Shown: one piece after another, positions 1 through 53,849 of the stretch
How positions within the stretch are numbered: position 1 is the stretch's first letter
How the letters are laid out: the number at the start of each line of letters is the position of its first letter
NCBI GenBank assembly: GCA_021432655.1
Contig: MU271489.1
Span: 1-53,849, forward strand
Reading direction: 5' to 3'
DNA length: 53,849 bases
Origin: Atractiella rhizophila
Taxonomy: Eukaryota
Translations under genes and position numbers: made by a program
The notes under the pieces: model-generated
Seen by the model: the letters and a program-made list of their open reading frames with translations, nothing else
The model's database searches: none
Told to the model about the DNA's origin: nothing

Positions 1-221
1 TTTTTTTCCATCGGAAAACTGCATCAACCCCTTCATTCAGCGTTTCAGTTTTCATATGGTGGTCTTATTGGGATATTCTTCGATCAGTCATTTTTGATGC
101 TTGATTCCTCGTCTTGAATGCTCCCCGTCTCACTCAGTTCGACTGCTTGTTGTAGAGTATGATACACAGATCCAGCGGTACAATCGCAATACAGAAGTCG
201 ATTTTCTCCTTGTAGTTTTGA

Positions 222-886
222 TCACAGTTCCTCCTCTGTCGTTCCCATCGTTTCGTCCGCAGCGCATGAGACGTTGTCGTTGTCTGGTGAATGGTCCATC
301 TCGAACTTGGTTGCGGATTGTTCGGTTGCCATCGATATGCGATCCCATCCAACGTCGATCTCGACGAGCTTTCCAGTTCGAGCAGAGATCAAGAGAGCGA
401 GCATATGCTTGCACTACCACACCAAAACGTTATAATTACTCTCTCAAGGCTAGCTGCGATCAGGACGCACAGTGACCGCTTCTCCAGTGGCCATGACGCC
501 GCGAACAAAAGCTACACAAGGACAAAAACTAACTCTCCCTTCTTGAACCATGTATCCTTGTTCTGAAGGAGGTTCGGACGCGAAGGGAGGGAGTACGGTG
601 TAGAGCACCGTGTTCCCTTGGACTTGATACAGTTTTCTCCCGTTGGGCAACTTCGCGCAGGTCACTGCGATTTCTTTCAGTTTAGTGTTCAAATTCAAGA
701 TTGAAAGATTGAGAGTCGATGTGACGCGCCTTCTTCGCGGTCTATGAGCTCTAAAGTGTTCAGGGCCAGGTTTTGGTTCGTCAGTCGGTACAAGGCCGTG
801 ACGAATTCTTTCGTGACCCCAGTCCGTGGGGTCAGCCTGTTGATGTGGTGGTAAAGCATAGACCGTACGATGGAATGAGATTCCAT
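222..886 (-). CDS. sws1: SWIM zinc-finger protein, Sws1/ZSWIM7 homologue (Shu complex); 3 exons
   Basis: Exons 886-730, 664-471 and 413-222 give ...LALNTLELIDREEVTCAKLPNGRKLYQVQG...FCPCVAF...VTCKHMLALLIS, a CxC-x(n)-CxH SWIM motif in Sws1-like context. Introns are 729-665 (GC-AG) and 470-414 (GT-AG). Confidence 0.8.
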
Positions 887-1599
887 GGCGAAGGAAGTAG
901 ACTTGAGCAAATCATGGATGTTTTCCCCAAAAGAGAACTTGAAGTCACATGACCTGACTCCATTGGATTGGTTTAAGGTTAAGCTGCGCCAGTTTCCGTG
1001 AAGTGAAATAGAGTTTGGAACAAGGTTAGATAAGAGCAGGCTTCTCTTTCCATCCTTCGCCAGCGTCTTCGAGGATATCCAGGATCATTGGCAACAGCTT
1101 TACCACTGGGCTGCCTATCACCACAGGAGGACTCTCAAGAAACCAGCCACCACTACGCTCTCTACCCAATCTCTCTTTTCCCACTTCGGAACCCGTTCTG
1201 CGGTGCGTCTCGCGTTTTTTTCGCAGCGGCAGACCCCTTTCTCATATATATCGTCGTCGGGAAGCAGCTCGAGTTCCCGTCTTCGCTCTCGCTCTCTTCA
1301 ACCTCAGAACGACACAACGACCAGCCAAATCATCGATTTTTCGTACATCTGAGAATACCTGAATTCTTTCGTTTTCTTCGGTCTTTTCAGTCGTGACACA
1401 GTGACGTTACCACTTTCCTACGTTTCGACCCAAAATTAAAGATTTTCGACTCGAGGACTGGTGTAGTGATGTCTAGTGTATTGGTCACAGGTTGGGAGAG
1501 GGGATTGAAGGCGGGTGTAGGAGCTCTCGAGGTGGGTTCTCACTTGGAATCTCCGAACGTAGGGCTGACGTTCGTTCGAATTGGGAACAGGCGATTAGC

Positions 1600-2588
1600 A
1601 TGGGGGATTCTTGCTTGAGGCAAGGGCTCTATGCCACGTCTCCGGATGCTGCCAGAAAGATGGTCAGTCTGCTTCTCCTTCTCCTTTGTCCCCATCCCAA
1701 ATGTTATCGCGTCTCCATCGCCGAGCGGAATTCGGACACACGCTCACGCGACATGTTGGGATGTTGGGCTGGGACAGGCAGGGTCCGAGGTTTCACCACT
1801 GCAAGACACCTTCGACGTCCTCGGACTCGTCCATTGGATCAATGGACGATGACGAGACGGCTTCAGACGCATCTGGAGCCGAGACTGAAGCGACAGAAAT
1901 CGGCGAAAATGAAGACTTTCTCGACTCCAAACCCATCCAACATTCTTTTGAAAGCCACTCTCCCCTCCCTCCCTCTCCTCATCAGCCTCTCCCTAACCTT
2001 CGTCGCCCCATCCCAAAGGTCATCAAGCCCACGTCAACCCATTATTCGCTCAAGGATCTTCCCTACGATCCCATCCCTACTCCTCCTACGTTCAACCCCG
2101 CTACTACTCAGGACATCGCTCGTTTCCCGGTTCATTCCACTGTCAATGGTCTTTCTCATGGTACCGACGTCGAAAGAAGGCTCCTGCGCATGAAGACTGC
2201 ATCTCCTTCTACGCACTTGCCCTTGAACCGATTGGCAATCATGAACTCTTTCGGTGGATACCTTGACAGGAGACAAGAAAGCATTAACACGGAATGCGTC
2301 CAGCTCAGGATGCAGATGCAATCTCTGCTCACCATGCCCCCCAACTGGATGGTTTTGAAACAAGCGGAATGGATCACGAAGAGGATGGAATTTTTGTCTT
2401 GGATTAACGCCTCCACCCCTGGGATGAAGGTGGAATTTGATGGACTTTATCAAAAGGCTGAAGATAGGTTTGCGGACGCGAAATGGAATGAGTGGGAGGC
2501 GAAGAAGGAGGAGTTGGAGGGATTGAAAGAGGAGGGAGTCGAGAAGGAGAATAAGAGGAAGAAGGAGTTGGAGGTCATCGTGGCTTGA
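1600..2588 (+). CDS. Hypothetical protein: acidic/Pro-rich middle and charged coiled-coil-like C-terminus; 5' exon structure uncertain
   Basis: Long open frame to TGA at 2588. A probable intron near 1663-1780 (gtcagt...cag) joins ...AARKM to GPRFHHCK. No recognised family. Confidence 0.5.
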
Positions 2589-4236
2589 AGAAGATGGGTC
2601 TCATTTGGTCTCGTTGAAGGAGGGAGGTGAGGGGACTAGATTGATTGTTTGATTGAGGTGAAATCGGATGAGGGAGAGGAGAGGGAAGGCGATGTAGAGA
2701 ACTCGATCGTTTCGCACGTCTCGTCTCGAATAACTGTTAACCAATCTTCGAATTCTTGGATGTGTTTATAGCCCTTTCCTTCCACCACCACCGCTGACGC
2801 CTGGACGCTAACATCGTCCACCATTACGAACGCGCTCTTTCGTTCGACTGTTTTTCAGAATTGATTTGACTTTGTGTGATAGCTGTTATCCTTTCTTCAT
2901 TTCTCTGATCAAATCACTGGAATCCCTGATCTCATTGTCATTCTTTTTCTTTCCTGCCCGATTGAAATATCTATACAAGTTTTGAACACGGATACGGTAT
3001 GCTCCTTCGCCTCTTGGCTAAGCTCAGCTGCGAACTTGGGAACTCGAAGAGAGGAATTATGGCCCATTCGCTTCAAGCTCATGATTGACAAGCTATAAAA
3101 AACGATTTTCATTTTGATTACTTGAAATCGTCTACGAAACTCGATCAATCAATCAATCAAGGGGATGCATGAGATCATGAGAGTCAGATCATGAGAGTCA
3201 GTTCTTCCACAATCCTGCAATTTCCCTGCGGCCGAAGATAATTCACTGAACATCCCCAAATCGAGCTGTCACAATGACAGCGAGATTGATATGATAATTT
3301 GAACATAGCATCTACCTGGTTGGCCTGATCACAGACCGTCTCCAGGCAGCAGCTGTTGCGGAGTGATGCTCCCCGTATCTGGCAACTTGAATATCCCACC
3401 ATGATTGTAAGCAACTTGAACGCATCAATTCTCCACAACTGTGCAACTTGAACAAATACGACCAGTGCTTAAAAAAGAATATCCTACCAGAGATGAATTC
3501 AAAGTCTTTCAAGATGGCGATTCGCGAAAAGGTGGTCTAGCTCGCTTAAGGCCAGCATACCCAACCGCAGAATTGCTGTCAGACCCGACGCCATCACTTA
3601 CCTTCAAACCGGCGGATATGGAGGCGGGCTGGAATCCGTTACTAATAATCAATCTCAAACTGTTATCTTCCACACCTGACTGAGCACCCAGTCACAAACG
3701 ACTTGCTGTATTGTTATTAAGTTGTTATCTGATCTCTTCTCTTCTGCCCAATCAAGAGTTGAGTGAGCCTCATCATGTTCAAATACCTTTGGCATTTCAG
3801 TAGCGCCCCTCTTGGGCCGGCCGCTTTATCATCTATTTGTTGCATCTTGGCAGGCAGCCGTATTTTCAAAACCGGGTTCCATGCTTGGAGCCTCTTGCGG
3901 ATTTGGGAGCTGATAATCAGCACTGAGGCCGTCACGGGGTTTTTATGCCGGTACCTCATTTTCTTAGAGCTTCCGTGGAAGGATTAGATTGCTTTGTATG
4001 CTGAAGGCGCTGAACATCAGTGTGTCGACTTCGGGGGCGATATGCACTTTCTAAGATTCTAATCCAATCATTTTTCTATGTCCCTCACGCAAGAGGTGCG
4101 GGCCCGTTGTTTGACCGGAATCAGCCCAGACGTTACGTTAGAGAAGTTATTTAGCGTGGTAAGCGAATTACCATGATGAGCAAGCTTACGGAGCGGCCAC
4201 CTAATCCCAGTTGCCCAGAGCCGCTCAGGACGAAGG

Positions 4237-4242
4237 TATAAA
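4237..4242 (+). promoter_or_regulatory. Putative TATA box of the AIF-like gene
   Basis: TATAAA about 90 nt upstream of the ATG at 4328. Confidence 0.4.
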
Positions 4243-4327
4243 GTGTATTGAGCTCATCCACAGACCTCAACACTATCTCCTCTCGTCTCAAGTTACCAAC
4301 TGAGGGATTACAGAATCTTGAACTGCA

Positions 4328-5842
4328 ATGGCCAACTACAAAAACGTTGTCGTCGTAGGAGCTGGACCTACCGCTTTGGAAACGGTAGGACTTCTGCTGA
4401 AGAAACTTCCTTCCGACCACCGCATCGTCCTGGTGGAAGCCAACGACTTTGCCTACTGGCCTCTCGGTTCCCTACGTGCTTCAGTCGTGAGTCCCCCTTC
4501 ATCTGACAATGCCTAATTTTTGGCTGATGGACGCATATGGCAGGTCCCAGGTTGGGAAGACGAAATCATTGTTCCTTTGAAACTCTCCAAGCTGATTTCA
4601 GCTCCTCATATCCTTTTGGCCGGAACACCAGTCCAAACTATCACGGATGACGAAGTAATCCTCGAGGCTGGTGTCCAAGGCTTCGAGAGCGGTCGCATTC
4701 CTTATGCTTATTTAGTGATTGGAACTGTAGGCATTTACTTTACACCGTATTACCGTTCAAAATTTAACCTCATTCTGTGTTTAGGGATCCCAGTACAACG
4801 CTCCTTGCAGACCCCCTAAGGAAGCGAAGTCCATCGAAGATGTGAAGGCGTACTTGCGAGGATTGCAAGAGGAAGTCAAACGAGCGAAGAGCGTTCTTGT
4901 TGTTGGCGGTGGACCAGTTGGTATTGAGGTGTGCCGATTTCTTTCCCTATTCCGCTCATTACTGAAAGGCAACGTCAGTTCGCTGGAGAAGTGAGGTCGC
5001 GGGTACGTTGCCCTCTTCATTCAATGTTGCTTCCACTAATTCAGGTTGTTGCGTGCAGTATCCCAAGAAACCTATCACGCTTGTCTCAGCGGCTAAGACA
5101 CTCCTCTCTCCTTCCGGCATGGACGAGAAACCGAAATTGGCGAGCAATTTGGCCGATCAATTGAAGAAGCAGGACATCGACCTCGTATTCAATGAAAGAC
5201 TTGACATCTCTGGTCTATCAACTGGCCTACTGGATCAGGGCGAAATTTTCACGCTGACAAATGGGCAGACTATCACAGGTACATCCGCCCTTTTTGTGGG
5301 AACTTCGGGCTAATAACCCTCTACAGCGGATTTCGTCTTCCTTGCAACAGGGAACAAAGCATCAGTTCCAATTCTTGAAGGGTACAGACCCGACGCCGTA
5401 TCGAAGAATGGGCGGGCTGCTGTCAGCCCAACACTTCAGCTGAAGGGCAGCAACAATATTTTCGTGGTTGGAGACGCGACTGATGTGAAAGAACTGAAGG
5501 TTTGTGCAAGTGCCCTGCAGTCTAGGTTGCATACTGACGATGTTGGGCAGACTACCATCAATGGGAAAAGACAAGCCCTCTCATTGCCGCTAACATTGTT
5601 GCTTCTATCAAGTCCTTGCCTCTGAAAGAATACACCCCAGGACCGCCTCAAATGGCAGTTACAATTGGTACAAAGGGAGGAGCGGGGGTACTTATGGGTA
5701 TGACTGTCGGTGTAAGATATTTCTCTTCTCCGAACTCGGACACACGGGTCTGACGCTGGAATAGGCATTCATGATCAAAAACGTCAAAGGCGGGAAACTT
5801 TTCGTCCCTATGTGGACTAAATCACTGAAAGTAGACAAATGA
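4328..5842 (+). CDS. AIF/AMID (FSP1)-like FAD/NAD(P)H pyridine nucleotide-disulfide oxidoreductase, multi-exon
   Basis: N-terminal VVVVGAGPTA fold, YAYLVIGTG, second Rossmann motif VLVVGGGPVGIE, NIFVVGDA, and C-terminal FMIKNVKGGKLFVPMW...KVDK* (TGA 5840-5842). Confidence 0.85.
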
Positions 5843-6142
5843 CTAGCAGATGGCAATGCTCCCCAGCCTGCCAGCGTACTCTCGTTCATTCTTCGTCCTT
5901 CTATCTTCATTCCTTCGACAGCGTTTTTATGTCTTTCCTTAGCCTACCTGTTTCAGCAAAAGAGCTTGCAGTAATCTTTATTTAAACTGTGAATCTTATG
6001 TTCGGGAACTTTGGACCTAGACCTTAATTAGGTGAAAAGCTAGACTTTGCAAAAGCATACAACAAGAGAACGTAATTTTGACTTCACAACTGACGAAAGG
6101 ATGTACTTGCACAGCAATAAGAAAAAATAAAGGTACAGCTAC

Positions 6143-8427
6143 TCAGACAAATCCGTACGGGCGTGAATTCGTTGAGTTGGACCGCACATGGGTGAATGCA
6201 GGTCGAGGGTCTGTAGGGGTCGGAGTGTGTCGATCGCGGATCTGAAGAGGGGGAGTGGAGGACATAGAAATGACACTGCTGTTCTGAAGAGAATCGGCTG
6301 AGGGACGGCGTGGACGATAAACATTTGGACGAGGTCCATCCATGCTCGTCGTACCTCGAACTGCAGTCACGTTCTGCGTGATGGGACTCTGACGAGCCCT
6401 CCACGAATCAACGGCGGTGGAGCGTTCACTATTGGCACTCCCAGAACGAAGTCTTGTGGATTCAGCTATCCTCGGCAACGCTGGACTAGGGGTCTGCCTG
6501 GAAGCAGATGCTGGAGAGTCGAACGAGGGTCTGCGTTGTGGAAGTGGAGGACTCGGAACTTGCCTCGAGGCGGCGGTTGAGCTGCCCAAAAATGGTTTGG
6601 ATTGCGGAGCTGAAGGTGCCGGTGCTCCTGGTCGCGCGATAACGATTGACGAGTGAAATGGCGCAGCAGCAGGATGGGACGAATGTGCTGTAGCAGCAAC
6701 AGGTTTCCAAGGTTTCCAAGTCGCCTCTGGTGCTGAATGCTCAAAGAAATCAGGTCCGTTCTGCGAAACCATTGATGATTCCTTCGCTTCACCGCGGATG
6801 GCTTTTGCGAGTGGAGAGCTGGTGGATGGACGCAGAGGTTCCATGTCACCATTTTGAGGCATAGTGAACGACACCTTCATCGATTCTGCTTTTTGATGCC
6901 CACTACGAGCTCCAGTGACCGGTGGGCTGGCAATGACAGTTTGAGGTAAACGTGGCTGATCGGCAATGTTCCTCATTTCCACTTGCGTGCTCTCTTGTAC
7001 AGGGCTCTGAAGAGGGTTTTTCTAAGTGAATTTGTGAGGAGGAAGAAAGGCACACCTGCAACATTAGGGATGTCATGCTTCCTTCTGTTCCTTGGCGCCG
7101 CATGCGGGTCGTAGAATTGATGCTCTTCTCGGTTATGTTTCTGGTCTCCACGTTATCGCGAGTCAAAAGGGTAGGAGATTTGGGGCTATTCCGGAGCAGG
7201 AGATTGAACATCATCGTCAGCACGTCTAATCGTAGGAATCAGTGCAGTTCCTGTCACAGGCAACAGATTTCTTACAGCCATGACCTAAATAATCACGAAC
7301 GTTAGTGTTGTCTTGTGAAGGTATACAGGTCTTACCAAGTGGGAAAGCGATTCCAGGTGCAATATTGCTCTCCTTCTTTGAGAGAAAGGCAAAAAGGACC
7401 GACAGCGCCCATAAACTTGTGAATGTACCTAAATCAGTTTCAGGGATTTCCATGCAGACAGGGGGATGATAACGTATAACGTACCTGTCTCCACCGTTGT
7501 GATGATGAGGTCAGCAATAACACTGAATCCCGTCATTAATGATCAAACAAAACGGCGCAGACTCACGATTTGGTCCCCAAGTTGTTGGTACGTTTCCTCC
7601 ACTTCAGTAGCGATGCGGTCAGAAAGGCCGCTATAAGCACATCGGTTCCTGAAGACGAAGACAGGAAGATGATGACAATAGTTGTGAGTTTATTGCGGTC
7701 GTGGATCAGGTCGAAGCGAAAATTGAATATGGTAAGCGTCACACAGCTCGCAAGCTTTTCGTTTCATGGTTAGTCATGAAGAGAGTGAAGAGTAGGGGAA
7801 GGCAAACCGAAAGCAGGATACACAGACCAAGAAAAATAGTGATAAAGATGTTCCGTGAGAGTCGGTAATATCGTGAAACCAAATACGTCTGAACTACGGT
7901 TCCAAGAGCGCCTACAAGGGTTGTGAGCTGGATTGATAGACAGAGTAAATAACACATACCAACGAGGATCTCGTAACGTGGTAGAGACTTGTCTTGTGAG
8001 GTGAGATAGTTGAAATTTCCCCTGCAGTTATAGTTAAGGCTTCCGTTGCAATCTACCAGACCAGAACGAACCAGAACGAAATCGTATACTTGTAAACAAT
8101 CAAAATTTCCGTAATCATTAGAAATGTTGACGTGACTGCGGCCTAAATTGATGCCGTGAACACCATGCCCACAGTGGTCCAGAGAAATCTCACGAAGACG
8201 ACGCTGTATCTCAACAGCCAATGATCGGAATACCAAAAACGAGTGACATAGTGAAATATCAGCACAACGGCACATGTCCAAAAACTATTTCCTTGTTAGT
8301 TCAAGCGAATACTTGAATAATTGCCTCCGTACACGGTAGCAAGGTAAGACCCCAGCGAAAGTGGGCCAGCGACGAGGTCTACAAGTTCTTGGACATTTAC
8401 AACCGTGCCGTTGATCGTCGTGCTCAT
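6143..8427 (-). CDS. DUF6534-family fungal multi-pass membrane protein with a long Ser/Pro-rich C-tail
   Basis: MSTTING...GPLSLGSYLAT; VQTYLVSRYYRLSRNIFITIFLG; FSVIADLIIT; ETGTFTSLWAL...AFPLG...VLTMMFNLLLR. Short exons join to the 6903-7223 and 6143-6982 ORFs. Confidence 0.7.
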
Positions 8428-10797
8428 ATCGTCTCCAAAGGACCTTGAAGGGGGTATGCACTTTTGCACCACTTCCTGCACTGAGGACGAGAAAGACGAC
8501 ACCGATGACAGCTTCTCACTTTTGTAGGAAACGGCAACACCGGCACTTTGCGATGCAAGCAAGGGTAGGATCGGGGTACGTAATGCCTGTGTGAAAAGTC
8601 TGGAGTAATTGGCTTCAGACTAGGATATGAGATCTTATCAGTCGGATATCATTAAACTGAACCGGAACTGACGAGTGGGCTGAGTGAACTTCCAACCATG
8701 CTGTGGAATCGGAGTCGGCTGTCAAACCGCCTCGTTAGGATTGCCTAGCCATCGAGTATTAAGCACGACATCCGCAAACACAGCGTCAAATTGGCTAGCC
8801 CATTTCATAACAAACACGGTTATGGGGATCTCGAATGTCGCACACAGTGTAGACTTACTACAAGTAGACCGTGTCTCATCAAAAAGGGGGGGTTTTTGAG
8901 GCTCACATACTTCGTTCAACCTTCAATGTTCAACTTCAACCACTGCTAGGGTATACGAAACCGTTTTGTCATTCACCAAGAGCTCATCCACAACGGAATT
9001 GTACGCAAAAACTACGGAAGTTATAAACTCAGTTCTAAACGAGAGCCAAGCTTCATGTCAGAAGGTAAATGTGGTAGCCATGGACATGGAGTTTGTGAGC
9101 AATGTGCGCCAGCGAGGCTTCACCCAGAAGTCAGAAGTCCACTTGCATCAGGTTTCTTTGTCTAATGAAAGCTTTCAAAACAAAGAGTAGCACTAATCAA
9201 CCCGTCGTCCCGTCCCGTTCACCCGAAACGACAGATCCTGCAGCAGATTCAATATATGGCTGACTCACAGGGCTCAATGTTCAACTTCCCATCCATTTCA
9301 TCCTCCAAAGCCAAATCTACATTGCCACATCCCAAACTACCTATTCTTCTCGTAATGTAACGTAAGTAAATTATGCTCAAAATGATCTCAACGCTCTCGC
9401 CGCGGTTTCGACAACTCTTGAAGCCATTTGAGGGCCAGCGACGGTTAGCGTTTTCTGATTCGCTGCCTAAGCTTGGTAGGAGCTCGAGGAAGAGATTAAT
9501 GTCCAAGTGGCGGACTTGTGTGTTAGGTAGAATACAAGGCAACCCATTTTATTTGCAGGCTGAGCGGGTGGTTAACTCGCTGCAGAGATAAACCTGGTTG
9601 TAGTAAGGACGTCGATTCAAAGACGCAAGAGAACAGTCAAGCGAGCATCATCCTGTACATTCACGGATCCACATAACAGCCGATGTCTCACCACATGCCT
9701 GCTGGACCGCAAGACGTCGTACGTTACATGCATTGTGCAAATTGCTGTCCAAACTTTTGCTTGACTCTTTAACCAGTTGACATTGTCGTAAAGCCAACGT
9801 GAACATCTTAGACAAGCAAACTGAGAGGGAATTTGGTCTTCCAGCATTTTCACTATCCGATATTTGCGTTTAGATTCAGAATCACATGACTTTTGAACAG
9901 CTCACAGCAGCGCTCCAAACAGATATTAGAATTCTGGTGATTGTACGCCAGGCAAGAGCGAAATTAAGTGTCGCGGGAGGTGACTTGCAGGTACCTTATA
10001 TCTGGCAGCTAGGTACGCTCAGTTCTACGATGAAACTTCAGCGTCTCGGGAAATGGACAGACATTCTTACGACCCCTTCTTCCCGCTAACTCTTCTGAGT
10101 TATTGGAATGATTGATCTGGATGAGACCATGGGCTCACTCATAAAATAGTTTCCCTTATTAGGATTCCTTGCTCCTCCTGCTCTGCTAATAGCCGGCAGT
10201 ACTCCATTCGATGGTCCATTGTTCTTAGATTTACCGTCGAAGACGGCTTAGGCTGCGACTCGCTCAGCAGACAGCAGAGTTAGATAACATTGCGGAACAT
10301 TCATCAGTATTTATTGGTTTGATGGTGCCAGTCATTACGCGAACCTTTATTCATGTAAAATTGGAAGAGGACCTTGTGATGAGGCTCAGTTTTGCCGTAT
10401 TTCCTATATGACTGTTATTTCTTATGATGATGGCGCATAGCATATGCACCGATCAAATCCGAATTTGCTGCCCAATCAAAAATGAAATGGGCATCGTGGC
10501 CTCCACCTCCACTCAGTGACGGTGCGGCGAGTTGCCTCCACTGCATGAGGTGAGCTACCCACCCGCTTTGATTCATAATCCCTTGATGTCTAACGGCTGT
10601 AGGCACCTTCCACCTCGCATGATGAGAGAGTATGAGAGCCATCCTTGATTACTCTGCCTGTGGAACCACAAATGTACCATGTGTAATACTGTGATGAGAA
10701 AGCATCCGAGCGATATAAGAATGGAGGGAGTAGTCTTCCACCATTCACTCGAATAGAGGAGCGATAGCCGACCAGAAGAAGTTATATTCGATTCAAG

Positions 10798-12062
10798 ATG
10801 TCTCAGAAAACTCAACTAGCAGTTGTCTGCACCGGCACAAAGAGAGAACTGAGGAGGGTCCCCATCCACACGCCAGACAAAGGGGAAGTGCTGGTGAGAA
10901 ACGTAGCTGTCGCTTCCAACCCCAAAGACTGGAAGTATCCTGTCTACAACGTGGAATGGAATGGCTTCGAATGGTCCGCTGTGGAAGGGAGTGACGTGGC
11001 TGGGTATGTTGAAGAGGTGGGAGAGGGAGTGACCAATTTCAAGATAGGTGATAAAGTAAACTTTCTGTAGGCCACCTATTTGAAGATTAATCTTAAAGCA
11101 TTGAACGTTAGGTCGCTGGATTTTCAACCACGATTCAGCACAGTAAATATGGAGGATATCAGCAGTACACACTTGTCCCAGCGACAACACTCTTTCCACT
11201 TCCTCCTGGTTGCACCTTCGAAGAAGCGTCCACATACCCGTTGGCATTCGGGACTGCTGCACTTGGTTAGTAGCTTCTTGTGTTGTCAAGATAATCCATG
11301 GCACCTCAAGCTAATCCTTTCTCACAGGACTTTTCCGACAATTACAACTTCCAACTCCTCTCGATCCTGTCCAGCCCGACAAAACCTTTCCAATCATTGT
11401 CTGGGGTGCGAGCTCTAGCGTTGGAGCGTTCGCGGTTCAACTCGCCAAGGCGGCAGGCTTGCAGGTTATCGGTGTGGCTGGAAGTGCGAGCGATTATGTT
11501 CGGGAAATAGGGGCAGATGATGGTGAGCCATCAGCTCAGGACATGATTTCAACTTAAGGTCTGTACAGTTGTTGATTATCGAAACAAATCTTCCTCCGAA
11601 TTAGTTTCGGCCCTCAATTCCGCCCTTGGAGGAAAAGGAGCGACCGTCAGAGCGGTATATGACGCGATTTCCGAGTCTTCCGTCGTCGAGGCCATTGTCC
11701 AATTCCTCTCTGAGAAGAAGGAAAAGGGGACGTTTGTTAGCGTTCTTCCAACGCCCGTTAAGCTTCCGGATGACGGCCACGTCGCTCGCTTCTTCACTAT
11801 CGCTAGAGCCGTCCACGAAGGTAGTCCTTTCGAGTCTTTCGGCGGAATGAGGTTTGAAGCTGGCCTTGAGTTTGGGAGAGAGTGGTACGCATGGCTTGGG
11901 AGGGAAGGGAAGAACAAGATCAAGCCAAATAGGGTGAGGGTAATACCTGGAGGATTGGAAGGCGTCGATGAAGGACTCATTTTGTTGGAGAAGGGGAAAG
12001 TGTCAGGTGAGAAATTGGTGTACAGGATTGCTGAGACGAAATCACTAAGCCAAGACCAATGA
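10798..12062 (+). CDS. Enoyl-reductase-like NADPH-dependent MDR oxidoreductase (LovC/TOXD/YNL134C-like), copy 1
   Basis: VLVRNVAVASNPKDWK, GSDVAGYVEEVGEGV, IIVWGASSSVGAFAVQLAK and GKVSGEKLVYRI motifs; four short introns. Confidence 0.88.
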
Positions 12063-13522
12063 TGTTCGTTAAGTATAATTGGGTCATTGCATTGTCCAAT
12101 CTTTTTCTTCGTCGACCTTCGGTCCTCTTGATGTTCCACTCGCTCTTACGCTTCACTTCGTTAATCCATCTTAATTGTGAATCAGACCGTGCTTCGAGAG
12201 TGGTTAACTCGAGATCTAAACTATGTTGTAGCAACGAAGTGGTCACAGACGCAGCAGAACCTGGCAGAACAGTCAATCAAGCAATACCATGTCGTGCATT
12301 CACAGATATACATAACATTTACCACTACCCACGAGCACCCATCCTTTGACATCAAAGCAAGAAGATCCAAACCACTTTCATTCTTGAACTTCCGATAACG
12401 CCAACCTCAACATCTTGGAGACATAGCCCAAATTGAACGTAGACATTTGAATTGTTCCATCACATGACCCTTGTACAGGGCCCTTGTGCTGTGCCGAGCA
12501 TTAATTGATATATATTGATAAAGATTTCGCTACCAGTTGCGACATAGACCGTTTGATCGTTAGAGCTGTTTCGGGTTAATAAGTAGACGCAGGTCAAGCA
12601 TCAGGCAGGAGTGCTAGTGAGAGTTGGAGCAGCGTTGAGGGGACATACAGACAGACGCAATGGTTGTAGGGGACATAAACATAGAAATGCATAGTTGCAA
12701 GGATGGACCAGGTAGTTACGCTCTTAGTTCTCTGGTAGACATGAATATGACTGGAGCTTTTGAATTCGACTGGATGTTTCGGGGGCTGCTGAGTCTGGGA
12801 GTTCATAAAAAGTGCAGTCTGTTCTGTACTTTCTTCCACCTCGTCCCAGGCTATTCTGAACGATTGATCGGAACGTGGCCAACACTTCTTGCAAGATTTC
12901 ATTCTAACTTCATGAATCATCACGTCCTGCGGTGCAGATTAAATGCTTATTCCTGCCTCTCGCCATGACAAGCAGTATTCCTTAGATGGTGGTCTCTCCC
13001 TCTCAAATTTGTGGTTGAAGTGGCTGTGCTTTTGTGGGCACCTCGGCGTGGACCTCATTCAAGGAGGAAAGCACACAACTCCCGCAGCGTTTGGCAACAT
13101 TTATCGATGACGCGTTTGGTAACAATGAGGGTTGCGCCGACGTGGTAGAGAAAAGAGTAAAAGAGGTATCCCTCAAAATCCAAGCCGATCAAAACGCCGA
13201 CCTGTTGCCAGATCCCCACTCCTTTCATGACAGCCGCTAGCTCCACTTTGTGAAGTGGATCCTGGTGGATCACCACTTGCTTCGATTCATAATCCAATAA
13301 TGGCTCCGCCTGGACACTGCTTCCACCTAGAACGAGCAAGAGCCTTAGCTACTTAGTAACTTAGTTGCGTGGTGGTAGGCATTATTGATTAATGATTATT
13401 CTACCTGTGGTGCAAGAGGAGCAGAAGGTTACCACTGCGTGGATGAGGTCAGCAGGGACTGATGGACGATATAAGAGTGTACCTTTCAGCCATACTCAGC
13501 CTTCATCAAACGTCGATCGAAA

Positions 13523-14772
13523 ATGTCTCAGAAAACGCAACTAGCAGTCTTCTCCACGCGCAGCAAGAGAGAACTGACAACGGTTCCCATCTACTCGCCA
13601 GATAAAGGGGAAGTGCTGGTGAGAAATGTCGCAGTTGCCTCCAATCCCAAAGACTGGAAATATCCTATCTATAACGTTGAATGGGAAGGCTTCGAGTGGT
13701 CCGCTGTGGAAGGAAGTGACGTTGCGGGATATGTGGAAGAAGTTGGAGAGGGAGTGAAAAACGTTAAGAAAGGTGATAAGGTGCGCCGCTTTATGCCTGC
13801 TGTGTGCAATCAAACCTGAAAATGTGAACTCAGGTCGCGGGGTTTTCAGCCACGCTTCATCATAGCAAATCTGGAGGATATCAACAATACACGATCGTTC
13901 CAGCGACCACAGTCTTTCCTCTTCCTCCTGGATGCACCTTCGAAGAAGCATCCACATACCCTTTGGCATTCATGACTGCTGCCCTTGGTTCGTTTCTCTC
14001 TGTTTATCACTATTCCCTCATGAGCTCAAGGTTAATAGGACTGTTTCGAGAGTTACAACTTCCCACCCCTCTCGATCCTGTCCAGCCCGACAAAACCTTT
14101 CCAATCATTGTCTGGGGTGCGAGCTCTAGCGTTGGAGCGTTCGCGGTTCAACTCGCCAAGGCGGCAGGCTTGCAGGTCATCGGTGTGGCTGGAAGTGCGA
14201 GCGACTACGTTCGAGAATTAGGGGCGGATGACGGTGAGCCATGAACCAACACGGTGATTTCCACTCACATCTCCACAGTCGTCGACTATAGAAACAAATC
14301 GTCCTCTGAATTGATTTCCGCCCTCAATTCTTCCCTTGGAGGAAGAGGAGCGACCGTCAGAGCAGTATATGACGCGATTTCCGAGCCTTCTGTCGTCGAG
14401 GCCATTGTCCAGTTCCTCTCTGAGAAGAAGAAAGAGAGCAAGTTCGTTACCGTCCTTGCGACACCTGTCAAGCTTCCGGATGACGGCCACGTCGCTCGCT
14501 CGGTCACTCACGTTAGAGCTGTCCACAAGGATGCTCCTTTCAAGTCTTTTGGTGGAATGACATTTGACCCTGCCCGTGATTTTGGAAGAGAGTGGTTCGC
14601 GTGGCTTGGGAGGGAGGGGAAGAACAAGGTCAAGCCGAATAGGGTGAGGGTAATCCCTGGAGGATTGGAAGGCGTCGATGAGGGACTCACCCTATTGGAG
14701 AAGGGGAAAGTGTCGGGTGAGAAATTGGTGTACAGAATTGCTGACACGAAGGCACTCAGCCAAGGACAATAA
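13523..14772 (+). CDS. Enoyl-reductase-like MDR oxidoreductase, copy 2 (closest to copy 1)
   Basis: Same motifs and intron positions; near-identical nucleotide blocks with copy 1. Confidence 0.88.
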
Positions 14773-14866
14773 TTGATGATTGAGTGTAACTAGGTCCCTT
14801 GCAATGTCTTTTTCTTCCTCAATCCTTCCATCCTCATTGAATTTGAATTACAATCTCTCTTACGCT

Positions 14867-16182
14867 TTACTTCTTTAATCCCTCAGTCTCATCGATTCTG
14901 TAAACCAGCTTCACACCCGACACCTCACCTTTCTCCAACAAGGTGAGACCCTCGTCGACTGCATTCAGTCCTCCAGGCATGACCTTGACTCTATTAGGAG
15001 CCACCTTCTCCTTCCCTTCTCTTCCAAGCCAAGCATACCATAATTTGGCCGTCTCCAAGTTCGGTTGGACGTCCATTCCGAGGAACTGAAATGTCTCCGC
15101 TTGGTGGACAGAGGCGACGAAGGTGTGAAGTCGAGCCACTCGTCCGTCTTCGGGCAGGGTGACTGGGTGAGGATTGACGGTCGTCAGTTTGCTTGGACCT
15201 GGTTTGGAGGAGAGGAAGTCGGAGATGATTGAGAGAGTAGAAGGCTCTGAGATCGCATCTAACACTCGCGTCACTTTCGCCCCCTTTCCTCCTAAAGCGG
15301 AATTGATGGCGGCGATGATTTCGGTGGACGATTTGTTGCGGTAGTCGATAACTGGAAACACAATGCAAGATATCAGTGCGGGAACAGATGCGAGAAGGCT
15401 GAGAATGAAATCTAGATTCAGTAAAGTAAACCAACTTACCTTCATCCGCCCCAAGTTCCCTGGCGTAATCAGCTGCGTTCCCAGCGACGGCGATGACCTC
15501 CAACCCGGCCAACTTGGCGAGTTGAATGGCGAAAGCGCCGACACTTGAACTCGCTCCCCAAATGAGGATGGGGAAGGATTCGTCGGGTTTGACGGGGTGG
15601 AGAGGAGTGGGAAGCTCCAAGTTCTTGAAGAGACCTGGAACGGGACCAGATTGAGCGAAGCTGTGGCTTTTGGGAAAGCTAAATGAAAAGAGTCGCAACT
15701 TACACACTACCGCGGTCCCAAAACACATCCCATATGTAGACGCTTCCTCAAAGGTGCATCCGGGAGGAAGAGGAAACAGAGTGTGGGCTTGACAGATGGT
15801 GTATTCTTGATACACTCCGTATTTGCTGTGTTTAGCCATGATCGAGAATCCCGCAACCTGGCAATGTCACAGTTCAGGTCGTGCTTCAAATATCTAGACT
15901 GAAATCGAGACGCATTACCTTATCTCCCTTCTTGAATCCGGTAACTCCCTCTCCCACCTCTTCCACATAACCAGCGAAATCGCTCCCCTCGACTTCCTTC
16001 CAATCTATTCCAGCATACTGACGACTGTAAGCAGGGAACTTCCAGTCCGCAGGGTTGGAAGCGACCGCCACATTCTTCACCAACACCTCGTCCTTCCCTG
16101 GCTCATAGATTGGTACCCTTTTCAACTCTCTGCTTTGGGCAGAGCAGACAACGCCGAGTTGAGTTCGTTGAGAGTCTGACAT
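14867..16182 (-). CDS. Enoyl-reductase-like MDR oxidoreductase, copy 3 (inverted)
   Basis: VLVKNVAVASNPADWK, GSDFAGYVEEVG, ILIWGASSSVGAFAIQLAK, GEVSGVKLVYRI. Confidence 0.88.
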
Positions 16183-17425
16183 ACTAGTCTCTTGCTGCTT
16201 CTCGAATGAGCTTTCGGATGTTCAGATTGCCTGAGGTTCTCGTTATGATCGATGATTGCCATGGAAAGTTGAAGAGCTCTTTTATAGAGGGTCCAATGCG
16301 GCTGAAGGCGGAGGATGTTCTCATGTACGACTATTAGACAGTCTGGAAGGCCACCAACCTGAAGCAGAGTCAAAGAGACGTAAGCAGGAAAGATTTGAAA
16401 GACCCCCGCTCTTGTCCGTCCGCCGCCTCTGGTTGACATTATGCTGACCATGCATGGCGAACTGGATCGCGAAGCAGCGAAGGCGGTTGAAGGCAATCGG
16501 CGATTATTCTGAAGCATTCATCATTATCTGTAAGCACATAAATACCAAAGCATAAGCCGTTCAGTGATGCACATCCCAAGCAAACGAGCTATGCATAAAT
16601 ACTCCATCCATTTCTTCAACCACCACAAGTGGTGGCCTGGAAGGATAAAATAAGATGATAGATTGAGAAGAGAATGAGAAGTGAGCACCAGGTGACGTCC
16701 TTAGCTGATCCTTCATTTAGCACCAGTCTCAGAATCATCCTCCGATAAGAGTGTCATGAACGCAATTCTTGGATGAACAATACATCAAATAATGCAACGA
16801 GAGCTTCAACTAGACGTTAGTGTAAAGAAATCTCGTCAAAGCAGACCAGGGATCAGAATGTTTACTCTGATCGCAGCTTCACTTCAGTCTCAGTCGGTCT
16901 CAGGCTTGAAGCTTGAGGCCTTGAGGGCTTGAGGCTTCGATGAACGCTGTATGAAAGCGGAACACAGCAAATCTGTAAGGTATCATTGTGGCTTCCCAAA
17001 CGTCTGAACACGACGTTCTCCAAATGGAGACCAAAGTCATTCGGTCGACCCTGAAAGTACGATGATTCATGTAGCCATAGCCCAGTTTATTGCCTGTCTT
17101 CACAGAACAATGGGTCACAAAATGTACAAATTTAATATATTCTTTATGCTCCTTTCCCCTTAGATCTACTGCCGTTAACCCTGGCTAACCTTTCACTGGC
17201 CTTGATCTCCTTCATTGGTCAGCGCTCAACTTTGAAAAGCTATCTACATCCCTGCACTTAATGCGGCGGAGAACGCCTTGTCAATCACTGACCCTGATCT
17301 CTTACGTCGGCTTCAACGCACTATAGATTGTGATGTCGTTATAAGGAGAATGACAGTGCTCACCAACGAGCGAAAAACAACGTCGAATCGCATACATTGC
17401 AGCGGCAGAAGAAAATCGATCGAGA

Positions 17426-18709
17426 ATGTGTTTGCAAATCGGAATCGTTTCTAACGGCCACCAAAGGACACGTCGAATGGTGCCAATCCCTTCCCCCGAG
17501 AACGGAGAAGTGTTAGTGAAGAACGTTGCCGTCACCTCTAATCCCAAAGATTGGAAGTTCCCCTTGTTGTTTCGAACGTGGGCAGACGTCGTGGAAGGGA
17601 ACGATGTTGCGGGTTATGTAGAGGAAGTGGGAGAAGACGTGACTGGTTTCGAGAAAGGGGACAAGGTCCGCTTTGATCTCGCTCTTGCCCGTTAAGAGGG
17701 CTGATTGCTCGACGTTTGGGACCACTGCTATCGAAAAGGTCGCAGGCTTCACTCCGATGATGAAAGACACGAAGTATGGAGCGTACCAAGAATACACAGT
17801 CGTTCCAACCATCTCATTGTTCCACCTTCCCGCCGATACGACTTTCGAAGAAGCAGTGACATATCCCTCACGCTTCTTAACAGCAGCAATTGGTATTGCA
17901 ACAGTCCCTTTCTCAGTCCTAAACTGAAGTGTTTGATGCAGGCCTATTCCAGAAGCTTCAGCTCCCCACCCCTCTCCATCCTATTAAACCTAATGAAGTC
18001 TTCCATATTCTCATCTGGGGAGCGAGTTCGAGTGTGGGAAGTTACGCCGTGCAGTTGGCCAAACTCGCCGGGTTGACTGTGATAGCGGTCGCTGGCAACT
18101 CTTCGGAGTATGTGGAAGAGCTGGGAGCAGATGAAGGTAGCCCTCCTTCTTCAGCATCATAGCATCACCTGGGGTCGAAGCTCCATGTGCGCCTAAAACT
18201 GATGTTGGATGGCAGTTATCGACTATCGGAACAAGTCCTCAGACGAACTCGTCGCTGCCTTCACCTCTGCTCTGGGTGGGGAAGGCGCAAAGGTAATGAA
18301 GGTATACGATGCAGTTTCGAGCGCTACGAGCTTGGAGACCATCGTCCGGTTCCTATCTGCCAACTTAGACGAAAAAGACGGAGGAAGGGAGGCAAAGATC
18401 ACTGTGGTCCTGCCCACGCCTGTGACCCTTCCGGACTCCGGTGGAATTTCTCTTGAGTTGGTTTATGTCGGCGCTGTAAACGAGGAGGATCCAAACTTCT
18501 TCGGAACGCCGATCGAGAAGGAGCATGAGTTTGCGAAGGAGTGGCTCGCTTGGCTTTCGAGGGAAGGGAAGAACAAGATAAAACCTAGTAGGGTAAGAAT
18601 AGTCCAGGGTGGGTTGGACGGAGTCGATGCTGGATTGAAAATGTTGGAGGAAGGAAAAGTCTCAGGGGAGAAGTTGGTCTACATAATTGGAGATACGAAG
18701 GGAATCTAG
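17426..18709 (+). CDS. Enoyl-reductase-like MDR oxidoreductase, copy 4
   Basis: VLVKNVAVTSNPKDWK, GNDVAGYVEEVG, ILIWGASSSVGSYAVQLAK, GKVSGEKLVYI. Confidence 0.87.
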
Positions 18710-19351
18710 ATGGACCATAATGCATGTTGACGGCTCTAATATGGAAGAGAACTTGACATGAAAGTAGTGGATATTGTGGAATGATAAGGTTGGAACTGGA
18801 GATGGCAAGGAGAGTAGAAATCTATCAAACAGAATTAACGGTATTCGCCAATTGAGCCTGTGAGCTGTTTGTTCCCCGTCCTCGTCAATTGCTTGTGCAT
18901 CTATAGTGTTTAGGACGAGTGATGTACTGGAACTTGATGTTATGGCACCTCGTTGAATTTCGTTTGACGTAACTGAAAATCAGAGGCAGGGGCATATCTC
19001 GTCTCATCCTTGACATAAACCTACCCTACCCAGCCTCAACCTACGCTGAACGGCAACGCTCCCTCTCACCAATGAGCGATCGATGACCGCTTACTGAGCA
19101 ATGTATGAAAATGGTGGCACTTGCAGCACAATAAAGCAGGCTCTGAGGTCCCTGATCCTTTGAAAACGACGTTCTCCAAATTGGAACAATGGAAGGTACA
19201 AAGATTCATTGTCCAGTTTATTGCCGTTGACCCTCTCGCTGCATTGGTCATGGCGCTGCATCAGCCAGCTTAATGATCCTGGCACGCAATTGGGAGGGTC
19301 CGCTTTCAAGCACTGTACTCGGCTCGAATGGAGTCCAGAGTGAGAGGCTCA

Positions 19352-19357
19352 TATAAA
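19352..19357 (+). promoter_or_regulatory. Putative TATA box of MDR copy 5
   Basis: TATAAA about 70 nt upstream of the ATG at 19424. Confidence 0.4.
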
Positions 19358-19423
19358 GACAGTGATGGCGCTCTCCAACAAGGAGAAATCTAGCATAGCA
19401 ACATCAAAGTAAATTGACACAGA

Positions 19424-20717
19424 ATGTCTTCTCAAATCGGAATCATCTCCACTGGCCATGAAAGGCAACGACAGATGCTGCCCATCCCTTCCCCCGAGAA
19501 GGGAGAGGTGTTAGTGAAGAACGTCGCCGTCGCCTCGAACCCTAAAGATTGGAAATTCCCCGTCTTGGTTCGGACCTGGAGGGATGTCGTGGAAGGGAAC
19601 GATATCGCGGGGTATGTAGAGGAAGTGGGAGAAGGTGTGGCTGGTTTCAAGAAGGGGGACAAGGTGCGGTTTTCTTTTAATTAAGAGTGCAAGGGTTTCG
19701 CTGATCGCTGAACCTCTGCGGGGTGTTGCACCGATAGGTTGCAGGTTTGACCCCAATGATGAAAGACACGAAGTATGGAGCATACCAACAATACACCGTC
19801 GTTCCGTCCGTCTCCTTGTTCCCTCTCCCTGCCGACACGACGTTCGAAGAAGCAGCTACATATCCTATGACCTTTTTGACAGCAGCAATCGGTACGCAGT
19901 GTTCCAGGCTTGCACTTCTGAACTGACGCGTTGTATCGGCAGGCCTATTTTCAAAGCTGCAGCTCCCCACCCCTGTTTGCCCAGTTAAACCAGAAGAAGC
20001 ATTTCCTATTCTTATCTGGGGAGCGAGCTCGAGCATTGGAACTTATGCCGTGCAATTGGCCAAGCTCGCTGGGTTGAAAGTGATCGCAGTGGCTGGTAAC
20101 GCTTCAGAGTATGCGAAAGAGCTGGGAGCAGATGAAGGTAGGTCCTCTTCTTCAGCTTCGTAGCGTCGACCGCTGTCTAAGATTGGTTTGCGCCGAAACT
20201 GATGTGGATGTTGGCTGGTACAGTTGTCGATTATCGGAACAAGTCCTCAGACGACCTCGTCGCTGCGTTCACGTCTGCTCTGGGCGGAGATGGCGCGAAG
20301 GTGACCAAGGTGTACGATGCGGTTTCGGATGCTACGAGCTTGGAGACTATCGTCCAATTCCTTTCTTCCAACCTGAAGGAGAAAGACGGAGGGGGGAAGG
20401 CAACCATCACCGCCGTCCTACCTACTCCTGTGACCCTCCCAGAGTCAGGTCAAATCTCTCTCCAGTTGACTTACGTCGGCGCGGTCAATGAGGACTCTCC
20501 CAACTTCTTTGGAACCTCTATCGAGAAAGAGCATGAGTTTGCGAAGGAGTGGCTCCCATGGCTTTCGAGGGAGGGGAAGAACAAGATCAAGCCTAACAGG
20601 GTTAGGGTCATTCAAGGTGGCCTGGATGGAGTCGATGCGGGATTGAAGTTGTTAGAGGAAGGCAAGGTGTCGGGAGAGAAATTGGTGTATCGAATTGGAG
20701 ATACAGGGGGGATTTAG
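19424..20717 (+). CDS. Enoyl-reductase-like MDR oxidoreductase, copy 5 (closest to copy 4)
   Basis: Same motifs and introns; last exon highly similar to copy 4. Confidence 0.88.
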
Positions 20718-21009
20718 AGACTCCGATGCTCAGTACCAACTTGAACAATGAGTCCACTGGAAGAATGTACCAACCTGACATGAAAGGGAAGCTGATATGT
20801 TCTTAACTGAAGAAAGGGCTACAAGTCCATAAGATTTCCAATTACTATCCAAGAAAATGACCGTCAAGGCGATACAATGGGTCTCGATGTGGGGACATCG
20901 AACTCTTAGCATATCCGGAGAAATTCTAAAATTGGGGTCTGGTATGTATATACGTATGCAGTGAGTTCAAAAGAACGCTGATATGTCCATTCTTCTTCGC
21001 TTCTTCCAT

Positions 21010-23718
21010 TCAACTCCATAATGCTCCGAACAGCATCACCACGGCAGACAAACCAACGACTCCTAATCGGGAAGCGGCGGAATTGTCCGTTCCTTGCTCA
21101 GTCTGGCTAGCAGCCGAACTTTGTCCTCCATTACCACTTTCACTCTTGCTCGTTTCCTTGCTTCCCTCAGTGGTCGCCGTCTCGCTCGCGCTGCTCTTAG
21201 TTTCTGCCGCATCCGATACCGCTTGGAGGGGTATGTCGAGCGTTCCTTCAGAGAGGAAAGAACGCCATTGGGTCGATGGCTCAATTGAGCCAGACACATA
21301 TTGCTCATACGTGGGAAAGGTGAGGTTGTCCTGAACGTAGTATTGCTGGATGCCTACACAGAGAGAAGCGCATCAATATCAGTTCCCATTCGCGTTACCA
21401 GAGAGAGTGTCCAGACCTAAGCAAGTTCCAACGGGGGCAAAAACGTTAAAGGCCTTCTTCGCAAGAGGGAAACGGTTCTGGAACTATTTGTGCGGAAGAT
21501 ATTAACTCCACATCTTTCCAAAATAAGACTACTGTCACGCCTGTCCGACAGTGACATTGCTCGTTTCGTGAGTCAAGACTGTTACTCCCTCAGCGGCGGA
21601 TGCCTTGGCGAAAATAGCGGCGTAATTGGCGTCAATGACCTTCTTTCCTTTAATGGTCAACTCCCAATCGAAGGTATCATCACTCCTACAACTCGCCATG
21701 AGCATCGAAGCAGAGCAAGAAGGAAAATGCAAACCAAAGATCGATTCTGAGACCAAGAGCTACGATTGATCAGCTTTTCCGCCCTGGCAGGAAATAAAAT
21801 AATCAAAGGCGACGAACCATGGCCGATGGTACGAACACGGTCGTCGACGTCTCCGTAGGATGGGCGGAAACATTTGGTTTGGATGCCAGTGATAGCCTAT
21901 ATGCACTATTGAGATTTAGCTTATGGGCTAGAAAATAACATACCTTAATAGCCTTAGTGGTATAATACATCTCAGCAAAGACCTCCTCGTTCGACAAGGT
22001 GGTGGTCATTTGATGGCTCCTGAAATTAGAAGACCAGTTCGGATTCCGTGAGGATGTGCTCGCGCGAGAAAATGAACGCACCAAGTGTGTCCACAGATCT
22101 CGTGGCCGGCCTCGACTGCAGCTTGCGCTTGTCCAGGGAACTGAAGGACATTGCCGCCGATGAAATAAAGAGAAGCCTTCAACTTCTCTTTCTCTAGGAT
22201 CCCATACAGGGTGGCCGAAGCACAGGTTGGTCTACACTGCTGTCAGCGTTCTCGTCTATGAAGCCGAACGAGAACCGCACCCGTCGTCGAATGTCAGACC
22301 CCAGGTCCCTTTCTGTGTGCAGTGATGGTGGTCTGGACTGAGGTAAGACTGTTTTGGAGTAACACAGCCTCCGCGAGACCACCAACAATCTGTTCACCCT
22401 GAAATTAGTGACCTGAACTGGATCCGCTTTCGAGAAAGAGCGTCAATTATGCCACTATTGCCAAATCCTTCTGTACGCAATAGTTGATTTTCGGATTCTC
22501 AACCAGTTTCTTTTTTCTTCCTTTCATTCCCAATCTGCTCATGACGAATACCAGTAGTTCTTAATCGTCACATTCTGAGAGATTCGCATACAAAACATTC
22601 AGTTAGAGGCAAAGCCCAGCATCATCTTTGCCCACCGAGTCATCCCTTTGACCCAAGAGCTGTAGTTATTCGATTCAAAAGAAGAAAGTCATTTTACAGG
22701 GAAGTAAGATTCTTTTCATATTCTTGCCCAACTCAAAAGCGATAAAAGCGTGAACGTAAGAACAAAGCAAGGTTTGGCTTCATTGTAGGTATGCTCCACA
22801 CTCGTTCTGTCGTTTCTTCAATGTCTGCTGGATACACTTTCTGTCCCGAAGACCTCTCCTTTCGAGAATAACAAGGGGCAGCCTGACCAAAAAGCAATGC
22901 CTCCTTTGGTCCCTTATACATAATGAAGAAAGAAATGGAATATTCCGCTTTGTCACCGCTACAGATGATAATACCTATTGGGACAAGCCAAAGACGCGCA
23001 TTTATCGTCGCAGCCGTTACTGCGAATTTTGGAGAGTACAAAGGCGTCCAGTGCTGTCGGTATGCAGCACAAGGAAACTCGGACGTAGGAATTTTATGAT
23101 TATCCTTCATTTTCTCCTTTTCTTGCCCATCGCAACGAGACTTTTCGACTGTCCTTACGAAGACATGCAATGCCCACGTCCCTCTGCTGCATACAGATCA
23201 TGTCCTGTCATCCAACAGGACAGCAAGGAAGCCAAAAACTGTAGCATCCTTTCATTCCGTCCAACAACGGGTGAATTGTCGCGCACAACCAACTCTGGGT
23301 TCAGAATAAGATGTTAAAGTTGCACTCGTCACAACAGTCGCATGTCAAATGGCAGCAAAAAGGATATGAAGTTCTGTCAAACAAAACGATGCCGAACGAG
23401 AAACGCACCAGGATCAGTAGCTGGATACTCCATTGTCTCTGTCTTTGGAGCGATGGCGAGCGCACTCTTGTAGGTCTCATTGGCGAGGATAGCATCATAG
23501 ATTTTCTGTGCCTCCGAGTCGCCGGATACGATTTTTGCGGTTGTCACTTCAACCCAATTGGTCATTTGGGGTTTTGAAGGGAGAGAAAGAGACGTACGAG
23601 GGACGGGAAAGAGGTCAGCGATGGACGTTGCGTGTGCGAGGGCTTGAGAGGAGTCGAGCGCATCACCTGCATTTCTGTGACGAGTTATTAAGCGAAAGAA
23701 ACTTGGCGTTGGTTGCAT
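21010..23718 (-). CDS. Chitin deacetylase (CE4/NodB), probably GPI-anchored; start codon uncertain
   Basis: Spliced product YPATDP^DCWWSRGGC...TWGLTFDDG^PT...ASLYFIGGNV...GHEICGHTW^SHQMTTTLSNEEVFAEMYYT...CFRPSYGDVDDRVR contains CE4 motifs TFDDGP, HTWSH and RPxYG. It ends in a Ser/Thr linker and hydrophobic tail LGVVGLSAVVMLFGALWS. Confidence 0.88.
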
Positions 23719-24036
23719 TTCACTTTCACGTGGCGTTTACAGATCCCCTTGTTTGATGTTGAGCACAATGACTCGGAACCTGCTCAAGTCGAAGTCGAAA
23801 AAGTAGTGTCAGTGTCTGGGCCCGCCTCCCATTGAAGGCGGTAGCTACCGAAATATCGATGCGGCAAGTGATGGTGAAGTCAAACTGCACCCTGCATTCT
23901 GTCTTTTATTGCAGAATCCTCTTGTAACGCTTGGATTAATGATCTTAAGTTGTGCAAATCGATTGCTGACAGGTGATCAACTTGTCTACTAGACTCAGCA
24001 CGTGATATTCGAATTTTGGCCCATATATAGATGGAC

Positions 24037-24570
24037 ATGGCGCTCCTAATCGACGTCTTGACGGACAGAAATATCAAACTCAGCCGACCATCTCCTCCAT
24101 CAATCCTCAGTTTCTCGCGCAATCCACGAAGGAGCAGGTCCGTTCCGCGAACCGTCATTCATATCCACGATACCAGGATATCTCTTAAGCTCAGACAAGG
24201 ACGCCTTACAAATACATTGTTCCTGACCATTTTTACCTTCGAGACCTCTTCCATTCAAGGTTGGAGGGTGACCATCACTCAGATCTTCGGCAGTGGATAC
24301 GCTACGGTGAGGATTCATACCAAGATGAAGGCGGCACTTTTCATTCTCACCTTTCGAACAAATGATTCGGGATGGTGTTTTCAACAGCTCTTGATGAACA
24401 CGATTCGTCCAGAGACCACGCCAGGGACCACAGTCTCCACCGTTGAGGGCCAAGGTGGATGGCCACGCTCAACCTACTTTGACTACGAAAATCTACAGTC
24501 ACTTTCATTCGTTGGTAAATTCAGTCGAGAAATCGATATGGCACCGTGGGGTTCCTCACTCCGGTTTTGA
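24037..24570 (+). pseudogene. Degenerate, truncated paralogue of the F-box-like genes at 41.9-46.6 kb
   Basis: MALLIDVLT..IKLSRPSPPSILSFSRNP matches MSLPVDTLVEIFKLARPTPPDLFSFSNP. WRVTITQIFGSGYATVRIHTK..GWCFQQL matches WRNAVSEVLRTGYLTARIKSK..GWKFQRL. YLRDLF lies in a shifted frame. Confidence 0.6.
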
Positions 24571-24936
24571 AGGTTGTCTGAGCTTTTACTACGTCAGGCT
24601 GTAGGTGTCAGCAATTTGTTCCTTTGATACATACTATCGAGGACACCGCAACTGAAGGTCCTGCATGGAGACTTGGTAGCATCCAGACTGCGAGCTATGT
24701 GCCAGGTCAGCTCCGTATCGATTACATACCCTTAAGAGGTGAGAATTTTTCGTCACAGTATGACCGACAGTCAGAACGTATGTGGTGGACCATACTCTGA
24801 ACCTCTGAGCCACTGTAGAGACATGTCCTTATATCCTCTCAGAGCCAATAATCGGATGGTTATGCAATTGGAAAAAGGACGATGGATTCTATCTGTGGAT
24901 GTCGTGAAAAAACAGCAATGATCATGACGACTGCGA

Positions 24937-27900
24937 CTAGGTTGGATTGACAATCGCCTCCTCTTCAGCATCGCGGACATTATCGACAAATTCAACAGGC
25001 TCGTCCATGTCAACGGGAGGACCAGAAACGACCTCATATTTGAGTCGACCGTAGCATTCAACGATGACCAACGCTGTCGAAACCGCTATACCGCCCCATT
25101 CAACCTTTGCTCAGTATAAAATATTAAACATACCGGTGTACAGTCCCAGAAAGGAGATGTTTGAGATGTTAAGCAGGGGGAAAAGCGCAAATGCCACCAC
25201 AGTGTACAGTCCCAGAAAGGAGATGTTTGAGATGTTAAGCAGGGGGAAAAGCGCAAATGCCACCACAACTGCCAATCGTATGACAATTCGTACCTCGCGA
25301 GTTAACAAGGACGAGCCTGCGGCATCAAGACTGCGATGCAATGCACCAATGATGGTCATGCCTGCACAACAATCAGCATCTACCGACACAATAATGTATG
25401 AAGCGAACTGAGTAGAGCAACGCTCAGGCTTCCTCCATAATACCTGAAAACCTCATCAGCTTTCAGTTTGAAGGCAGCACAAACACTTGCCATCTCACTC
25501 CTGAGCTGGACTCGCCTTCCACGACCAAGACTTTTAGGCCTGAACTGGCAAGGATCTGGTTTCGATTGAGTCAAATCCAATCTCCGCGATTCGCAAACCC
25601 ACCAATGAGCTAACGAGGGGGAGATGTGCATGTGTGAATGACCATGAGGTGAACCAATGACGTCTGCAACCCTTCTAAATACCAGATGCACCCAAATGTC
25701 AAAGCATTACCTGAAAGCATGCACGAAATTAGCTGAAAATTCCCCTATAAAAATGTCAGGAGAGTTTTGGAATATCCGGTAACTAGCCGACCATCGAAGT
25801 AGCTCCAGTTTAAACTGAACACTGTGATCATAGCCTGAAGGGCAAATCAGTTAGTGTCCTCAAGGCGGTACGGGATAAAGACCAACCAAAGCTGCTCTGC
25901 CGTACGTCGTAGTGAGACCAGGTCCAGATCCAGTTGCCACATAAAGAATGTTGAGAACGCTGTCACCTGTTGTGCTGTTAGAAATTACTCTGGTAGTCCT
26001 GGAGAACAAACCCAAAACGACAATGACAAAGGCGGACAATCTATCGACCGCATGTTCAATGTTGATGGCGATGTGATAGAGCCCGTTCTTCTGAGCCGNN
26101 NNNNNNNNNNNNNNNNNNNNNNNNNNNNNNNNNNNNNNNNNNNNNNNNNNNNNNNNNNNNNNNNNNNNNNNNNNNNNNNNNNNNNNNNNNNNNNNNNNNN
26201 NNNNNNNNNNNNNNNNNNNNNNNNNNNNNCTGTCGACTGCATGTTCAATATTGATGGCGATGTGGTAGAGCCCGTTCTTCTGAGCCGCTTTGAAGCATTC
26301 TTTGATGTTCTCGTTATGTTCCGGAAAATTGGGGTCAAGGGTATCTAGGGCGGTAGTGTCTTGCTTCTCCAAATCCATGTCACCACTGCTCCCCTCTTGA
26401 CATGTCCCTTCCCGGCAGACCTCGAAAGTCTTCTTTTCCGTTGCTGATGAACCAAGTTTCACCTCGTTTCGCCGTAGTCGCATGTCGGCCGCTTTCGAAA
26501 AGGGACAACTTCCTCTTTTTTTATGATCCCTCTCGACTTTCTTGATCTTCTTGTGATGGATCCTGGCGTACAGCATAACCGGGATGAAAAGGAGCAAATC
26601 GCAGAGCTGGCGCAAGCTTCAGTTGAGACTAGCACGCTCGATCAAGCAACCCACAATCGAAGTGATGACCAGTGCGCATTTTTCGAAGTAGGAACCGTCA
26701 TGAAACATTATTGCGAACACAAACATGGTTGTGATGAACGTGAGAGAAATGGAGAAAAAGTAGGACATCCGAAATGCTGGAAGATGGTAAAACTAGGCAC
26801 TCTTTAGCTCACCCAAGTAGTGTCAATATGGTTTCGAACTCACGTAGGCAAGCTGATAAAACATCCTCGAAAATTTTGCCACAACAAAGAAAGCGATGGC
26901 GGCTCTGATGTAAGGGAAGGAGAGCGAGGAGATCAGCTTTGAGTCGCTCGGTTCCTCGGTTGTACTGCTCCCTTCCGCTACAGCAGCATGCGCCACCGAC
27001 TCTGCGAACTCCAGCAGCTCGTGGGGATTGATGATGACAGCAGCGCTGGCAGTGTAGCCAATCAAAAGTAACTTCATTCTTCTGTCAGTCATAGGTTCAA
27101 GTGATTTAGAAGAGCTAACCATGTTCCAGAGGATGAAGCAGCGCTGGACCACGTCGTCGGTACCTGTTCATGGACCTTCAACACTCAATCACTTTTCGTG
27201 AACTGGATAACCTTACCACTTTGATTTGTGAATGTACCTGGTATGGCTTGAGATCAATCGAAAGTAATAAGAGAAGACTTACGCATGTCGCTCCAGATCG
27301 AATACACAGGGTTAAAGACCAAGAAGAAACGAAGTACAGCATTCCCACTGATATTTTCGGCTGCCTTGTCAGCGAGCACATGAACTGCAGCGGTTTTATC
27401 AGGCAAAAGCAAGGTCTGAGAGCGTGGAACTAACCAATAGCGACCTGTGATACCAGTTACTGAAAGTATCTGCTGGAACAGAAGATGTGCATACAATAAG
27501 CAAGTCCCAGAAAAGCTCGAAGCGGCATGGGGTTCTTTGATCAGCTTCTCGATATAGCTTGCCCTATCTTTCAAATTCAGTGCTAGCGCCTCGCACATGA
27601 AGGGATAGATGCACATTATGCAGCCATTGGCGGACAATAAGGGGACGAAAGAGATCCTTCAGGCTGACTAGATGTTCCTCATTGGAATAGGTATCGATAT
27701 GGTGATAATTGAGGAATTCCTGGTCCGTTGTCGTCGCCTTCTTCATATTATCCTCGTAATCGATCTGTTGGCTCCTCCACGTCTTTGTTTGCTTGAGAGC
27801 ATGGACGTTACACTGGCATTTTGGTCGATCTCGACTCAGCAGTTGCGACCAGGACATGGAGGATGAGCAGGTGCATCGTCCAGTATTACTGATCACTGCA

Positions 27901-28395
27901 GCTCCGAAGGGATTTACATCGACCAGAGTTTCAGAAGAACTTGAGGAGGGAGATTCTGCCTCTTCGACGTGTGTGGGAAGCGGACGCGGACGAAGTTTGT
28001 CCGAGAGTGCATTGATGATACTTTCTTGTGCGGATGCTTCATGTGGGGCTGATGAGGAACCAACGATTGCTGCATCCCGTGAATTAATGTGATGAGCAGA
28101 GTTACGCGCTGTGAGGGAGAGTAACTCCGTACCGTCCGTTACCGCGAATGAGCCTCTGTCCGAGTCAAAAGGAAGAGTTTTGAGCTCCAGTTCAACTGGA
28201 TAGTTGGGATACGCACCGAGGAGCGAGATTCATCCCTCCACCTGCGGTCGCTCTCCTTCCGCGATTGGGAACATTGAGCGAGGCTGCGACCGCGGCGCTT
28301 CCAGCGTTCGAGAGCCTCCTTCCTCCTCCGCTCCCTGCCCCGGAGAGATTCGACGGGCGGCGTCCGAGAGACGCGAGTGACTGAAGGTCTGACAT
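24937..28395 (-). CDS. LtrA (low temperature requirement A)-family multi-pass membrane protein, multi-exon, spans the N-gap
   Basis: LFRPLIVRQWLH; AAVHVLADKAAENISGNAVLRFFLVFNPVYSIWSDMR; TDDVVQRCFILWNM; HIAINIEHAVDRLSAFVIVVLG. The last exon ends ...EEEAIVNPT* at 24937. Start is probably MSDLQSL at 28395. Confidence 0.72.
25136..25267. repeat. Perfect 66-bp tandem duplication, in frame in the LtrA gene
   Basis: 25136-25201 is identical to 25202-25267 and duplicates VVAFALFPLLNISNISFLGLYT. Confidence 0.95.
26099..26229. other. Assembly gap (Ns) flanked by two variant copies of the same ~59 bp
   Basis: 26040-26098 matches 26230-26288 with 4 substitutions. Confidence 0.95.
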
Positions 28396-30217
28396 TTCCT
28401 TCACTCGACACTTACTTAAGGGAGAGACGTTCGCAGGTCGTTTTGTAAACCTGATCCTCACTTGCTTGGCCGGTGCTGTTGGAAGCGGAATAAAAATGCG
28501 GCGTTCGGTCAGAAGGAGAACACGTGATTCGTCCGAAATCCGAGAGGACTGGTGTTATGTTGCGATATCGCTGATATAGTTGTCGCCATTACTGTAGGCA
28601 CAGGCAGAAGGTGAACGCAGAGGGCGTAAAATACAGCGAGACTGCATACAGACAGTATACAGGCTAAACAGGACTAGTGTGATCCGCCATTTTAAATTGG
28701 AAGCAGGCTTTGTCCAATTGTTCAATTGGCAATGCAAAGACCTCACGTCTTTAGAACACGCTGTTCGTTTTGAGATTTTCTTTGGCGAGAATGATGAGAG
28801 CCAAAAATACAAGCAAAGTCAGCAGCGCTGGGGGCATCTGAGATGAAAGTGCTGTCCAGGTAATCGAGGCGGCAGAGACAATGGATATAACGAAGGCAGG
28901 TGTACCTGTCTTGGAATCCACCACCTGCGTAGAGCTGGGAGAAAGCCGCCCTTACAAACAGAAAGGAGGCTTGTTTTTATGAGTCTACCTGCTCGGTCTG
29001 AGGCGTCGTGCGCCGTTCACTGCATATCTCAGCGCTCAGCCTCGAGCAGCGCATATACCCATGTAGATCAGACAACGAGACAACTTTGAGAAAAGACTGA
29101 TGAGCGCTTGACAAAGGACCCATTCCACCTTGGCACGAAACGCAAAAGGCACGAAACGCACTGTGTGAGTCCACTGGTTTTTAGAGCAGCCCGTGAATGA
29201 AATCAAACCACTTCCTCCTAAATGCACTGAGAGCTACTTAGGGGTCAAGAAACGTCTGTATTGCCTTGCTTCAAGCACCCTCGTTAAAATAAGACTGGAT
29301 GGTGCGTGCGGGGCCAGCAGGTTTGTCATCCAGGCCGGGAGTAGCCGCACAGAGCAGATTTTATTGAGCTTACTAGTCAGCTTCAGCTTCATCACTCTTC
29401 AGATGACACCGCTACACTCTTAACTCATATTGCACAAGAGTAGAAATACATTGAGCTGAAGCAAATGTACCTCCTGTCAGGAGAATTAGTATATCAAGCC
29501 TTGGAGGCGTGCCAGAGTGTGCTACAGGGCTCACTCGAGAATCACTACGAGGTTGACTTTTTAGGCCAAATTATGCCGTTCTCTTCTTGACAGAACCCTC
29601 TGGAAGCTTCTCGACTTTATGCGCACCTCTGAGCTAAAACCAACTGCGTTGCCCTTTCCCGTTTCCACTCACACCCACCACATTACATCCCTTCACATTT
29701 GCCTATACCTTGCCACCTGCTCAATCACCTTACTTAGGCAACTAGACTGCAGAAAAGGTCCAAAGTTGTCGTCGTTGCCACTGCACAATCTCGATCAAAA
29801 GCTCCGACGAAGCCGATTGGCGTCATAACTGTTTGACAACTCGAACAAAAAGGCTGGACATATCTCGAGGAAGTCGCACTGACTTACATAGATTGAGGGC
29901 AGGACTTGGAGTGATTTTGGGTGTAATTTAGGAAGTGCAAACGTTGGTTTTGCTAGCGTGAGGTGGAACAACGACGTGAGTATTTTCGGTGTGCTTTTGA
30001 TGGAGGGGACATGTGTCAAGTAGAAGCGCTTGTTTACAACAAGCTGTACGCATTTTTGAGCGGTTCCCAGGAGATTTTCTCCGTGAAATACTACGAACCA
30101 GTCTTCAGTTCATTTGTTGCGTTTAGTGACTGCTTCTTGTGTGTTTTCATAGGAACGGATTTGTTGAAAGGTTCACTCTGCGGTCTCTAAACCAAATTAA
30201 ACAGGATCCATCTCAGG

Positions 30218-33200
30218 ATGATACTACCAGTTTCTTCGAAGGCGCCATCTCGCATTCCCCGTTTCTGTCGACCACCACGACAACCTTCCTTTCTTCCAAT
30301 CCGCCTCCCTCCTCCGCCACCATACTCCGCCACTCCTTTCCCTCCCACACTCTCTCGCGCATTTTCCTCCGCGACCCCTTTCCGGCAGCAGCAACGCGGA
30401 CCCCAGAATCTGGGAAACATTTTTGGCCAGCCAGCTCCTGCGAAGGGGGAGACCTTGAAAGCGCATTCGGTGGACGTTTCAGCTCTCGCTAGAGAAGGAG
30501 TACTCGACCCTGTCATTGGGAGAGACGAAGAAATCTTGAGGTTTCTACAAGTTTTGAGTCGGCGGACGAAAAATAATCCAGGTGCGTTCAGTTCTCGCAA
30601 TCCTAAGCAGCATCGAGCGTATGAACTTCCTCGCTACCAAGATTAGAACGCTCACGCTCAAGAGAAGGGATGCGCAATTACCATTGCAATTTTTTCTCTT
30701 TCGTCATCGATGACTGTGGACTGTGACAGCACGAGGTGCAGAGACACCTGAAAGTTTCCCCAGTCCAAACAGCATAACTTTATCTCTCATGCCTGAAACT
30801 TGAACGGCTTGAACGAATGTTTGATTCAGAGTGATGCTACTTAACCATGCCATTCACTTGAAGACAAAGTGTTAATTCTTTTGTGTGGGACAGTCCTCAT
30901 TGGCCCCGCTGGCGTTGGAAAGACGGCTATCATCGAGGGATTAGCACAACGAATACTGCGTCGAGAAGTTCCAGTTTCGCTGCAAGATAAGCGGGTACTC
31001 TCTTTGGACCTCGCCTCCCTCATCTCAGGCACCGGCGTCCGCGGATCGTTCGAAGAACGCTTTAAAGCGCTTCTAAATGACATACAAGACGAGCTGGGGA
31101 AGGTAATCATCTTCATTGATGAACTTCATACACTCTTGAACTTGGGCAAAGCGGAAGGTAGCCTCGACGGTGGGAACCTCTTGAAGCCTGCTCTCGCTAG
31201 AGGTTTACAGCTGGCCGGTGCGACTACGTGAGTATTCTCGAACTCGCAGTTGATTTGGAGGTTGAGTTAGGTCTGTTTAGTTTGGATGAGTATCGGAAAA
31301 CAATAGAGAAGGATGCAGCATTGGCGAGAAGATTTCAAGCTATCCAAATACAGGAACCAGGTGTAGCAGGTTCATCTTTTCTTCTATCCTACTCATTCGC
31401 CTTGGCTAATACAGCGAGTGTGCAGAAACGATCACCATGCTCCGAGGCTTGAAAACTAAATACGAGCAACACCATGGCGTGTCCATCTCCGATTCAGCCC
31501 TCGTCTCTGCAGCTGCGTATTCACACCGATACATCACAGATCGATATTTGCCAGACAAGGCCATAGATCTGATCGATGAGGCCGCCTCCTCTCTTCGTAT
31601 AGCCCTGGAGTCCCCTCCTCCTATCCTTCAATCCCTCACGCGTAGCCTTCTTGAGAAACAGATCGAGATGACTTCCTTACAGAAGGACACAGATAGTTTC
31701 TCCGTTGCCAGGAAGGAGAAACTGAAAGAAGAAATCGAAGATCTGGAGCTGCGAAAAGGGGACGTAGAAAGGAGGTGGCAGGAGGAGAGAAAGAGAGTAG
31801 AGCACGTAAGAGCGAAGAGAAAGGAGCTGGAGAAGGCCAAGTTTGAGCTGGAGGAGATGGAACGGCAGGGTAACTTCCTCCGTGCTTCAGAGTTGAGATA
31901 CGGAGTGATTCCGGGGTTGGAGAAGCAATTGCCGGAGGACGTTGCAGAAGGGGAGGAAGAAGATGTGGACGAGGTGCTGAAGGGAGAGAAGGATGGGGTC
32001 CTCATGCTCAGCGATAGGGTTATGCCAAAGGACGTCGCGAGAGTCGTTAGCAAACAGACTGGTGTTCCAGTCACGAATCTCTTTCGAGGGGAGAGGGATC
32101 GATTGCTGGACATGGAGCGGGTGCTGGGTTCTTCAGTTGTCGGGCAAGATGAAGCAGTAAAAGTAGTTTCGGATGCGATAAGAATGTCTCGCACGGGTCT
32201 TCAGTCCTCGCGCAGACCTTTGGCGAGCTTACTCTTTCTTGGACCGACGGGCGTGGGAAAGACGGAGCTTGCGAAAAGACTGGCACAGTTCCTTTTTGAT
32301 GACGAGAAGGCTCTCATAACCATCAACATGTCCGAATATGGAGAGCGGTTCAATGTGTCCAGACTCATTGGTGCCGCACCGGGATATGTGGGATATGAGG
32401 AATCAGGTCAGCTTACTGAGCAAGTAAGGAGAAGACCATATAGCGTAGTGTTGTTTGATGAGTTCGAGAAGGCACATAAAGTACGCCCTTCTTTCCTTAT
32501 TTCTTGGTTTTTTGGATGTTTCTCAATGCCAGAATGCTCACATAGGACGTAGCGAACATTCTCCTACAAATTCTCGACGAAGGGCTACTCCAAGATTCAC
32601 AGGGTCGGAAGATCGACTTCAAAAACACAATTATCATCCTTACCTCCAACCTCGGCTCTGACATCCTCAAGTCCGCCAGCTCCACTAATGCAGATGGGAG
32701 CGTCTCACCTGCTTCAAAGCAAGCAGTCCTCGATTTCGTCGCTGCGAGTTATCCACCAGAGCTTCTCAACAGGCTTGACGACCAGATAGTCTTCAATAAA
32801 TTGTCGAAGCAGGCAATCCTGGACATTGTTGACCTGAGATTGTCAGATGTGCAGAAGAGCTTGGAAGAGAGGCATATGACGCTGGTTTGTGGGGAGGATG
32901 TGAAGATGTGGCTGGCGGATAAGGGGTACGATGTTGTGTACGGAGCAAGAGCTTTAAATCGACTTGTGGGTAGAAAGGTTTGTTCCCTTCCTCTTTCCCC
33001 TTACATCGTGAACTGAGGCGTAAATTGATGTATGTGAACAGATTCGGCAACCGCTTGCTATGGCACTTTTGAAAGGAACCATAAGAAATGGGGATGCGGT
33101 TCATTTCAAGCTGAACGCCACAAAAGACGACATCGAGATTGCAGGGCTGCATGAAGCCGAACCCATGAAGCATGCTGATCCAACACGAGTTCAAGAAAAG

Positions 33201-33224
33201 TTGGATATCATGGAAGAAGAATGA
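30218..33224 (+). CDS. HSP78: Mitochondrial ClpB-family AAA+ disaggregase Hsp78
   Basis: Arg/Ser/Pro-rich presequence and no Clp-N domain; [18 protein letters not shown]^[32 protein letters not shown], second Walker [29 protein letters not shown]. Confidence 0.93.
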
Positions 33225-34428
33225 TCGATCAGGAGAGAATGGTGGATTGGAACTCACTATTGCCACTCAGTTCATGTTTTGTGCGCACTTGTCATTGCTG
33301 TTATATTGATATTCAATATGTAATTTTACCACTCATTAATAGCCATTGAAGTCCTCTGATACTTTGCCCAAACAATTCTAACTTGTCCTGGAATCAGCCT
33401 TTGGTTGTTTGCTGTACTTCCGCAGCATTTGCGATCTCACCACAATTTGGGTCTCAACTTTTGGTTTCTTGTAAAAGCTCCAGCAAGTATGTTTGTCTCT
33501 CCTTTTTCACTATTGTAGCAAATAGTAAAGATAAACGAATGAGTTGTAATAAGCAAGGTTTTGGGCTCTTGCGGCAAGATGGGCGGGGAATCGTCCCATA
33601 GAATCCCTTATTTTGGTTCTATTGAAAGCTGTAAACTTTGTTTTTGTTGTTCCCTTGTTCAAATCGAACGACCATCCAGGACTAGCACCTAAGGAGGTTC
33701 CCTTTCCAGAAGTCCTTCATTCACCTGTATGGCGGGGGCAAGAGGCAATTGAAGTGGAAATATCAGCGCAAATCCCGGTCAAAACAAGCAGTTGGTACTG
33801 ATATGAGGAATGCTGTGAAGTCCTCTTGTGAGCCAGTTCCTTTCACTATATGCAGGAATAGGGGATGTGACGGCACAATCTAGCTCTCAGCTTAAATCAC
33901 AGCGTGAGTGATAAAGCAATGAGCTGCGAATCTGTGCCTGATGAACCAGGGAGGATTAGGTACCTACAGTGGAAATTGCTGGAGAATGGGCAGTCTCGCT
34001 GTTATGAATGCGTTTGTTCCTCTGTATGCACGTATTTTACTGCGTGTTGATTTCTGGATGCAGGATAAACAAAACCCAAACTATACCTTTCCTGCCAACC
34101 ATACCTATGGTATGTTGTACTACTTCAGAATTGAAGGCTCCTAATTTAACTCGTAGAGCCATTCAAATCAAGAGATGTAAGGGGTTTGGTATTATTGACA
34201 TCGCACTTATTTTTACAATAGATATGTGACGGAGCCAGAGCATGATTCGACCGGGGATAATCCAGAATCGCTAGGTAATTGTTCTTCCTGTCAGGACTGT
34301 GGATGACTGATCATGTTTCAGTACTGGAGAGTGCTGCTGCCTCAGCCCTGATGTTTATGGCTGGAATTCCCTCAGTCCTGGGCAAACGACAGCGTTTCTC
34401 TCAGGCTCTACTCACAAATAACAGCAGC

Positions 34429-36165
34429 ATGCAAGAATCAAAGCAGCTCGGTTCAGACCGACAGGCAGTCTGCAAGGAGCCGTTTGTTCCTCCCTTTCGA
34501 TAAGAATAATACAATTTTAACAGAATTACATAGACGCGCGCGCTTGCCTGATTCCCATAGTACGAAATGCGATCGATGTCGGTTCGTTCAGCCTTTTTCT
34601 TGCCCCTTTGATCCTGACGGGTGACCACAGTCGTTTGAACAAAAATTGCCGAAGGTTCAAATTTAGTAAGGATGGTGAAGGAGCCTGCATGCGATGTTCC
34701 AGAGCTGGCGAAAGTTGCAAGTGGCCATCGACAGAAACGGTCGCGCAGAAGGGCTGGATGATAGAGACTTGTGTTCGATGTCGGTTCGTATCCCTTCTCC
34801 TTCTATAAAGACAGAAAGGATAATTAATAGAGATCTTTCATTGGGTAGTCGTTTAAATCGATCTTGCATGCGCACTCCATGGCACAACAGTTGTGTTTCT
34901 TGTTCCAACGATCGCGTCAATTGCAGGTGGGCATGGATAGAAACGGCAACGAATGCAGCCAATACATCAAGAATCTCGTTTGAAACTAAGTCTGAGGGAC
35001 CGGTATCGCTCGAGGTGCACGAAAAGGATACGAGAGAGGTCTGCTCTCGTTGTCGGTTCGTTCTTCCTCCCGTTTTTTCATTCCCTGAGCATCTAGGATC
35101 CACAGTCGCTTGAATCGATCGTGCATGCGCTATTATTGGAGCACAACTTGTGTCTCTTGCGGCATCGACTCTGCCATCTGCAAGTGGCCTTCCAAAGGAA
35201 TGGCCTCAAATGCATCCTCTCACGGACGGCCAACGACTGAGGACGAAACCCAAGGGCTAACGCGAGTCAACTTGCGGGCGAGAGAGGCAGCAGAAGAAGG
35301 CTGTAACCGTTGTCGGTTTGTTCATCCTCTTGATTACAAGTATAACTTGTGGACTGACTGAGCCAGGCGTTTGAACCGAGAATGCATCGCCAATTCATCG
35401 AGTGGGGGGACTTGTCTGCGTTGCGCACGTGAGGGTGCTGTATGCCAGTGGGCATCGAAGGCACCACCTAGCCCTATATCGGAGACTCATTCGGTTCAGC
35501 AACTCCGCGACGGAACGAACGAGTCGTTTGAGGCAGATCTGAGCGATGGAGGGATCAGAGAGGTCTGCGACCGTTGTCGGTTCGTATCTCTGCTCATCCC
35601 TCGAGTCACTTTCCTGAGGTAGGGAACTGGATAGCCGTTTAAACAGACCCTGCATGAACAATCCTAGAGGCGGACACGAGTGCCTTTCTTGTGCCAACGA
35701 TGGTGCCCTCTGCAAAACGACTACAAAAGAAATGTTCAACCGTTATTCGACTGTCTCTATGGACAATGCTATTGACGGACCGGCACAAGCAAAGTTACTG
35801 CAAGAGGCAGAAGACAAGTGTGACCGTTGTCGGTACGTGGTATCTTTTTCTTCTGGTAGTTAAACTAACATTACTAACAATGGCGTAACAGTCGCTTGAA
35901 CATAGAATGTACACCAAATTGCCTCATTTGTCGTCCTTGCGCTCGGAGCGGTACGACTTGCAGGTGGACGACAAAGGAACCTAACGTACCGACTCCTTCG
36001 AAGGTTATCGTGCAGCCTATGGTGGCTGGACCGCCCCCCTCCAGGGAAGATGAACTTTATGCGACACGGGACGGGTGGTTGGAAAACCAACGTCGTCGTG
36101 AAGGATATGGACGGGGAGATGTACAGGAGGAGTGGAACCACTTAATTCGTGGTATGGATGTCTAA
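34429..36165 (+). CDS. Protein with six tandem Zn(II)2Cys6-like clusters and no evident Fungal_trans domain
   Basis: After splicing there are six units of CxxCRRLNxxC-x(5-12)-CxxC-x6-C, each interrupted by an intron at the same phase-2 position after TGTCG. Start may be slightly further upstream. Confidence 0.75.
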
Positions 36166-37375
36166 AGTGAGCTCACTTCAAGTTTGCTTCTTGTGTGTAA
36201 AGCTCAATTTATTGCCTATAGTACCTGTGCTACTGCTCATGTGTATTGGTTTTAAGCTCTGCATTGCAATGTCTTGTATTTATGTCCTCGTCAGTTAGAG
36301 AATGTGAAAAGGTGTCGCAGTCGCAAATCAGTGGAAGCGATGGCCTAGCAAGGATCCCCAGAACTTTCAAGCCTCCATGGCTTTAACTGTGATCCCCTGC
36401 GTTTCTCATACCCCTGTCCCGTCCGATCTCATCTCGACACCTTGGTCGGCTTTGTGACAATACCCTACACTAAAAGACCAGAAGCACGTAAGAGACAATA
36501 AAGACAGGGGTCGACGGGCTTTCATCTCATCTTCAAATGTAGCTCCATGTCATGCTCAAAATCAGATGTCCCGATGGAAGAACTTTGACGTTGAAGTTCA
36601 AGCAGGAAAATCGAGAAAATCCTCCAGATTTAGACTCCTTCGAGTCGCCGTCGTTCTACACCGATCATCAAACAGTTACCCTGACCGTTCGCCCACTCTC
36701 TGCAAGTTCGCAGTAAAATCGTGAGGAGAGGGCCTCACTTGGAAGTTTGAGGTTCTTTTAACTTCTATTGGTGACCGGAGTTCCGTATGGCTTTCTCATC
36801 GATCTGGGGATACGAAACACCAGTCGGCATGAGATCGAGGGCGAAGTTCGGCTGTTCGTAGACTTTTATATGCCAGCCATTTCGGATTCCAAATGTTCTC
36901 TCGCACATCTCGCTTGAACTCGACCTGGAACTCGACCTTTTCTCGGGTTGACAGTCTGGAATCCACGGAATACCTCGCAAATTCGATGGGCATCTCAGCT
37001 TCGAACCTCTACAAGAAATATGGGCGTTCCAGAAGGCAGGATACGATCTTCATATCTAGTTGGCGAACCCAGATGAGCCTCCTGATTGTGGCGCAGCGTC
37101 AAATAAATTCGTGAGTGTCTGAGACACGTGACTTCGATCAATTTCAACGACGAACATCTCCTCCTTCGACCATTCTGGACGCTTCCACGCAGCTCGGATA
37201 AGGAATAACATTGGCCGGATAAGTCGCTGGAAGGTGAATTGTAAGATCTCGACAAGCGTCTCGTGCTTCTGATTGCTGAGCATCGTCCGGCGTTACCAAT
37301 CTGACCTTGTCTGTAGCATTCAACTCGACTCGGTTCTACGTGGGTTGTACGCTCTGGACACCAAGTCGACACTCA

Positions 37376-40300
37376 ATGGCGTCCTCGGCATATAATCCTA
37401 CCATGCTTTATGATCCAGGGGACCATCAAACCTCGGCACTCCCCGCCCCTCTCCAAACAAATGTGAATCCACCACAACCCCAGTGGTCGCTTTCCAACAA
37501 TCCAATCTTTGCCCCATACCCAGTTTCTCTTCGGCAGGTTCCAGCAGAAACATCCACTAGCTCTCAAGGCAACACACAGAGGATCTTCGATACTAATATG
37601 CCCGTTATTGGAGGACTCGATATGAACCAAACTGGAAATCAAGGAATGCGGAGGGATATGAAGGAGGATACTCCGCCTGCGAAAAAGAAGACGAGGAACA
37701 GGAAACCGGCTAGTTGTGAGTTTCTTCTTGATCTGGTGTTCAACTGGGAGTTGCATATTGTGAAACCGTTCACTCCTGAGCCTGAGTTGCGCACCACTCG
37801 GAAGCTGTTTCACTCTTCTGCTGCTTGGCATATTAGTAGCAGTTTTCGTTCTTTGATATTACTTTCGGATCCAGCCGCGAGGTGACCAGAGTGCACATCT
37901 CTAAATGGCTGCTGGAATGAGATGAGCAATACGAATCCGAGCTGTGCATGAATGACAAGCAAGGATCTGAATGCGGATATATTAGCAACGACAAAGTTCG
38001 CACCTAAAGGCTGGTGTCGCAATCATCTCAGCGTGCTGGCCCTTAGTGCGCACTTTGACTATTGAAAACGGGCGATTCCTCTGCTGCCGGAGGTATTACC
38101 GGTATCCAAACTCTCATCTGAACAGGCAGCCGAATTCGGATACTCTTACTAATACCTCTGATCGCATGAATACTGACTGACTGGCCTTGGTACAGGTGCC
38201 CCTTGTAGGTAGCTTTCAATGTCATTCTCCTGACTAAATTTTCTTCAGGCAGAAAGAAGAAATTAAGGTGCGATCGATTGGTGCGTCCTTCTGCCTCAGG
38301 GTTCTCCATTGTTGAACGGCGTATTGTGCGATCAGGTTCCTTGTTCGGCGTGTCAACAGCGAGGAGAGGCTCACCTGTGCAGCTGGGAAAATGCCGTGCC
38401 TCTGTGCGTAATCCTCAGCCATCTTCACGTTCTGATGGTTTTTCTAATTCCTTGACCACAGATACCTTGCTAGAGATATGAATGATATGGCCGAGCTACG
38501 CGCCCAAGTAGATCGGCTTCAAGCGCTCGTTGACGTCCTCGCGAACCCAAACAATGGCGGCAACCTCAATTTGCCGGAAGCACAACAACGCGTTCTGGAT
38601 GATAACAGGGCTTTGTCAAACGCATCTCAACAGGAAGAGGTGGATTTGAAAGCGAATGACCTCTGCGAGGCGCTCAGTCACTTGGCCATTTCGCAGATTA
38701 TGCGGATCGATGAGCCGACAGGGGAGAAGTTGAAGGAAACCCAGATCTTCGATGAGGCCAGAACCTTTTGTGCTGCTCTTCCGCAAGCGTATGGACTCTC
38801 GACGACTATACCCAGTTCTGGATCAAACCAACTTGCGCCAGGTGCGGATACAGCGGCCGGCAGTCTGGCAAGATTATCTTACGCTTCGGAGACTGCCACC
38901 GTGAAGGATGCCCTCAAATGCATGCCATTATTGGAGCAGGCCAACAGCGCGCTGAGTTACTATTTTTCTTATGTCGACTGGTTCGTTCATTCTATCTGCA
39001 CGTCTACGAGCTAATTCCACACCAGGTATCTGCATGCATGCCACACTCCCACCTTTCACTTTCAAATGCAACGCCTGAGAGAGACGGCGGAGAAGAACCC
39101 GGACGCAGTGGACCCTTTCTTCCTGGCTGTGTATCTTTCATTGGTGCGTGCCACGTCTATTTCCAAGGACCAGAGGTAATCATGCTATTCTCAGTGTGGT
39201 GTCGGTTTGGCCATGATGCCTTCCTCCCGGGCAAGGCGCGACGGTTTTCCCGTTGATAAGGACAAGCTAGCGAATACGTGGTTGGAAGGCGCGATGATTG
39301 CTCTGACGGCGGGAAAATTTTTGGACACGCCAACGCTCGATGCCATTCGAGCTCTTACCATTATCAATGCTTAGTGAGCCTCCATCTTTGATCAAATAAC
39401 TATCGGCTCATTTGGATACTTACGCAGTTTCGTCTTTATGGCCACTGGAGAATCCGTCAACGGGGGAATTTCCATCCTCACGATGGCCGTCCAACTTGCA
39501 GTCCAGCTTGGCCTCAACCGAGATCCGGATCGCATGGATAAAAAATTCACCTATCTTGAAGCTGAGGATCGTCGACGTATCTTTTGGACACTATTCCATC
39601 TCCTCACCTTAAGCTCCAGGTTAGTAACTTTGTTGCCTTCGTTTAGTCTTGTTGATTCACTTGTTGTAGCTCTCTTGGCAGGACATGGTCAAATTTTGAT
39701 ATGGAAGCCATCGATGTCAGTAAGTTCGCTTTCATTTTCAAAAGTTACAATGTCCAGAGCTCATTGTGACTGTAGAACTCCCCGACGACATGAACGACGA
39801 AGATTTTAGCAAGAAAGAGTTCAAGGATGCGGAGCAGACGGTGAAGAAAACTAGCAAGAAGGAGACCGTCATGACCTCTTTGCTTATTCGCATACGGATA
39901 GCCCAAGTTGCCGTCAAAATAGTACTTCTCTTCTCTATCTCCTAATGAAAACTAACTCAACTCTCAACTCCACAGTCTAAGCGGGCTTTTGGTATCAAAG
40001 GTGTCACGTATAGCGAAATCTTTCAGCTGGATTCCCAAATTCGGGAGGTTCGGCTTCTCCTGCTATCGGGAGGCGAAAAGGCTGATAACATGGACCAGAT
40101 CGAGGACAACCTGCCTCCTTTCTATCTGTTGAAATTCGACAGGGAAGACTACTGGAATATTATTCCACCATCCGATCATGTGACAGCGTCTGAAATGCGA
40201 ACATAGTACGTTTACGTTGTCTTTCCTGAAATTGACAACTGTTTCTGACTGTACTTGCAGCATGATTTGGATTGGTCTTGCTCAAGAATACATTCGAATT

Positions 40301-41524
40301 CATCGTCCTTATCTTATCCTCGGCTACCACAATGCGGAATACGCATATTCCAGGTCCCAATGCCTGAAGTACTCGAAGGTTAGTACCACCGTATCTATTA
40401 CAATCCATAAATTAATCAGCTTCAGATAATCCTCGCCATTTCGAGGATGCCAGCCATGAAGCAGAAGTGGGGCGGGCTGACTTACAAGGTCATCAGCGGC
40501 GCCATCATTTTGGGAATTGAGCTACTTCGTTCGTCCCACTCAAAGTGGAAACTTTCAATGGACTGATGTCAGCCACAGAGAATCCTGAGGCTCCCGACGC
40601 CAAATTGTTACGTTCTAACCTTTCTCTGGCCAAGCAGCAGTTGGAGTTCTTCGCAGATGTCTCGGTTCGGCTCTTTCCCATCTGCCAAATCCCTGCTGAC
40701 ATTCAACCCAGAGTCTTGCCCGCAGGGGATCGAAGGTGTTGCAGTTCCTTGAAGAAAAGGATAACACTCGACGAAACTCAGCTGCTCCACCATCGTCAAA
40801 AAAGTCCAGGACATCAACCAATCATCCCAAATCGGCATTAGAGCAAGCATTAAATTCGGTGCCATCTGCTGAAGATGACAATCCATTCCTCACTCATAAG
40901 CCAGCCAGTCAAAGAGCTGACTCCGCGGTACCTCAGAGCCAGCCCCGCGCATCACGACCCTCCATTCACACACATGCCCTTTCCGACGGTGGCAGTTCAA
41001 CGCAGAGTAGGTCGCAGCTCTCTTCCCCGACCGCTGGCAACATCCCTGAAGGCTTTTCTACCGAATTCTCCTTCCAATTTGGACCGCAACTCAACACCTC
41101 AGCGAGTAGGTCGACCACATCCCCAACAGACATAACAGGTCGGCACCCAATCAACGGCCATACCATATACCCCCCACCTTATCCCAATCAAGTTTCGCCT
41201 GCCAGCTCCATCATTTCGGGAGGAACCGGTTATCCCACCGCAGGGAATCTTCCTGGACTTGACACTTCAATCCCCACCACTGAGGGATCTTTATTCGCCC
41301 CGATATCATCACTGCTGGAGCGTCCTTTGTATCCAACCGTGCCAACAACAGATGCCAACACTTTCCAGCCTATACCTACCCCAGACGCTAACATTTACCT
41401 AAGCCCGGATCTTTGGAAGAACTTGGACGATTTTACTGATCCTGGGAATATGACGGCAGACTGGAATGCAATGTTTGAGGGCATGAATAGAGAGATGGGT
41501 TATGTAAATGAATCGCAGACTTGA
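37376..41524 (+). CDS. Zn2Cys6 fungal-specific transcription factor with Fungal_trans middle domain; many exons
   Basis: Spliced RNRKPASCAPCRKKKLRCDRLVPCSACQQRGEAHLC, then a coiled coil (MAELRAQVDRLQALV), YYFSYVDW, AVQLAVQLGLNRDP, EAEDRRRIFWTL, and an acidic C-terminus. Confidence 0.9.
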
Positions 41525-41901
41525 TAACTACGACATTGAAGCTTGCTTCGTTTTGGTGTTTTGAGGTCTTTGTTGTGATTAATGTTCTCTTTCTCCTTTT
41601 TCTTGAAGCTCAAGTGGTTACGTCGGCATGTCTCAAAAGCTGTGATACCTCTCCTCAATCGTTTTCAGTTGTCGGTGCTGTGAGCAGATTGTATCATATG
41701 GAACATGCAAGTCTCATTCTGTCCACTTTCGTCCACTAATACCAATCACTTCGTTACCACGCAAGAAGACCCGGCGACAAGAAATTCGGAACCCAAAGGC
41801 GCTAGTTAGAAAATTGGATGACTTTTTGTGAGGAACACATTGGATGCTGGCGGATACAGTCAACGCAGCAGAATAGTGGAAATGGAACACACCTTCATTG
41901 C

Positions 41902-43296
41902 TCATTGCAATATATCCCACTCTATCTCGATAGCCGATCTCTGGCACACCTCCACAAAAGGTTGAAGCTGCTCCTTCGCATCCGTCTCAGACGATTGCAC
42001 CACAGAAATTCTGATCAACTTGAGGTGCTTAAAGCTACCCTCGCTATCCATTTCGAGACGCTTCGCGAGCTGGGACACCGTTCCTTGATCCCTATATTCA
42101 TTGTATCGGTCCCAAATCATCTCAATCGACGCATCCCCAGGAAAGGCGTTCATTCGGTCAAATAAGGTAGTGTGGCTATGATTATCGACGCTGACAAGTT
42201 CCTTCAACTTTGGAGCATGGGGAATGATGGCGTTTGCCTTCGTCGACATGTCGATGAACATTGCGGTCCTGAGGTTGGAGGCGAGGGGAGCATACACATC
42301 ATCAGGGAAAAGAGGTTTCTCGTCTGCACCATAGCCGTGAGCTACGAGGTAGAAAGTTTGGATCGAATTAGCGCGAAGGGAGGAGTTCAAGATGAATCTA
42401 TAATCGTCTTCTAATAACACGCGTCGGTAGTGACTTCCAGCGGTCATCTTGAGGGTATGAAGTTGGTAGGTAGGTTCCGGAGGATATCCTCCTTGAGTAT
42501 CCCAAGAAGCAAATATATCACCGAGAGCCAGAATCTTGAGCTGAGGCATCTTTGAGAGGAGGCAGAAGAGAAGGGGCTTGGGAAAGTTGAATGCTTCTTG
42601 AAAGGCAAATTCGGTCAAAACTGGAAAAGCAAGGGGCAGTCCATTTTGAATCGTTGACATTTCTTGTGGAAGGGTCTGAAATGTTCCTTCTGGCTTGATG
42701 GGCGCTTCAGGATACGGAACAAAATCATCATATTCCCGGAACCAGGGATCGACGAAGGAGAGGAATTGAAGATTCTCGTTGCACGCCGGAAGACGAAGAA
42801 GTTCCACAGTATTCTTCCACGTAGGTAAGCCCCACTTCTCCGCTTCTGTTCGAGTCGCTCCGAAAGTTTCGTACCCGTACGTGCTCTGTCCTCTTGAGCA
42901 GCCTTTCAAGGAAGCATCATAGTCGAACACCAGTCTTTGAAACTTCCACCCCAGGATTTTCTTCTCGCTGTCGCTCAGAACCTCAATCAGAGCCTCTGCT
43001 CCCTTCTTGCTTTTGATCCTCGCAGTCAGGTAGCCGGTCCTCAACACTTCCGAGACTGCATTTCTCCAATTCTTGGCCACCTGAGCAAAGCGGAAGAGGT
43101 CCCGCTGATATAGTTGATATTCGATATGGTATTTGTAGGGGTATCGTTCCGAGCCTATGGAATCTGCTGGACGAGGATAACTGCGATGTTGCTCGACGGG
43201 CGTAGAATTGGGCGGGTTGGAGAAACTGAAAAGGTCAGGAGGAGTGGGACGGGCAAGTTTGAAAATTTCGACAAGGGTATCCACTGGGAGCGACAT
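41902..43296 (-). CDS. Intronless F-box-like / RNI-like protein, copy A (464 aa)
   Basis: N-terminal LPVDTLVEIFKLA...QRDLFRFAQVAKNWR resembles an F-box with an insert; degenerate LRR-like C-terminal half. Confidence 0.6.
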   Translation of the reverse strand: MSLPVDTLVEIFKLARPTPPDLFSFSNPPNSTPVEQHRSYPRPADSIGSERYPYKYHIEYQLYQRDLFRFAQVAKNWRNAVSEVLRTGYLTARIKSKKGAEALIEVLSDSEKKILGWKFQRLVFDYDASLKGCSRGQSTYGYETFGATRTEAEKWGLPTWKNTVELLRLPACNENLQFLSFVDPWFREYDDFVPYPEAPIKPEGTFQTLPQEMSTIQNGLPLAFPVLTEFAFQEAFNFPKPLLFCLLSKMPQLKILALGDIFASWDTQGGYPPEPTYQLHTLKMTAGSHYRRVLLEDDYRFILNSSLRANSIQTFYLVAHGYGADEKPLFPDDVYAPLASNLRTAMFIDMSTKANAIIPHAPKLKELVSVDNHSHTTLFDRMNAFPGDASIEMIWDRYNEYRDQGTVSQLAKRLEMDSEGSFKHLKLIRISVVQSSETDAKEQLQPFVEVCQRSAIEIEWDILQ

Positions 43297-44129
43297 CCTG
43301 CTCCTGCTTGAGCGCTTTGTGCGGTGGCAGACGGAAGTTTAACCGTTTAAAAGCTGGAGGAGGTTGTAGTCAGATCAAGTCAAAGAAGAAGTGAGTTCGG
43401 TCTTTATCACAACTCCTGAGAGCCCCGCAGCGAACAGGTTGGACGCTTATACATGCCCTAAAGCCTCGCTTTTTGAAAGCCCAGCCGATACTAACTAATC
43501 ACGTAATCTAGGTTTCAATGCTGGACAAAGTGCATCTTGGAATTTGATACCAAACATTTCGTTCATCTGCGTTCTTAAGATTAAGATGCCATTGCGCAAC
43601 CATCATCCATGACGCCTACATTATTTAACAAAGCATTCTGTGAAGGTAGAACACGTGCACGCCAGCATCAATGTTGCTGTTCCATGCCCAATTCTCATGT
43701 CCAACCTGGAATTATTAGAACGAGAACCCTGCAGCTAGCAACCAACTGCATTGAACAGCGAATGGCCTGTAATAAGTGTGGTGACTCCTCTCAAGAGTTA
43801 ACATCGCTAACAAGCGTCTGAGCTTGGCCCACCTAGTGAACTTCTAATCAAGTTTCTTTACTGCATACTTCTCTACGACACAACCGTTTCTCGACCTTAC
43901 TTCTCATCATTTCCCAAACATTTGATCAAGTGAGGAAATGAAGCGGAACTGCTCACCGTTTGCAGCTAATTACCTCACCACTGGCTTTAACACTCGTTCT
44001 AGCGGTGTACTGTTACTTCAAATACCCGATTCCCCCAAATCTAACGCCCTTCCACTGTCTTGCGTCTCTGTCGGGTTGATCCCATTCTCCATCCCATTCT
44101 GTTCCAAGCTGTTTGAATGAATAAAGTTG

Positions 44130-45060
44130 TGTTTTTGTGTAGTCATGTTCTGGTGTTCTCCCGCGACAAGACAGAAACACGCTGTAACCGCTGGAACGTT
44201 CTCGGATACGCCAACGCTCAATGCCATCTGAGCACAGATCTGAGCCCTTATCATTATCAATGCTTAGGGAGCTTACATCGTGATCAAATAACTATCAGCT
44301 CATTGGCTCCCTCCATAGTTTCGCCTTTATGGCCACTCAAGAAGCCGTCAATGGGGAAGTTCCATCCTCACGATGGCCGTTGTGTCAGCTCTCTTGGACG
44401 AACGTGGTCGATCTTCGATATGGACGCCACCGATGTCTGTAAGTTCGGGTCCACTACCAGCAAGTCCACGATTCTAAGCTCATTGCGACTACAGAACGGT
44501 CTGACGACATGAATTACGAAGACTTTAGCAAGAAAGAGTTCAAGGATGCTGAGCAGACGGTGAAGAAAACCAGCAAGAGGGAGACGGTTATGACCTCCTT
44601 ATTCGAATACGGATAGAACAAGTCGCGTTCAAAGTAGTGTATGCCTTCTCTATCTCCTAACATAAAGCTGATACACAAGTGCCACAGTCTAAGCGCGCTG
44701 TTGGTATCGAAGGTTTCACCGTACACGGAGGTTTTTCAACTCGATTTGTAGATTCAGGCGGTGCGGCTCCTCTCCTCGTGCTGTCCAATAGGCGAACACT
44801 GAGCAGATTAAAGACCCCTTTCTATCTCCTAAAATTCGAAAAAGAAGATTACTGGAATATTATTCTTCCCATCGGCTCATGTGACAGCGTGTGAAATGCG
44901 AACATAGTGTGCCTGAACAGTCCTTTAAGCACGATTTTGGATCGGTTTCGCTCAAGAATATATTCGAATCCATTGTCCTGACCTTATCCTCGGGTATCAC
45001 AATGTAGAATACGCATATTCAACGTCCCAATGCTTCAAGTACTCGAAGGTTAGTACCGCT
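44130..45060 (+). pseudogene. Decayed duplicate of the middle of the Zn2Cys6 TF gene (about 39190-40390), introns retained
   Basis: Shared blocks such as acgccaacgctc.atgccat, gacgacatgaa..acgaaga.tttagcaagaaagagttcaaggatgc and aagtactcgaaggttagtacc, with deletions and frameshifts. Confidence 0.85.
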
Positions 45061-45240
45061 GTATCATTTTACTATTCACACCAAGTTCAGACGCAAGAAG
45101 ACCAGACGAAAAGGAATTCGGAACCCAATGACAGTTTGTTAGAAAAGTTGGACGACTTTTTGAGGGGAACACATTGGATGCCAGCAGATACAGTGAATGG
45201 AAATGGAACAGAATAGCGGAAATGGAACACACCTACACCT

Positions 45241-46641
45241 TCATTGCATAGTATCCCACTCTATCTCGACACCGGATCTCCGGCACGCTTCCACAAAAGG
45301 CTGAAGCTGTTCCTTCGAATCCGTCTTAGACCATCGCTCCACAGAAATTCTGATGAACTTGAGGTGCTTAAAGCTACCCTTGCTATCCATTTCGAGACAC
45401 TTCGCAAGCTCGGGCACCATTGCTTGATCCTTATATGGATTGTAACGTTCCCAAATCCTCTCAATCGACGCATCCGCAGGGAAGGCTTTCATTCGGTCAA
45501 ATACGCTACTGCGGTTATAATTATCGACGCTGACAAGTTCCTTCAACTTTGGAGCACGGGAAATGATGGCGCTCGCTTTTGTCGGCATGTCGATGAATGT
45601 TGCGCTCCTGAGGTTGGACGCGAGGGGAGCGTACATATCGTCAGGGAAAAGAGGTTTATCGTCTGCATCACATCCGCGAGCTACGAGGGAGAATGTTCGG
45701 ATCGAATTAGCGCGAAGGGAGGAGTTAAAAATGAATCTATAATCGTCTTCTAATAACACAGGTTGGTAGTGACTTCCAGCGGTCATCCTGAGGGTGTGAA
45801 GTTGGTAGGTAGGTTCTGGAGGATAGCCTCCTTGAGTTTCCCATGAGTCGAAAGTATCGCCAAGAACGAGAATCTTGAGTTGAGGCATCTTTGAGAGGAG
45901 GCAGAAGAGAAGTGGCTTGGGAAAGTTGAACGCATCTTGGCAGGCAAATTCGATCAAAATTGGAAAAGCAAGGGACAGACCCTTTTGAATAGTCGACATT
46001 TCTTGCGGAAGGTAATGATATTTTCCTTCTGGCTTGATGGCCGTTTCGGGATACGGAACAAAGTCATCACGTCCCCAACCTCTCTGGAACCAGGGATAGA
46101 GGAAGGAGAGGAATTGAAGATTCTCGTTGCACGCCGGAAGACGAAGCAGTTCCACGGTATTCTTCCACGTAGGTAGGCCCCACTTCTCTGCTTCTGTTCG
46201 AGTCGCTCCGAAGGTTTGGCGCATGTATGTGTTCTGTCCTCTTGATCCTTTCAAGGAGGCATCGTAATCAAACACGAGTCTTTGAAACTTCCACCCCGGG
46301 ATTTTCTTCTCGCTGTCACTCAAAACTTCAATTAGACCCTCCGCTGCCTTCTTGCTTCTGATCCTCGCGGTCAGGTAGCCAGTCCTCAACACCTCCGAGA
46401 CTGCGATCCTCCAATTGTTTGCCACTTGGGCGAAGCGGAAGAGGTCCCGCTGATATAGTTGATATTCGATATGGTATTTGTAGGGGTATCGTTCCGAGCC
46501 TATGGAATCTGCTGGACGAGGATAATCGTGTGGTCGCTTGGCTGGCGCAGAATTCGGTGGGTTGGAGAAACTGAAAAGGCCAAGAGAAGTAGGACGGGCA
46601 CATTTGAATATTTCTACAAGGGTATCCACTGGGAGCGACAT
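45241..46641 (-). CDS. Intronless F-box-like / RNI-like protein, copy B
   Basis: Colinear, highly similar paralogue of copy A starting at MSLPVDTLVEIFK; flanks are also duplicated. Confidence 0.6.
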   Translation of the reverse strand: MSLPVDTLVEIFKCARPTSLGLFSFSNPPNSAPAKRPHDYPRPADSIGSERYPYKYHIEYQLYQRDLFRFAQVANNWRIAVSEVLRTGYLTARIRSKKAAEGLIEVLSDSEKKIPGWKFQRLVFDYDASLKGSRGQNTYMRQTFGATRTEAEKWGLPTWKNTVELLRLPACNENLQFLSFLYPWFQRGWGRDDFVPYPETAIKPEGKYHYLPQEMSTIQKGLSLAFPILIEFACQDAFNFPKPLLFCLLSKMPQLKILVLGDTFDSWETQGGYPPEPTYQLHTLRMTAGSHYQPVLLEDDYRFIFNSSLRANSIRTFSLVARGCDADDKPLFPDDMYAPLASNLRSATFIDMPTKASAIISRAPKLKELVSVDNYNRSSVFDRMKAFPADASIERIWERYNPYKDQAMVPELAKCLEMDSKGSFKHLKFIRISVERWSKTDSKEQLQPFVEACRRSGVEIEWDTMQ

Positions 46642-47939
46642 CCTGCTTGAGCGCTTTGTGCGGTGAAGATGGAAGTACAACCATTTAAAAGCTGGAGGAG
46701 GTTGCAGTCAGATTAAGTCAAAGAAGTGAGTTCGGTCTTTATAACAACTCATTCCGTGAGACCTCAATGTTTCAGCCCCGCAGCCAACAGGGAGATTGGG
46801 AGATTGGACGCTCATACTTGCCCTAAAGCCTCGCTTTTAGCGGGTCAGCCGATAGAAACTAATCGATATTAACTAATCGATACAAACTAATCGAGTAATC
46901 AAGTAATCTAGCTTTTAGTGCTGTGCCTTGGAATTTGATACCACACATTTCGTTTCATCCGCATTCTTAAGATTAATGCTTGCAGTTTCATGCCCAACCA
47001 TCACCTGTGTCACCGCCTACATTATTTGACAAAGCACCGTGTGCATGTAGAACACGTGCACAATGGCATCACTGTTGCTGTTGCCTCTCATGTCCAACCG
47101 GAATATATTAGGAGGCAACCAACGGCATTGATCAGCGAACGGAGTGTAGTGAGTGCGCTGACTTTCTCTCAAGAGTTAACATGCGCGTCTGCGCTTAGCC
47201 CACCTAGTGACTAATCAAGTTTCTTTACTGCATAATTCGCTATATACAACGGTTTCTCGACCTTACTTCTCATCATGTCCCGAACCCTGGAACGAATGAG
47301 GAAATGGAAATGAAGCGGAACTGCTCACCGTAGGCAACCAATTAGCTCACCACTGGCTTTAAGACTCGTTCTAGCGGTGTACTGTTACTTCAAATACCTG
47401 ATTCCCCCAATCTAACGCCTTTCCACTGTCTTGCATCTCGGTCTGGGTCGGGTTGTTCCCATTCTTCTTGAATGAATAAAGTTGTGTTTTTGTGTAGTCA
47501 CGTTCTAGTGTTCTCCCGCGACAAGAAAGAAACATCCAACAAATCTGTTCTTCAGCTCACTCTAACTACTGAAACGCACATTACTCTTCGGCCAAGTTGG
47601 GTGGAGCGGAGCCGGGCGGTCGGAGGTCGGTAGCACGTGCCTCATACGACGTGAAGAGGCGCACGTAATGCAAGCTAAGCGCTGCAAAGCAAGCACGAAC
47701 CTGCACAAAAACGAGCTCCCAACGCTAAGCTACGCTACCTGAAGGGGGACACAAGGAAAGCAGGCACACCCCACTAAGGGTTCGACGAACCGGCAGCCTG
47801 CTGCTTGTGGCATGCCCCACAACCTGGCGGTAGGAGAAACATTAACATTGATCAGTGTAACATGAAATACCACATTCTAAACGCATTATCACACCTAATC
47901 AGTAGGTACCTCAGACGTGAGTTAAGTGATCCTACATAC

Positions 47940-49175
47940 TCAAATTGCCAACGACTTAGGAATGATGTCCTCATAAGCTCGAATATAAAAGGTGAATGCC
48001 AGTGATTTCCACCTGCCTGCCCATTGTACGGTGAGGGGAGAGATCCCTTGTCCCAGGAAAAAGGAGGCTCCTCCAATTCGAAAGCTGTGGCCTGATACAT
48101 CACGTTCCAAACCTGCGGCTTCCCAAATTTCGTTGACGCGTTTCAAAAAGGCTTGTCTCGTCATTGGCTGCATCTGAAGCGTCTTGCGGTCAATGTATGA
48201 AAACAGAAAATTGTCTGGTTGCAACGGGGTAATCGATCGGTGGTGGGCTAAGGCTTCCACAGGACACAATTTCAGGTCTGCTTGTCGTGGCAGGAAAACA
48301 TTTGGGTTCTCTCCAGGTCGCAAAACACGATTCTTCGTCTTATCGTGCGGAAGGGATAGCTTCAGAAACCCAACCCCTGAATTGTCGGAATTCCAAGTCG
48401 CGTTACGAAGAGGGACGTATTTCTCTGGATATCGCGTATACTCCGGTTTGCTGGGCACGGTAGCTTCTCCCAATCTCATCAAACCAAAAAAGGTAGATGT
48501 GGCAACCGCCCAACAACAGGAGTCGAATGAGTTGCGAAAGTCTAACCCAGTGTGCAAGGCGCGAAGCATGTGTAACGTAACTGGGGGGCGAGGAGCCTTG
48601 AGCTCTTCTCCTCGCAACTTCTTTGCGCCGCGCATAAGGTAATGAAAATAATCCCAATCCTCCTTTGAGGAAAGTGCGAATGGCAGTCCATGATGTGTAT
48701 GCCACGAATGAAGTGCAGTGACATACTTCTGTGCTGTCTGCGGTGTAACCAGCTTCTTAGGCCCTTCCCCTTCCACTCCTCCATCTTCCTTTAAGCACGT
48801 CCATAAACCAAAACCTAAAATCACGCCTTTCGATGCCGGGAAGATTTCGTTTTGAGGCAAATTCATCTTCTCGCAGTATTCTAGGTACTTCGCTAATCCT
48901 GAACCGTATGATTTACGCGTCGATTCGTCCAGGGAAGCTGCAGACGCGAGGGCAACCAGGTTTTGAAGTCGAGGGTGGCTGTAGACCGCTTGGATGTGTT
49001 GCTCCGGTTTCCACTGTAAAATTCTATCTTGCGCTTTGACCTTTGGAAACAAGAGCTGGGGTCATAAGCGAGTAGTCGACGATAAGCCGATTGTTGTGCC
49101 TGTTGGACGAGGTCCTGGTAAGGAGGCATGATGGTGATGGTTCAGGTAACCTCGCTTTCCGATACGTCATCCCAT
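47940..49175 (-). CDS. Tyrosine recombinase of the element (5' part interrupted by TGA codons)
   Basis: STRKSYGSGLAKYLEYC core-binding region; FFGLMRLGE (R), HDKTK (K), GHSFRIGGAS (HxxR), AGRWKSLAFTFYIR (W, Y). Probable ATG at 49175, with TGAs at 49169-49167 and 49064-49062. Confidence 0.92.
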
Positions 49176-49404
49176 CAACTCCTCATCTCAAATGAGCTTC
49201 AGCTCTCCTCCTCCAAACGAGTAGTTTGTATAGAGTAAATCAACATTGATAATTGCGATATTTACGCATCGTCACTAAGTACAAACACCTGCTAATACAC
49301 CTTGCTGATGATGATTTGCTGAAAACCCTTTGCACCCATGCAACAAACCAATGAATGAAGACTGAAAAACCTGGGAAAAACTATTTGATATGAGACACTG
49401 TTGG

Positions 49405-51528
49405 TTACACGAAGTCGAACGAAGCCTCATATGGCTTTGCCCATAAACCCACATATTTCGAAATTTCATGAGGAACCATAATCTCTACTACCCTGCAATG
49501 AGGAAAATCTTGCCGAAAACGCGAAAAAGAACCCCTAGACAAAGCATCGGAGCAGTTAGCCTTACCCGCTAAATGCTGAGAGTGCACTGTCAAACCTCTG
49601 GCGAACTGCAACTGGTACACTCGTTTCAGCGACTCGTTGATCGGAACGTTTTGCGACCTTCCTCGATTGACGGCGCCTACAACTCCCGAATTGTCTGATC
49701 GGACGAGAATTGATCGTTCGTGCAGTCCTAAACGAAGAAAACCCTTCTCCAACATCCAGTCCAATAATCTCAACCCCAATTCCACCGCGAGCATTTCACC
49801 CCAACCAATCCACGTATTTTCCACGGGTCCCCCCTTCCATACCCATAGCGCCGCACAATCGCCAATAATCGCCGCCATCCCGAACGATGTAGACGCGTCT
49901 CCGATCCAAGAGATGTCGACCGGAGCCATGGAAGGGATTAATTGACGAATGGGGGCGTTCATGAGGAAAAAGAGCCAGACTTCCAAATCCGCTTGGACTG
50001 AATTGTTGAGCGAGCGGGACACTGAGGGCTGAAAACCCCATTCCTTCTGAAATGCGATTAAGCTGGCCAAGTACGGTTTGCCTTGAGGGATGATGTACGT
50101 GAGGTGCACCAGTCGCCCATGCATGCGCTCTACGTCCTTGGCCGTGCACACAAACCCGTCCCCCAACCATTCTCACACCATTCCTAAGATTTTGTCATAC
50201 TTCTCCCGCTTCAACTCTACCGTCTTCAACGAAAGATCCCATTCGAACCCGACGTACGGGCAGCGAAAAGCGAAGTCCTTGCATTTCGCCTCGTTCCACG
50301 CCACGCCATAAGAAACCATGCCGTTGAAGAAACCCGCTAGGTCGTATTTGTAAGGCGGGGATCGAAAGATCGCCTTGTCGTCCACCCACTTCTTGATGGG
50401 ACCGTAGCCGTGGGACTCTGTGAGCGCCACCAACGCATCTCCTACTCGGCCGTAGATCATTGGCATTGGCGCCAGTCCGAAGCAACCGCACTTGTCGATG
50501 TAGAAATGCCCCGGTCGGATCTGAACAACAAGCCAACATCGAACCGAGGGATGCGAGGGGATGAGGCGAAAAGCTGACTTGACATCCACAACCGCCGCCT
50601 GTGCGCCAGGGGGAGCCTCCAAGACCGCTGCCGCCATGTCCTTGAAGGAATCCCATCCACACTCGTACTTCTCTGTTTCCGCCCTTGTATTCACCGATAG
50701 AAGGCCCCCATCTTGTCCTGCCCCTATCGCTCGCTCCTCTCCCTCATCCAACTGTTCTTTATCCACCAACTCCGCCCAATCTACTACTTTCCCAAACAGC
50801 CTCCCTTCCTTCTTCAACACCGTTTTCTTTCTCGCATAGTAATCCCTTCTATCTTTCTTCCACCTCTTCCACAACCACCAAGGGACTTTCCTGTCCTTAG
50901 GGAAAGATAAGTCTTGTATCAAGCGATATTCTCCTGGCTCCGACTTGGGAACGACTGCCAAGGGCGATGACTGAAAAGGGGAACCCAGCAGTTCCTCAAC
51001 CTGCTCCTTCGTAAACGGACCTGCATACCGTTCTAAACGCACCTCCTCCGCTGCGTACTCGTCTAAGAATGATTGGTATTGTGCAGCTGAGGGGTGGTTG
51101 TCGGGAGTGAAGGTGAAGGAAGGGGGGGAGTTGAGTCCGTCCACTTTGAAACCGTGAGCCAGAGTAGAAACCACATCCTGGAACTGATCCAGGAGTCCTG
51201 AAACCGTTAAACCATTGATCCACACCGGCGTATTAAGAGGCGTCACCAATTCCTTCGCACGCGCAAAGTCTTCGCTCGAGAGCGTCGACGGCGGCGAAGG
51301 AAGAATCCGTTCAGGACGAAGAGGATGTGGCGCTGCCGCGCCTAGTTTCGACGGATGGGCATTGCCGGGCTGAATGAGCTTCTCCACAGATGGTGCATGA
51401 ATGGTTGTACTTGCAGTTTGTGTTGAAGTTGCAATGGTTGATGTTGAACTGAGAACATGCGACGCGTCCTTGGGGGTCGAGGAGGGCCGAAAGAGGGAGG
51501 GACTGCTTCTTGATGGGCTTTCCCGCAA
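49405..51528 (-). CDS. Pol (reverse transcriptase plus RNase H) of the element, with one in-frame TGA
   Basis: FQSSPLAVVPK, YRLIQDLSFP, VVDVKSAFRLIP, FGLAPMP, KKWVDD, YVGFEWD; RNaseH IGDASTSFG, WGEMLAVELG, VRSDNSGV, ANCSDALSRG. The two listed ORFs share a frame across TGA 50175-50173. Confidence 0.92.
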
Positions 51529-53375
51529 CTGTGGTTGACTCCTTGCATCACTGCCCTATTCTTGAGCTCAGCCACATAACTGCTGCACACTACAATCGAC
51601 CTACATGTCCTACTACCGCAGACCGCTTTATCCTTTCCACACTGGATGCAACAGCTAAAGGCAACGCTACCCGCTGCCGATTGGCGTCTCTCGTAGGGAG
51701 ACGTGGAGCCGCTCCAAAAGGGCTGGCCGTTTCTCTGAGAGGGTGCGCGATTCGAGGGTGAAGGAAAAGGTGTCGCGGTTGGTCTTGAGACAATCGAATG
51801 CAGCGATTCTCGTACCACCGACTGATACAGCGACTCGAACACAGCCGAGTTGCTGATATCGGGCCACGCTCTCGATCCGTTCCCCAGATCCTTGCCTGAA
51901 ACTGCGTGTTGATTCCTGTGGCGAATATCTGCATCGCGGATGACCGGCCAGTTCTCTGCCGATCCTCTCCCCTCGCCGTAGTAGATACCCTCCACCAAAT
52001 CAATGTATCTTTCCCAACACGCCGCCGCTCCTTCGTGCTTGTCCTCTGCCTCTCGAAAAATTCTCAACAGGACCTTCGCCGCCCCGTACCATTCATCGAA
52101 GGAGAGCAGCTTGTCCTTCCCTTTGAAGTTCTTCAGGATATGTTCCACCGAGTTGGTGGCGTAAACTGTGGTGCCGAGGTTGAGATCGATTGCGACTTTG
52201 TCTGACATGTTGGGGGTACGCGTTTTGTTGAATCCGGGCGAATAGGCGGCCATTTCGAGGAACGCGTGCGGATTCTTCTTCGCATGTTCATACAACTTGA
52301 CATGCAGCCACTGTTTCACCGCACATTTCATCAGCTCCATTCTCAATCACAATCCCCTGTGAAACACAGCACACCATGACAGTCTACAACACAACTGTAT
52401 TAACACAAGAAACTGGGACATAATGCAGTCTCCCAACACAATCCCGCTACCTGTAACGCAACGCAGGCAGCTGTCAACACGGCTCTATTAACCTGCTAAC
52501 CGGTAACGCAACGCATGGCGGCTGCCAACACAGCTGCACTAACTGGCTAACCAGTAACGCAAAGAATGCAGTTGTCAACACAACTGCGCGAGAAAAGCTG
52601 GCCAACCAGTACTGCAACGCAATGCAGCAACGCAATGCAGAGACCGCTGCAAGAACTGGCTAACCAGTGACGCGACGCTTTACAACTGCCTACACAGTTG
52701 TATACTTCTTAACTGAGCCAAATGCTCTAACGCAAAACGCAACGCAGGCTGACAGAACAGCTTCTGCAGCCCGGCTAACCAGTACTGCACGCGCAACGCC
52801 AGCTAACTGGCGGACGCCCAAAACTCCAAGCATCATTGTCCCGACAACAAACGAAACACTCACTGGAGGACACACGCCTGAAACTCTTGCTGTCCCATCT
52901 ATCACAGACATTCCTCCCTCCTTTTCTTTCTCCTTCGTAACTGAGCTGGTGAGATTTTGGACAAGATTGCCGATAGAATCGAGGAACTTGGTGATGGCTA
53001 CCTGCGATGCCGATTCTGAAGTATTCACCCAGCCCGACGCGTTCAGGATGCCTTGAAGTCGCCCTTCCTTAGCCAGGCGTTGTAGGGAGTCGAAGAAAAC
53101 TCGATCCGACGCGTTTTCCGCATTTCCTGCTCCTGATTCCACGCCACCGGGTCCGGACGCGTGCGAACCCGATACAACACCACCCTCCGTTGCCTGGCTT
53201 CCTATCCCTTCTCTTCCTTCTCCTTCTCTCAGACCACTTGCCAATCCTCTCTCCCCCCAATTGTTTCCCAAAGCGCCAGACATGCCTCCTGCAAACAAGT
53301 TCTCCAGAGACTCAGAGGACGTCATTCCACCTTGCCCTCCACTCCCGCCATCGTTTCCTGCCATATCGGCCATTA
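51311..53375 (-). CDS. Gag-like ORF1 of the element, apparently spliced, ending in CCCH and CCHC zinc fingers
   Basis: ORFs 52690-53451 and 51342-52346 join through a phase-0 intron (52863-52311). A 49-nt intron (51604-51556) shifts into a frame encoding CSQFNINHCNFNTNCKYNHSCTICGEAHSARQC, which stops at 51311. Start is approximate (MADMAG). Confidence 0.65.
52380..52815. repeat. Degenerate tandem repeat array (about 50-60 bp units) inside the element
   Basis: Recurring aactggctaaccagt(a)acgcaacgca and cagctgtcaacac-like motifs. Confidence 0.75.
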
Positions 53376-53606
53376 TCTTGAACTGAGTGAATCTAGAGAA
53401 GGAGAGCTGTTGGGAGGTGCCGAATGAAGTTTTTGCGCTTTTAGGACGCATGAAAACTCACTTGAGTGAGCTGATCTGCTGAGAGGGAATGGCGAAGTGG
53501 TTGTGAAAACAAGCAATGACCTCACTTAGCATTCTACAATTTGTTAGAAGGGCGGAAAAGATCTTTCGCTCATGACTCACTTCAGTCTTTTCTGCCACAA
53601 GAAACA

Positions 53607-53849
53607 CGCTCTAACCGGGGGAACGCTGCCAACGCTCAATGCCATCCGAGACCTTATCATTTCAATGCTTAGTGAGCGCTAGTGAGCTTTCATCGTGATC
53701 AAATAACTATCAGCTCATTTCGCTTCCGACACAGTTTTGCCTTTGTCCCACTCGAGAAGCCGTCAGCGGGGAAGTTCCATCCTCACGATGGCCGATGTTG
53801 CAGCTCTCTTGGACGAGCGTGGTCGGACTTCGACGAGGATGCCGTCGAT
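53607..53849 (+). pseudogene. Third decayed copy of the TF fragment, continuing the interrupted duplication unit
   Basis: Matches 44180-44435 (gccaacgctcaatgccatc, catcgtgatcaaataactatcagctcatt, ggggaagttccatcctcacgatggccg). Confidence 0.85.

Follow-up and report, generated by a model that had tools for sequence, protein, structure and literature searches.

Spliceosomal introns in the gag gene of a Ngaro-type tyrosine-recombinase retrotransposon from the basidiomycete Atractiella rhizophila

Reverse transcription of mature mRNA erases introns, and the locus described here therefore raises the question of how a retroelement can carry intron-like segments in its gag gene and nevertheless retain them in its genomic copies. 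The element is located on the minus strand of Atractiella rhizophila contig MU271489.1 (GCA_021432655.1) at 47535-53606 (~6.07 kb) of the 53,849-nt stretch of DNA analysed, hereafter the window. A preliminary description based on the letters alone had proposed a tyrosine-recombinase (YR) retrotransposon that uses splicing to express its genes, with two introns in gag and three more in the 5' leader.

The element, its ends and its target site

The assignment as a tyrosine-recombinase retroelement is borne out, as Gag, reverse transcriptase (RT), RNase H and YR are all encoded, and the extent of 47535-53606, which comprises the leader, gag in three exons, pol (RT-RNase H), YR and a 3' region, is correct since alignment to an empty paralogue and the junctions of other copies agree on it. 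The paralogue, an uninterrupted analogue of the insertion site that belongs to another repeat (43934-44434, plus strand), places the end of the left flank at 47534 and the start of the right flank at 53600, while in DNA contigs of other copies the match to the window ends at 47535 on one side and at 53603 or 53606 on the other. The 7-bp motif AGAAACA on the target side (47528-47534) is found again at 53600-53606 and once in the empty paralogue (44173-44179); the two readings are a target duplication of 7 bp and a recombination core common to element and target. Other copies possess 4-7 of the AGAAACA bases at the 53600 side, and in one other copy the left flank does not end in the 7-bp core.

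The element is multi-copy and mobile, because there is an empty paralogous site, because the flanks of other copies diverge at the same ends, and because of the number of contigs matching the element region (200, 101 and 47 in the sequencing runs X1, X2 and X3, respectively) and of gag gene models (three, on three contigs). The nearest named proteins are Atractiella rhizophila gene models. Within the window itself no further copy of the element was found; only the flanking repeat recurs, at 43934-44434 and 39329-39489. The DNA depth at both termini is ~1.5-2x the internal depth. The window element belongs to a multi-copy Ngaro-type family of tyrosine-recombinase retrotransposons in a basidiomycete host and has decayed slightly: a TGA closely follows intron 2, YR has lost 1 nt, and pol is interrupted by an in-frame TGA.

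With respect to terminal structures, a search for split direct repeats of the type A1...B1-A2-B2 recovered none of at least 12 nt and no shared 8-mer, neither between the first 300-500 nt and the last 450-650 nt nor within the 3' end, and the same search does find such repeats in three relatives (L041, L064 and L020). Inverted terminal repeats are equally missing, with 0 inverted pairs and a best inverted match of 14 nt. The 3' terminal region (47535-47876, minus strand), which is without split direct repeats, contains an 11-nt stretch (47562-47552) complementary to the leader (53474-53464).

Introns and coding logic of gag, pol and YR

The splicing calls are based on assembled contigs from three runs. 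X1 and X2 are DNA runs, while for X3, which carries a different organism code, the library type is unrecorded and its RNA nature is inferred from depth and joints. Over 6.5 kb that take in the element, the depth of X3 lies between 0 and 517, as compared to 297-2362 in X1 and 258-1721 in X2, where the depth between bins varies only ~4- to 8-fold. Four joints occur exclusively in X3, all of them canonical GT..AG: 52310/52864, 51554/51604 and 47876/47940 within the element and on its strand, and one on the opposite strand in the flank (53681-53735).

The gag gene, as all features of the element read on the minus strand, starts with an ATG at 53373-53371, and its exon 1 (52864-53373, 170 codons) matches the N-terminus of the gene model P0001. 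Intron 1 (52311-52863, 553 nt, phase 0) has the structure GTGAGT...CTGAT...CAG, with the A of the branch-like CTGAT 20 nt before the terminal CAG. An X3 contig passes exactly from 52864 to 52310 (depth 144, 78 nt on the shorter side), and the stretch 52337-52774 has depth 0 in X3 and depths of 958-1308 in X1 and 530-547 in X2, the contigs of which do not contain the joined form. P0001 and P0003, gene models of other copies, join ...CPP/WLHVKLY... at the same junction; P0002 reads into intron 1 (86% identical over the 55% of the query covered by the match). Exon 2 (51605-52310) is 98% identical to P0001 and is followed by intron 2 (51556-51604, 49 nt, GTAGGT...TAG, phase 1), situated inside a degenerate first zinc knuckle. 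The intron 2 joint is found in an X3 contig of depth 67 with 220 nt on the shorter side, called at 51554/51604 with a cut of +1 and ends CT..AC on the plus strand; X3 depth is zero at 51581, and no X1 or X2 contig skips the intron. In place of the CTGAT that introns 1 and 3 have 20-22 nt upstream of their 3' ends, intron 2 possesses CTGAG only. Its removal moves gag into the frame of exon 3 (51311-51555), which encodes the CCCH and CCHC fingers (zf-CCCH, E=6.6e-4, Pfam) and ends with a TGA at 51313-51311. The window copy reads W-Q-TGA after the junction, and this premature TGA (51550-51548) is copy-specific: the whole depth of X1 and X2 supports T>C at 51548, giving TGG, while X3 has the window's own letter.

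Read without splicing, the gag frame is open for 227 codons before a stop; loss of intron 1 alone leads to a product of 492 aa that has no fingers, and loss of both introns to a 486-codon Gag ending in the CCCH and CCHC zinc fingers. The preliminary description had taken the interruptions of gag as introns and had named intact copies with a continuous gag frame as the finding that would overturn this reading; the DNA runs instead hold the introns at full depth. As more diverged copies (P0002) keep them as well, decay indels do not account for the interruptions. GT..AG borders and a branch-like site, presence in DNA and absence from X3, which is RNA by inference, are found for introns 1-3, and these results show that introns 1 and 2 are true spliceosomal introns of the element's primary transcript, which the genomic copies keep.

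The third intron (47877-47939, 63 nt, GTATGT...CTGAT...TAG), missed in the first reading, is located directly after the YR stop codon; its joint 47876/47940 is seen in X3 only, at depth 7 (7.1) with 28 nt on the shorter side. The role of splicing in gene expression proposed earlier finds support in the two gag introns and none in the leader (53374-53606), where the three intron-like units are three copies of an AAGTGAG motif (53581, 53526 and 53462): no joint was reported for 53374-53606 in any run, a weak absence as contigs with very short exons might escape. The X3 depth is 38.9 in the bin 53432-53650 and 516.7 in the next bin.

Intron 1 also harbours a tandem array (52446-52746), in which a unit of 50-67 nt is repeated to give 5-6 units and small hairpins occur, for example ACTGG-ttag-CCAGT. 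Hairpins with a stem of at least 4 and a TTAG loop occur three times in this array and once elsewhere in the window, both strands considered, and the fold of the array has a z-score of only -2.1. As a general intron feature hairpins were dismissed, the excess being only 1.5-fold (13.1 versus 8.5 per kb) with 0 in four short introns. A [GT]A[ATG]AG-loop motif, defined after being seen, is present 10 times in introns and 0 times outside.

Downstream, the RT part of pol (50176-51555) is open from 51555 and conserved from ~51246. The window pol protein itself has no Pfam match; a profile of the RT of 14 relatives matches Ty3 RT (E=1e-3), and 4 of the 14 members match RVT_1. A protein word search for RT relatives gave 0 and 2 matches at its two settings, and in the full HMMER scan used in its place the RT motifs are conserved with 2524 relatives. 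A family-specific insertion of ~63 aa (aa 223-285) was considered as a further intron and rejected, since a contig of X3 passes across it and the other copies vary at this place on the DNA level as well. An in-frame TGA (50173-50175), at which relatives are open, separates RT from the RNase H part (49405-50172), which aligns to P0004 and by tblastn to the RNase H regions of 60 of 80 relatives. Between the RNase H stop (49407-49405) and the YR ATG lie ~275 nt with two short open frames (52 and 69 aa), and the pol and YR ORFs searched show no Pfam match to a methyltransferase domain. The YR gene (47940-49129) starts with its ATG at 49129-49127 in another frame than the YR ORF (49061-47940), and a 1-nt deletion near 49057 breaks the window copy; an extra G behind 49057 is present in 589.6 of 713.6 of the X1 depth and in all X2 and X3 depth. 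YR matches Phage_integrase with E=7.5e-6 and 26.3 bits versus a cut-off of 27.1 (Pfam), and a candidate for the catalytic pattern R...H-x-x-R...Y was read by eye in LMRLGE, HSFRIGG and FYIRAY.

The gag stop itself is a candidate +1 frameshift site (TCC TGA, 51311-51316), as the +1 frame onward is the pol frame. Gag ends in TGA in the window and in 12 of the 13 relatives examined, in which the +1 frame gives the conserved pol N-terminus within ~5 residues; judged by the frames only, Gag-Pol may thus be made by a +1 shift at the gag UGA. A -1 frameshift from gag was discarded, as the sole slippery heptamer GGGAAAG (51524) leads to the wrong frame. The copies are ~98% alike, with nearly intact Gag, RT and RNase H frames. 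Among the 40 differences between copies shown, 30 are coding and 17 of these synonymous, with 7/9 synonymous in YR and 5/10 in pol among those sampled, the latter being weak evidence of constraint on RT.

A gag intron in relatives and the persistence of introns

Related elements were compared at 80 metagenome loci, 29 of which hold the gag region. In 17 of the 29 a GT(G/A)AG(T/C)...YAG intron of 108-786 nt could be mapped at both ends, at one identical gag position. The same intron is represented by its donor and an acceptor placed by eye in L031 and by the acceptor side only in L044 and L048, while L032 and L055 are exact intron-less forms, which may be transcript assemblies and not DNA copies. 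Seven of the 29 loci, members of another clade, are open across the intron position. The window intron 1 lies 3 residues from the relatives' position, according to both MAFFT and an ungapped scan, in which the best shift is -3 and all scores are negative. As intron 1 is phase 0 versus phase 1 in the relatives and gag similarity is low, the two introns are possibly, not provably, homologous. Classic Ngaro split direct repeats are found in L041, L064 and L020, and L041 and L020 also have the gag intron ~3 residues from that of the window. Nine loci have gaps of 187-292 nt in RT. In seven of them (L049, L067, L073, L075, L076, L078 and L079) the gaps were rejected as introns because one open frame encodes a conserved insertion; in the other two, L045 and L072, the reading frame changes at the gap. 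In a quick RT-RNase H tree the window element forms a long branch between two clades.

The presence of a gag intron at about the same position in many distant relatives indicates that the arrangement is old and maintained and not a product of decay. The feature is common to a clade of basidiomycete-type Ngaro elements and thus wider than the preliminary description had assumed.

How, then, are the introns kept? As the gag intron stayed across a diverged clade, the element must pick an unspliced template while needing spliced RNA for every required protein. The explanation that we consider the most probable is a Ngaro-type family that translates Gag and Gag-Pol from spliced mRNA and reverse-transcribes the unspliced RNA. 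Removal of introns 1 (553 nt) and 2 (49 nt) would yield the mRNA for the 486-codon finger-bearing Gag, and Pol would be made as a Gag-Pol fusion through the +1 shift at the gag UGA. The unspliced RNA, unable to encode Gag or Gag-Pol, would be the template for reverse transcription, on which the element proteins would act in trans, and YR would insert the cDNA at a site with the shared 7-bp core. The introns would survive because the RNA reverse-transcribed is the unspliced one. As all runs are contigs, they do not display unspliced RNA, transcript ends or strand; no unspliced transcript was detected in these contig data, which are blind to it, with X3 depth 0 in intron 1. The usual Ngaro route to full-length cDNA is not evident, because the window family is without split direct and inverted terminal repeats.

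A broader and more speculative scenario, which we regard as possible but rather doubtful, is that the clade has kept an obligatory gag intron since before its divergence, with splicing setting the messenger, which gives Gag and, through the +1 shift at the UGA of gag, Gag-Pol, apart from a non-coding genomic RNA. Lineage-specific hairpin arrays in the long introns would mark the unspliced RNA for packaging or reverse transcription, and the window family would in addition have lost the split direct repeats and integrate Crypton-like through the 7-bp core, which might place it midway between the retrotransposons and the DNA transposons that use a YR.

Among the alternatives to an unspliced template, Crypton-like movement on the DNA level survives best, although we judge it unlikely. 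YR would excise or copy the element as DNA and reinsert it at the short shared core, such that the introns are never exposed to loss, with gag and RT being relics or serving another step. It remains a rival because the window family has no split direct repeats; the lack of inverted terminal repeats, AGAAACA at both ends and once in the empty paralogue, and the 4-7 bases shared on one side by other copies fit as well. The published description of Cryptons likewise gives no terminal inverted repeats (TIRs) or long direct repeats and 4- or 6-bp terminal direct repeats (Kojima and Jurka, 2011, PMC3212892), and the clearest synonymous excess is in YR. On the other hand, the ~98%-alike copies have kept their Gag, RT and RNase H frames nearly intact and the RT motifs are conserved with the 2524 relatives; exact intron-less relatives exist, as expected if RNA is sometimes the source, and the left flank of one other copy does not end in the core. 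Moreover, DNA-level movement is not needed for intron retention, as the textbook split-repeat relatives L041 and L020 carry the gag intron as well.

Far less probable is that X3 was sequenced from DNA, in a different strain or species with processed copies that lack the segments, as the unrecorded library type and the organism code differing from X1 and X2 would permit, and that its joints are no evidence of splicing here. Against this reading, the depth varies between 0 and 517 in X3 and only ~4- to 8-fold between bins in the DNA runs, all four X3-only joints are canonical, including the opposite-strand one in the flank, X3 shares the window's letter at 51548, unlike the DNA majority, and precise GT..AG deletions would still imply earlier splicing. 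That a dead element acquired its frame breaks as decay indels and has the GT..AG look by chance, for which the real defects of the window copy (TGA at 51550-51548, 1-nt deletion near 49057, TGA at 50175-50173) might speak, is the least credible reading and already contradicted by the exact removal of both segments at GT..AG in X3 contigs, the same intron-1 junction in the gene models of two other copies and the positionally conserved intron in 17 fully mapped relatives.

Comparison with known systems

With an intron inside gag, a simple fungal system allows direct tests of how an element chooses between its genomic RNA and its mRNA, and of how proteins recognise an RNA by which they were not encoded. 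The finding is also relevant to the relationship of YR retrotransposons to Cryptons, for which introns were read as a sign of DNA transposition. In addition, ORF-based transposon annotation will score intron-bearing elements as broken. The literature covered, with part of the core works on YR retrotransposons, contained no description of introns for Ngaro, DIRS or PAT elements.

The closest system is Ngaro, with which the element shares the order gag, RT-RNase H and YR on one strand, with no methyltransferase match between RNase H and YR in the ORFs searched; it differs in the split direct repeats, missing in the window family, and in the two gag introns and the one after YR. The host group is rich in Ngaro according to a survey of fungal elements of Pucciniomycotina and Agaricomycotina, in which most elements are incomplete and whose main text contains neither 'intron' nor 'splic' (Muszewska et al., 2013, PMC3783388). 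DIRS1-like and PAT-like elements are likewise YR retroelements with RT-RNase H, in which overlapping reading frames are usual, but the window element has neither inverted terminal repeats nor an internal complementary region, only the 11-nt complementarity between leader and 3' end, and no match to a Dam-like methyltransferase in the ORFs searched.

Cryptons, as described, are YR-only DNA transposons of fungi and animals with introns in the coding region (Kojima and Jurka, 2011, PMC3212892). They share with the window element the absence of TIRs and long terminal repeats, a short direct repeat at both ends, here of 7 bp, and spliceosomal introns, but lack gag, RT and RNase H; the window element has all three, such that YR is not its sole transposition enzyme, and its RT groups with Ngaro-like elements.

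Spliceosomal introns kept through retrotransposition are shared with Penelope-like elements, which belong to a different RT clade. Where the window element has YR, these possess a GIY-YIG endonuclease, and a zinc-finger gag is not known from them; among the ORFs searched, no Pfam match to GIY-YIG or to a telomerase-like RT was found. In retroviruses and some LTR retrotransposons the unspliced RNA is the genome and the spliced RNA the messenger, as exemplified by the Ogre intron and the copia gag RNA. The division of labour between spliced and unspliced transcripts would be common to these systems and the window element; however, while their unspliced RNA still encodes Gag, the intron of the window element interrupts gag, so that the putative template would make neither Gag nor Gag-Pol.

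Splicing of the gag introns and their retention in DNA copies

The element was found in three sequencing runs, X1 and X2 (recorded as 'DNA?', one sample) and X3 (kind not on record), all available as Logan contigs, which were mapped to window positions 47300-53849 at 90% likeness. Four joints were limited to X3, every one of the GT..AG type. The joints 52310|52864 (553 nt skipped, depth 144) and 51554|51604 (49 nt skipped, depth 67) match exactly the two segments proposed as gag introns in the preliminary description, intron 1 (52863-52311) and intron 2 (51604-51556), while 47876|47940 (63 nt skipped, depth 7) identifies a new intron 3 (47939-47877), which starts directly after the stop codon of the tyrosine recombinase (YR) gene, and 53681|53735 is located in the flank on the strand opposite to the element. 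X3 depth drops to 0 across both bins of 52337-52774 inside intron 1; it is 116-517 in the bins of gag exons 1 and 2 (51680-52336 and 52775-53431), 52-168 in the bins 49271-51679 (intron 2, gag end and pol) and 1.5-22 across YR and the 3' part. Far more even depth is displayed by X1 (297-2362) and X2 (258-1721), which cover the introns at exon level and possess no joints of the X3 type. From the X3-only GT..AG joints and the uneven X3 depth, compared with the even, intron-containing X1 and X2, we infer that X3 is RNA-derived. The gag introns are real, and DNA copies retain them.

The splice signals read GTGAGT...CTGAT(20 nt)...CAG for intron 1, GTAGGT...TAG with the branch-like site CTGAG, not CTRAY, for intron 2 and GTATGT...CTGAT(22 nt)...TAG for intron 3. 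Database matches to gag were restricted to three NCBI gene models of other copies, all from Atractiella rhizophila (98%, 86% and 84% identity at 96%, 55% and 17% query coverage, respectively); two of them, P0001 and P0003, use the intron-1 junction, where they read ...CPP|WLHVKLY..., and P0002, the diverged copy with 86% identity aligned to 55% of the query, reads into intron-1 sequence and retains the intron. Other discontinuities were rejected as introns: the joint 48494|48860, inversions at 50618 and the joint 50752|50854, with 50753-50853 swapped for 21 nt, occur in all three runs and are variants of other copies in DNA.

Three additional introns had been proposed for the 5' leader (53374-53606), for which no splice joint was reported among the X1, X2 and X3 contigs; the three units are AAGTGAG motifs at 53581, 53526 and 53462. 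The initial picture of an element with multiple introns is thus supported in part, standing for gag and not for the leader. AGTGAG itself is present five times in 6.5 kb, at these three leader positions, at the intron-1 donor (52864) and at the 3' end (47561).

Reading of the unspliced RNA stops after 227 codons within intron 1. Removal of intron 1 alone yields a 492-aa protein without fingers, which is the P0001 prediction, and removal of introns 1 and 2 lets the frame reach the CCCH and CCHC fingers (486 codons), showing that a finger-bearing Gag depends on intron removal. The window copy has a TGA (51550-51548) two codons past the intron-2 junction, where all X1 and X2 depth has the letter giving TGG, is one base short near 49057 compared with most copies, whereby the YR ATG (49129) is split from the YR frame, and carries, between RT and RNase H, a TGA in frame (50175-50173) at a point that is open in relatives. 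The copy is therefore mildly decayed, with the introns not part of the decay. Among the best-supported 40 of 263 differences to other copies, 30 are coding, 17 of them synonymous (7/9 in YR, 5/10 in pol), a pattern which indicates some constraint, weakest where an RNA route would need it most.

Coding content and ends of the element

Along the minus strand of 47535-53606 the gene order is gag-like, RT, RNase H and YR, with the gag-like gene in pieces (open reading frames 53457-52690, 52346-51342 and 51547-51311) followed by the RT (51555-50173), RNase H (50172-49405) and YR (49061-47940) frames. A Pfam search of the element proteins recognized only YR (Phage_integrase, E=7.5e-6, 26.3 bits with a cut-off of 27.1) and the CCCH finger (E=6.6e-4). 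The RT identity of pol is clear despite the missing Pfam match: the D...FG...WVDD pattern is present in the alignment with relatives, and a profile of 14 RT relatives, 4 of which have an RVT_1 match, matches Ty3 RT structures with E=1e-3. A full HMMER scan retrieved 2524 RT relatives at E<=1e-3, the named ones being 'polyprotein' or hypothetical proteins of Ceratobasidium, Rhizoctonia and Tricholomella. A Lys/Arg/Trp-rich insertion of ~63 aa between RT motifs (window 50670-50900, RT aa 223-285) is absent from all relatives, and every listed HMMER match to the window RT consists of two or three stretches mostly flanking it. Adjoining the element, a 488-aa open frame without Pfam match is located at 45241-46707 (minus strand).

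Both flanks are homologous to one unbroken stretch of the window, 43934-44434, with the left flank ending at 47534 and the right resuming at 53600; the 7-bp AGAAACA is found once at this empty site and on each side of the insertion. Contigs of other copies in the DNA runs diverge from the window sequence at 47535 on one side and 53603 or 53606 on the other, so these are the element ends family-wide and the right-hand AGAAACA is partly or wholly the element's own. A repeat search of the element detected neither direct nor inverted repeats at its termini; local matches between the two ends reach at best 9-14 nt, and the ends have no 8-mer in common in direct orientation. An 11-nt leader stretch (53474-53464) is complementary to the 3' end (47562-47552), with ~0.03 expected by chance in this comparison. 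The element is inserted in another repeat (53600-53849 and 47306-47534), which recurs twice in the window (43934-44434 and 39329-39489). This repeat is expressed in X3 and contains a 53-nt GT..AG intron of its own (53682-53734, plus strand). In X1 and X2, DNA depth at the termini (47519-47956 and 53432-53650) is ~1.5-2x the interior depth, and one X3 contig has 144 nt of the element (47556-47699) surrounded by unrelated sequence, which together suggests truncated or non-autonomous derivatives. The window contains an assembly gap of 131 N at 26099-26229.

Conservation of the gag intron among relatives

Scanning metagenome contigs with an RT alignment yielded 80 related loci (L handles; 308 confirmed stretches) of the architecture fingers-RT-RNase H-YR. 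Textbook Ngaro split direct repeats are present in L041, L064 and L020; none were found in L025, L048, L070 and L045. Among the 29 loci covering the relevant gag part, both intron ends were mapped by spliced-alignment search in nine (L018, L029, L030, L033, L035, L039, L040, L041 and L051), and eight (L019, L020, L025, L037, L054, L056, L058 and L062) display the conserved exon-1 end followed by GT(G/A)AGT, with YAG two bases before (I/V)P(P/K)(K/R)(V/I)(D/E)xAF. The donor was found and the acceptor assigned by eye only in L031, and L044 and L048 show the acceptor side only. Two loci inside the intron clade (L032 and L055) have the same gag unbroken, and seven of another clade (L001-L004, L016, L028 and L042) are open across the intron position. 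All 17 fully mapped loci have the intron, 108-786 nt long, at the same residue in phase 1. L032 lacks exactly the 233-nt intron of L033, with 99.7% identity over the next 907 nt; L032 and L055 may be transcript assemblies or DNA copies from spliced RNA.

In a quick tree built from 41 RT-RNase H rows, 15/15 intron-bearing rows and both intron-less forms constitute one group (SH-aLRT 99), and the window element, with midpoint rooting, is placed on a long branch between this group and the open-gag group. In a MAFFT alignment of spliced Gags, four columns (3 residues) separate window intron 1 from the shared position; an ungapped scan favours the same 3-residue offset, with all scores negative. 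The phase is 0 in the window and 1 in the relatives, which have no intron at the place of window intron 2 within the first zinc knuckle. Overall, a diverged clade, in which some elements have classic Ngaro termini, has kept an intron at nearly the same place in gag.

Several side features were observed in these relatives. L032, 98-99.7% identical to L033 elsewhere, lacks at 2706|2707 exactly a 71-nt GTTCGT...CAG piece of L033 (1517-1587) that codes for conserved pol residues (YFANHKS...), and this loss could be an alternative or regulatory splice disabling pol; these relatives also have the N-terminal piece of pol out of frame with the RT core, or a stop between the two (L055). In the intron clade a second frame with 0 stops (one in L039) runs across the entire RT-RNase H ORF of ~1.5 kb, as examined in L041 (1442-4678), L018 (1493-4660), L051 (1810-5043), L039, L029, L035, L055 and L032; 19-29 stops interrupt the third frame. 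The open second frame, absent from L001, L011 and the window element (13-23 stops), continues into the YR ORF (ORFs up to 1079 aa) and may represent an overprinted long ORF or extend YR at its N-terminus. Contigs with gag after the YR gene (L055, 4416 nt; L019; L032; L068) are consistent with assembly across terminal repeats, tandem copies or circles; L055 is circularly permuted, starting at YR residue 286 and ending at residue 284.

Intron 1 contains 5-6 tandem units with small hairpins (ACTGG-ttag-CCAGT and similar); three TTAG-loop hairpins with a stem of at least 4 are found there compared with one elsewhere on both strands of the window. Several relatives' long introns have arrays of their own, such as GAGC-gatag-GCTC four times in L029 and seven hairpins with a GGAC/GTCC stem core and a 4-nt loop (GGGAC-agta-GTCCC and similar) in L025. 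A loop motif, defined post hoc, was counted 10 times within the 1122 nt of four introns versus 0 in 21,718 nt outside. Over all 17 introns, hairpins are in excess by only 1.5-fold, and the short introns have none. It is conceivable that the intron hairpins act in cis, for example by marking unspliced RNA. In the clade without gag intron, tandem repeats of ~75 nt (L011 3145-3537) and 57 nt (L001 654-805) lie just upstream of the gag ORF, the same relative place as the repeat-bearing intron of the window.

Expression, movement and comparison with known elements

No ATG is found upstream of the RT core in pol, the frame of which is +1 to the finger frame. Gag terminates in TGA in the window and in 12/13 relatives examined, in which reading from the second base of the TGA gives D or E and, within ~5 residues, the conserved pol start ...V(T)TP(L/F)...; the window has VTPL ~22 residues further on. 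As read from these frames, Gag-Pol may be produced by a +1 shift at the gag UGA, with TCC TGA A as the candidate site of the window, which presumably resembles the antizyme shift site. If so, Gag-Pol would require removal of both gag introns.

Unspliced RNA would probably serve as template and spliced RNA as messenger, with the consequence that the proteins would act in trans. The main rival is that YR moves the element as DNA in the manner of Cryptons, which fits the missing terminal repeats of the window family and, given the description of Crypton termini in PMC3212892, its 7-bp repeat, but leaves unexplained the preserved gag-RT-RNase H and the presence of this intron in relatives that possess split direct repeats.

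A full-text search for spliceosomal introns in Ngaro, DIRS or PAT elements found no report, an earlier mention being possible; none is contained in the accessible parts of eleven papers (PMC3783388, PMC13465315, PMC3212892, PMC7192593, PMC8547959, PMC5718144, PMC6431247, PMC5890265, PMC12477816, PMC8226300, PMC3411680), and 'intron' and 'splic' have 0 occurrences in the accessible text of the fungal Ngaro survey (PMC3783388). The Ngaro kind of element is itself already known; what appears to be new is that a gag intron is maintained, and obligatory, in elements of this type.
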